This document shows positions 1 to 64,000 of a DNA stretch of 64,000 nt, in pieces. Numbering within the stretch: the stretch's first letter is position 1; each line of letters begins with the position of its first letter. Made by a program: the position numbers and the translations under genes. This DNA comes from Octopus vulgaris (Eukaryota): positions 69,812,001-69,876,000 of the forward strand of contig OX597815.1 in NCBI GenBank assembly GCA_951406725.2. The letters run 5' to 3'. The notes beneath the pieces were generated by a model. It was not told where the DNA came from, did no database searches, and worked only from the letters and a program-made list of their open reading frames with translations.

Positions 1-303
1 TGAGTAACAGTTTGTCAGCGACTTACACAATATAAATGGGTACAATTTGCGAGGCTTCCGCCACACGCCACTCCGTTTCACGGACCACAAAAAGGGTTTT
101 GAGGACAGAGTAGTTGATTCCAAGCAAAAAAACCGATTTTTTTTCTTAGTGAAAATTGTGCGAGTGTTAATCTACAAATTTAACAACATTTTTTCCATTC
201 ATTTCTGTTTATGAACATGTATGCGTGCGCAAAACATGCAATAAGTGTACGTACGTACGTGTGTGTATGTGTGTTCGTGTCTGTTGCCCATATATATTTA
301 TAT

Positions 304-339
<36 letters not shown>

Positions 340-345
<6 letters not shown>

Positions 346-477
346 TATAATATAACTAATTTCAACGGATTTCGCCCAAATTTGACGTCTATATTACTTA
401 GTTTGGTTTGAAATAAAGAACTTGATTAGCTTAATAATCGTAACTTAATCCCGGGCAAGGCCGGGTTATACTGCTAG
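340..477 (+). mobile_element. Helitron 3' end fragment (non-autonomous)
   Basis: GC hairpin CCCGGGCAAGGCCGGG (450-465) followed by CTAG (474-477) and flanking T, the canonical Helitron 3' terminus. The 5' boundary is approximate. Confidence 0.65.
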
Positions 478-971
478 TATGTACTATGTTTCCTTCACAT
501 TCTCCTTCTCTAACTCTTGTCTCTTAAGATTTCTTTGTTCGTCATCAATCGTTATCTATCAACGTTATCTATTGTTATCTATTTATCGTTTCTCTTTATC
601 ATTATCTATCTATCTATCAATCTATCTATCTATCTATCTCATCTATATATATATCTATATATCTATCTATCGTTATCTTACATTGACATCCTTCTCTCCG
701 TCTTTCTTCTCCTTTCCTATTTCTGTCTCTGTCACTTTTCTACTCCTTTCACCGTGTCTCCAGTTACCCAATTTACGGTAGAACCAATATATAGCCCCAT
801 ACCAGCAGTACAAATCGTTTCATTTCCATCAACTAAATTGTCGGAAAACCTCATTACACGCGACGGAAGTAAGTCACACAGACCAGAATTATTCTGAACT
901 ACAGTTTAACATATCTATTACAGGTCTTCCCATTCTCAGTCTTGTTTTCTCTATATCTTCTATAATAATGA

Positions 972-1065
<94 letters not shown>

Positions 1066-1606
1066 TAACGTATGAATAATGACTGAGTATTCTACAAAAT
1101 ACAGGGACTCTTAACGTATTTCTCAGGCACGATCAGCGTGAATAAAGTGTACGACAAAGCGAAGGTAAAATCCATCCTACAGGCTTCTTTACAGTTTCCC
1201 TCCGCTCAATTTCCCTCAAATGCATGAGCCGAGTTCAATTCAAAGAAAATATCACTTGCCTCAGGTACAACGAGGTGACATCGAATCCAGCACCACGTGA
1301 CTGCGAGTGGAACTGTAGTGTGCCTCACTGCAACGGAATGCAACGGAACATAGCATGAAATAAAGCACGAAGCTGTGCAGAAACTTCTTAGTTATTAGAC
1401 TTATTCAATGTAGTGGCTAAATCTCACTTAATAAAGTTCCTAGCGTCGAGAAGACACGGGAAGACGAACACTCACCGAGTCATAGCGCGAAAGAAAGGAA
1501 GAAAAGAACTTTCATCTATTCATAAACAATAAGAAAAGAGTCCGACATCGGGGACTTTTACGATAAAAAGATTATATATATATATATACGCATGTATATA
1601 TACTAA

Positions 1607-1817
1607 TTTCAAACTTTGGCACAAGGCCAGCAATTTTTGGAGAGGGGTTTCTCGATTACATCGACCTCAATACTTGACTGGTTCTTATTTTATCGACCCC
1701 GAAAAGGTAAACGGCAAAGTCGACTTCGGCGGAATTTCAACTCAGAACGTAAAAACTGACGAAATGTCGTCAAGCGTTTTGCCCGGAGTGCTAACGATTT
1801 TGCCAGCTGGCCACCTT
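1607..1817 (-). mobile_element. tRNA-derived SINE, family B (Nin-like central domain)
   Basis: Minus strand has a tRNA-like head (TGGCAAAATCGTTAGC ... GAGTTGAAATTCC) and central TTTCGGGGTCGATAAAATAAG. Homologous copies at 6510, 13914 and 32465. Confidence 0.8.
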
Positions 1818-2519
1818 ACACAGATACATATTATATGCATATATACGTACATAGATGTGTGTGTGTGAGTGTGCATGTGTGTGTGTGTGCGTGTGTGCGT
1901 GCGTGCGCAATTGTAAGTATATGTATACATATGTATGTGTACATTTAATCTTGGTTATTTTAGGAATTTAATGATATCTTCCGTACTCACAAGATAAACT
2001 TGTTATTGTTCACTTCCATAAACGTTTAAGTATCCTCTTCCTTAAATTTGATACGAGTATTTATCTGCTATACTGACAAAATTACCTTGATACCCTCACA
2101 CACTGTATCATCAGATTTCATTCAGGTCACCGAAATACGTTGTTTGTATAAATATATATGTATACAGGGCCTCATCTAATAGTATATTTAATCTTTCTTT
2201 CAAAATATTCCGACGTTCGGAAAAATCTGAATTGTTTATGAAATTATTGTTTATGAAATTGTTAATAAAATTTAAATAAGTAATCAACAAATATAAAGCT
2301 GCTCGATGCTAATTACCTAATTTAACACTACTAATCTACATATGTCGTAGCATCCATCAGTTTCCATATAACCGTGCAGATCAATGTTAAGCTGAATCTT
2401 CATTCCTCTTGATAAGGTGTTTTAACACCGAAATATCGTAATATAAAGAAAAGGTGTAAAACGTTTTTGTTTTGCTTTTATTTTGCTTTTGTTCTCATTC
2501 TTTTATTTCCAGCTAACAT

Positions 2520-2890
2520 CCGAGCACCAGGAGTTGGTAGAGGACTGCCACAAGAATGAGTGGAGTGGAAGACAGTGTGTTTAGCAGTGAAGGTTAGCTG
2601 CCGAGGGTTTGCATGTCGTTCTCTGAGTAAGGTTTATGAAACTCTAAGCATTTCAGAATCTTGAAAATGAAGAGCCATCGAGAACAAGGTAGAGGTTGCT
2701 GTGAAAGCATTTAAATTATTCTAGCTGAAAAGAGGTGATTGGTGGAGTCAGTTGAATGCCGCTTGGGCACAAGTCAAGATCGACTTAATCAACCTAGGTC
2801 GGATCGCATAGTTGGAGGTGTATGTTGTCAGATCCGAAACATCCTGGGTGTTCAGTATACAACACTGACGATGGATTCAAGTGACGCGTC
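2520..2890 (+). mobile_element. HERO-clade (R2 group, RLE) non-LTR retrotransposon 3' fragment, degenerate, with 3'UTR
   Basis: Manual translation across stops and frameshifts gives HQELVEDCHKNEW...VKVSCRGFACRSLSKVYETLSI...RAIENKVEVAVKAFKLF*LKRGDW, matching the HERO C-terminal EVGCRGF...RAI...W pattern. Confidence 0.7.
2814..2877 (+). ncRNA. Non-circularly permuted hammerhead ribozyme candidate (intact core)
   Basis: GGTGT-A-TGTTGT / CA / GATCC-GAAACATC / linker / ACAACA-CTGACGA-T-GGATT. Stem I is 6 bp, stems II and III 5 bp each, cleavage triplet GUA. Confidence 0.75.
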
Positions 2891-2994
2891 CTTAGGCGTT
2901 TGTTGAATTATCGGTTTTCTAGAACATTTTTAACTCTGTCAAAATGATTCATATTAACGACACTCCATATTATTTACACATGTGTGGTTGTGTG

Positions 2995-3047
<53 letters not shown>

Positions 3048-3103
3048 TGCATATATATAGATTACATTGCTAAGTAGTGAGATAGACATATAGACAGACA
3101 GAC

Positions 3104-3183
<80 letters not shown>

Positions 3184-3196
3184 GGATGGATGGATG

Positions 3197-3251
<55 letters not shown>

Positions 3252-3252
<1 letters not shown>

Positions 3253-5344
3253 TGTTTCTTTATTAGCCACATAGGGCTGCACACAGATAGAACAAATTAC
3301 AAGGCAGAGCTTTTCTTTTGAAGATTTAAAAAAAAAAAAAAAGAAGGGGGAGTTTCGATCAAAAGGGATCGTAAAAGGAGAGAAAGAGGACAAAAAAAGG
3401 GGGTTAAAAAAAAGGGGGAGAGGAAAAAAAAAAAATTGATCAATAGGGATCGTTATCACAGAAATGTCAATATGAAGTGTAAAGGGGAGGACAGGTGAGG
3501 TTTACCCGTGGAAAGAAAAGCCTACGGAAAAGACCACGGTAACCTCGGTCAATGGAGTCACATGTTATATTTCTTTTTTTTTTTTTTTTTTGCAAATAAG
3601 CAACTCTCTGTTTTCAATTTCTGGGTTCATAGGATCATGCTCAAGGTGGCTTCGTCATTCATACGTGCCATTCTTGCTACATTCACCCATCTTTTTTAAA
3701 ACATTCGCTAGACAAAACTTGCCTCTCTACTCTCACTTTCCTTTTCAAGTGGTACTTGAAGAAGTTGATGAGAGATTGACCAGAGAGGAAAGTGTTTGTC
3801 TCCAATCCTTTCAGACGCGTCCACCAGATACATTCTTTCGCCATAGCCACAAGGATGATGAAAATAGCTCTTCCTTCCCGTTTGAAGGAGGGAGGCGTGA
3901 CAATATTGACGATAGACTCAGCTGATAAACCGACACGTCCCACACGTGACAGCAGTTGTTCGACACAAGCCCACAGGTCGGAAATTGTTGGACACTGCAC
4001 GAGTGCGTGCAGAACGGTTTCGTCGCTCTGACCGCATCTCGGGCAGGTCGGCCCCGTGTTTCTCGAGCCGTGTCTGTAGAGCTTATCCCGAACGGGTAGC
4101 GCTTCTCGGTAGCACTGCCAGGCCAGGGATCTCTGGAAGTTGTCCATGGGCCCTGGCCCGAAAGTCGTCCTGAACAGGCGGGTCAGGTACTCCTCGTCGA
4201 CGTCCAGGTTCGCCCCGAGCTCGTCGTCGTACCTCCCCTCCACTAAACCCCTATAGAATGCTTTGGTTGTGTTGAAGTCACTCAAGGTCGACCCAGGACG
4301 GCAGAGTTGCTTGAGAGCAACGCGACACTCGCGGTGCCATTCGCCCTTCTTCGGCCTCTTTTTGATCCACGACTGCAGTTCGGTCATGGAGACGAGCTGC
4401 GGGAAAGCGTGCCTCACAAACGGCGACCACACCTGTTCACCGTCGTCTACATAGAGCCAGAGATGTCGCAGTCTCAGCGCGTGTCTGCGCATCATCAACC
4501 ACGGCATGCCCAGCCCTCCTTTTAACGGGTGTTGACAGCAAATGGATCGCCTGACCATCGGGACGCATCCTTTCCACAAGAAGCGAAAGAGAATGCGTTG
4601 TAGTTTGGTGATGGTAGGGTCGGGACAAGGTACGACGGTCAGGCGGTAGTAGATGACGGACGCGATGTACGTGTTCGCCACCTCCGCCCGACCTTTTAGG
4701 GACAGTTTCCTCTCGGCCCATTGCCGGGCGAGAGTGACCACCCTACTCGTTATCTCGTTCCAGTTCTTCTCCACTTGGAGGTCCGGACCAAACCAGACCC
4801 CGAGCAACTCAACCGGGCCGTCGGTCCAGCGTCCCACGACGGAGGCGCTGGTGGACGGCATGGGCTTGCTTCTCCAGGTGCCTAGTCGCAAGCCCACTGA
4901 CTTTTCCCGGTTGATTTTTGCTCCTGTCACCGCTTCGTAGTTTTTCAGTGTCTCGCCGACCTGCTCGATGTGCTCGTGGCTAGACACTATGACGGTGACG
5001 TCGTCCGCGTATGCAGACACGCTCGTCCCGCATCCCAGTTCTCGCGGGATGCCTCTCAAGGTTGCCAGCTTCCGCAATAATGGCTCGAGAGTCAATACGT
5101 ATAGAAGCGACGAGAGGGGGCATCCCTGACGGACCGAACGTGCGATGTCGAAGGGTCTCGATAGATGTCCATTATCGCGAATTACCGAACGGATGCCTCT
5201 GTACAAAGCGGCTATCCAGCCGCGGAAGACGGGACCGAAGCCAGCCGCTCCGAGGACCGCCTCCAAGTATCGATGGTCCACCCTATCGAAAGCTTTCGAT
5301 TGATCCAAATTGATCAGCGCCCCACCCATGCCAGGTTCGTTAAC

Positions 5345-5345
<1 letters not shown>
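3252..5345 (-). mobile_element. Tx1/L1-clade LINE, 5'-truncated (RT domain to 3'UTR), inside (GATA)n
   Basis: ORF 3683-5521 has [19 protein letters not shown] and C-terminal [20 protein letters not shown] lies just before the (TATC)n tail. The ORF N-terminus is microsatellite translation. Confidence 0.95.
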
Positions 5346-5421
<76 letters not shown>

Positions 5422-5450
5422 GGATGGATGGATGGATGGATGGATGGATG

Positions 5451-5499
<49 letters not shown>

Positions 5500-5739
5500 A
5501 TAGACAGGCAAACAGAGACAAAGAAAGATAGTGAGAGAGAAAGAAAGAGAGAGAGGCTTCTAAAGGTCAGTACTTGACTCTTATTCCATTATAAAAGACA
5601 ACACTTGCCCTGGTTAAAACTCTAATATATTGCAAGTAAGATTCCCTAGTATTAAGCCACCTATTCTCTACAGTATTTTGGGTTAAAACCGTAAAATAAC
5701 ATGCTCTGTCCAGAAACACAACCGAATGCCAGCACTGGA

Positions 5740-6155
5740 TGAACTCATGATTTTAGCGACAAATAGACCAATATTTTCTACCTTTCCGAAAGTGGTTCGA
5801 TGGAAATTCAGAATTAAATTTGATGCACAATATTTTTTTTAGTAGTTTAGTGAGAAGAATTGACCTAAGTCTGTAATGTTGGTAGACTCCCCATGATTGT
5901 GGGTTATTGATGTGGTCGTTGATCAGCTTGTACAAATCGACCGCTGCAGGGATACCTAACACGATGGATAGTGATTCCAGAAGATTGGTATTGTGGAGAT
6001 GAAGGATTGTAGGGATAAACAATCGTAGGCATGAATTTTATTAAGAATTTCTTCAAAGAATTTGGAATTTGGTTTGATCTTCTTCCCAAGTTACTGACAG
6101 AAAAAGAAAGAACGAGAGAAAGAAAGAATGCAACTTCCGGTTTGACCACAGCATG
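5740..6155 (-). mobile_element. Possible highly degenerate CR1/L2-type LINE ORF2 C-terminal fragment
   Basis: Weak similarity of LLESL...VDLYKLIN...HYRLRS...KYW to CR1/L2 ORF2 ends; no catalytic motif visible. Confidence 0.3.
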
Positions 6156-6509
6156 CATAAATATATATATATGATTTATAGAAACAGCGTATCACTTTGC
6201 GCAGAACGAAATCCGATGAGATGTTTGAGAATGGTGTCGAGGCAACTGAGTCACTATAAGAGATAAATCCTCAGTATGTGTTATAATACGTTTCGTGTAC
6301 ATGTATATATAATTCTTTATGAGTAACACTTGACCATTTGTTGCCGTTGAATTTGCTCCACTTTCTATGATTTCCTTTCTAAGTCATTCGACACGAGCTC
6401 TAAATTATTCGACACTGGCTGGAGTCGTTTTGTTTATTTTTGTATTCGAAAGTTCACTCTGCTGTCTTCTCTCATAATACTTAACTAGTATTTCTTCTTT
6501 TGCTCTCTG

Positions 6510-6670
6510 TTTCTGATTTAGGTACAAGACCAGCAATTTTGAGGAGAAGGCTTAGTCGATACCACCGATCCCTTCATTTGATTGGTACTTTATGTTATCG
6601 ACCCCGCGCCCCGAAAGGACGAAAAGCAAAGTTGATCGTAGCGAGACTTGAAGTCAGAACGTAATAAGAT
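6510..6670 (-). mobile_element. SINE family B, diverged copy
   Basis: Homology to 1607-1817 (acaagaccagcaatttt ... ggtactttatgttatcgacccc ... cagaacgtaa). Confidence 0.65.
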
Positions 6671-6851
6671 GGAATTCAGCACAGGTGGCAGAACAAATAC
6701 CACAAGGTAGTTTCTGATAAAAGCGCAAGACCAGTAATACTGAGGGAAACAGGTAAATCGAGGGTTTGGAAATCGTTCTCGGCTTAAACTTCGAACATAA
6801 AGAGCCAGAAGAAATACCGCTCAAACGAATCTACCAATCCATCACCCTAGA

Positions 6852-6926
<75 letters not shown>

Positions 6927-7115
6927 TGATGATGATGATGAAGCATTTTGGTTCTGCGCAAAATGCAACACCAGTGATGAAATGCAAACCTTCCTCACTC
7001 AACTCTGGCTGGCTGGCTGACTAATTTATTATCGGTTCTGACTGCCGCTGCATCACTCAGTAAATTTGTTCTCTGTTTTATGTGAATTCTTTTTATCTAA
7101 AAACATAGATGCATG

Positions 7116-7235
7116 CATGGCTGTAAGGTTAAGAAGTTCGCTTTGCAGCCACATGATTTCGGGTTCAGTCCAACTATAGCCCCGGATTGACCAATGCCTT
7201 ATGAAGGAATTTAATGGACAGAGACTGTGTGGAAA
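7116..7235 (+). mobile_element. tRNA-derived SINE family A, 5' fragment
   Basis: tggctgtaaggttaagaagttcgct...gggttcagtcc head, homologous to the full copies at 20169 and 42793. Confidence 0.6.
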
Positions 7236-7252
7236 CATGTACGTATATGTAG

Positions 7253-7332
<80 letters not shown>

Positions 7333-9215
7333 GTAACCTATTTCGATGTACTGAAATTAATGAAAATCTGTAACCTAAGGACCAAGGTCGTCTTAGAAAC
7401 ATTATAAGCCACCAGGCAAACCAGTTTACTGGGCCCTATATCTTTTATTTATTGAGGGCAAGTCACAGCATACATAGATTAGAATTGGACTCGTAGGGTC
7501 CCCGGGCAAGTGACGCTATACCTTAAGATGACACTACTAAGAGCCGTGGATCCCATTGGTGCACAGCAAGAGACCTCAGCCTTTCTTGGGCATCAACCAA
7601 CTTCCTGTTTTTTTCGCCATCTTTCTCCTGGTCCATTCCTCGCTGTTGCACAACCACCGCCTCTATGGTCTTCCCATACTTCTTCTATAGTTTCTAAAGT
7701 GACCTTTTAAATTAGAACGTATTTAAATACTTTCCGAAATAAACATACACTTCATTTAAAGGCTCTAAGGGAGCTTAGAAGATGATGCACTAGCAATCAG
7801 CTCTGAAAACACTGCTCCGTATTGGAGAAACAACAGAAAGCTAATGAAGGTGATTTCGTACTTCTTGTTCCCTTTTCATTCAATTATTTCAAGTACTACT
7901 TTTACCATAAATTTGTGTATGCAAGATTATATTCACCGTGTTTTAATAATTGACTAAAGGGTTTCGCGTTTTGCAGTCTTTCGAACAATTTCTTTCCTGA
8001 TACTCTTGTTTGTTCGATGTTAGATCGAACTGACTATAAACATCCGTCGTTTTTTCTCTGAAATCTAGCCCCAGCAATTCAGGAAAACTTCAAGGGTTAG
8101 ACAACGAAGCACATTCCATTTATCATCTAAAACCTTACAATGTGCAATGTGTATATCATCCACATCACTCATGAATATAACCAAGCGATTTAATATGATT
8201 GTTTAGATTAAGTGGTTAAGTTAGAGAAAGAGCTGTATAATTAACGCTTGATTTGTAAGTTCTCTTCAGTATCCAAATCTTACTATAGCAACATGAAACT
8301 GTTCTTAGACTGAACTTCAGACCACAGTCTTCAAAGCAGCCAGCCACTCATCCTTACCATTTGATCCACATATTTTTTAGTTGTTATTGTTCTTGGTTGT
8401 GGTTGTGGTGGTGGTGGTGTGGGTGTGTTGATTACAGGCTACGTTTGATGGCTGGCGCGAAGCAGTCCATCTCGCTTAAAATTTATTACGCATAGGCATC
8501 CATCACAAGAAGGGTGGACATCTTGTTTTACTATAAGAATTTTTACAAGTTATATTTATAAATAGCTATCAAAATCTATCAAAAATATCTTCATTTTTTA
8601 ATTTTAGTTTATGTTTTGGAACAAAATTCAGTGGAATTCTAAAAGAATAATAGCTTTAATATATTTCTAATCAATGGTATTTCTTTCTTCACACATTCAA
8701 ATAATATCGTCTGCACCGTTGACCTAAATTCGTCAATTTGGAATTCGAGTGACAGCCAACATTACATTTCACTATACCCTACCCCTACCCTTTCATCTCC
8801 AGCGCGCCTTTCTTCCTTCCTACTTTTCTTCCTTCCTTTCTTTCTTCCTTTTCTTTTATTCTTTTTTCTCTCAGTTGCATTCAATCTTATTATTCCTATC
8901 TTTTTCATTCATTTTATTTATTTATTTTTACTTTTCTATTTCTTAATCATTCCGTTTTCTGTATTCTTTCTTTTTGTTCTATTTTTATTCTCCCTCCATC
9001 TTTTTGTTTTTACTCTTCCCTCTTTCTTTCTTCTTTACATGTTTCTGCATGTGTGTGTGTGTTTGTGTATGTGTGCATGTGTGTGTTTATTTCTTATTTC
9101 TTCCCTACCACACTCTCCCTATCTGATTCAGTCTCTCTCTCCTTTTTCTCACTTTCTTACACCCTCTTTCGATCTCCATCTATCTCTCTATCAATCAATC
9201 AGTCGATCAATCAAT

Positions 9216-9287
<72 letters not shown>

Positions 9288-9517
9288 TTACCAATCTATC
9301 ACATTCACTTTCACACACATACTCTCACTCTCTCTCCTTCCCTCTCTCTCCTTCCCTCTCTCTCCTTCCCACTCTCTCCCTTCCCCTCTCCCTTTTTCTC
9401 TCTCTCACTCTCTCCCTGTCTCTCTTTCCCACTCTGCTGATTTTCTCTTAACTCACACTTTTGTTCCTATCTCTCCTCTCCCTCTCTCCCTCCCGCGCTT
9501 TCTCTGTCACACACACA

Positions 9518-9569
<52 letters not shown>

Positions 9570-9953
9570 ATCTTTCACACACACACACACACACACGAAC
9601 ATACTCACGCACGGAAACGCCACAGTGTAGTCGGAAAATTCAGTATTACCTATATATGCATTACATCACACCATCAGACTGACTTTCGAAATGGATAGCC
9701 ATTAATGCTGTTGCCAATAGCGACAGTAGGTGCAACATAGTTCTAGTGAAATAAGAAAACTTAAAGAAAGAAAGAAAGAAAGGAAGAAGGTATTGTTGGA
9801 GGGGCGGTAGGGGAAGAAATGACGATAAGATGAGAAAAGGAATTTTAAAACAAAAATATACCACTACAACGAAGGCTAAGACATTACTATATAAATAGAA
9901 GACAAATAGGAACTGGGTAGGTAGGTAGGTAGGTAGGTAGGTAGGTAGGTAGG

Positions 9954-10029
<76 letters not shown>

Positions 10030-10384
10030 CAGACAGATAGACAGGTAGATAGATGTATACATGTGGTTGTGTATATTATACATATATGTTTATATGTATG
10101 TGTGCATATTATTATTTAATGTATATATGAGTGTGTGTGTGTGTGTGTGTGTGTGTGCATGTGTGTATGTGCTTGTATACACATGTGAGTGAACAAAGAA
10201 AGTGGTACACAACAGATTTGGTTAGAGTTCTATGTATTTAATAGCACTTTGACTCAACAACCTATTACTTCAAGTTTCCTCGATGGAAAACACGTCCACG
10301 AAACTTTGTGGAGCTGCGTCAGTCTGTCATCCTGTGTGTGTGTGTGTGTGTGTGTGTGTATCAATGAATATATACATATATATG

Positions 10385-10450
<66 letters not shown>

Positions 10451-10677
10451 TATACACACACATACACACTTGATTTAAAAGCAGTAGAAATATAACAAAA
10501 GCTGTTACTCAGAGCTTCACATTCCCGTTCGTCGGACATGTGTGTGTGTGTGTGTGTGTATTGATAGAAATGGCAAGACAGCCAAAGAATGAAAGAGACC
10601 GCGATATTATGTAAATAGAGGAATTTATCTGTAAATGTAATATGAGACAATTTTTCGGTAGCCATGATGAAACTCTA

Positions 10678-11030
10678 CCAACCACATAGTTCTGGGTTCA
10701 GTCCCACTGCGTGGCTCCTTGGGTATGTGTTTTCTACTATAGCCTCGGACCGACTAAAGCCTTGTGAGTGGATTTTGTAGACATATATGTGTGTGTGTGT
10801 GTGTATGTGTGTCTGTGTCTGTGTGTCTGTGTGTCTGTGTGTCTGTGTGTCTGTGTTTGTCCCTCACTATCGCTTATTTATGTGCCCGTAACTTAGCGCT
10901 TCGGCATAAGTGACCGATCCAATAAGTACTAGGCTTACAAGGAATAAATCCTGGGGTCGATTTGTTCGACTAAAGGCAGTGCTCTAGCATGGTCGCAGTC
11001 AAATGACTGAAACAAATAAAAGATTAAAAG
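10678..11030 (+). mobile_element. tRNA-derived SINE family A
   Basis: B-box-like GGTTCAGTCCC, CORE-like CCTTGGG..TGT, internal (GT)n and tail ...GCAGTCAAATGACTGAAAC; many copies in the window. Confidence 0.85.
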
Positions 11031-11445
11031 AATATATATGTATACATGCATGTATATAATATGGTCGAATAGTTAAGATGTCCACTTTACAAAATTAGGG
11101 TTCGATCTTATGGCGTCGCATCTTGGGAAAATAGCATTTTCAGTGGCCTTGAATCGACTCACCTTGAGAGTGAAACAGTTAAAAAGAAACTGTACGGAAG
11201 CCGGTAGAGTGGTCTGTACCTCTACTTCAAAGGTACACCCTTGTTACGCAATGTGTTACGCTATTGAGAATTACATTGATGGTAAGCATGTCCGAGGAAT
11301 ACTCAGCTAGTTTGCATGTTAATTCAATGTAAAGGTAATATAGATAATCGAACAACTAAATCTTCGTTTATACTAACGGAGATTTATTACATTATAAAAA
11401 TTTATATGTGTTTGTATGTCATTAAATACATATATATGTATATGT

Positions 11446-11502
<57 letters not shown>

Positions 11503-11845
11503 CAAACACGCATACATATAATAAAAGCGGTAGGTTCACACATAGATATATACACACGCATATATTGTGTATGTATGTATATGTATGTATGCATGTATGT
11601 ATATATGCATACATACATACCCTCATATATATACGTACATATATATACGTACATATATGCCTATAGATTCATGAATAAGTATGCATGTGAAATTTAAAAT
11701 CAGTACGATATTTAATAAAGAAAGGCTAGAAAATAAAGGAGTGAATGAAAGAAAGAAAGAAAGCAAAGAGAATGAAAGGAAAAAGAAAAAGATTTAATGA
11801 ATGAAAGGAAGAAAGAAGAAAAGAACGGAAAGGAAGAATAATGGG

Positions 11846-11892
<47 letters not shown>

Positions 11893-12382
11893 AGGAAGGA
11901 AGGAAGGAAGGAAGGAAGGAAAGAAAGATGAATGAAAAAATAAGAAAGAAATGTAGGAATAACGACAGAGAAATTACGACAGAGAATGCGATAAGAAAAG
12001 AATAAAACAGACAGATCGATTGATCGATTTATTGATCGACAAAGATATAGATAAAGAGAAAGCTGGGGATGGTGGGTATAGAGCGATATGAATGAAGAAA
12101 GGCAGAAAGAGAGCCGCCATTGCAACTGCAGCAAGCATGTGCAGACGACATCCTCCAAAAGGAAGGTGAGTAGTCTCCACTTGATGCAGTGGTTGGCTTT
12201 TGGAGAGAGAGAGGAGTGAGAACGTGAGGAGTGAGAGGCAGGTGAAGGTAGAAGAGAGGGGAATAAAAAAAATAAAGAAAATAAGAAGTAGCAGACGACA
12301 ACAATGACGACGACGAAGGCGAGGAAGAAAAGCCAGAAGCAGACGAAGGGGGGGAAGGAAGAGAAAGGATCAGGAGGCGAAT

Positions 12383-13220
12383 GAAGAAGAAGAAGAAGAA
12401 GAAGAAGAAGAAGAAGAAGAAGAAGAAGAAGAAGAAGAAGAAGAAGAAGAAGAAGAAGAATAGTGGGAGGAATTGTACAGGAGAGGAGTAGGATGAGTGA
12501 AGGGCATGTAAGAGAGTAGTGGGAGGAGAGTGATGCTAATATTGTTACGAAAGATGGTTGATGTGTGTCTCTTTGAATTTAATGCATTGTACATTATTAC
12601 ATTGCATTGGTTGTTGCAATCGTGTTAATATGCATTTTTGATTTGCAAATTTATATTCGCATTTCGTATGTGTGTGTGTTTATGTGTGTGTATGCTTTTA
12701 TGTGTTTACGTGAGTGTGTGTATGTATATGTGTTTATGTGTATTCCAATTTTTTTTCATGTCCATAACATAATGTATGTTAAGAAATTGTTTCTTTCCTT
12801 CTTTCTTTCTGTCTTTCTTCTTTTCTTATCTTCTTCTTCCTCCTCCTCCACTTTTCTTTCTTCTTCCACCTCTTCTTCTTTTTCCTCCTTCTCCTCTTCT
12901 TCTTCTTCCTCCTCCTCCTCCTTCTTTTTCTTCTTCTTTTTCCTCTTCTTTTTCCTCTTCTTCTTCCTCCTCTTCTTTCTTCTTCTTTTTCTTCTTCTTT
13001 TTCTTCTTCTTTTTCTTCTTCCTCCTCTTTTTCTTCTTCCTCCTCCTCCTCTTCTTCTTTTTCTTCTTCTTTTTCTTCTTCTTTTTCTTCTTCTTCTTCT
13101 TCTTCTTCTTCTTCTTCTTCTTCTTCTTCTTCTTTCTTCTTCTTCTTCTTCTTCTTCTTCTTCTTCTTCTTCTTCTTCTTCTTCTTCTTCTTCTTCTTCT
13201 TCCTCCTCCTCCTCTTCTTC
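12383..13220. repeat. (GAA)n tract and an oppositely oriented (TTC/TCC)n tract
   Basis: Directly visible at 12383-12460 and about 12830-13220. Confidence 0.95.
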
Positions 13221-13473
13221 TTTGTTCATTTGTGAGTGCATGTGTATGTGAGTGCATGCGAAAAATTAAGTATTGCTGAACTATATATGCGTGTAAGCAT
13301 GTATGTGCGTATATATGCGATGTGTTTGTATGTATGTGTGTGTGAGTGTGTGCGACAGCATTTGTTTAAATTTGATTTTGTGTATGTGTGTATGTGTGCA
13401 TATGTTTGTTCGTGGGAGAGTATCCATTTAAAACTAAAAAAAGGCTTAGGTATACACACGCACATACACACAC

Positions 13474-13507
<34 letters not shown>

Positions 13508-13699
13508 GTGCATGTGAATGTATGCATGCGTGTGTGCATGTGTATATATGTTCACATTTGAATACGTATACGTCGCGTTATATTAGTGTGTCTATGCAAG
13601 CTTGTATATAAGGTCGTAAAAGAATATGTGAATATTCATTTCCGGTGCGTATATACATATACGTGCGCGCATACAACCCACACACACGCACACGCACAC

Positions 13700-13905
13700 A
13701 TGCAGAACAGAATTTCAGGGGACAAAGAAAACGCGAACTGCGTAAGTCCAAAGTCAACTTCCTGTCTTCAGTCCCAGCAGACCACCAGTGCTCGACCTGC
13801 GACAGAGCCTTCCGAGCACGCATCGGACTGATCGGCCACGGCTGGATACGCCTTGTCCTCTTCTGCTTTGTGATGTTCTTGGTCATCGTCGACAACGACG
13901 GATGA
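13700..13905 (+). mobile_element. RTE (BovB-like) LINE 3' fragment
   Basis: QRKRELRKSK...HQCSTCDRAFRARIGLIGH is the C-terminal zinc finger typical of RTE ORFs. Confidence 0.75.
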
Positions 13906-13913
13906 ACTAATAA

Positions 13914-14087
13914 CCCTTTCTAATATAGGCACAAGGCCTGGAATTTGTGGGGAGTGGGATAGTCTATCACATTGACCCCATGACCAACTGGTACTTATTT
14001 TATCGATCTCGCTGGAATTTGAACTCGGAACGTAAAGACGGACAAAATGCATTTTGCCTAGCGTGCTAACGATTCTGCCAGCTCGCC
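13914..14087 (-). mobile_element. SINE family B with 14-bp target-site duplication
   Basis: Homologous to 1607-1817; flanked by GGATGAACTAA(T/C)AA at 13900-13913 and 14088-14101. Confidence 0.85.
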
Positions 14088-14113
14088 GGATGAACTAACA
14101 ATAATAATAATAA

Positions 14114-14783
14114 CGATTTCTTTTATTTACCAAAAATAAAAGATGAGGGGGACAGTACAAAGACAGACATAAAGTGGGGGTGGTTTACAGAAAATGGAAT
14201 GATATAAAAAAGTAAAATATACACGGTATACATTAAAGATGGGAAGTATATATAGTATACGACAGTAAAAAATTGATAGTGATGGGGTCCTCCTGATACA
14301 GGAGGACGTCTAGGGATAATCGAGAAACTCCAGTGTCCAAGATCTCCCTGAATACGAAAGACAAGTGCCCTCTCCAACTCATTTCCTCCAACTCACAGGT
14401 CTACACCTAGAGTAGTACCATCCGCTCTTGCTATTTTTGCAACTTTCACCCAACGTTTGATAAATTCACTCGAGGACAGCACCTCCCTCTCCACCCACAC
14501 CTTCCTTTTCAAGTGAAACTTGGAAAAGTCGAAGAAAGCTTTATCAAAGAGGAATGTCTCTGTCCTCATTCCTTTCAGCCTCGTCCACCAGACAACCTCT
14601 TTCGCCACAGCCACCAGACAAAGGAAAACTGCTTCTACATCCTCGCGACGGGGCAATCATCGCTATAGACTCGGCCGAGAGCTATTCGAGATAACTCCAC
14701 AAGTCATCAATGTCAGGACGCTGAACGAGTGCATACAGAACAGTTTCGTCACCCTGCGTGCACCTAGGACAGCACATCCGTGC
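14114..14783 (-). mobile_element. Tx1-clade LINE 3' fragment (second family) inside (TAA)n
   Basis: AVFLCLVAVAKEVVWWTRLKG...FHLKRKVWVEREVLSS is homologous to the ORF2 end at 3683; AATAAA precedes the (TTA)n tail. Confidence 0.9.
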
Positions 14784-14786
14784 TAG

Positions 14787-14887
<101 letters not shown>

Positions 14888-15213
14888 CAACAACAATAAT
14901 AATAATAACAGCAATAATAATAATAATAGCAATAATAATAATAATAATAATAACAATAATAATAACAGACTCACAGACAGTAAAATGAGAAGAGCATTGT
15001 CGATGTGAGAACTGTTGCTGCTCATGTATTTTAATTTAACTTTAAAAAAAAAAAAAATTAACGAACTACTGAGTTTGGTTTAATGTCCTACCAATGTATA
15101 CTATGAGTTTCTTTGCCCTAGGAGTCGGGAAGACACTCGGCAAGAAATGGAAGCAAATTTGAAAGAAGAAAAAAAAAGTAATAATAATAATGATAATAAT
15201 AATAATAATGATA

Positions 15214-15664
15214 AGCAAATATTCTGCTCAGTACCACAGATTTGCTTGTCAGTTGTTTGACCGTAACAAGTTGAGCATGTCCCTTAGTGGCTGACGATAT
15301 ATGCATCTCTGGTCACGAGCAGAAGTAGTGGGAGAGCATCATAGCCGTGTGTTGAGAGAAATTCTTTGGGGTTTGAATAATTCACCTCTGGAAACATGGG
15401 TGTTCCGTTCAATATCCTTAAATAACCCTTATTCAGGGAGCTTTTGAGCGGGATGGGTTACTCGACCAGAATAAAATTCTAATTGGGCCCCACCTGCAAG
15501 GTCATGTGCTGCTTATCTCGATATGAGATCACCATGTCGCGCACTTATGGTTGTGATGCATGTGCCTAGTGTACCCTTATCAGACGAGTAGTCATGATGG
15601 GTATATTGAGCTTCGTATATTTTACCCCAGTGTCACTTTGATGGCATGCACTGCTCTCTCACTC
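15214..15664. repeat. 451-bp unclassified non-coding element, copy 1, inside (TAA)n
   Basis: Colinear end to end with 15828-16278 (AGCAAATATTCTG...CTCTCTCACTC); no TIRs. Confidence 0.85.
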
Positions 15665-15697
<33 letters not shown>

Positions 15698-15750
15698 GAG
15701 GAGGAGGAGGGGGGGAGGGGTGAAGGAGGAGGGGGAGAAGGAGGAGGAGG

Positions 15751-15827
<77 letters not shown>

Positions 15828-15828
<1 letters not shown>

Positions 15829-16278
15829 GCAAATATTCTGCTCAGTACCACAGATTTGCTTGTCAGTTGTTTGACCTTAACCAGTTGAGCATGTCCCTTA
15901 GTGGCTGACGATATGTGCATCTCTGATCACGAGTAGAAGTAGTGGGGGAGCATCATAGCCATATGTTGAGAGAAATTCTTTGGGGTTTGAATAATTCACC
16001 TCTGGAAACATGGGTGGTTCTTTCAACATCCTTAAACAACCCTTATTCAGGGACCTTTTGAGCGGGATGGGCTACTCAACCTGAAGAAATTTCTAACTGG
16101 GCCCCACCTGCAAGGTCATGTGCTGTTTATCTTGATATGAGATCACCATTTCGCGCACATATGGTAGTGATGCATGTGCCTGGTGTACCCTTATCAGACG
16201 GGTAGTCATGAAGGGTATATTGGGCTTCGTATATTTTACCCCAGTGTCACTTTGATGGCATGCACTGCTCTCTCACTC
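15828..16278. repeat. 451-bp unclassified non-coding element, copy 2, inside (TAA)n
   Basis: Same length and termini as 15214-15664. Confidence 0.85.
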
Positions 16279-16357
<79 letters not shown>

Positions 16358-17908
16358 GATATGAAATTTGAATTTGAGAAATGCGCCAAAGTAACCCTGA
16401 AAAGAGAAAAACTAGTTAAGAATAGCAACATCACACTAGATAAAACCAATGAAATAAAAGGATTCGACCAAAGCCAAACTTACAAATACTTAGGAATCCA
16501 TGAACTAGATAAGACACAACACGCACAAATGAAAGAGAAAATAAAAAAATATTATTATAGACGAGTTAGATCAATACTGAAAACAGAGCTCAATGCTAAA
16601 AACAAGATAATAGGTATTCACACTTTAGCTGTCCCAGTTATAAGTTACAGCTACAATATCCTTCACTGGACACTAAATGAACTGACCAAAAGAGATAGGA
16701 AAACAAGAAAAATAATGACAGGATCTAGGATGCATCACCCAAAATCTGACATGGAAAGGCTATATATACAACGTATAGAAGGTGGTAGAGGCCTTATACA
16801 GCTGGAAAACTACTATAAAATAACCACCATAGGACTGCAAAAATATCTACTTCAGAAGGAAGGAAAACTGATACAAATAGCGGCAAAACAAAAAACTGTT
16901 CTCAGTATTTAAGGAAGCTGACAAATACAAACAAGAAATCATACCACATAACAAATATGAAGAAGAAGAAGATGAAGAAACAACAAAAGCTATAAAACAA
17001 ATGAAATCCAAACTAAAAATAGAACAGCAAGGAACCTTGATAAAACGATGGCAAAAAAGCCCCTTCATGGTAAATACTGGACTAAACTAAATGCAAAAGA
17101 AATAGACAAAGAAAAATCCCAGCAATGGTTGAGAAGCTCAGGACTCAAAGCAGAGACAGAAGGATTTTTAATTGCAGCACAAAACCAAAGCCTCCCCACC
17201 AGAAATTACCAAAAACATGTAATGAAAAGAAATATAACAAGTAACTGCAGAATATATGGAGATGGACAAGAAACAATAAATCATATTATCTCTGGCTGCC
17301 CAGTCCTGGCTAAGAAGGAATATATTCACAGACACGACAGAGTTGGGACCTATATACACTGGAAGCTATGCCAACATTATGAAATAACAACAGAAAAAAG
17401 ATTGTATAGGTACACACCAGAAAAGGTCACAGAAAACGAGAAAGCAACCATACTCTGGGATATGCCAATACACACAGATAGAGAAATTAAGGCCAACAGA
17501 CCAGATATAGTTGTCAGAGATCATGAAGAAAAAAATGCTTTCTAATTGATGTATCAATACCGGCAGATGACAACGTGTCTCTAAAAGAAATGGAGAAACT
17601 TTCAAAATACAAAGACCTGGAAATAGAGGTAACCAGAATGTGGAATCTAAAAACAGAAACAATTCCTATCATAGTAGATGCATTAGGCATGATAAAAAAA
17701 TATTCAGACAAATACATAACAAAAACACCAGGACTTACAAACACATATAACATACAGAAAATTGCACTACTAGGCACTGCACACATCCTACGCAGAACAC
17801 TTTCAATACAGTAACCATCAGAGCATCACAACAAATCACAGCACATACCCAACGCACACAGAGCTGCGCTCGGTAGTGAAGTGAAAGCACGCTATAAAAA
17901 ATATACTA

Positions 17909-17911
<3 letters not shown>
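16358..17911 (+). mobile_element. R4/Dong-clade RLE LINE, 5'-truncated and frameshifted, inside (TAA)n
   Basis: RT C-terminal part (KCAK, YKYLG, GGRGL), zinc knuckle CRIY..ETINHIISGC, RHD, NRPDIVV and the RLE region. (TAA)n on both flanks, the known Dong target. Confidence 0.92.
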
Positions 17912-17998
<87 letters not shown>

Positions 17999-18720
17999 CC
18001 ATTCTTTTATTGGCCATAAGAGATCACATAAAATAATATTAAAAGACATACAACAATCTTAAAGACAAAACAGGACGATACAATGGGTTTTATCTCGTGT
18101 ACACAATATAATAATAAAAATTAAACAAATTAAAATTCTCAATAAGGGAGGCACTTTAAGGTCCTCGTGGAAAAACCCACAAAAGCCACGGGTGCCTGAA
18201 CAACAGGGCAACAGCCCTTCTTTTTATACAGGTGCACGTTCAGAATTGGTCCTTTCACATTGGCCATTCTTCCAGCATTCGCCCACCTTTCAACAAACTT
18301 GTTACAAGGCAACACTTTCCTCCCCACCCTCAACTTCCTTTTCAAGATAGACTTGTAAAAGTTGATGAGGGCTTGGCCAAAGAGGAAAGTGTCTGTCTTT
18401 AGTCCTTTCAAACGGATCCCCCATACTACCTCTTTCACTACAGACACTAGACAAATAAGAATTACCTGCCCCTCCCAACCAAAAGAGGGTGGCGGAGCAA
18501 TCCTCAGAATGGATTCAGCTGATAGCCGGATCCGTCCATACGCGACAGCAGGTGTTCAACATAAACCCACAGGTCAGCAATACTCGGGCACTGGACTAGA
18601 GTGTGCAGAACGGTTTCATCGTTCTGGGCGCACCTCGGGCAGGCCCGGCTGACAGCACTTCCACGCTTGTAAAGTTTATCCTGAACAGGCAGCGACCTGC
18701 CAGGCAAAGAATTTCTGGAA
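17999..18720 (-). mobile_element. Tx1-clade LINE 3' fragment (third family) ending at (TTA)n
   Basis: LPVQDKLY..CPRCAQNDETVLHTLVQC and VKEVVWGIRLKGLKTDTFL; 3' end abuts the Dong tail repeat. Confidence 0.9.
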
Positions 18721-18734
18721 GTTATCAATAGGCC

Positions 18735-19015
18735 CATAATAATACCCCTATTCAAACGGACAAGAAGTTAGAAAGAAATAGACTCGACATAACAATTATA
18801 GATAAGGAAAATCAAAGTTGCTTATAAATCGACCCATTATGCCCATTTGATTCCAGGATCGTCAAGAAAGAGGATGAAAAACAAAAATAAAAAATACAAT
18901 CTCTTAAAATTTGAAATAGGAAGAATTTGGAGCACGAGTAAAGTAAAGGTCGTACCTAAAATAATTGGTGCATTGAGAACAGTAAATAAAGATATAGACA
19001 AATGACTGAAGAAGA
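18735..19015 (+). mobile_element. R4/Dong-like RLE domain fragment (second family, degenerate)
   Basis: Manual translation PIQTDKKLERNRLDITIIDKENQSCL*IDPLCPFD...KYNLLKFEIGRIW...VVPKIIGAL. Confidence 0.75.
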
Positions 19016-19151
19016 ATAAGTGCTGTTGTCGATTTGTTCGACTAAAGGCGGTGCTCCAGCATGGCCGCAATCAAATGACTGAAACAAGTAAAAGAATATA
19101 TATATACATATATATACATATACATACATACATACATGCATACATACATAC

Positions 19152-19187
<36 letters not shown>

Positions 19188-19374
19188 ACAATATAATAAA
19201 TAAATAAAATATATGCATATATACATACATATATATACATGCATATATATATATGAGTACAGGACACCACAAATAAACGTAGAACACGAGAAACGAAAAC
19301 AAAATCAAACAAGGAAACGGACCTTTTTTAACAACGAAAAAACAGAGTACAGGACAAACAATACAAGGAAAATT

Positions 19375-19448
19375 CCCCTTCATCAGCTGCCCCTGGTTCG
19401 ACTCAATGCGTGTTTCGAAGGTAAGGGCAGAACACGGCCAGTCCGAAG
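19375..19448 (-). ncRNA. Non-circularly permuted hammerhead ribozyme candidate in a PLE-type non-coding repeat
   Basis: CGTGT-T-CTGCCCTT / A / CCTTC-GAAACACG / linker / AGGGGCAG-CTGATGA-A-GGGG; stem I 8 bp, stem III 5 bp. Confidence 0.72.
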
Positions 19449-20168
19449 CTATCCTTCCTGCAAAAGGAATTAAATAAAATTCTTTTGCAGAGGGGTAAAA
19501 CAAGTGACAAGAACAGGACGTAAAAGCAATACAAATGAAGAAAAAATAGTAGAAAAAACTACAAATAAAGAATAACAGGACAGGGAACCAACAATAAGGG
19601 CTTTTTTTTTAGACCTAGACGGTGGAAAAATTAGTTAGAACGCATGTGAAAAATCGGCTTGCGAAAGACAGGGAAGTCGATGTATGCTTGTTGAAAGCAC
19701 GGAGCTGAAAGAAAGTTTTTAGTAGCACTCCGGTCAACGGCCAGAGAGAGGAGGAGGAGGAGGAGAGAGAGAGGGGGGAAAGAAACCAGAAAGGGGGAAA
19801 AATAAGAAGGAGAGAGACAAGTAGAGAGGAAGACTGCCAGGCAGGGAGGAAAGGTCAAGTAAAGAGTAAGAGTGCGCGTCATGATTATTCAATATATATA
19901 TATATATGTATATGTGCATGTTGTATGAATATACTTTTCTCATTTATCAAAGATTTTCTTGGAAGGAAGCAATTAGTTTCTAATAAAGAAATCAAAGCTC
20001 CGTCGTTAATTGCTACATATTGAACTATGGAAAATCTTGCATATTTTAACTGTACCGCTTAGAGATTGTATTTTTAAAGAACAATGTTAGCCAGTCTTTT
20101 TGCCTAAAACCAGAACGTCACTTAAATGTTTACTAAAATAACTCACATTCACACCAAAAATAATCACT

Positions 20169-20570
20169 CTTTTACTCGTTTACTTGTTTCAGTCATTTGA
20201 GTGTGGTCATGCTGAAGCACCGCCTTTAGTGGAGCAAATCGATCCCAGGACTTATTCTTTGTAAGCCTAGTACTTATTCTATCGGTCACTTTTGCTGAAC
20301 CGCTAGATTACGGGGACGTAAACACACCAGCATCAGTTGTCAAGCGATGTCGGGGGGACAAACACAGACACACATATACACACACATACATATGCATATA
20401 TGCATATATTGGACGGGCTTCTTTCAGTTTCTGTCTACCAAATCCATTCACAAGGCCTTAGTCAGCCCGAGGCTATAGTAGAAAACACCTGCCCAAGGTG
20501 CCACGCAGTGGGACCGGACCCGGAACCATGTGATTCGTAAGCAAGCTACTTACCACACAGCCACACCTAC
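20169..20570 (-). mobile_element. SINE family A, near full length
   Basis: Head TGGCTGTGTGGTAAG...GGTTCCGGGTCCGGTCCC, CORE-like CCTTGGGCAGGTG and complete tail. Confidence 0.9.
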
Positions 20571-22915
20571 GTGTTTATAATCAAGATAGAGAAGCTGCAA
20601 GTTTCGAACTAGTTGTCCATAAATATTCTCCATTTTACTGATCTTCAGACAAACGTTCACATCTGCGGTTCAGCCAGCCTTTACGATTATATATGCTACT
20701 GATTTTTGTATGTCAAAGAATTAGACATGTTGCGCTTGCATTTGGTAGACATTTTGAGAGGCATGTTCCACCAATATTCCTTAAATTCATATGTACGTAT
20801 TCAATATGATATTTATATATATATTCCAAGGCATTCTTTTCTTCAGAGGTCACTACACACACACACACACACAGACACACACACACACACATACACATAC
20901 ACACGCAGACACATACAGGTACATACATAGACACACACCACACACGCACATACACACACACTCACTCACACACACGCATGTACATTGTGTGTGCTTACAA
21001 GTATGATGTATGTATACGAATGTATGTGATTCTGTAGTTATGGTTGCATAAATGGTTGTTTGTATGTGTGTGTGTATGTATGTATGAATATATGTATGCA
21101 TGTATATATGCATGTATGTATGTATGTATGCATGTATACATGCAAATGTGAATGTATGTGAAATTAAGTGTCATGACTTCTCGTGACATCAGACAGGCCT
21201 GTAACATCGTCTCTGCTTCTTCCTTTGTGGATGGAGCATATACTTCCCTTCAACTTTTGAGTAAGTTTATCATAATATAAAAGTGCTTTGGAACAGTATC
21301 TGCGTTGATTTTACCAGTGTCTTCTTGAACGTCTTTCAGAGAATCGTTAAAAACCCATCAAATACCTATTGCTGAGTTTAAACCCATTTCATCAATGGCT
21401 AACATTCACTCCTCCTATTTTTGTCAATGTAAATTAGTGCGTTGCCACTTCCTCATATAGATCTGCATTGTTGATTAAATCTCGTTAATTTACATCCATG
21501 TCCCAGCTGGGAAAGGAAAACTGGAATTATTCACTTTTTTTTTAAGTGTCTGCATCCTTTTGGGATTTTCTGCCAATGAGGATTTCCTTTAGCCCCAACG
21601 CAGTAAGGTTGACTCTTTTGCAAATTCATGGAAATCCTAAGGACTCGTTTTTATATTTTCTACAATCCCGATTTCCGTTTCCGTCCTTTTAGTTTCATCA
21701 GAGAGTCCAAGTTTTTTACGATCCCTAAAAATGTCCTTTTAAAGTAGGATTCCCCCCACCACCACCACCATCCACGCCTCATCGTCTTTACATAACCCAT
21801 TTCCTTGACCTGAACATTTTTATTCTTCTCACTAAGACTTTCCTGTTAAGGAATAATATCTTTTTGCGTACGTTGGCCTTTCTCTTCATGGATATGGCTG
21901 GCGTTATTGACTTATAAATTATTATACATATATGTGTATGGATGTGTGTATGTGTGTGAGTGTATATGTATGTATGGATATATAGCATGTATATATGTGT
22001 GCGCAAAAATATATATGTATATGCATGCGCACATTCGTTCATACATACATACTCACATATGTCCATACATACATACACATTCACATACACATATATATAT
22101 ATATATACATACACGAAGCCATGCGCCGTCCCATATATATATATATATATATACATAGACACACAGACACACAGACACACAGACATACATACATACATAC
22201 ATACATACATACATACATAAACAGTTGATAATCCTCCAAAATCAGAGCTTCGAGAAAGATGAATCCCAATGAAAATTCCAAAAATCGCTCATAATTTTAG
22301 CCCCCACACAATCTTTTCAAAATTAATCTTAAAATTATCTAGTTGGCTTTTTAAAATATTTGTGGGGAATATTTTCTGTGAGATTTATCTATATCTGTAC
22401 ACTTTATTAGTATATTTGTACCTACCTACCTATTTACCTACCTGCGTTTTGTGTCACGCTCCAAAGTAGGGAATGAAATATACATCATAAGACAACTGAC
22501 TTATAAAATATGGAACGAAGTCGAAGACACAATCTGTTAGGGATACAACATTTTTATAATCGATAAGAAATAAATATTTAAAATTATGTATGGATTCGCT
22601 GTTATCCTGCTGTTTCTAATACTTTAGGATATTCCTCCTGGTGTTAACCATGTTTTCGTCTTTTGTCTGGCCTAAGGCCATATTCTGTTTGCTTATTTCA
22701 TCTTGTTCCAATGTCCACACTTCGTCTTGTTTGTTTTCGTCTTTCTCCCTCGTCCGTCCACTAATGATCACAACTTGAATCACATTTATTTCATGTTTGT
22801 ATGTTCACTTTCTATATTGCATATTGGTTTATTTCTTGTTTGTTCACTTTCTGTCATGTTTGGTTCCTTGTTCGTTGGCTCGGCATTTCCGGACGGCTCC
22901 TTGCTGTCAGCACCA

Positions 22916-22990
22916 CCAGAAGAGGAACAATATTATCGTTGAAGTCTCGAAATTGCGTTTGATCATTTGGCCGATAACTGATGAGGATTT
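22916..22990 (+). ncRNA. Non-circularly permuted hammerhead ribozyme candidate
   Basis: CAAT-A-TTATCG / TTG / AAGTCTC-GAAATTG / linker / CGATAA-CTGATGA-GGATTT. Confidence 0.62.
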
Positions 22991-23084
22991 GGTGACCTTT
23001 TGTGTCTGTTTACTGTTTGTTTGTTCATTTATTATATGCTCTTTAACTGATTTGTCATAATAAATATATATATATATATATTAT

Positions 23085-23168
<84 letters not shown>

Positions 23169-23171
23169 GTA

Positions 23172-23420
23172 TATCACGTGATTATGTGACCGATCAGGCT
23201 ATCAGATATTGTCACACAACGCTAGTCAGAATCCGCTTTTTGCATTGTTTTAGCCGACAAATGACGCCACCTCGCTGGCTAGGCGAGCAGGCCAACATCT
23301 CCCCTGATCGAAAAGGGGACTGGAGCAACGTGAAATTAAGTGTTTTGCTCAAGAGCACAACGCGTCACCCAGTCAGGGAATCGAACCCTCAATCTGGCGC
23401 TTGTGAGTCCACAGCCTAAC
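23172..23420 (-). mobile_element. tRNA-derived SINE family C (V/Meta-like central domain)
   Basis: tRNA head with GGTTCGATTCCC, then TTGAGCAAAACACTTAATTTCACGTTGCTCCAGT; related to 39510-39850. Confidence 0.7.
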
Positions 23421-23447
23421 CATTTGGCCACGCGCCTTCACAACATA

Positions 23448-23482
<35 letters not shown>

Positions 23483-23496
23483 TTTTACTATTTTAT

Positions 23497-23685
23497 TCTT
23501 TTACTTGTTTCAGTCATTTGACTGCGGCCATGATGGAGCACCGCCTTTAGTCGATCAAGTATTAGTATTTGTAAGCCTAGTACTTATTCTATCGGTCTGT
23601 TTCCCGAACTGCTAAGTTATGGGGACGTAAACACACCAGCATCGGTTGTCAAGCGATATTTAGGGGGCTATACACAGACACAGAC
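23497..23685 (-). mobile_element. SINE family A, 3' half
   Basis: Homology to 20169-20370. Confidence 0.85.
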
Positions 23686-23760
23686 ATATACACATACATA
23701 CAGACATACATACATACATACATACATACATACATACATACATACATGCATGCATGCATG

Positions 23761-23792
<32 letters not shown>

Positions 23793-23878
23793 CATACATA
23801 CATACATACATACATGCATGCATGCATGTATACATACATACATACATACATGCATACATACATACATACATACATACA

Positions 23879-23911
<33 letters not shown>

Positions 23912-24655
23912 CTCCTTCTTTCCTGAGCGTCCAAATACTATATTTGTTCCACGTCCTCGCATTCTTGTGTTTTTTTGTGCTTTCTTGTTTGGATTAACTT
24001 CATATATATATATGAGCACATATTCTTAAAAATTGGTACGACTCTCTGTTTGTCTCTCTCTCTCTCTCATTTTTACTTGATCTGTCCCCCTCTCTCTCTT
24101 TTCTCTCTACTCATCCTCTTTTTCTCTTCTCTTTCCTCTGATTCTTGGTCTAGTCTTCCACTACCCTCCTATTTCTTTGTCTCGCTCTGCACTCACAGGT
24201 CATTCTTCGACACCCATCCCTTCTCCTCTCTGACTCCTTCTTTCTCTCTCTTCTCTCTCTTGTTGCGTTTGTCCCTCCTCTCTCTCTCTCTTCCTTTGCT
24301 TCTCTTTCTTTTCTTTTCCCTCTTCTCTGTCACGTGACTGTTGGCCGAAATCTGCCTTTCAGCTCCTGACCCTCGTCGTGTTAACATCGCTGTTTTCGTC
24401 CGCCGCTATAAAGGCTTTTTCCAATGCGCCAGAGAAAAAATTTGTTTGCTTGTTATCAGTCGTAAGACACTGTTGTTTTCACCGTTAATGCTTCTGTATT
24501 TCATGTTTCTGTATTCCATTATTGTTTTTTGTTTTTTTATATCTGTCCCTTTTGCTGTCCTGGTGTTCGTATGCATTCGATCCTTCTTCCAGGAAATCTA
24601 CGCTTCCAGCTTAGTTTTTCTAATGCTCGTTGCTTAGTTTTTCTTGGAGGGCTGG

Positions 24656-24726
24656 CCGTGATCTAGTAATCTCAAGATTGATCAGCCGAAATTACTACGA
24701 TGATCCGGTTCTTGACTGAAGATTGA
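24656..24726 (+). ncRNA. Non-circularly permuted hammerhead ribozyme candidate
   Basis: TAGTAAT-C-TCAAGA / TTG / ATCAGCC-GAAATTACTA / linker / TCTTGA-CTGAAGA. Stem III 7 bp and stem I 6 bp are perfect; stem II is weak. Confidence 0.65.
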
Positions 24727-24835
24727 GGGTTTCGAATGTCCTGTCCGTGTTTATTGTATCGTCTTCTAAGAGTTATTACGTTCTTGTCCATGTTGTATTT
24801 TTCTACATACCTTTATATATATATATATATATATA

Positions 24836-25341
24836 CTAGCAGTATCGCCCGGCGTTGCTCGGGTTTGTAAGGGAAATAACTATATAAGCATTTTTAGAGA
24901 GTTACTTCCCTTATAGATTCGGGCTTTCTTAGCCATTTTTGTTTTGGTGTCTTCAAGCCATGAAGTCGTTGTTCTAAAAGAACGCTGGTTTCCTTCACAA
25001 CGCATTACGACGTTGATTTCTTTACACTCCCTTCCCCACAGCTTCACAAGGGAGGGAAGGGGGAGAAGCAAACAGGTGCAGCTGTGAGCGTGGACGCCAA
25101 CTCCGCCGCCATCGACATACGATGCATTTTATGCATTAAAATGGAATAAAAAATGATGTTAAATTATTTTTAAAATCGTACACTCATCGTTGACGCGCAC
25201 TAATAGTCAGACGGGCTCGATATGAATCACGACTATAAGATACCCGAATTTGGTTAAACTGCACCGCAAAATGTGGGAGGAGTTAGGAATCTAAATCGAA
25301 GGGGACAGACACTCACACAACTAGAGTTTTATATATATAGA
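24836..25341 (-). mobile_element. Non-autonomous Helitron, complete
   Basis: Minus strand starts A|TCTATATATATAAAA and ends with hairpin CCCGAGCAACGCCGGG plus CTAG|T; inserted at an AT site. Confidence 0.85.
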
Positions 25342-25428
25342 TATATATTCAACAATAACTGAAATAACTGAAACAAGTAAGCGAGTAAACGAGATAGACA
25401 GACAGACAGAACGATTGATAAATAGATG

Positions 25429-25502
<74 letters not shown>

Positions 25503-25567
25503 AAGACAGACGGACAGACAATTAGACAGACAGACAGACAGACAGGCAGACACATAGACAGATAGAT

Positions 25568-25619
<52 letters not shown>

Positions 25620-25624
25620 GGATG

Positions 25625-25696
<72 letters not shown>

Positions 25697-26055
25697 TGTT
25701 TCTTTATTAGCCACACAGGGCTGCACACAGATAGAACAAATTACAAGGTAGAGCTTTTCTTTTGGGGGTTAAAAAAAGGGGGGGTTTCGATCAAAAGGGA
25801 TCGTAAAAAGAAAGAAAGAGGACAAAAAAGGGGGTGTTTAAAAAAAAAAGGGGGAGAGGAAAAAAAATTGATCAATAGGGATCGTTATCACAGAAATGTC
25901 AATATGAAGTGTAAAGGGGAGGACAGGTGAGGTATACCCGTGGAAAGAAAAGCCTACGGAAAAGACCACGGTAACCTCGGTCAATGAAGTCACATGTTAT
26001 ATTTCTTTTTTTTTTTCTTTGCAAATAAGCAACTCTCTGTATTAATTTTTACGGT

Positions 26056-29000
26056 TCATAGAATCATAGTCAAGGTGGCTTCGTCATTCATACGGGCCAT
26101 CCTTGCTACATTCACCCATCTTTTTTTAAAATATTCACTAGACAAAACTTGCCTCTCTACTCTCATTTTCCTCTTCAGGTGATACTTGAAGAAGTTGATG
26201 AGAGATTGACCAGAGAGGAAAGTGTTTGTCTCTAATCCTTTCAGGCGCGTCCACCAGATACATTCTTTCACCATAGCCACAAGTATGATAATAATAGCTC
26301 TTCCTTCCCGTTTGAAGGAAGGAGGCGTGTCGATATTAACGATAGACTCGGCTGATAAACCGACACGTCCCACACGTGACAGCAGTCGTTCGACATAAGT
26401 CCACAGGTCGGAAATTGCTGGACACTGCACGATTGCGTGCAGAGCGGTTTCGTCGCTCTGCCCGCATCTCGGGCAGGTCGGCCCCGTGTTTCTCGAGCCA
26501 TGCCTATAGAGCTTATCCCGAACGGGTAGCGCTTCTCGGTAGCACCGCCAGGCCAGGGATATCTGGATGTTATCCATAGGTCCCTGGCCGAAAGTCGTTT
26601 GAAACAGGCGGGTCAGGTATTCCTCGTCGACGCCCAGGTTTGCCCCAAGATCGTCGTCGTACCTCTCCTCCACTAATCCCCTATAGAATGCTTTGGTTGT
26701 GTTGAAGTCACTCAAGGTCGACCCAGGACGGCAGAGTTGCTTGAGAGCAACGCGACACTCGCGGTGCCATTCGCGCTTCCTAGCCTCTTTTTGATCCACG
26801 ACTGCAGTTCGGTCATGGAGACGAGCTGCGGGAAAGCGTGCCTCACAAACGGCGACCACACCTGTTCACCGTCGTCTACATAGAGCCGGAGATATCGCAG
26901 TCTCAGCGCGTGTCTGCGCATCATCAACCACGGCATGCCCAGCCCTCCTTTTAACGGATGTTGACAGCAAATGGATCGCCTGACCATCGGGACGCATCCT
27001 TTCCACAAGAAGCTGAAGAGAATGCGTTCTAGTTTGGTGATGGTAGGGTCGGGACAAGGTACGACGATCAGGCGGTAGTAGATGATGGACGCGATGTACG
27101 CGTTCGCCACCTCCGCCCGACCTTTTAGGGACAGTTTCCTCTCGGCCCATTGCAGGGCGAGAGTGACCACCCTACTCGTTATCTCATTCCAGTTCTCCAT
27201 TTGGAGGTCCGGACCGAACCAGACCCCGAGCAACTTAACCGGGCCGTCTGTCCAGCGTCCCACGACGGAGGTACTGGTGGACGGCATGGGTTTGCTCCTC
27301 CAGGTGCCGAGCCGCAAGCCCACTGACTTTTCCCGGTTGATTTTTGCTCCTGTCACCGCTTCGTAGTCTTTCAGTGTCTCGCCGATCCGCTCGATGTGCT
27401 CGTGGCTTGACACTATGACGGTGACGTCGTCCGCGTATGCAGACACGCTCGTCCCGCATCCCAATTCTCGCGGGATGCCCCTCAGAGTCGCCAGCTTCCG
27501 CAGTAGTGGCTCAAGAGTCAATACGTATAGAAGCGCCGAGAGGGGGCATCCCTGACGGACCGAACGTGCAATGTCGAAAGGTCTCGATAGATGTCCATTT
27601 ACGCGAATTACCGAACGGATGCCTATGTACAAGGCAGCTATCCAGCCGCGGAAGACGGGACCGAAACCAGCCGCTCTCAGGACTGCCTCCAAGTATCGAT
27701 GGTCTACGCTATCGAAGGCTTTCGATTGATCCAAGTTGATCAGGGCCCCACTCATGCCAGGTTCGTTAACTACCCTGTCTATGATGTAGCGCATCAGATG
27801 GAGGTTGTCATGGATGCTCCGGCCCGGCACGGGACACGTTTGTGCGTTGTCGACCAGTTTCTCGATGATAAGCGCCAACCTCTTGGCTAACACCTTTGTC
27901 AAAATGTTCAGGTCTGCATTGAGCAGAGTGATTGGTCTAAAGTTATCTATAATGTTCCCCTTGTTTGGATCTTTCTTCAGCAGAGTTACAGCTCCTCGAC
28001 TCACAAAACCGGGTATGCTCCCGTTTTACTGCCAGTTGCAGTATACCGCTACCAAGACGTCTCCGAACAAGTCTGGCATACAATTGTAAAACTCGTAGGG
28101 CAGACCATCCAAACCCGGCGATTTGTCTCTCGAGCATTCTGCCATCACGTCCCGCACATCCGCCGCCGTGATGGCACCTTCGCAGCACTCTGCCTCTCTT
28201 GCCGAGAGTCGTGGTAGGCTGTGCAGGTAGGCACTGAAGTCCACCCTGCGTTCACGCTCACCACTCGTCCCATACAGTCGGGCAAAGTGCCGCTGAAATG
28301 TCTCGCACATCTTGCTGGGCTCGAGCAATTCGCGCCCCTGTTCATCTACCAGAGACCGAATGGTGGCTTTGTTGCCCTGCTGCGCCTCCGCCACCCGGGC
28401 CTCCCTCGCGGCTCCAACACCTTCCATCCTTAGAGCACGCATCCTAGCCCTGACAGCACACCCTTCGTGTTTGGCGTTGAAGTGTTGTTCAAGGACCAAC
28501 CTCGCCGCTAAAACGTCGGATGTGATGCCACTTCTTATTGCCTCTTCTAGCTTCTTAACTAACTCACCCTCTACTCTATTTCTATCTACGGCTAGTGCCT
28601 TGCTATATCTAATTGCTTCCGCTTTTACTGCTCTCTAGAGGGCGAACCACCATTTGTTGTTGACAATGGCTCCCGTTAAAGCCCTTTTTACTAACGTGTT
28701 GATTCTGTCTCTAAAAACTTGTCTGGACGGGAATGATGCGTTCAGTTTCCAGTACCCAGGACCCTGTCTATGTGCCTTATCTAAGTCTAGCGTACACGTC
28801 ACGAATTTGTGATCCGTGTAGCTGACTGTGTGGAATTGTGGACATCCTAAGTTATCCTTATCTACTGTCCTACACAGTATCCTATCTAGATACGATCTCG
28901 ACGACCCACTGCAGTTGCTCCATGTCCACGTTGGTGCATTTGGGTGGTCGAGTCGGTACCTGTCAGACAGTTGGAATCGTCTGAGCAGGTCTCTGAGGCA

Positions 29001-29490
29001 TTTGCATCCCCTTCTGTTTTTGTCTCTCCCCACATAGTCTAGATGTGTGTCCAAGGTAGCATTCCAATCCCCCACTAAAAGTAAAGGACGAGACGTTCCC
29101 AGGAATACTTCTAGACGTCGAAAGAAATCCGGCCGACCTGTTAAAGGCGGTACGTAGACTGATACGAGTCGAAAAGCGCACCCATTGCTGCCGTCGACAT
29201 CCAGAACGATCAGTCTACCCTCCGGGTCTACGAATATCGTCTTGACTTCTAGATCCAGGCTCTTGTGAAAAAGTACCGCGGTGCCACTACCGCCCATCCT
29301 TCGGCAGACAGGGAGCAAAATAAATGTTAAACTGTCCGCCAAACATGGACTTTAGGGCCCGTGGCTCGTGGAGTCTGGTCTCACTTATGGCTATGATTCC
29401 CAAATCATGTGACTTGATGTCATTTAGGAGGTATCCTTGTTTCCAAGGAGACCCCAAGCCACGCGCATTCACACAACCAATCTTGACCAT
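26056..29490 (-). pseudogene. Tx1 ORF2: APE endonuclease, reverse transcriptase and C-terminal zinc finger, in several frames
   Basis: MVKIGCVNARG, ISET, GDWN, YLDR, TDH, YWKLN (APE); KSPGLDG, FRPITLLN, SKAFD, RQGCPLS, YADD (RT). Confidence 0.95.
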
Positions 29491-29540
29491 GATTCTATTG
29501 GGGTGTGTGCTTTAAAACACAAAAATGAAAGTACAGAGAG

Positions 29541-31395
29541 TTACTTACTTGTGTCGAAAGTTTTTGCTTCCTCGTTCTTTGATGTGTCTTCGAGGAGGTT
29601 TTTATAAAGTTTTTGGGAGAGATATTTTTGGAAACCCCCTACAGCATTTGGGAAGAGGGCTTTGAGTTTGTGGTGTTGTGTTTGTGTGATGTGTAGTATT
29701 CTGATGTGTTTGGGTGGTGTAGTGCGTGGATGATTGCTATTTTTAAAGTCATCTTCACAAATGTTTGTGTGGCCTGTGATGTACTCCATTAATTTGGAGT
29801 CTTTGGTGTCTATCGCTGATAGCATTGAGTGTGTTTTTGTAGTGTTGGTGCTTGTTTGGTTGTGTATGGAGTTTTCAGGGTTCAGGTATTTCCCTGCTTT
29901 GGTTGCGATTTCTTGTTTGTTTTTTTTTTATCTTTTTCTTTTACCCCCTGTGGCTATTTGCCATTCTGTCGAACTTTCATCGTTAGATGAAAAGTCTGAC
30001 GAATCAGCAGGGGGTAAGGGTAAAGCGTCTGGGTCTGTTTGTGCGGTTGTAGATATTGTTGTGGTGCGCGGGGAGGGTGTTGCTGGGGGTTTGTTGTGGT
30101 TATTGTCTCTCCTACATCCTTGGTGCTTGTCTTCTTCGTTGTTATTCTCGGTGTTGGAATTGGTTTAGTTGTTGTTGGTGGTGATGATTCTGTTCTTGGC
30201 GCTGGTGTTGGTGTTGTTTGGTTGGGTTGGCTTGTTCTTTGTTGTTTTTCATGCATTTCTGCATACAGCTTCTTGATTAGCCGTCCATATTGTGGTGTGG
30301 GCAATAATGCTGGCTTTTGTGGTTTTTCCTGTGGCTGTTGTTGTTGTAATTTAGCGGCAGATTTGCACTCCTTTTTGAGGTGTGCCTCACTGCCACATGT
30401 ATAGCATCGTGGCCTTCTGCCCTCGACTACTACGTACAACTTGCGGCCATCCGCAAGATGTACGTGGGTGGGAATTTTGTTAATGTCGTCTTGACTTATG
30501 TGGAAGAGGAACTCCATTCTCTTTCCCAGCCAGTCCTTGTTTTTCGAAACAGTGATATCGAGGATGTTTAAGTCCTCCATTTCGGATGTTATGGCGGATG
30601 TTATCCATAGTGTGGTTGTTACTTGGGGGACATTATTGATAATGACCTTCGTCACCTTCTGGCCAAGGTAACTCGGTGTCATCGTTAGTTCATCAGAATG
30701 AAGGGTTATCGTTGAGAATTTCTTCGCCAACTCTTCATTCTGAAAAACCACCTGTACGTGGGCGAACAAGTTCGCCCAAGTCACATAATCCTTGTATCCC
30801 CAGATTCTATTTTGTCCGTGCTTGCCTTTTCTGGACTTTTAGTTGTTTTATTTGTTATTTTATAAACAATGGTTTTCTTTTTTTCCTCATTCAGTATGTG
30901 TTGTGGTATGTGTAAGAGTATTTTGCCGTTTTCATTGGTGATAAGGTTTCTGCAATCTTTTATTTGTTGTGCAGTAAACGATACTTTTTCTTTTATCGCC
31001 TCGGCGAAGTTTGTTGTTGTTTTGTTATTGTTGTTACTGCCGGTGGTGTTGGTGTTGATGGCAGGGGTGTGGGTTGTAGGTTTGTGGTTGCTGATTATGC
31101 AACTAGCAAGGGGTGGAAAATTGTCTGCATAATTTGGTCCTGCATTAGCGCAAATTTCGGCATTTCGTTTGGTTGTCGTTGTTATTTTTTCACTTGTTGG
31201 TGATGGAGTGAGCAATGGTTGAAGGGAATTGTTGTTTTCGTTGTTGTTGTTGTTGTTGTTGTTGTTATTGTCGTTCTTGGTGACGGCGGTGGTGTTAGTG
31301 GTATTAGTAGCATTGACGGCACGGTTTTTGGTGGCGGTGATGGTGATGTTGGTATTGTTATTGGTGGCGATGTCTTTAGCAGGGATAGCAGTTTT
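29541..31395 (-). pseudogene. Tx1 ORF1 (zinc-knuckle nucleic-acid-binding protein), disrupted
   Basis: VVVEGRRPRCYTCGSEAHLKKEC knuckle in ORF 29954-30784; adjoining ORF pieces 30781-31395 and 29541-29825. Confidence 0.85.
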
Positions 31396-31472
31396 AGATA
31401 GATAGATAGATAGATATACACACATAAATGCACGCACACACATACATACACACACATACATACATACATACA

Positions 31473-31503
<31 letters not shown>

Positions 31504-31504
31504 T

Positions 31505-31950
31505 GCAAGTTCAGGTTTATGCTCGTAATTATTGGGGCATAGGGATATGTAATACCCTGCCTAAATACTAACCTTGAGAAATTAGGCTTCTCAAAACCAG
31601 GAAGGAGAAGGCTGATTCAAAGACTACAGTTCCAAGCTATCGCTAGAACTGTAAAAGTCTATAAAACTTTCCCGAATTTTATGATTTAAGTAATATTAGC
31701 ATGTCTAGATATGCAACTATATGCATAAGAATACATACATAAAACAAAACATGCAAATCTCCACGTATGCATGCATACATACATACATACATACATACAT
31801 ACATACATACATACATACATACATACAGAAAACATACATACAAAATTAGCCTGTTGGTGTTGAAATTCCAATGAATGAGCCTTGGATCAAGGTTAGAAAC
31901 CGGCTCTTTCTCTATTGCCAAGAAATCTTGAAATAAAACTGAATAATAAC
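31505..31950 (+). mobile_element. R4/Dong-like LINE extreme 3' fragment, inside (CATA)n
   Basis: KFRFMLVIIGA*GYVIPCLNTNLEKLGF...LQFQAIARTVKVYKTF; ends CTGAATAATAA like the Dong copy at 17911. Confidence 0.65.
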
Positions 31951-32464
31951 ATACATACATACATACATACATACTTATACATACATACATACATGCATGC
32001 ATGCATGCATGCATACATACATACATACATACATACATACATACATACATACATACATACATACATACATACATACGATATGCGTGTATACGATATGTAT
32101 GCATATCTTGGAAAGATGTTCCCACAATAGCATACACAATACTACCAAAGTGGACTTTTATGCCATCCCAAACATTAAATATCTCAGAAGCAAATATTAT
32201 ACAATTTTGCAAGAAAAGTTATTTCATGGTTTCCTGTAAATTTCCAACAGTCTCTCTCTCTGTGTTTCTTTCTCTCTCTGTCTCTTTCTCTCTCTGTCTC
32301 TTTCTCTCTATGTCTCTTTCTCTCTATCTGTCTGTCTGTTTCTCTCTCTCTCTCTTTCTGGAAACCCAGGACTAATAAGCCCAGTTACCGAGGTTACCAT
32401 GGCGCATTATTGATTAAGATCACAACATCCCCGTTGAACGGGCGCCAGTCCGCTGCAGAGTCCA

Positions 32465-32625
32465 ATACCAGCAAATTTGAGAAGAACAAGTCGATTATAT
32501 CGAACCCAGTACTTGACTGGTACTTTGTTTTTTCGGCTCTGAAAGAATGAAGAGCGAAGCTCTTAGTGGTTATGCCGCTAAGCATTTTGTCCGACTTGCT
32601 AACAATTCTGCCTCCTTACCGCCTA
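32465..32625 (-). mobile_element. SINE family B, diverged copy
   Basis: Homology to 1607-1817. Confidence 0.65.
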
Positions 32626-33256
32626 TTGCAACCAACATTTCAAAATAATCGTGAAATTTTCACGGCTACAGTTAGTCTTTTGTAAATTCTGTTAGACGTA
32701 TTTCAACGATTTCAGAACATAATGTACTATTTTCACTTTCGTAAAAATGGTTTTCACATGGCTTTGCTGTCCCACAATATAAAGTACTTTGATTTACTCT
32801 AAATTACATGTAGGAGTCTGGCAGCATTTGATCATTAACTACAAAAACTCCTAGCTATACGTGGACAATATTTCCTTCATTTCTTTTAACTAATATTGCC
32901 TTTGTTTGTTTTAAAGTCTTTTTGCAGAAACAAGAACATCATTGAAATTATTCATTTACGAAACTAAAGGCAAGCGTAATACTCTTAAATTCCCATTATG
33001 TCACTTATTCATTAGTTATCGTCATTCTTATAAATGTCTAAAATAAAAAAGAAAGAAAAAGTGATAAAGGAGTCAAGTAACTGGATCCTTACTATTTGTT
33101 CAAGGAGATTTGGTCACTATTTCTAGCCAATCGAGTGGCTCGTATTTTTAATTTTTAATTTTCTTTTACCAAACAATATCAAGTAGAGGGAATATATTTC
33201 GTTAAGAGAAATTTGTGTCATAAAAATCACTTCTGTTTTATAACTTTTGATCTTTC

Positions 33257-33600
33257 TTTTATCTTTTCCTTGTTTCAGTCAATGGATTGCGGCCATAGTG
33301 GGGTAACACATTGAAGTTTCTTTTTTTTTTTAGTCGAAAAAAATCGACTTCAGTGATTTTTTTTTTGTTTGGTGGGTGGGTAGCGGTTGTAAGTCTGATA
33401 CTTATTCTATCAGTTCTTGTTTACAAACTGCTAAGTTAGGGATGTAAACAAAGCAACACTGATTGTCAAGCAGTGTTGGTAATAAATGCAAAAACATATA
33501 CACATATACGTATACACACACGGAATCGACGGGCTTCCACACAGTTTCCGTCTGCTAAATTCACTTTCAAGACATTTATCGACCCGGAGTTATAGTAAAG
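33257..33600 (-). mobile_element. SINE family A, diverged copy
   Basis: Homology to 20169-20570. Confidence 0.7.
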
Positions 33601-33723
33601 TATAATTTTACACAAAATTATACTCAAGTATAATTTTACCTGAGTACACTACGTTCTAAATGGTCAGTGATGATCTTGCTTGGTTGCTAATGGACAGCCA
33701 TCATCATCATTATCGTCATCATA

Positions 33724-33826
<103 letters not shown>

Positions 33827-34824
33827 ACTTAGTCAGGAATAAAGAAATATACCAAGTGCGCACAGTGTGGAGGTGGATCCAAAACGGGTAACGAAGCACA
33901 GGATTTCTTCGTAGAGAAACATCATCATCGTTGAGGATTCTGCGAAATTGGCGAAGATTCTTTTTGGCAAGGTAGCAGGTGATTTGGTTGAAATTCAGCT
34001 TGGATGAAGAAAGAGTTTTTAGAAGCCGTGCGATGCACAGTCGTCGTTCGTGAATCATAGAGCAGTCTTGTAAAATTTACGAAGCTGGGTAGACTCCATT
34101 GTTTTTGCTAGGTGGCCTGAAAGTTAGCTATAGCCCAGTAATGCGTCTTAGAGGTAAGCCACTGAATTTTTCTGGTATATGGAACTGAGGAAATATTTAA
34201 TTAATACAGCTTTCTGTGTATAAAATATAGGGATCTTTACTGCTTGGCTGCACATGCGGAAATTTTAAAGTTTAGTGCAAGTTTAAATATTTAGTGTATC
34301 GATGTAATTTTCCACGCTGAATCTCAGAAGATACTTTACCTTTTCCAGGAAAATTTTTGAAAAAATTTACAGAGGTTCAAAATTTGATAATTTCTACCCA
34401 GTCAGAAAACAGGATTTGGAAGCTGTTATTTTGTGCGTGACAATGAAATATTGGCGGAGTTCTGCGTTACGTACGACATATAACTCCCCATAACATATGT
34501 ATTTTTTGGAATTTTCAGAAAATTTTTGCGAATTTGTATTCTACACATGGGAATTCATAGAATTATGCAAACTACCCACCCACAAAAATTGGGGTGTGTT
34601 AGTTAAGGCCTATTTAGCTGTTATTTTATAGCACATCTCACGAGCAACTGTACCTTGTGTTTTAAGCATTTAATATGCGAAAAATTGCCACATGAGTATG
34701 CAGCTTGGCTTGTTACTATGGAAGAGGCACCTATATGTCTGTGACTTTCGATTGGCTAAAATTACTCAAAATTTGCAAACTTTAAAAGGTATTAACTCTT
34801 TATTTATGGCGGAAATGAATTTCC

Positions 34825-35441
34825 GGATCTTTACCTTTTGGGACACTGGTAGAATGTGTCATATAAAACATTTTTTACTCTTAGCATTTTCTAGAAAAAC
34901 TTATATTTACGAAGTAATTTCACGTTAACGTTGTCCTATTTCGGTAATTTCAACCATTCAATGACGTGTATTCAGCTGAATAAAATGTCTGCCGTTGTTT
35001 GTCAGCAAGAACTTCCGGCGGTGTATTTTTCGTTTGTCACTGTTATTTATGACAACCCTAACCCTTACCCTGAAACCCTAACCCTAACCCTAAAACCCCA
35101 ACCTTAACCTTAAAACCCTAACCCTAAAACCTTCAAGCTAAAACCAGTACAAATGCACGAACGATGTCATAAATAACAGTGACAAATGAAAAATAAACCG
35201 CCGATAGTTGTTGTTGACAAACAACGGCAGTAATTTTATTCAGCTGAATACACATCATTGGTTGAAATTACCGAAATAGGACTACTTTAATGTGAAGTTA
35301 CTTCGTAAATACAAGTTTTTTCTCAAAAATGCTAAGAGTAAAATATGTTTTATATGACACATTCTACCAGTGTCCGAAGTTTGAAAGTGTTTAGTTACAA
35401 AAAATTATTTTTTAAATCTGTCAGTCAAAAGGTAAAGATCC
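34825..35441. mobile_element. MITE with about 230-bp TIRs, 8-bp TSD and central telomere-like repeats (Merlin-like)
   Basis: Ends GGATCTTTACCTTTTG / CAAAAGGTAAAGATCC; TSD GAATTTCC at 34817-34824 and 35442-35449; (CCCTAA)-like centre at 35055-35135. Confidence 0.88.
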
Positions 35442-35781
35442 GAATTTCCATCAATACACCAAATATGAAATCAACTGGAAAAAAGAATTGAAGAAATTGA
35501 AAAGTGGCAGCCAAACAGAAAAGACCAAATAATGAATTCTCGTCCGAGCATGTAGATAGCCGTAAGTATGCATAATTGAAAGGACCAGAAAAGGTCGAAA
35601 TACATGTAACGCTCTTGCTGGCAACTGGTGGGACCAAGTTTTGTCTCTGTCTCATATTTATCGTGTTTTTAATACAGCACTTTCATCAAAGATATTATCT
35701 CAGGAAAATATTGTAATAACTGGCCTATCAATAGTGTATATACATTAAGTGTATCATAACATTCTGTTATCCATTTTTTTA

Positions 35782-35996
35782 TTCTTTTATTCGTTTACGT
35801 GTTTCCGTCATTAGATTTCGACTATGCTGGAGCACCGCCTTAAAAAGTTTTAGTCGAAAAAAATCGTCCCCATGATTTATTCTTTGTAAACCTAGTACAT
35901 ATTCTATCGATTCTTTTGACGAACCGCTAAGTTACGGAAACATAAACACACCAACATCGGTTGTCAAGCGCTGATGGGAACAAATACACACCCATG

Positions 35997-36087
<91 letters not shown>

Positions 36088-36480
36088 ATGCTTTTAGCTA
36101 TTTTTTCTTGGGGCTGGCCAGATTGGAGCAATCTCGAGTATAACCAGCCGAAATTGCAAAGATAATCTGGAACTCGACTAAGGATAGAAAACTCCGAATG
36201 ATACGTCCTCGTTTTCCTTGTATCGTCTATCTGGATATTTTGTTTTCCTTTCTTTGTATTTTTTATATATAAAATATAGCGGCGTACGTCCACTTTGGTC
36301 TCTTATATGTAAGTATATATATATATATATATATATATGACGGACGTCATTCAGTTTCCGTCTACCAAATCTACATGCAAGGCTTTGGTCGGACCGAGGC
36401 AGACACTTGCCCAAGGTGCTACGCAATGGTACTGAACCTGGAATCTTGTGGTTGGGAAGCAAGCTTCTTACCACACTGCC
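35782..36480 (-). mobile_element. SINE family A interrupted in its internal microsatellite by a PLE-type repeat (36085-36312)
   Basis: 3' half at 35782-35990 and 5' half at 36340-36480, same orientation. Confidence 0.8.
36118..36187 (+). ncRNA. Permuted hammerhead, core-mutated (CTAAGGA)
   Basis: GCAAT-C-TCGAGT / CCAGCC-GAAATTGC / ACTCGA-CTAAGGA; extension helix CCAGATT/AATCTGG. Confidence 0.6.
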
Positions 36481-36711
36481 GCGACTACATTAAGTATATC
36501 ATTACATTAAGTTTGATATACATTAAGTTTGATACAGAGATGGTTATTGAAATTTTGTTGTATGCGGACGCGGAGGGACATTCACCAGAGAAGCTGATTG
36601 TAATGGTTCAAGAGTGAAGTATATGTGCTGTCAGGGATGGTTAGTAGAAAAACTGGTAATGTTCAAACCAGTCGATAAATATGAAACTCTATAGAGTCCC
36701 GGTGGGGTGGT

Positions 36712-36745
<34 letters not shown>

Positions 36746-37472
36746 TGTATGTATGTATGTATGTATGCATGCATGTATGTATGCATGTGTGTGTATGTGT
36801 GTATTATGAATGTTGGTATATATATGTGTGTTTGTGTGTGTGAGTGTATGCGTGTATGTAGGTGTGTATATGTATATATACATATATGTGTGTGCGTAAG
36901 AGAGAGCAAGAGAGTGAGAGAAAAGAGAGAGAAAAAAGGTGGAGGCATGTATATGTGTGCGCATCTGTTTGAAAAGTATCGAATGATCCAAGTCGTGTCT
37001 AAGAACCGAAATGTTTAGTGGTGAGGGGAGGGAGTCGAGATGGTAGTTAGGGGAGGTCAGTAACTGTTTCGTGGAGGACAGAAAGCAGTAAGAATGAAGG
37101 TATGAGGGGAAGGGAGGGGAGAAAGAAAGAGAGAGGGTGAGAAAGAAGGAGAGAAAGAGAGAGGGGGTGAAAGAGAGCGAGAGAGAGAAGGGCGGATAGG
37201 TTTGAATTGGAAGCTTATGGTACCAGTCACCTTCTTTAAGAGTGGTGGTGGTGGTGGTGGTGGTGGTGGTGGTGTAGTGTTGCAGGTGGGGTGTGGTTGG
37301 GTGGTGGTTGGGTGGCGGTGAGGTGAGGGCGCTCGTGCTGATGGTAATTAGTGTGACCTTTGCTGAGATGGTGAGGTCATGGCAGAATGCTTCTGTTGGG
37401 TTTTTTAACCCTAGGTCTTAGTTGATCGATCATGCCTCTTACCAAAGTATACCCAGCCTTGACCATAAAGAC

Positions 37473-37820
37473 CAGGGATTCTGAACAATTTTTAATCTAT
37501 GGACTCCATTTGATTGCTATGTTATTCTGATGGACCAACAGTCGTTCCATGTTTAAAAACTAGTTCTTTAGATGCTTCTTTCAAAATTCTTATTTTGTTT
37601 TCCACACATTAACTTGTGTAGGTCGAACTGTGTAAAATGTTAGAGAAAAAAACCTAGATATTTCTTGCAACAAAAACCAGTAAATACATCTAAAGCAAAA
37701 TTTATTCAGGGGTCCTTCAAGTACTATTGCAGAGCCCCGATTTACTATCTTGTTACGTGGATTACCAAAAATCTTACATAAACCCTCAGGGGCCAAATGG
37801 ACCCAGGCTGAAAGCCACTG
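37473..37820. mobile_element. hAT (Charlie-like) MITE
   Basis: CAGGGATTCTGAAC ... GCTGAAAGCCACTG termini; degenerate 8-bp TSD ATAAAGAC/ATCTAGAC. Confidence 0.65.
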
Positions 37821-38802
37821 ATCTAGACTCAACATAACATCATCCAATGTTGAATTTGGAGGAAACCTGGCTGTTATGCTTTTTTTTAAAAGTCAAACGA
37901 CCACCTTGAGGCCCCTTCATTTTGGGGATATTGGTGGTGGTGGTGGTGGTGGGGTGTGACTGGTGGTGGCGATGGTGGTAGCGGTGGCGTCGATGGCTGT
38001 GACGGTGACCGTGCTGGAAATGGTGGTGGTGTTAGAGTATCGCTGTTATTGTAGTGTTGATTATGATGGTGGTGGTGTGATGATATTGGCGGTTGTGGTA
38101 AGTGACCATTAATAGGTTTAAAAACATTCTGCTACTGCCATCGTTGCTGCTGTTGCTACTCCAGCTGCTGTTGCTGCTGCAGCTGCTGTTATTGTCGTTG
38201 CTGCTGTCATCGTTGCCAGTGCTCCTGGTGGTGGTGGTGGTGGTGGATGGTGGTGATGCGGCGGCGTGCGTGATGGTGGCGGCGGTGATGGTGGTGGTGG
38301 CGGCGGGTGGTGGTGGTGGTGGTGGTGGCGGTGGCGGCGGCGGGGGCGGCGGTGGCGGCGGCGGCGGCGGTGGCGGCGGCGGCAGCGGTGGTGGCGGTTG
38401 GTTGGCGCGGAACGAACATGTTTGCGGAGTGTGTGGCTGTGTTTGGGCGATGAAGGCGGAGCCGGTGGTGATGATATAGTGATAATGCTATAATGCTATC
38501 GTTGCTGTTATTGTTGCAGGTCAATCGTATTCCAGCCGTGCCCAACCTGGCTTTTTGTATATCAAGAACCAACATTTTCAACGTATCCTTCTGTATTAAA
38601 GACAGTAAAGTACGATTTGGAGATTTGGCTGTTGTCTCTAGCATTCGAGAGATCGCCTCTAGAGGCACCGTCCTTAGAGTTGCTCTTGTTACTGTTTTTA
38701 TTGTTTAACCTCAGGACAGTATCGATCTTTGAGACCTATACTCATAGACACGCCAATCATGGTCATCCGGTCTTATATAGTTCAGACATGGTACCTCTAA
38801 AT

Positions 38803-39077
38803 CAGGGGGTCTCAACCATTTTTTGCCTATGGACCCCTTTGATTCCTATTTTACTTGTGTGCCCTTCCTCCTCTGCTAGCCATTCGTTGTTTAAAAAATC
38901 TTATATTTTTAGAATTTATTATTATTATGAATTGTATAACAATTGTTAAAATATTCTGAGTATTTTGAACGTATAACCAGTTTTACTGGTCCGAAGCACA
39001 ATTTTTCATGACCCCTGAATTACCGCGGACCTCCAATTTTTTACACTGCATCCTTGGACCATGGTTGGAAACCTCTG
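38803..39077. mobile_element. hAT (Charlie-like) MITE
   Basis: CAGGGGGTCTCAACC ... GGTTGGAAACCTCTG; TSD-like CTCTAAAT/CCTTAGAT. Confidence 0.7.
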
Positions 39078-39149
39078 CCTTAGATCGACAACAGGCAAAG
39101 TATTCTGCCATTTTTGGCCATGGCAAGATGTGATTTATTTGTTAACATT

Positions 39150-39475
39150 TTTCATGTTTCAATGATAGAGCTGCGGCCATGCTGGGACCACCCTTAAAGA
39201 GGTTTTTTTTTTCTTTTTTGGTTGAGCAAATTGATCCCCGTACTTTTTTTCGTAAAATCTGGTACTTATTTTACCGGTCTCTTATGCCAAACCGCTAAGT
39301 TACGGAAATGTAAGCAAACCTACACCGGTTATGAAGCGGTGGTGGGCAAACACCGACACAAAGACATATGCATACACACGCGCACGCATGCACATACACG
39401 TCTACCAAATTTGGATTTGGCTAGCCTGGGGCTATAGTAGAAGACACTTACCCAAGGAGCCGCACTGTGGAACTA
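39150..39475 (-). mobile_element. SINE family A, diverged copy
   Basis: Homology to 20169-20570. Confidence 0.7.
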
Positions 39476-39509
39476 TAATCGAGGGAGATTTAGCTACTAT
39501 ATCTTGCAT

Positions 39510-39850
39510 TCGAGTAAAGACCCCCTTCGGTCATAAATGACAATGGAGCCGCACCTAGAAAGTCACCCTTCGAAGCACAAGTCCGGAGAAGGTTGCTTAT
39601 GGAAGACCAGCAGTCTCACATGCATACCAGGCTCACCTGTCCACGTCACTAATGTTATCCAAGGGAAAGGTAAAAGCCGATACAGTTTGGTGCCAGTGAC
39701 GTCGCAACTCATTTCTACGGCTGAGTGAAACTGGAGCAACGTGAAATAAAGTGTCATGCTCAAGAACACACCACACAGCCTGGACCGGAAATCGAACTCA
39801 CTACCTCATGATTGTGAACCCGATGCTCTAACCACTGAGCCATGTGCCTT
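39510..39850 (-). mobile_element. tRNA-derived SINE family C
   Basis: A box TGGCTCAGTGG, B box AGTTCGATTTCC, then TTGAGCATGACACTTTATTTCACGTTGCTCCAGT. Confidence 0.8.
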
Positions 39851-41842
39851 TTCGCATTCCACTAACCACCAAAAGGCTCCCTTTCCAGTAGTGTTGTTTA
39901 TCTCCAGGTCAATCCTGGCTGTGCTGGTTTATCATCAAAGGTGTTCCACTCCTGACCATCTCGCCATCTCTTGGACTACATTATTAATTGCTTTGTCCTT
40001 TCCATAACTGTTTTTAATTAAAAGAGATCTAGCAGCTATTTTTATTGGTTAGTATTTGTTTAACCCCAGGTCAGTTCTGATCCAGAAGACTAATGAACAA
40101 AGGTATCTCAGCTGTGACTATTCGACTCTTTCTTTAAGACTGGATAACATAGTTTTTCTGAATGATATACTCTTTCGTTATGTGTGTATTTTTGGAGAGA
40201 AATTTGGCTCCTGTTTCTAACACTTAGTGGTTTAAATCGCGATGGTGGTGATGATGCTGTTGTTGTTGTTGGTGGTGGTGGTGGTGGTTTTAGTGTTGAT
40301 ATTATGTGCTGTTATTGTTGTTGCTGTTGTCGCTGTTGTCTAACCCTAAGTCAGATCAAAGGCGCTTATGTCGAGACAATCCAGCATCTCTTTTTAGACG
40401 CAGTACACCCAAGATCCCATTAGATAATGTTGTTTGTGTGTCCTCTAAAAAAAGCCATAACCAAGTGACTTCTTTGAAGGCTGCTATTGGCTGCTATTCC
40501 TAGAAATCGAAGTGACCAGCCAGAAATGCAGAAATTCCTTCGTTGTTGATGGTTGTTGTTCGTGGCGGGGGCGGTGGTGGTGGTGGTGGCAGTGTTGGTG
40601 GTGCTGGTGGTGCTGGTGCTTAGTGCTGGTGGTACGGGTGGTGGTGGTGGTGCTGCTGCTGGTGGTGGTGCTGGTAGTGCTGGAGGTGGTGGTGGTGGTC
40701 CTCGTCGTCGTCGTGGCGTTGATAAAACTTGCTGTACAGCAGTTGCTGCAGTGGGTGTAACAGGGTATGGTGGGGTGGATATAGTGTGAATGGATGGGGT
40801 GGATAAGAGTGCAAGTGGTGGTGTTGGCGAGGCATGTACGAAGATTGAAAGTAGAGGTGGTGGTGGTGGTGGTGTTGGTGGAGTAAATAAAAGACAGAAG
40901 CAGTCGTTCTCTTTTGCCCTCTCTCTGTCTATGTAACTCTCACTCCCTCTCTTTCCTTCCCTCTCTTTCTCTCCCCACTTCTCTCCATCCCTCTCTCCCC
41001 CTCCCTCACTCTATCATTCCATCTCTTCTGCCTAACTCACCCTTCTGCCTTGAAATGATGACGATGGCGGTGGCAGAGTTGGTGGTGATAGTGGTGGTCG
41101 TGAGGTGTTGGCAGGAGAAGTGGTAGCGGTGGATGTGACGGCGCTGGAGGTGATGGCGGAGGTGTTGGAGACTTAATGGTGTCGAAGAATAGATGCAGTA
41201 ATAGTAGTGCTGCTGCTGTTGCTGTTGTGTTCATGTTGTAATGGTGTAGCTGGTGGCATTGGCAGTGTTGCTGCTGGTTGTGGTCCTGATGTTGGCGGTG
41301 GGGGCGGGGGCGACGGTAGTGGTGGCAGTGGTTCCCGTGGCGGCCGTGGTGGAGGTGGCGGCGGCGGCGATGGAGGTTGTGGTGGGTTATTTATAGTGGT
41401 ATGATGATAATGTCTGCTGTGACGGAGGTGATGGTGACGGCGGTGGGAATGGTTGGGGAGGATGAGGGGGGAATTATATTTGGAGAAAGTTGGTGGAGTC
41501 TAATAACAACTACAACAAAACCCTGACAACACTGCCGTTAGAAAATGGTGCTGCTGTGTGTGTGTGGAGGGGAGGAGGCTCAGTTTGTAGGGGGGAAGGA
41601 AAGTCAATCCTACTTAACGAAATAGATTTGGTCATGACACTTTATTCTCTCTCTCTCTCTCTCTCTCTCCCTCGTTCCATATTCTAGTAATTCTTTTCTT
41701 CTTTCACATTCAATTGCTCATAGCCTGCATCTCTCTCTCTACCTCTATATCTATCTCTATATTTATCTCTCAATCTACCTATCTATATGTCTATCTAACA
41801 ATGTATTTATTTATCTACCTCTATCTGTCTGTTTGTCTTCTG

Positions 41843-41893
<51 letters not shown>

Positions 41894-41971
41894 CTCAATC
41901 AATTTATCTATTTATCTATCTATCTCTAATTCTGTCTATTTCTCTATCTATCGATCTATCTATCTATACTA

Positions 41972-42046
<75 letters not shown>

Positions 42047-42048
<2 letters not shown>

Positions 42049-42250
42049 TCTTATATTTGTTTCAATCATTTGACTGCGTCCATGCTAGAGCAACACCTTT
42101 AGTCGGACAACTCAACCCCAGGACTTATTCTTTGTAAGCCTAGTACTTATTGTATCAGTAACTTTTGCCGAACCGCTAAGTTACGGGGACATAAACACAC
42201 CAACATTGGTTATCAAGCGATGGTGGGCGGACAAACACAGACACACAAAC
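42047..42250 (-). mobile_element. SINE family A, 3' half
   Basis: Homology to 20169-20370. Confidence 0.8.
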
Positions 42251-42307
42251 ATATACGCGCGCGCACACACACACATATACACACATATATAGATATATAC
42301 GATATAC

Positions 42308-42355
<48 letters not shown>

Positions 42356-42792
42356 TATATGTAAAAAATCTTTGAGCGAGGTATAAACAGTAGCTGCACG
42401 ACATCGTGAGGTATATTTGCCACCTAAATGTGGCTAACCCTTAAGGGTCGATGCTACTGTGGCTTGTAGCCCCAGGAAGACATCTCCTCCAGCTGGCTAG
42501 TGACACATTATCTTTGTCCTATCAGTATTTGCAAAGAGATCAGTGACTTTTCGTCACTGGAAAAAGTATATATATATTTGCATTGAGAATCATTTCCCAT
42601 CGCCAACCGATGGTACAGTAGCATCGACCCTTAAGGGTTAGCCACATTTCGGTGGCACCTATCCGTATGTGCATGTCTAACCCATTTTTCCCAACTGCAC
42701 ACCTTTAGTATCACCCACTTTATGTATCTTTCTCTCTCTCTATCCCTCTCTTTCTTTCTCTCTCTCTCTCTCTCTCTCTCTCACTTTCACTT

Positions 42793-43175
42793 TTGCTAAC
42801 CAACCACAGGGTTCCGGGTTCAGTCCCACTGCGTGGCATCTTGGGCAAGTGTCTTCTGCTATAGCTCCGGGCCGACCAATGCCTTGTGAGTGGATTTGGT
42901 AGACGGAAACTGAAAGAAGCCTGTCGTATATATGTATATATATATATATATATGTATGTATGTGTGTGTATGTGTTTGTGTGTCTGTGTTTGTCTCCCTA
43001 ACATTGCTTGACAACTGATGCTGGTGTGTTTACGTCCCCGTCATTTAGCGGTTCGGCAAAAAGGGTCCGATAGAATAAGTACTGGGCTTACAAAGAATAA
43101 GTCCCGGGGTCGATTTGCTCGACTAAAGGCGGTGCTCCAGCATGGCCGCAGTCAAATGACTGAAACAAGTAAAAG
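42793..43175 (+). mobile_element. SINE family A, well-preserved copy
   Basis: Colinear with the reverse complement of 20169-20570. Confidence 0.9.
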
Positions 43176-43979
43176 AGAAAAGATAAAGAGATATGTACTT
43201 ATATATATATACAAACAAACACACGCACACACACACACACATATATAAGAACCAAGGATCGAGGTGTAGGAAGAAAGTTAGCTTCAAACAATCCATAGTA
43301 ATATTAAAAAAATACAACTTTCAGGGACAATAGATCGAATCTTCCATGTGTTAACATGTACCTCCTTGCAACAATGTAAACTTTCATTTAATCAAGATAA
43401 CCTTAGCCTGACGAGTACCCTGCAGTATACACCTCTCTTGGATTTTTGCCACTTCCGAAGTCCCACTTGCTATGAAACATATGTAGCCCGGATCTTATCA
43501 ATTCCATTCCTTAAGTCTAGTATATATATATATATATATATATAACACCACACCACACCACACTACACCATACAACATTACACATCACATCACAACACAC
43601 CACCCACACACCCATCCCCACATTTTCACACCTACACATACATACACGCACACGTCCAGACCACCAGCCCTCTTTCACACGCACATACATACTCTCTTAT
43701 ACACACACGCACCTTCGTGTTGGGTGTCATCTTTACCATGTTATCTCCCCTACTTTCCTTCTCGTGTTTGACCCTTCTGTCCGGCACTAGTCGCCATGAT
43801 AGATCGTTAGTCACTACACACATTTTTTTTCTCGCCTTGTTTTTTCTGTGTCCCTTTCTGTAGAAGAACGTAGGCTCGAAATGTAAAAGACTTTTTCTAT
43901 TCCTGAGCGTTATACTAATGCATCTGTTTGTTTTGTACACCACCTGTCTTCGTATTTTGTTTTTTTTTTCGTAATCTCT

Positions 43980-44055
<76 letters not shown>

Positions 44056-47000
44056 GTAACCAGTTCGAATCATCTCGAGTGTAACTGCCCGAAATGGTCG
44101 TAACTTCTGGAGAGGAAAGAAAGTCACGAATGACCCGTCTTTTTTTTTTTTTTCTGCCTGTCCTTGTAATTGTTGTTTCTCTTGTCCGCCTTTGTGTCAT
44201 CTATCTGTCCGAATGTTTTAACGTCCTCTATTGCGTTTTTGTTCCATTTATATATATATATACACACCAAATGAAACACACCAGGACATCATACGCACAC
44301 AAATCAACCCAACAAAAAGAAAAATAGGAAACATTTGGAATACAAACCTGCACAATAGAAAACTCGCCTTCTGGAACATGATAAAAAATTCCAATCAAGC
44401 AGATATGTACGAGGGATGGATGAACTCAACACCAATTATCCTCCCATGCAAATTCCAGATAAAAATAATACCCAACGAACCTGACGGACAGAGAACTATT
44501 AGGGAAAGGTCAGCTCTATTCAATTTAAAATCAGAAATAGAACTACTAAAACTTAGGGCCTCCACAAATGCGGAAAAATATAAAAGCATCGACGAGGAGG
44601 AGATGCATAATGAAATACAGAAACGAACCGAGGGACAACCCCTCGAAAATACCCTAAATCATTGGAAGGAAATCTGTGAAAAGGAAGAAAGAAATTCTCT
44701 CCTACGCTGGGAAAAAAGCAACGATTTCTTCCAAAGATATGCGTCAATTTTCAAAAATGAATTGGGTACGGATAATCCCTTTCTTAAGAAAATTACAAAA
44801 AATAAAAAAGAAAAACCGAACAACCCACAAACCACCCCCCAACTATCCTCCATACACTAGAAACAGAAATCACCCACAACCAACATTTTCGAACCACGCA
44901 AGACTTAACAGGGAACAAGCTGACAGACAACGCGTCTATGAAATAGATTACACCAAGAACAGAACACACCAACAACATCCTAATACCAGACCCAACCACC
45001 GCATAACAGCACAAAATAACACTAGAATAAGAAATACACCACACACAAGTCGCTACTACCCCATGAACCAAAATTACTGGTCCCCACTGAACACAAGACA
45101 AACGCAAAAAAACACTAAGTCAAGCAACATCCCACATACAAGCAATTCGAAACAAAAATATATCACATACAGAAATTTTACACACACCACAAACGAAAAC
45201 AACCATAGATTCCCACACACACACAACAATCGGAGGCAACAATACCACCGTTCCTCCGAACCAATATCACACAACCTCACAGACAACTCATGCAAACAAA
45301 ATTACACCCAACATTTTTTAGCCCGGGACCAGAGACACCAGGACACAGGCTGGAAACTAGTAATAAGGAAAAACCGAAGATAATCAATCTTTCAACCAAA
45401 CCTCTCTCTAACATAAAAATTGACATCCTCTCAAAAGGGCTCAAATTTACACCAACTCCACGCAGAGCCAACCTAAATGAAATCAAGGATAATATAACAG
45501 AATTCTGCAGAAAATTAAGACTAGCAGAAGCATCAACCAGTTTCAATACTGAAGATGAATCACTAGTCAAGAACAAAAGTGAACACATCTCCTACAGAGG
45601 AAGAAATAAAGATCTTGACGAGTTCTGCAGCCACATTGAGAACTTTCCCTACCATACTATACATAAACAGAAAGTTAGCTCAAATTTTAACACTGCACAA
45701 TGGAAGGAACAGATAGAACTTCAAAATGATGAAGATATAACCATTAAGGAAGCAGACAAAGGAAGTGCAGTTGTAATAATGGATACATCATACTATAGAA
45801 ATCTTGTAATTTCCTTGCTTGATAACAATCAACATATATGAAAAAATCACCAACTACACCCCGCAAAAAATAATGAAAACTCTATCTTCACTAATTAAAA
45901 CCCATGAAAAGGAACTAACAACCAAAGAGATTGATTTTCTAACAAACTTTAAATGCAAGCCTCTTCTATGGTCTGCCAAAAATACATAAAAGCCAAATTA
46001 TAAATGAAACCATTAAAAAATCACCAAAGACATACATACACACACCTAACCCGGGGGACCTAAAACTACGACCCATTGTAGCTGGCCCAACCTGTGAAAC
46101 ACACAGATTAAGTCTATTTATGGACATCCCCCTGAAACCCTTCCTTAAACATATCGATAGTCATATCAGAGATGACTTGGATATGTTAAACCACCTTCCA
46201 AAAAAAGTCAAGGAAGAAACAATCATGGTTTCATTTGATGTAGTTAATTTATATACCAGTATACCTCATAATTATGGACTAGAGGCAATACAGTTCTGGC
46301 TGGACCAATTTCCGGAAGAAATACCAAAAAGGATCAGTAAAGAATTCATTACTAAATCGGTTGAATTCATCCTACATAACCACTTCATGTTTGACAATAC
46401 ATTTTACCGTCAAAATCCGGAATTGCTATGGGTACAAGGGCAGCACCAGTCATTGCGAACCTAACAATGGGCTACCTGGAAATAATTGTTTACCAGGAAT
46501 CTTTATCGACCTTTGGAAACCCCCTCTCTCAATACATAAAAGAGAATTGGAAACGATTCCTGGACGATTGTTTTATACTCTGGAATGAAAACACAGATAA
46601 ACTCCTAAAATTCAAAAACCTATTGAACAGCATCAACCCAAATATACAGTTCACAATGGAATACAACCAAAAGGAGCTTCCATTCTTAGATATACTAATT
46701 TAAAAAAATTAACCTTAAAATAGAAACAGACATTTTTTACAAAGCCACAGACGCTAAACAATACCTACTTTTTTATTCATGCCACCCAAGACACACTAAA
46801 ACAAACATCCCTTACCACCTTGCAAGAAGGATATGCACAATAGTGTCAGAACAAAATACCAGGAACTTTAGACTACAAGAACTCAAAAACACCCTAATTG
46901 ACAGACACTACCCAGCTCAACTCATAGAGGATGGGATCAGACGTGCAACAGAAATCGACATAGAAACTTTGAGAAAAGTTCAATACAACAACACACCTTC

Positions 47001-47945
47001 CCCGAAAATACTGCCTTACATATCCACATACAACACCAGAAACAAAGAAGCCTTCTCCATCATCACCCAGAATTTACCAATACTTCATAAGGACCCCAAA
47101 TTAAAGGAAATTCTAAACATACATAAAATCATTAAAAGCTACAAACAACCTAAATCACTTAAAAAGATTCTCACAAAGGCAAAATTGTTTTCTGAAATTA
47201 CGGATGCAAAAGTAAAAAAATGTGGTAGACCAAACTGCGCAACATGCCCAAACCTTCTAGAAGGATCAGATTCCTCTTCAAAGAGGGACAAAAATTCAAG
47301 ATCAAATCTAATTTTACTTGTGCTTCTGAAAACATAATTTATGTCATAAGATGCTCGGGCTGCCACCAAAACTACGTGGGGTCCACGGGACTATCACTCA
47401 GACGTAGATGCACACTGCATCGACAACAGATTGCATTCCCAGAATACAGAATGATACCCTTTAGTGAGCATATTGAGAAATGCGCAAAGCAACTACTACC
47501 ACAATTTTTAATCTTTCCATTTTATCAATGTGCTATTGGAACACCAACACAAATTAGACTAAACAAGGAAACATTCTTCATTGAAAAATATAAGCATTCT
47601 TATACAGAGAAACTCACCCCATTAAATAAAAGGGACATGACATATAAAGCAATTATCTCCCTTACACCGGAAGAAATCACTTATTACCTCCCCTTACCTG
47701 GAACTCTTCTTTACACTTCATAACGAAGACATAACACGATGTTTTGAGAAATTTGAAAAGTTAACACGAAACCGGTAATTTCTTCAAAAACTATGTCACT
47801 GTATGAAAAAAATTTATAACATTCTTCTGACATAATGACTCAAATATATTTTTTAACCTTTTAAAACAAGCCTTCTGTAGTTTTTTCACTTTTTACTATT
47901 TTCTATATATTCAACCACGTGCTTTCACACACCAACTTTCTCACC
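44056..47945 (+). mobile_element. Penelope-like element (Neptune type): N-terminal ORF, RT, Cys finger, GIY-YIG; frameshifted
   Basis: IINLS..LSKGLKFTPTP, KEADKGSAVV, SFDVVNLYTSIP, MGTRAAP, RFLDDCF, LPFLD, KCGRPNCATC, IIYVIRC..NYVGSTG; flanked by (TA)n. Confidence 0.95.
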
Positions 47946-47969
47946 TATATATATATATATATATATAAG

Positions 47970-49160
47970 AAATTAAAAAAGGAAAATACGCACACTTACA
48001 TAGTTTTAATAAAATTTTTAATATATCGACCGGTTTCCCTATCGCTATTCCTGATATTATGTTTTACTTATTTGAATATGTATTTTTTCTTAAGAAGAAA
48101 TTTTGTCCATGTTGTGTGTGATGAAATTCACGAGTGAATGACTTCACAAGTAGATAAATAATGGGAGGTAATTGGTTATCGTTATTATTGTTATTGTTAT
48201 GGGTAAGGGAGATAACTGTTCAGCTTTCGGTAATGGGAGGGGAATACATATGTACAGACAAAGACAAGTTTTGTGATGTAATCGTGAATTGAAATATGTA
48301 AAAAAGATAAAAGTTGGTTATGCGTGCATATTAAGACGTGTTCTGTATTTTTCAATGAAAAAGTTTCTTTATTTAAACGTTCTTGTGGAGAGATTGTGTC
48401 TTTGCACTGGTGGAAAGGGAAGACTGTGAAATTTGGTTTGATGTTATCTGCATATTTTTCTATATGTTCACTGAGGGGAATTTGCCTGTATTACGGAAAA
48501 AGGATTTGCTCTTTGTGTAGAGTGGTTCTCTTTCTCAAGGTCATACTCGTTTGTCCAATATAGTTGTGTCCGCAACCCGAGCAGGTTATTACATGAATTA
48601 GGTTCTCAGAGGCACAAGTGAAACTAGTTTTAATTGTGAACCTCTGTCCTTGTTTGAAAAGGAAATCCGAGCCTTCAAGTAGGTTGGGGCAGGTTCCACA
48701 GTTTGGGCGTCCACGTTTTTCAACCGTTGGTTTCGTGGTTGTTTTGTAAAGCTTCGCATTTGTTAGTAGTCTCTTTAACGATTTATCTTGTTTTTTGCAT
48801 TTGATGAGTTGTGTGTTTTCAGGAAGTCGTTCATTTTTGGATCTCCGGTTAGTAAAGGAAGAGTTTGCACAATAGTGTTGAATGCCTCACTGTTTCTGGG
48901 GTTGTGTGTTGATATAAATAGTAATGTTTTGAGTTGAGGTGTGGTGTTATGTTTTGTTGTTCTTAGTGTTTTTATGTCCAATTGTTTGGTACGTTTAATT
49001 CCCTCGTCGATAAGTGAGGGTGGATATTGTCTTTCAATAAGCGTTGTTTTGAGGTCTTGAAGACGAAGGTCCCGAGTTGTTCTATCAGACACAATTGTGC
49101 AAATTCTTTTTGCCAAATTGAAAGGTATGTTTATTTTGATGTGTTTTGGGTGGCATGAGT

Positions 49161-49163
<3 letters not shown>
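47970..49163 (-). mobile_element. Penelope-like element 3' fragment (related subfamily), tail-to-tail with the previous element
   Basis: HPKHIKINIPFNLAKRICTIVSD, GRPNCGTCPNL and LIHVITCSGCGHNYIGQT read from the minus strand. Confidence 0.9.
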
Positions 49164-49203
<40 letters not shown>

Positions 49204-49625
49204 CCACTCTAAATCTGTTCTCTAGTTATAACACCAGGCCGAATGCGAGGAAATATTCAAGAGGATTTACAAGTATAGGTATTTTTCGCTTATAAATTGT
49301 CAGTTTATCTTTTAGTAGTGCAAAGAAATCTTCATTATGTATTTAAAAATTAATTTTACCAATATGGTCGTTTTTTATGCGCTAGCCACTGATACAATCG
49401 TGTTAATGATTATATCCTCAATTTATAAATATAAATAATTTTGAGTTCTCTAGTCATTATATCACGTTGCGGGACTGTATTACACCGTATGATTTCTGAC
49501 ATTAACAACATGGCCGAGATGGGCGATTAGATGTAATATATACGCGTGAAATGCATGTATATATTGTACGCAAACTGTTATTGGTATGTGTATGTATTTT
49601 TCGTTTATATATTGTCGGTTTAGCT

Positions 49626-49681
49626 CTACTGAGGAGTGTAAAAGAATCTTCATTACAGAGCACGAAATCTTAAGATATAGG
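49626..49681 (+). ncRNA. Type I hammerhead ribozyme with palindromic stem III (PLE type)
   Basis: CTA-CTGAGGA-GTG...CAC-GAAATCTTAAGAT-A-TAG; ATCTTAAGAT is a perfect palindrome. Confidence 0.7.
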
Positions 49682-49927
49682 ATTATCCGAAATTTGTAAG
49701 TCTTTTAGCTCGTTTCCTCACATTCGGCCTTGGGTTATAAATAGAGAACAAATTTAGAGTGGATTGTAGGTATTTGACACCTACTGCTAGCGTATAAGTG
49801 CCGACATCCCAGTGCCCTTCATTATAATTATATTTTTAAAGTTGTGTACTAAGAAATAAATTTTACCAATATGGTCATTTTTTATACGCTAGCCACTGAT
49901 ATAATCATGTTAATGATTTTATACACA

Positions 49928-50028
<101 letters not shown>

Positions 50029-50072
50029 CATACATACGTACATACATACATACATACAAAAACATACATACA

Positions 50073-50105
<33 letters not shown>

Positions 50106-50152
50106 GTATGTATGTATATATAAACACACATATACATATATACATTAAATAT

Positions 50153-50234
<82 letters not shown>

Positions 50235-50492
50235 AATGTATGTATGTATGTATGCACGTGAATGTCTGCGTGCCTGTGTGTGTTTTTACATTTACGGATA
50301 ATCAGAATTATAAGGTATAACTTTTTTTTCATAAACGAATAATTTTTACGTTGCCCAGAAAAATGAAAAAAAAAATAGAAAAAAGAAAAAGAAATTGCTG
50401 TTACATCACAAGTTCAAGGTCTGCGGTGACAGAAAATGTGAATCTGATGTGACAAGTTTCGAGTCTTATACGTTCATCAGAGAACGATTATT

Positions 50493-50557
<65 letters not shown>

Positions 50558-51031
50558 CTCTCTCTCTCCGAGTAGGTGATCGTTATTTATAGTGTACACA
50601 AACTAGGACCAGCTAAACTAGTCAGTCTAATTTGCATAATAGTGCATGCGAAAGTTTTTGGATAATTTCAATTAATTTTAATTTCAGTTTAGAATATGGA
50701 CTGTTATGGTGAGTTGAAGTTTACATACACTATAAATACCGATATGTTAAATATATGTCTGTGAATATAAGATGGGTATACTTTCTCTTAAAAGGTGAAA
50801 AATAAGCTAGAAACTAACCTGATAGTTCTTGCTTTTTCTATTCACAACTTGTAACGTAACCACTTGATTTACTTTTGGGAACGAGGCTAAAAGTGTATGT
50901 TTATGAAAAAAGTTATACGCAACATTTCAAATTATATTGGCTTGACAACACCACATACATTGTGTGTATGTGTGTTTGTGTGTGCATCTGCATGCGTGTG
51001 TGTGTGTGTGTGTGTTAGCGTGCATATATAT

Positions 51032-51730
51032 ATACTAAGTTTCCAACATTTTTATGAGAGGTAATATTGTATGAGAGGGTGAGTTCATTATGTATTTCAG
51101 TTCCGAAAGTTCTGAAGCACGTGTTATGGTTAAATTACTTGATACAGTTATAATATATAGAGAAAGATTTTTTTCAAAATGTTTGTTTTGGAAATAGTTA
51201 TGATATTTAGAGAAATATTTTTGTCAAAATGATAGGATTAAAAAAAAACTTTTTAGAGATTAGTATTATGGTTAAATTACTTGATACAGTTATAATATTT
51301 AGAGACAGATTTTTTTCAAAATGTTAGGATTAAGAAAACATTTTTTTACAGGGGATAATTAGCGTTTTTTAAGGTAATAATAAAATTAGTCAAATCTATT
51401 TTCATGCAGTCGGAGTACGCTAAGTTTCCAAAGCTCCGACGGCTGACGGCATGAAAATAGATCCGATAAATTTTATTAATATCTGAAAAAATACTAAGTT
51501 TCCAACATTTCTATGGTTGAGAGTTATGAGAGGTAATATTGCATAAGATAGTGAGTTCAATACATATTTCAGTTCCGAACGTTATGAAGCACATGTTATG
51601 GTTAAATTATTTGATACAATTATAATATTTAGAGAAAGATTTTTTCAAAATGTTTATTTGGGAAATTACTTTTAGAAATAGTTAAAATATTTAGAAAAAT
51701 ATTTTTTTCAAAATGTTAGGATTAAGAATG
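51032..51730. repeat. Local diverged direct repeats (about 150 bp) surrounding an inverted repeat
   Basis: ATACTAAGTTTCCAACATTT...TTATGGTTAAATTA..TTCAAAATG at 51032, 51265 (partial) and 51491. Confidence 0.75.
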
Positions 51731-53232
51731 AAGAATAGCAGAAGAGTCATTGAATGGTGAAAGAGGGGTAAAGCATGAGGAATAGTAGAAGTGTCATTGG
51801 ATAGTGAGAGAGAGGGTCGGAGGAGTAAAGTTGAAAAAGTGTGACATACTGATGTACCGACATTCGCTTTCGTATTCGCATTTATCATTACAGATATGTG
51901 TGTGTATGTATGTATGTATATATGTATGCATGTGTATTCATATGTATATGTATATATTAAAGCATCGGATGAACAAAGGAGGCGGTATTACATTTATTAA
52001 TCAGTTACGATCGCTTCGATTACTGGTGGAATTATTACATCAATCAAAAGGCTGGGCTGTACATGATATAAACACTATAAAAATTATAAAAGTTATATAA
52101 AGATTAATTATTCCATTCAGTATTAAATGAAATTACCAACAATTAGACGAGGTTTTGCATGGAGTGCTGACTGAAGTACTCTTTCAAAATTCCTGGATTC
52201 ACCTTTTCTTATTATGTATGTGCACGCGTGTGTGTGTGTGTGTGTGTGTGGTTTGCTTGTATATGTACACACACACACGCACACACATACATAAAATGTG
52301 TGTAAAGGTAGGTGTATAAGTACGCATACATGTATATTATGTATGTGTGTAGGGCCCCTTTCTCATTTTTTTTTTCAATTACTATCTTACTCTGCAACTG
52401 CTACTACCGCCGCCACCACCGCCGTTGCCAGACCATTCCCAATATTCTTTCCTTCATTCTGTCTTTTTTACTGCAACCTTCACCTTGATCGCATTTTCTT
52501 ACATTCCTGTGTCTCTTTTGATTCTATTACGAAGAAAGACATATTCTATTTTCCTTCGCACTAATAATCTTTCGGTAAATTTGTTGTTTTCCGTACTCAG
52601 TTGAATGAACTGTACTACATGTATCAGTCCGTAAATTTCCGTCTTAGTTATATGTTGTTCTCGATATTCTAAGTCTCTTTCTCAGTCACAATCAGAGAAG
52701 TAGTACCATTCGATTAAAAGTTTTAGACTTTAAGTGTGTCGAAATTACACTAATTCACCCCATAGCTGCCGAGAGGTTTTCCTAATTGTCCTTTCTCATT
52801 AATCGTTTCCATGTTTAACTTTGATTTTTACCATATCCATATACATACACACGCACAGAAAGAGAGAGACAGACAGACAGACAGACAGAGACAGAGACAG
52901 AGAGAAAGAGAGACAGACAGACACAAACAGAGAGAGAAAGAGAGAGAGTGGGGGAGATCAACCTGAGTAGTTTCTGATGAGTTTGTTCATATATAGATTT
53001 TTGTTGATGATACTGCGAAAGTAGTCGATACTATTGCCTAATTACCTAATAACAGCAACCGGCTTACTGAAACACGTGTAAATTATATATAGAACATAAA
53101 AATGCCAGTTATTTTTTGTGTGTTCATTTTATGTATGTGTGTGCGTGTGTGTACATACATACATATAACCGTTGTTTAAAACCCTATGTATTCCGTTATA
53201 GTGTGAGAAAGAAAGTTTTGTACTCTTTAGAC

Positions 53233-53527
53233 CAGTGGTTCTCAACTGGTGTCCATATGACCCTTGGGGATTCATATAACCCTTGGGGGTCCATATGACC
53301 CTTTTGCGTCCATGTAAGGGTATATTGTTAATGTTTATGGACAATAAATTGGTAATATTTCTACAATACATAAAATAATGTAAGATTTTTTGTTACAATT
53401 CCTAGTAATATTTAATTGTTAAAGAAAATATAATAGGATTGTTTAAACATGGAATGGTTATGAGGGTCCACCCGAGTAAAATAGCAATCAAAGGGGTCCA
53501 TTGATGAAAAGTGGTTGAGAACGACTG
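53233..53527. mobile_element. hAT (Charlie-like) MITE
   Basis: CAGTGGTTCTCAAC ... GTTGAGAACGACTG; TSD CTTTAGAC/ATTTAGAA. Confidence 0.8.
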
Positions 53528-54364
53528 ATTTAGAATGACATGCTCGTAGTCTCCATAATTATAAAGTTAACAGAGCAAACATAGAGAACAAGACTGGAGA
53601 AATTTTGTCTGGAATTATTATTTACAGCATTCTTAAACGTGTTTCAGTAAAGCTTTTAAAGCCGATTTGCATTAGCCTGGCCTAATGTACTAATTACACC
53701 ATTACAACATCAAAGTTGATTTCTGAATTGTATGAGGGGGGGAGGGTTGCTGGTCCTCATATAAATATGTGTGAGTGCGCGCGCGCGCGCGCGTGTGTGT
53801 GTGTAAGAAAAAGTCAGAATTGTTTTTCTTGTTATATAACAAGCAATAACATCCAATTCCAAGTAATTGTTGCTGGTTCCTTTTCTTTCCATCTTGCTTT
53901 GTTTCCTACTGTCTTTCGTCCCCCATTTCTCTTCTCTTTCTTCCTGACCTTTATCTTTCGAGCATTCCATCTTTCTTCCTCTCCCTCTTTCTCTCTCTCT
54001 CCCTCTCTTTCTCTCTCTCTCTTTCCATCCTTCTTTTTTTCTTTTTCTCTTTCCTTCCTTCTTTCTCTCTATCTTTCATTCCTCTTTTCTGTCTTTCTAT
54101 TCGATCGTTCCATCCTTCTTTCCTTCACTCTTTCATTCTACCTCTCTTTTTTTTTCTTTTCGCTACATCCTTCCTTCATCCTGATTTCTCAAATACTCCT
54201 TCAAATATTCTTTCTTAACGTCTTCTTCTACTTCGTCTCTTTCAATGTCTTACCCTCGTTTTCTTTTTTACTTCCTTTCTCTTTTCCTTTTCTTTCTCCT
54301 AGTCCCGCCCTTTCTTTTTCTATAATTGTTTCCTGTTCTTTTTCTCCGTTTCTCTCTTTTATCT

Positions 54365-54825
54365 TTGGTTTGTTTCAGTCATTAGTCTAGGACATACCAT
54401 GGAGAGTTTTCGTTTGGCAGATCTATCCTAGTACTTTTTTTTCTGTCACTTTTACAGAACCGCTAAGTTTCTGGGATGTAAACCAACTAATACTAGTTGT
54501 CAAGCAGTGGGGAAGATGGGAAGAAACACAGACACACACACGCACACACACAAACACATACACACACACACACACACACTCACACACACAAACACATACA
54601 TACATATATACATATATATATACATGCTCATACATATATGTATGTTTAAATGTATGTATATACGCAATGAGATTCCATGCAGTTTCCATCTACCGAATTC
54701 TTTCACAAGATATTGGTCGACCTGGCGCTATAGTAGAACATATATGCGTAAAAAGCTGCGCAGTGGAATTGAAACCAAAACAACGTCTTTGCAAAGCGAA
54801 CTCCTAGATTATACAGCCATGCTTG
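54365..54825 (-). mobile_element. SINE family A, diverged full-length copy
   Basis: Homology to 20169-20570. Confidence 0.7.
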
Positions 54826-55148
54826 CGTCTTTCTGTCAACTTCAAGCTCATGCTCTCAATCCTTTGGGATTTATTACTTCTCTTGCTTCTTTCTTTTAAA
54901 TTTCTTTCATTAAGTATTCTTTCATGATTTCGTTTTTAGAGCTTTCCAGTTTTCTTTTTTTATCTCCTTTCTTCATTTAACCATTCATTATTCCTTTCCT
55001 TCATTTTCCCACCACCACCACCAATCTTCTGTCTTATTTCTTGACATATTTCATTTTTTTTTTCAGTTTTCCATTAAGCCTTTCTCTTCACATCTGTCTG
55101 ACCATCTATCTTTCTATCTCTCAATATCTATTTATATACCTATATACT

Positions 55149-55181
<33 letters not shown>

Positions 55182-55188
55182 GCTCACG

Positions 55189-55322
55189 CTACTGCACCTC
55201 CCCTAACTCTCCAACACTACCATGCTCACAGGCACTCATCATCGTCCCTATCATATCACTGACTCCTTTACCTGCACTTCTAGCAACATCATTTACTGCA
55301 TCTGCTCTTTCTGCCCTTCTGC
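55189..55322 (+). mobile_element. Penelope-like GIY-YIG fragment (left arm)
   Basis: PYHITDSFTCTSSNIIYCI; inverted copy of about 57725-57856. Confidence 0.85.
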
Positions 55323-55515
55323 TGCGCAACGATGACGGTCTGACGTGGCGGAAAATGGAGGATCGAGCGGCGCGCGTTAGTCGGGCGAGAAGAAGGAGGA
55401 CGAAAGAAGAGGTTCCGTCCACGCTTCTCCGGCTCGCCCTTTCCTGCAACTAACGACATCCCGCCGCCTGCTAACGGCGGCGACGGCATCGGCGGACGGC
55501 GTTTTTGTGTCGTGA

Positions 55516-55676
55516 CCGCCTCTCAACCAGATGGAAACCCCGGGACGATGGGATCCCGGGGCCGCAATGTATGTTCGAGGTGTCGATATTCAGTGAGTCC
55601 TGCAATTCGCATCAGTTCACGCGGTTAGCCGCGCTCTTCATCTACAGACGAGCCAAGTGATCCCCATCCAGGGTTT
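55516..55676 (-). pseudogene. 5.8S rRNA pseudogene
   Basis: Minus strand GGATCACTTGGCTCGT..GATGAAGAGCGCGGC..GAATTGCAGGAC..CGAACATACATTGCGGCCCCGGG with substitutions in conserved motifs. Confidence 0.92.
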
Positions 55677-56089
55677 CTATATTTACTACTACTACTGACG
55701 ATGACATACGGAAAGGGACGCGGCGCGTCGTCCGCGAAGGGAAAAAAAGCGAAACGAAACGAAAACCTAGCTGCGATAGCAGAAGAACAGCTCGCGACTG
55801 CTGCCACTAGTCGCGAAGGCCGGTGGATGCGGGAGAAGAAGAAAGGGAAACTGAGAAAAGATGAAATGCTCGTGGAGCCGCAAAGCGCGCTGTATCATCG
55901 GCCGAGCACACTGGTTGTCGGACGGGCGCCTGCTCGATGGGGCGTGCAGGATCGGCAGCGAGCAGGCGTGGCATCGGAGTGGACAGCTGCGCGGCGCTGC
56001 ACTGCACTGTTAGAGGGGCGAATGAGATGAAGGCGAGGGGACCCCGCCGCGGCTTATGAGAGCCATCAGAGAACACGTCGACAACGGCG

Positions 56090-57453
56090 CGGGACGCCGC
56101 CGCGCGCAAGCGGGCTCGTCGGCCAGATCCGAGGACCTCACCGGACCATCCGATCGGTAGTAGCGACGGGCGTTATGTACAAAGGGTAGGGACGTGATCG
56201 ACGCAATCTGATGACTCGCGCCTACCGGGAATTTCACGTTCATGGGGTTAGTTCCAGGCCCCGATCCCTATCACGGGAGGTGGTTCAGCGGTTTCCCGAC
56301 CCACTCGGCCGGGGTAAATGCGCCCGCTGATACCTCCAGTGTGACGCGCGTGTGGGCCCGAACATCTAAGAGCATCACAGACCTGCTATCTCTCCGCTTG
56401 GTGCGGCTTTCTGCCAGCCGTCTCTCTAAGAAGCGCTGCATTCTCCAACCGACCGGCACGGACGCGACGGCGTACCGCTGCTGGGCTCGCGCGAGCCGAG
56501 CCGAGCCGAGCCGACCGGATACCGACTCTGCAACGACGTCGCGATAGCCCCGGGAGGGGCGGCAGCCGGACGCGGCCGCAGCGCCCGACGTGATGGAAAG
56601 CGGTGGAAACGGCAAGCGCGGGACGTGCACGGATCTACCGACGACGGTTTCGGCGCCGCTGCGCTGCCAGAAAAGCACTAATCGGCACGCTAGTTAGTGG
56701 GCCAGAGTCACGTTGTTATCGGATCAACCAGACGTATCGCCAACTAAGAACGGCCATGCACCACCACCCACCGAATCGAGAAAGAGCTATCGATCTGTCT
56801 ATCCTACCGTTGTCCGGACTGGGTGAGTTTTTCCGTGTTGAGTCAAATTAAGCCGCAGGCTCCACTCCTGGTGATGCCCTTCCGTCAGTTCCTTTCAGTT
56901 TCTGTTTTGCAACCATACTCTTCCCCCGGAACTGACTATGGTTTCCTGCGCAAGCTCCCCGCCGGGTCATCGAAGCGAACGCCAGCGGAGCGACAGTTAT
57001 CCAGAGTCACCAAAATCGAAGAGCGTGAAACTGCCGCACGCCTCGACCCGCGCGCGGGGTGCGGCGGCTGCTGCGACAGCCCGTACGCGTCGGTCTTATT
57101 CCAATATTTACGCCGCGACCAGTGCGGAAGGCCAACCGCGTCGTCATGACCGGGGGCGAGCGCAGGTGCGCCGCCCTGGTCCGGTTGAGCGGGCGGGAGG
57201 GCTCTGGCGGCGAGCTGAGGCGAACGCTGATTTTCGGCCCGACGACCGAGTGTGGCCTGCACCGCAGCTTCAGTTGCATGTATTAACTCTAGAATTTCCA
57301 CAGTTATCCACTCTCCTTGTGGTGAGGAATACGGTCCCGAGGATTAGGTCCGGTTCCTGAACCATTCGCGGTTTCACCATTCGTTTACGGTATGAACTTG
57401 CATGGTTTAAGTTTTGAGACAAGCATATGACTACTGGCAGGATCAGCCAGGTA
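56090..57453 (-). pseudogene. 18S rRNA pseudogene with a large internal deletion and no 3' terminus
   Basis: Starts TACCTGGCTGATCCTGCCAGTAGTCATATGCTTGTCTCAAA; has GGAGTGGAGCCTGCGGCTTAATTTGACTCAACACGG and TTTGTACA..CGCCCGTCGCTACTACCGAT; GC-rich V2 and V7 expansions. Confidence 0.95.
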
Positions 57454-57514
57454 TCATCGATCGACCGGTCGGTCGGTCGCTGTCGACAATGGTCGCCACC
57501 GCTACGGGGGGAGC

Positions 57515-58100
57515 GAGCAGTGTGGAGATTAATTTCTGTTCACAGCGAAGACGGGAGTCCGGATGGCCCCTGTGCAAAGACTGTCCGAACACAGACAGGT
57601 GTTGTAATAAATGACAGGTCGAGCGGAAATGGCACGAGACCGGGGTGTCATTGCCGAGTCTAATGTCTCGGAGGGGTTCTGTGAATCGATCATCCAATCG
57701 GCGTCCCGTTTGACCGATGTACAGAGAAAGGCAGAAAGAGCAGGAGATGCAGTAAATGACGTTGCTAGAAGTGCAGGTAAAGGAGTCGGTGATATGATAG
57801 GGACCATGATCCTATGAGGATGGTGGTGTTGGAGAGGTAGGGGCAAATGCAGTAGCACGGACAGGAGCAGGGGAACGAGCCAAGCTGGGAGGTGGGGGTC
57901 AAGGAAGAAACTGTGGACCAGTAGTTCACGCAGGGTGTGGGCTCGTTTGAAGGAAGGATGGGACAGGTTGGGGAAGATGTGCAAGGTGGAGGGGTCGGAA
58001 GGCTCGGAGAATGGTACGTTGGAGGGACATGGTTGAGGGGTGGTAGGTGAGGAGACACGGGGGACAGGCAACGACGGGGCAGGTAAATTGGGCATTACCA
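57515..58100 (-). mobile_element. Penelope-like element 3' fragment (Cys finger + GIY-YIG; right arm)
   Basis: PSFKRAHTLRELLVHS, CSCPCYCICPY, FTCTSSNVIYCISC..LYIGQTGRRLDDRFTE, CEQKLI. Confidence 0.92.
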
Positions 58101-58459
58101 ATGCAGCACTTAACCCAAGTTTCAGACTGTCTACACTATCGCGTCATAGTCTTAAGTGAGATCGAAATTCTTCAGGTGTAGAAAATCCAGGCATCACAAC
58201 AAAAGGTCTGAAGAAGTGTCATTCAATTGTTCAAAACCGCAGATATTACGTAACTTTTCACTTGGATTTATTTCGTGAACTGGCATTAAAACAGAGCTGG
58301 TACAGAAATAATTGTAACCATCATTAAAGATGTGATAAAATCTTTCTTTGCCTTCTTATTTGGATAATTCATACATACATACATGCATACATACATACAT
58401 ACATACATACATACATACATACATACATACATACATACATACATTCCTACATACATACA

Positions 58460-58945
58460 TAAGACTTGGAAGACAGCTCCTTGAGCAACAGTGTTTCAGT
58501 AAGAACTGCACTATCACACTGCACTATCTATCACACATGGCTCTAGTAACACAAGAACGGATGGTTGAAAATTTTCATTATCACATAATCCCTAACATTT
58601 AGTCTCCTAATACACCCAGATCTCAATCCATTGGACTATTACATGTGGAGCGTTGTTGAGAGAGAAGTCAATGAGCACATCCACAACACCAAAGATACTT
58701 TGAAAGCCGCCATAGTCAGAGTAATGTCCAAAATGAACCAGGACCACTTGATTCGAGCATGTAGATGATTTAGATCACTCATAGAAGCAGTTGTTGAAGC
58801 TGAAGGTGGTTTTATTGAATAACATTATAGAAAAGAAAGTTTATTTTTATCCTCATAGCATTTTTTGATAACTAAAGTTATTATCTGTTATTATATATGC
58901 ATTTTTATAAACATAAATCTGTCGTCAAATATCTTACGCACCCTG
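58460..58945 (+). mobile_element. Tc1/mariner (maT/DD37D-like) transposon 3' fragment
   Basis: PDLNPLDYYMWSVVEREVN...AAIVRV...FRSLIEAVVEAEGGFIE*; terminal repeat ends GCACCCTG|TA. Confidence 0.85.
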
Positions 58946-58951
58946 TATATA

Positions 58952-59120
58952 TTCTTTTACTTGTTTCAGTCATTTGACCGTGGCTATGCTGGAGCACCGC
59001 TTTTAGTCGAACAAATCGATCCCAGGACTTATTCTTTGTAAGCCTAGTACTTATTGTATCGGTCGCTTTTGCAGACCAGCTAAACACACCAACATCAGCT
59101 GTCTAGCGATAGTGGGGGGA

Positions 59121-59125
<5 letters not shown>
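58952..59125 (-). mobile_element. SINE family A, 3' half
   Basis: Homology to 20169-20370. Confidence 0.8.
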
Positions 59126-59180
<55 letters not shown>

Positions 59181-59935
59181 TATAAATACACACACACACG
59201 CACACGCAAGTACACAAACACACGTACGCACGCACACACACTCACACAATACACACTCATATACACACACACACCAACATACCCACAGTCACTCGAAGGT
59301 TATTGGGCTGAAACTTCGAAGTCACTGTCGCCACTCTTCTTGTAAAAGTTTGATAAACATCTACTCTCTTGCAAAGTATTGAGTGATACTTCAGTCTAAC
59401 AATGTTCAATTGTTCTTTTTGTCTTAATAAAACTTGACACAAAAACGAACAATGTAATAATTATGAATTAATATTAACTTTATTTCTAGTCTGACTTAAC
59501 TTCCCTATTTCTCTATCCACCTATCTCTCTCTCTTTCTCTCTCCTCTCTCTCTCTCTCTCTTTCTCTCCCTTTCTCTCTCCGTTCATTAAATGTCTATGA
59601 GTCTGATTCTCTCCCTTCCACCATTTGTAGCTTTAAACACATTACCGTTAATCCCGTCTTCACTCTTTATGAACCCTCCCCCTCTCTCTCTCTCGAACTC
59701 TGTCATTCTCTGTTGGCCTTTATTCATACATCCAGCCATCCAAGCATTGAGCCATCCCTCTCTCCTCCGTGCTACTTAAATATCTATGTATCTGAAAATA
59801 CCTTTCTATCAATACACGTTTTTCTATCCACCTATATCTGTTCATCTACCTGTCTGCTTCTGTCTATCAATCTATCCCTCTCTTTTCCTATCTATCTGTC
59901 CCTCAATCTCTCTGTCTGTCTTTATATCTATCTAC

Positions 59936-60041
<106 letters not shown>

Positions 60042-60376
60042 ATCTGTTTGTCTTTATATCTATCTATCTATCTATCTATCTATATATCTATCTATCTATC
60101 CTTTTATCTCCGTATATGTGCGTGTGTGCTCGTGTGTGTGTGTGTGTGTGTGTGTGTTTGTGTGTGTTTGTGCGTGTCTGTGTGTATCTGTCTGTTTGCT
60201 TAGTTGTTCATTAGTCCCTTAACCCCTCGATCATAATAATGAATAGATATTTATCTATATTCTTACGTATTTGTCCTTCAATCCATATATGTGTGTGCGT
60301 ACGCGTATGAGTGTGTGTACAAGTATGCATATGTATATATGCATGTATGAATGTATGTATGCATATATATATATGC

Positions 60377-60422
<46 letters not shown>

Positions 60423-60472
60423 AATAACTGATATCCCATAGTGGGTTATTTTCATAACCCCTATCTTACTTT

Positions 60473-60511
<39 letters not shown>

Positions 60512-60669
60512 CTATATAGACTATATATATATATATATATATATATAGCCTACTTATCGGTCTAACCATCCATATGTGCGTGAATGTACAAATGTATGGG
60601 TGTGTGTGTGCGCGTGCGTGCGTATGTGTGTGTGTATGTGTACGTGTGTGTGCGTATGCGTATGTGTGT

Positions 60670-60877
60670 GTGTTTCAGTCATTAGACTACGTCCATGCTG
60701 GGGCACCATCACGTTGAAGAAAGTTTTTAGTTGAATGAATCGGCATATTGACTTATTTTTTAAAAGCCAGGTATTTGTTCTATTCTTCTTTTGCCGAACG
60801 GTTCGGTTTCGGAAACGCAAACACACCAACACCGGTCGTCAAACGTTGATGTGGAGTGGGGTCAAACACAGACACAG

Positions 60878-60880
<3 letters not shown>
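60670..60880 (-). mobile_element. SINE family A, diverged 3' half
   Basis: Homology to 20169-20370. Confidence 0.65.
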
Positions 60881-60931
<51 letters not shown>

Positions 60932-61114
60932 ACTCACACACACACATATATTCACACTTATGTTGCTCTCAGCTGTCCAGTGTCGCCAATATTGCTAAGA
61001 GCATAATAGGTGAGAAACCATTGATAACTTCTAAATTGGCCATAACTATGTTCAATATCACTGCTCACAAGATTTTAGAGTATGCTTTCTTCGGACTTAT
61101 GAACAACTGACCGA

Positions 61115-61133
61115 TTATACACACACACACACA

Positions 61134-61168
<35 letters not shown>

Positions 61169-61187
61169 TCACTCACACAGATATATG

Positions 61188-61274
<87 letters not shown>

Positions 61275-61329
61275 GTATATATATATACGTATGTATGTAC
61301 GTGTCTGTGAGAGAGAGAGAGAGAGAGAG

Positions 61330-61366
<37 letters not shown>

Positions 61367-61573
61367 ATCTCTTTAACTATCTACTTCTCTGAGTATCTAC
61401 CTTTCTATCTACCTATTCATATCTCTATTCATTTATCTGTCTATCCATCTATCTCTCTAGCTATCTCACACTCCTACATCAAATATCCATACATCCTCGC
61501 CCTTATTTTCATTATTATGTATTGCATCACATATACATACATACATACATACATACATACATACATACATACA

Positions 61574-61607
<34 letters not shown>

Positions 61608-61894
61608 CATTCATACATATATATATATATATATATATAGCAGCAACAACAACAGCTGCAGCACCAGTAGCAACAGTAACAACAGCAACAACAACAACAG
61701 CAACAACCACAAGTACACATTTACCTAAGCAGCCAACACACCATAAATAGATAAAAACATCACAATACCCACATGCATCATTGTAAGTCAGCCCACACGT
61801 AATAAACACAGACAAACACAGAGACACACACACACTCACACACACTAATTACACATGGCTCATATATATTCATGTAAGAAGTAAACACACACAA

Positions 61895-61963
<69 letters not shown>

Positions 61964-62136
61964 GAAACACACTAGTGCGCACAAATAGACATACATCCTC
62001 ATGCATATACGCACTTAAAAATGTTTTTATATGTGTGCATGTTACTGTCTTAATGTATTTATGTGGAAATGCTTATGTATGGATGTAAGTATGTATGAAT
62101 ATATATAGATATATATTTAAACGTATATATTTAAAC

Positions 62137-62201
<65 letters not shown>

Positions 62202-62273
62202 TGTATATGTATAAATATTTATATATGTATATATATGTATATGCATATATATTTATATATGTGTATGTATATG

Positions 62274-62327
<54 letters not shown>

Positions 62328-62519
62328 TGGAGGGTGTATGTGTATGTTTGTGTTCAAACATATATATATGTTTGTATGCGCATATTTGTATATACACGAA
62401 TGAGCGTGTGTAAATGTGCATACTTGCAAATTAGTATACATATATATATATGCACTCGCACATATACATATATATGCAATATATATTTACATATATATAA
62501 ACATTTGCATATATATGTG

Positions 62520-62561
<42 letters not shown>

Positions 62562-62585
62562 CATAAATATATAAATATATACGTG

Positions 62586-62621
<36 letters not shown>

Positions 62622-62742
62622 ATATACGGCATATATGTATCCGTATACACATACATATGCATATATCTTTGTGTGACCACGCATATATGCACATACATGC
62701 GGTTTTATATTTTTGTATATATGTGCACACACATAATTATGC

Positions 62743-62813
<71 letters not shown>

Positions 62814-62983
62814 TGTATAAACACAAATGTGCATATATATATACATATAGCTATATTTATACATACATATACACGTACCTACATATACATGCACATACAC
62901 AAACAGTATCTCTCTACAGCTCTATACAAACCTATAATTTTCGCTTTCATTTTGTTTCTTTTCTTTTCGTCTTCTCTCTCCCA

Positions 62984-63035
<52 letters not shown>

Positions 63036-63389
63036 CCAGTTTCTTTTTATTGTTTAATGCTTTTTCTTTTCCATCCGTACTACCACCCTCCTTCCCTCTA
63101 TACCTTTCAATTCACTGTTTCCGTCCCAGCAATCTTTAGTTATTTATTATTCCACAACACACTCGCCTCTCTCTCTCTCTCTCTCTCACTCACTCTCTCT
63201 CTCTCTCTCTCTCTCTCTCATTCCTTCTCTTTCGTCTCTCTTTCCCTCTTTCGCTCTCCTCTATTTTACTCTCGCTCCAACTCACAACTATAACTCAGTT
63301 GCACTTTCCAATGGATCGTTGGTTCTCTCCCTTTATATCGTTCTCCATTTTCTTTATACACTTATCATTTTGTCATTTGCTTCCCCTCT

Positions 63390-63478
<89 letters not shown>

Positions 63479-63815
63479 CTTTTACAGTCACCACTATATA
63501 GTTGTGTATATATTTCTCTTGTATATATAGCAATCCTTCCGTTACCCTCACCAGCTTTTTCCCCTTCTGCAACTTCTTTTCTCACTTCTCTTTTTTATTG
63601 TTCTTTTTTATTTTTATATTATACGCAGTCATATGTATCTGTGCCATGTGTGCGGGTGTGCATGTAAGTGTGTGTATATGTTTGTGTGCTGTGTGTACAT
63701 GCCCACATATATATACATATATATATGTATTTATATCTATATGTGTGTATGTGTATACATATTTATAAGTATATATATACACATACATACATACGTACAT
63801 ACATACATACATACA

Positions 63816-63849
<34 letters not shown>

Positions 63850-64000
63850 GGTGCATACAAATATACACACATGCACATAAAAATACACAGTAAAATACAT
63901 TCATCCATATACAATATACACAAACATGTCATATGTATATATATGTATAGAGATAGATAGATAGATAGATACATAGATAGATAGATAGATAGATAGATAG
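61115..64000. repeat. Compound microsatellite field (CA, TA, TATC, CATA, CT, CAA)
   Basis: Directly visible. Confidence 0.95.

Follow-up and report, generated by a model that had tools for sequence, protein, structure and literature searches.

A four-strand permuted hammerhead fold in the 3' tail of an RLE-type, likely HERO, LINE of Octopus vulgaris, and a proposed circular-RNA reading of related copies

The window analysed here (64,000 nucleotides of Octopus vulgaris DNA) contains a degraded 3' piece of a LINE of the RLE type, likely HERO, and its tail carries a full four-strand hammerhead core. This RNA is predicted to cleave and re-join itself, by which longer-than-unit transcripts would become unit-length circles that are likely copied for more than one lap. 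The probability of this reading is put at about 0.62. A preliminary description of the DNA had already placed a permuted hammerhead core in the 3' UTR of a HERO-type LINE. That assignment stands, with the carrier RLE-type and presumably HERO-like by name, and the core was found to be a non-circular permutation, conserved in the family of the window copy (family A) and far beyond it.

In the fold, which is established by covariation, the strands follow the order X-S-G-C (Table 1). Stem II is supplied by the upstream strand X, and the chain after A9 leaves in a helix termed P0. P0 and a hairpin, P1, make a four-way junction at the A9/G10.1 step, a further helix, Pa, clamps stems I and II, and in most lineages a kink-turn links Pa to stem III. 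The core itself (C3-U4-G5-A6-N7-G8-A9, G12-A13-A14, A15.1-U16.1, H17) is complete in the window copy. All letters named in the preliminary description are present at their positions, and the hammerhead lies on the sense strand about 70 nt past the ORF end, as it had said: the distance from the family stop codon (2752-2754; TAG in most sister copies, TTG in the window copy) to A2822 is 68 nt. The adjacent ORF was rightly called broken, its remnant carrying stops and frameshifts. The claim that all helices and core bases are intact is correct for the core and stems I and III, but not for stem II as it was drawn (2873-2877 with 2831-2835); the X strand lies outside the coordinates given there. 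The copy as a whole can be called intact only in part. Its core and stems I, II (with X) and III are preserved, but the kink-turn and Pa are lost, P0 has two mismatches, and identity with the family A majority is 75%. The window copy is a dead, 5'-truncated first-lap fragment of about 400 nt.

Table 1. Features discussed in the text, numbered from the first letter of the window
Feature	Position	Strand	Evidence
HERO-like LINE (family A) ORF 3' remnant with C-terminal restriction-like endonuclease; stops and frameshifts, 5'-truncated	2511-2754 (5' boundary approximate)	+	tblastn of 2522-2802 to intact relatives; sister frames
P0 5' strand, partner of the strand after A9; 9/11 pairs remain	2761-2771	+	Pairing; P0-like helix also in minimum-energy fold
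P1 hairpin region of the four-way junction, decayed in window copy	2772-2800	+	
X strand, detached 5' strand of stem II (GGATC; G10.1 at 2801)	2801-2805	+	Five Watson-Crick pairs with 2831-2835 (GATCC)
Pa 5' strand and kink-turn GA (family feature), mutated in window copy	2806-2816	+	
Block S: stem III strand GGTGT 2817-2821 (U16.1 = 2821), predicted cleavage nucleotide A17 = 2822 (GUA = 2820-2822), stem I strand TGTTGT 2823-2828	2817-2828	+	
Block G (GATCC-GAAA-CATC): stem II 3' strand 2831-2835 (C11.1 = 2835), G12-A15.1 2836-2839, stem III strand 2840-2843	2831-2843	+	
Kink-turn bulge strand and Pa 3' strand (family feature), mutated in window copy	2845-2858	+	
Block C: stem I strand ACAACA 2859-2864, core C3-A9 (CUGACGA) 2865-2871	2859-2871	+	
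P0 3' strand, including GGATT, the stem II strand of the preliminary description	2872-2882	+	
Element 3' tail to end of homology with sister copies, without poly(A)	2883-2910	+	
Same fold, GUU site at 19431, another non-coding repeat	19370-19460	-	
Third, weaker S-G-C match, site at 22932, T-rich repeat	22900-22995	+	
X-S-G-C hammerhead fold, AUC site at 24671, young non-coding 870-nt repeat	24650-24735	+	
Degenerate 18S and 5.8S rRNA gene pieces	55517-57453	-	Rfam

A looser S-G-C descriptor gave five matches in the window versus four in 100 shuffled windows (both strands). They comprise the studied copy, matches in three further repeat families and a weak look-alike at 1756, and none of the others belongs to family A. 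When the window was scanned with Rfam, no hammerhead match reached the gathering score and only rRNA pieces were reported; a scan of 20 related loci returned no ribozyme family.

The carrier was identified through its relatives. A DNA search of the genome (2.8 Gb, 227 contigs, microsatellite-rich) gave 41 matches, and the 30 that were fetched are about 70% identical to the window copy; in the frames of these family A copies an RLE domain can be read. Two families were added by searching the genome at the protein level: the sister family B and the young family C, which is about 30% identical and has open frames of 1109-1175 aa (1110 aa in the own-genome loci L061-L063, L069 and L311-L322). No match was returned by a protein search with the decayed window ORF fragment itself; this fragment matches the C-terminal domain of intact relatives. 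The protein of the 1109-aa family C frame contains an N-terminal zinc-finger-like motif, RVT_1, a CCHC-type knuckle and a PD...E endonuclease motif. Its best structure matches are R2 proteins, and its named relatives come from fish, amphioxus and lamprey. R2-group (RLE) elements are defined by a single ORF with the RT followed by a PD-(D/E)xK endonuclease (PMC3636483). By its motifs, family C has this layout. From the C-terminal motifs, alongside the fish and amphioxus relatives, the carrier is tentatively named HERO, and the LINE in the window is likely an RLE-type element of this kind. HERO insertions are described as dispersed or microsatellite-biased and outside rDNA (PMC4640811). The copies found here show the same trait, lying on many contigs and in many cases flanked by AT-rich or microsatellite DNA.

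Relatives were also found outside the genome: a metagenome scan gave 152, of which the best 80 were examined, a genome collection added three, and a viral collection one weak locus. One metagenome locus, L076, is very near the family B locus L034 (tree branches of 0.035 and 0.10), and this closeness may reflect horizontal transfer. Two loci on contigs of bacterial MAGs in the genome collection (L156 and L154) carry an endonuclease remnant together with the full fold, and L156 is in addition low in GC and holds another LINE RT piece; both look like animal DNA in bacterial bins. Another LINE with an RT lies in the window as two fragments, at 3683-5340 (-) and about 26970-28230 (-), the first with a zinc-knuckle C-terminus and an L1/Tx1 look.

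The preliminary description had proposed a three-strand fold of A-C-B order, in effect a type-SGC hammerhead, in which GGATT after CUGACGA serves as stem II and the cut could set the template 3' end. Five pairs are possible for this stem in the window copy and four or more in 5 of 29 sequence clusters, and 54% of its cells are paired in a 28-row MAFFT alignment, a level reached by 3 of 500 shuffles. At the family level this model is already contradicted, and we regard it as very improbable. The pair 2874:2834 forms in 2 of 23 family A sister copies, position 2874 is T in 18 of 24, and GGATT arises by two substitutions relative to the family majority. In family C, both the strand after CUGAUGA and the strand before GAAA read CCCC, so this stem cannot form there, and no pair is possible in many others either. 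The strand lies in P0 instead. Judged from these alignments, the stem II of the preliminary description is private to the window copy. Type-SGC hammerheads have the stem II strand 1-2 nt after CUGANGA, with block C uninterrupted; most of the clusters depart from this, and the window copy conforms through private changes only.

In all three families, A, B and C, the partner of the strand before GAAA is a strand upstream of block S. Once the position of Pa had been fixed, the 3' strand of stem II (IIb) was paired over at least 4 bp with the strand 3-8 nt 5' of Pa in 26 of 29 clusters, with the strand after A9 in 5, and with a control position in 7. When X and IIb were taken from mismatched clusters, pairing was found in 12.6% of combinations. 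X is 74% paired in the plain 28-row MAFFT alignment, in which the X column is shifted in part of the rows. The other stems of the 24 family A sister copies are 89% (stem I) and 78% (stem III) paired, and the whole core is kept in only 5 of 25 old family A copies. Two further candidates were rejected. A second cleavage block at the family A 3' end (GCS fold) was seen in the family A alignment and is absent from families B and C. A hairpin between the strands before and after CUGANGA is possible in A and B, but in family A it sets A against A at a position that is a compensated pair in stem I, and P0 and stem I account for both strands across the families. It was discarded as a conserved fold.

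A descriptor of stems I and III plus the core was run on 87 tails (83 fetched and 4 from the octopus genome itself; 10 under 200 nt), and it parsed 50 of them versus none of 15,400 shuffles. These 50 fall into 29 clusters at 80% identity; the families are kin, so cluster and locus counts are not independent events. The alignment was also run as a profile on the fetched loci only. With stem II (X) included and 800 nt allowed, 52 of the best 80 of the 152 metagenome loci were recovered against 1 of 2130 shuffles. Among the 28 misses, 8 have less than 150 nt downstream, and many others show core point changes or deletions by eye. The block order is S-G-C in all parsed loci. Pa has 5 or more bp in 27 of 29 clusters, matching the helix that clamps stems I and II in type SGC. 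P0, formed by the strand after A9, has 6 or more bp in 24. The four-way junction of P0, the P1 hairpin and stem II was called by script in 20 of 29 clusters, with the window row resting on another register. In the kink-turn consensus, a 3-nt bulge precedes tandem G.A and A.G pairs, with a helix on either side. This pattern occurs between Pa and stem III in 18 of 29 clusters; family C is without it, and its P0 has only 4 bp. In the 28-row alignment, pairing reaches 98.6% in stem I, where each of the five pairs is double-changed, and 100% in stem III (three pairs tested). The pseudoknotted core was not seen in nested minimum-energy folds, which cannot represent the two pseudoknots.

CUGANGA and GAAA were demanded by the parser, and therefore it is the unforced positions that matter for judging catalysis. 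Position 17 of a hammerhead is never G under the NUH rule. In the 52 parsed loci (from the best 80 of 152) it is C in 22, U in 18, A in 12 and G in none, and in the 29 clusters U in 11, A in 10, C in 8 and G in none. All four bases occur at N7, 26 of 29 clusters retain C11.1, and pair 15.2-16.2 is C-G in 28 of 29. The tertiary pair C3-G8 can form in all 28 rows, with U-A and U-G included: L090 and L091, of one family with an open frame of more than 1000 aa, have U3-A8, and L098 and L102, of another family, have U3 with G8. U at position 17 slows hammerhead cleavage, so the frequent U17 (18/52) would suggest slow cutting. U3-A8 is a natural covariation that is active in vitro (Perreault et al. 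2011, PMC3088659). On its letters, the fold belongs to the hammerhead class, having the core, stems I-III with covariation and the C3-G8 tertiary pair, and it is predicted to self-cleave after position 17. In Logan contigs of presumed RNA runs, the depth profiles follow a DNA-like run and some contigs span the site, which is uninformative on cleavage. One metagenome locus, L079, begins 1 nt past the predicted 3' product start; as one contig end among 80 it was not counted.

The same positions bear on whether the structure still cuts. It could be a non-catalytic docking site for the element RT, hammerhead-derived or hammerhead-like. Several features are as expected of such a structure: kink-turns typically bind proteins, P0 engages the strand after A9 in 24 of 29 clusters and so precludes a three-strand hammerhead, many sites have U17, and the genomic copies contain no trace of cleavage. 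However, X supplies stem II in 26 of 29 clusters, position 17 is never G (0/52), N7 is unconstrained, G10.1-C11.1 is retained, and C3-G8 shows covariation to U3-A8. Active-site rules of this kind have no obvious reason to be kept in a docking fold and count against it. The same fold also occurs in the non-coding 870-nt tandem repeat of the window, where retrozyme-like cutting is expected. We therefore consider loss of catalysis quite improbable and keep the self-cleaving hammerhead as the preferred reading.

The copies of family C suggest how the element may be propagated. Its unit is 3737 nt, with the predicted cleavage site at u3615. For the 5' region, 74 candidates were found, 40 scored and 30 fetched; 25 of these reach u1-2 and five are truncated at u32-56. 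In 24 of the 25 full-5' copies, the head is preceded by 27 to about 1977 nt of the copy's own tail side; in the remaining one, 9 nt of the junction are left. The tail-to-head junction is fixed apart from point changes in copies that are 83-100% identical to the query. The site is read through a second time in 18 of the 24 second laps (17 of 23 events, as two loci form a segmental duplicate), and six second laps exceed 381 nt. In at least eight loci, a 3.69-3.74 kb unit is enclosed by two complete ribozyme regions. Derivatives of 0.56-1.43 kb with internal deletions retain the junction and the tandem form; the deleted form in L061 (join 2132 to 4616) is deep in contigs of two presumed-RNA runs of one study. 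Head-to-tail joints were also found in 3 of 24 N-terminal loci of family B or its relatives and in 13 of the best 80 of 152 metagenome loci, which come from collapsed short-read assemblies (nine with the next ORF downstream, one circular contig and three starting in their own tail). The head-to-tail evidence comes from family C, family B or its relatives, and metagenome loci; for family A, no 5' end was found. In many families (L075, L078, L083, L087, L091, L103, L116, L118, L122 and L249), a conserved series of short repeats (CCAGTGAC ... GGA(A/G)AGAC) lies at the unit 5' end, after the tail junction, and could be a protein-binding or promoter element.

The two laps of a locus resemble each other more than those of other loci. 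Of 23 tandem loci examined, 19 gave both laps. Variants common to both laps account for 523 four-sequence patterns (49 sites), versus 16 (10 sites) with the pattern of an inherited dimer, these pairwise counts not being independent. Among 103 locus pairs, 76 are closer within than between loci, 27 are equal and none is the reverse. In L319, the laps share 11 differences from the reference over 976 nt and differ from each other at two positions.

No copy boundary coincides with the cleavage site. None of the 24 family C second laps and none of 30 downstream-half copies (examined out of 1772 candidates) starts there. Of 30 upstream-half copies, 29 were parsed; none of these young copies ends at the site, and all 29 reach the tail end about 120 nt beyond, with an A-run of 6 or more after the element end in one. 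The idea that cleavage sets the template 3' end is not supported by these copies, which bear out the accompanying remark that the downstream half was retrotransposed together with the upstream half. No genomic copy begins or ends at the site, so a cut RNA leaves no direct trace. The earlier suggestion of religation is favoured by the copy structures, although a head-to-tail or circular template had not been foreseen.

Lacking both a free 5' end and poly(A), the element must have its RNA ends set elsewhere, for which the account given for Penelope (two cuts, ligation and more than one lap; PMC4209133) is the simplest. Competent loci are partial tandems in which a tail with a ribozyme is followed by a full unit with a second ribozyme. 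We infer that a transcript spanning both ribozymes would be cut at both sites. The unit-length RNA would then be ligated by the ribozyme or a host ligase, with four helices holding the ends together. Using AT-rich target DNA, the RT would prime at the tail end, some 120 nt beyond the site, and run round the circle. The insertions seen are 5'-truncated pieces like the window copy, or one unit with a variable second lap. A new donor would arise only if the second lap is long enough to take in the ribozyme.

An active four-strand hammerhead could also operate without a circle. The partial tandems would then come from a linear, mostly uncleaved pseudo-LTR transcript, or from an RT jump between identical RNAs (5' end to 3' end), and the ribozyme would only trim read-through or limit element RNA unless element protein binds. 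The lack of any copy boundary at the site suits this scheme. The 5' ends of first and second laps cluster near u3357-3370, about 250 nt upstream of the site, which may be a linear pseudo-LTR transcription start or an RT stop. RTs of the R2 type are able to jump between templates, and a jump onto the same transcript would likewise give identical laps. Against this, the 3' ends of insertions differ by several bases but the junction is fixed, which does not resemble a joint formed afresh at every insertion. A quarter of the second laps (6/24) extend beyond 381 nt, up to about 1977, and an inherited linear dimer predicts position-wise variants, whereas locus-wise patterns prevail (523 versus 16). 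A scheme without a circle is accordingly held to be unlikely, though the least so of the alternatives, and the circular template is preferred.

The fold resembles type-SGC hammerheads (HRIMA-1 and variants), for which Eckert et al. 2023 (PMC10085705) gave the S-G-C order scheme. Both share this order, a double pseudoknot, a short stem I-to-II linker and the full core, and the helix clamping stems I and II in that paper ('I' there) corresponds to Pa. In contrast, the chain of the HERO-tail fold is broken at A9/G10.1. That paper (PMC10085705) assumes block C to be uninterruptible, and known hammerheads tolerate one additional base at A9/G10.1 (PMC3705267, PMC4209133). A natural hammerhead with a chain break at this step was not found in the literature searched. 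The same holds for a four-strand hammerhead in HERO-type LINE tails, most subscription papers and Repbase Reports lying outside that search.

Penelope-like elements carry minimal hammerheads in pseudo-LTRs (Cervera and de la Pena 2014, PMC4209133; Craig et al. 2021, PMC8557442). Partial tandems, a ribozyme near the 3' end of each repeat and microsatellite-flanked insertions are common to both systems (PMC4209133, PMC8557442), as is the proposal of cleavage, circularisation and more-than-unit reverse transcription (PMC4209133). The carrier here differs in being a non-LTR element with an R2-like RT and a C-terminal restriction-like endonuclease rather than GIY-YIG, and its ribozyme is a complete monomeric permuted fold rather than a type I minimal dimer. 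R2 (reviewed in PMC6765202) shares the single-ORF RLE layout and a self-cleaving RNA (predicted here) that frees the template from a longer transcript. However, R2 has an HDV-like ribozyme at its 5' end and targets rDNA, whereas the hammerhead here lies in the 3' UTR of an element not targeted to rDNA. Unlike in R2, no copy here starts at the cut, and the head-to-tail junction belongs to the element. Non-LTR retrozymes likewise form tandem units, each with a hammerhead, that are thought to move via circular RNA, but their hammerheads are of type I or III and they lack an ORF (PMC7229834, bioRxiv 10.64898/2026.07.22.740005), whereas the HERO-like unit is 3.7 kb and coding.

Two non-coding repeats of the window carry the same fold. 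The 870-nt repeat, at window 24716, has the retrozyme layout. It has 1844 candidate copies, two or three tandem units in 12 of 20 fetched loci (not all distinct), a fixed 3' end 150 nt past the site and variable 5' ends, and by analogy it is retrozyme-like. The repeat at 19370-19460 has 3126 candidate copies and a spacing of about 806 nt in one tandem.

Taken over the whole clade, the proposal is that HERO-type LINEs are circular-RNA retrotransposons, and we hold this to be slightly better than an even chance. A seventh, four-strand hammerhead topology, with the SGC core opened at A9/G10.1 by a four-way junction and clamped through a kink-turn, would cut and close unit circles, and TPRT would start inside the circle and run for more than one lap. 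The same ribozyme would drive the young non-coding tandem repeats of the genome, and it may account for the 'HHR core' motifs of Naiad elements, hammerhead cores that Craig et al. 2021 (PMC8557442) leave unexplained.

If this is true, a hammerhead topology excluded by the six-permutation scheme, and missed here by the Rfam models, would be added to the class, and a non-circular hammerhead permutation would be present in animal genomes across a whole retrotransposon clade. An R2-group element would gain a Penelope-like circular template, and the long-standing but unproven model of 'cleave, circularise, copy more than a unit' could be put to the test in a compact system with one ORF. Priming that needs neither a free 3' end nor poly(A) would also bear on the use of R2-group enzymes as gene-insertion tools.
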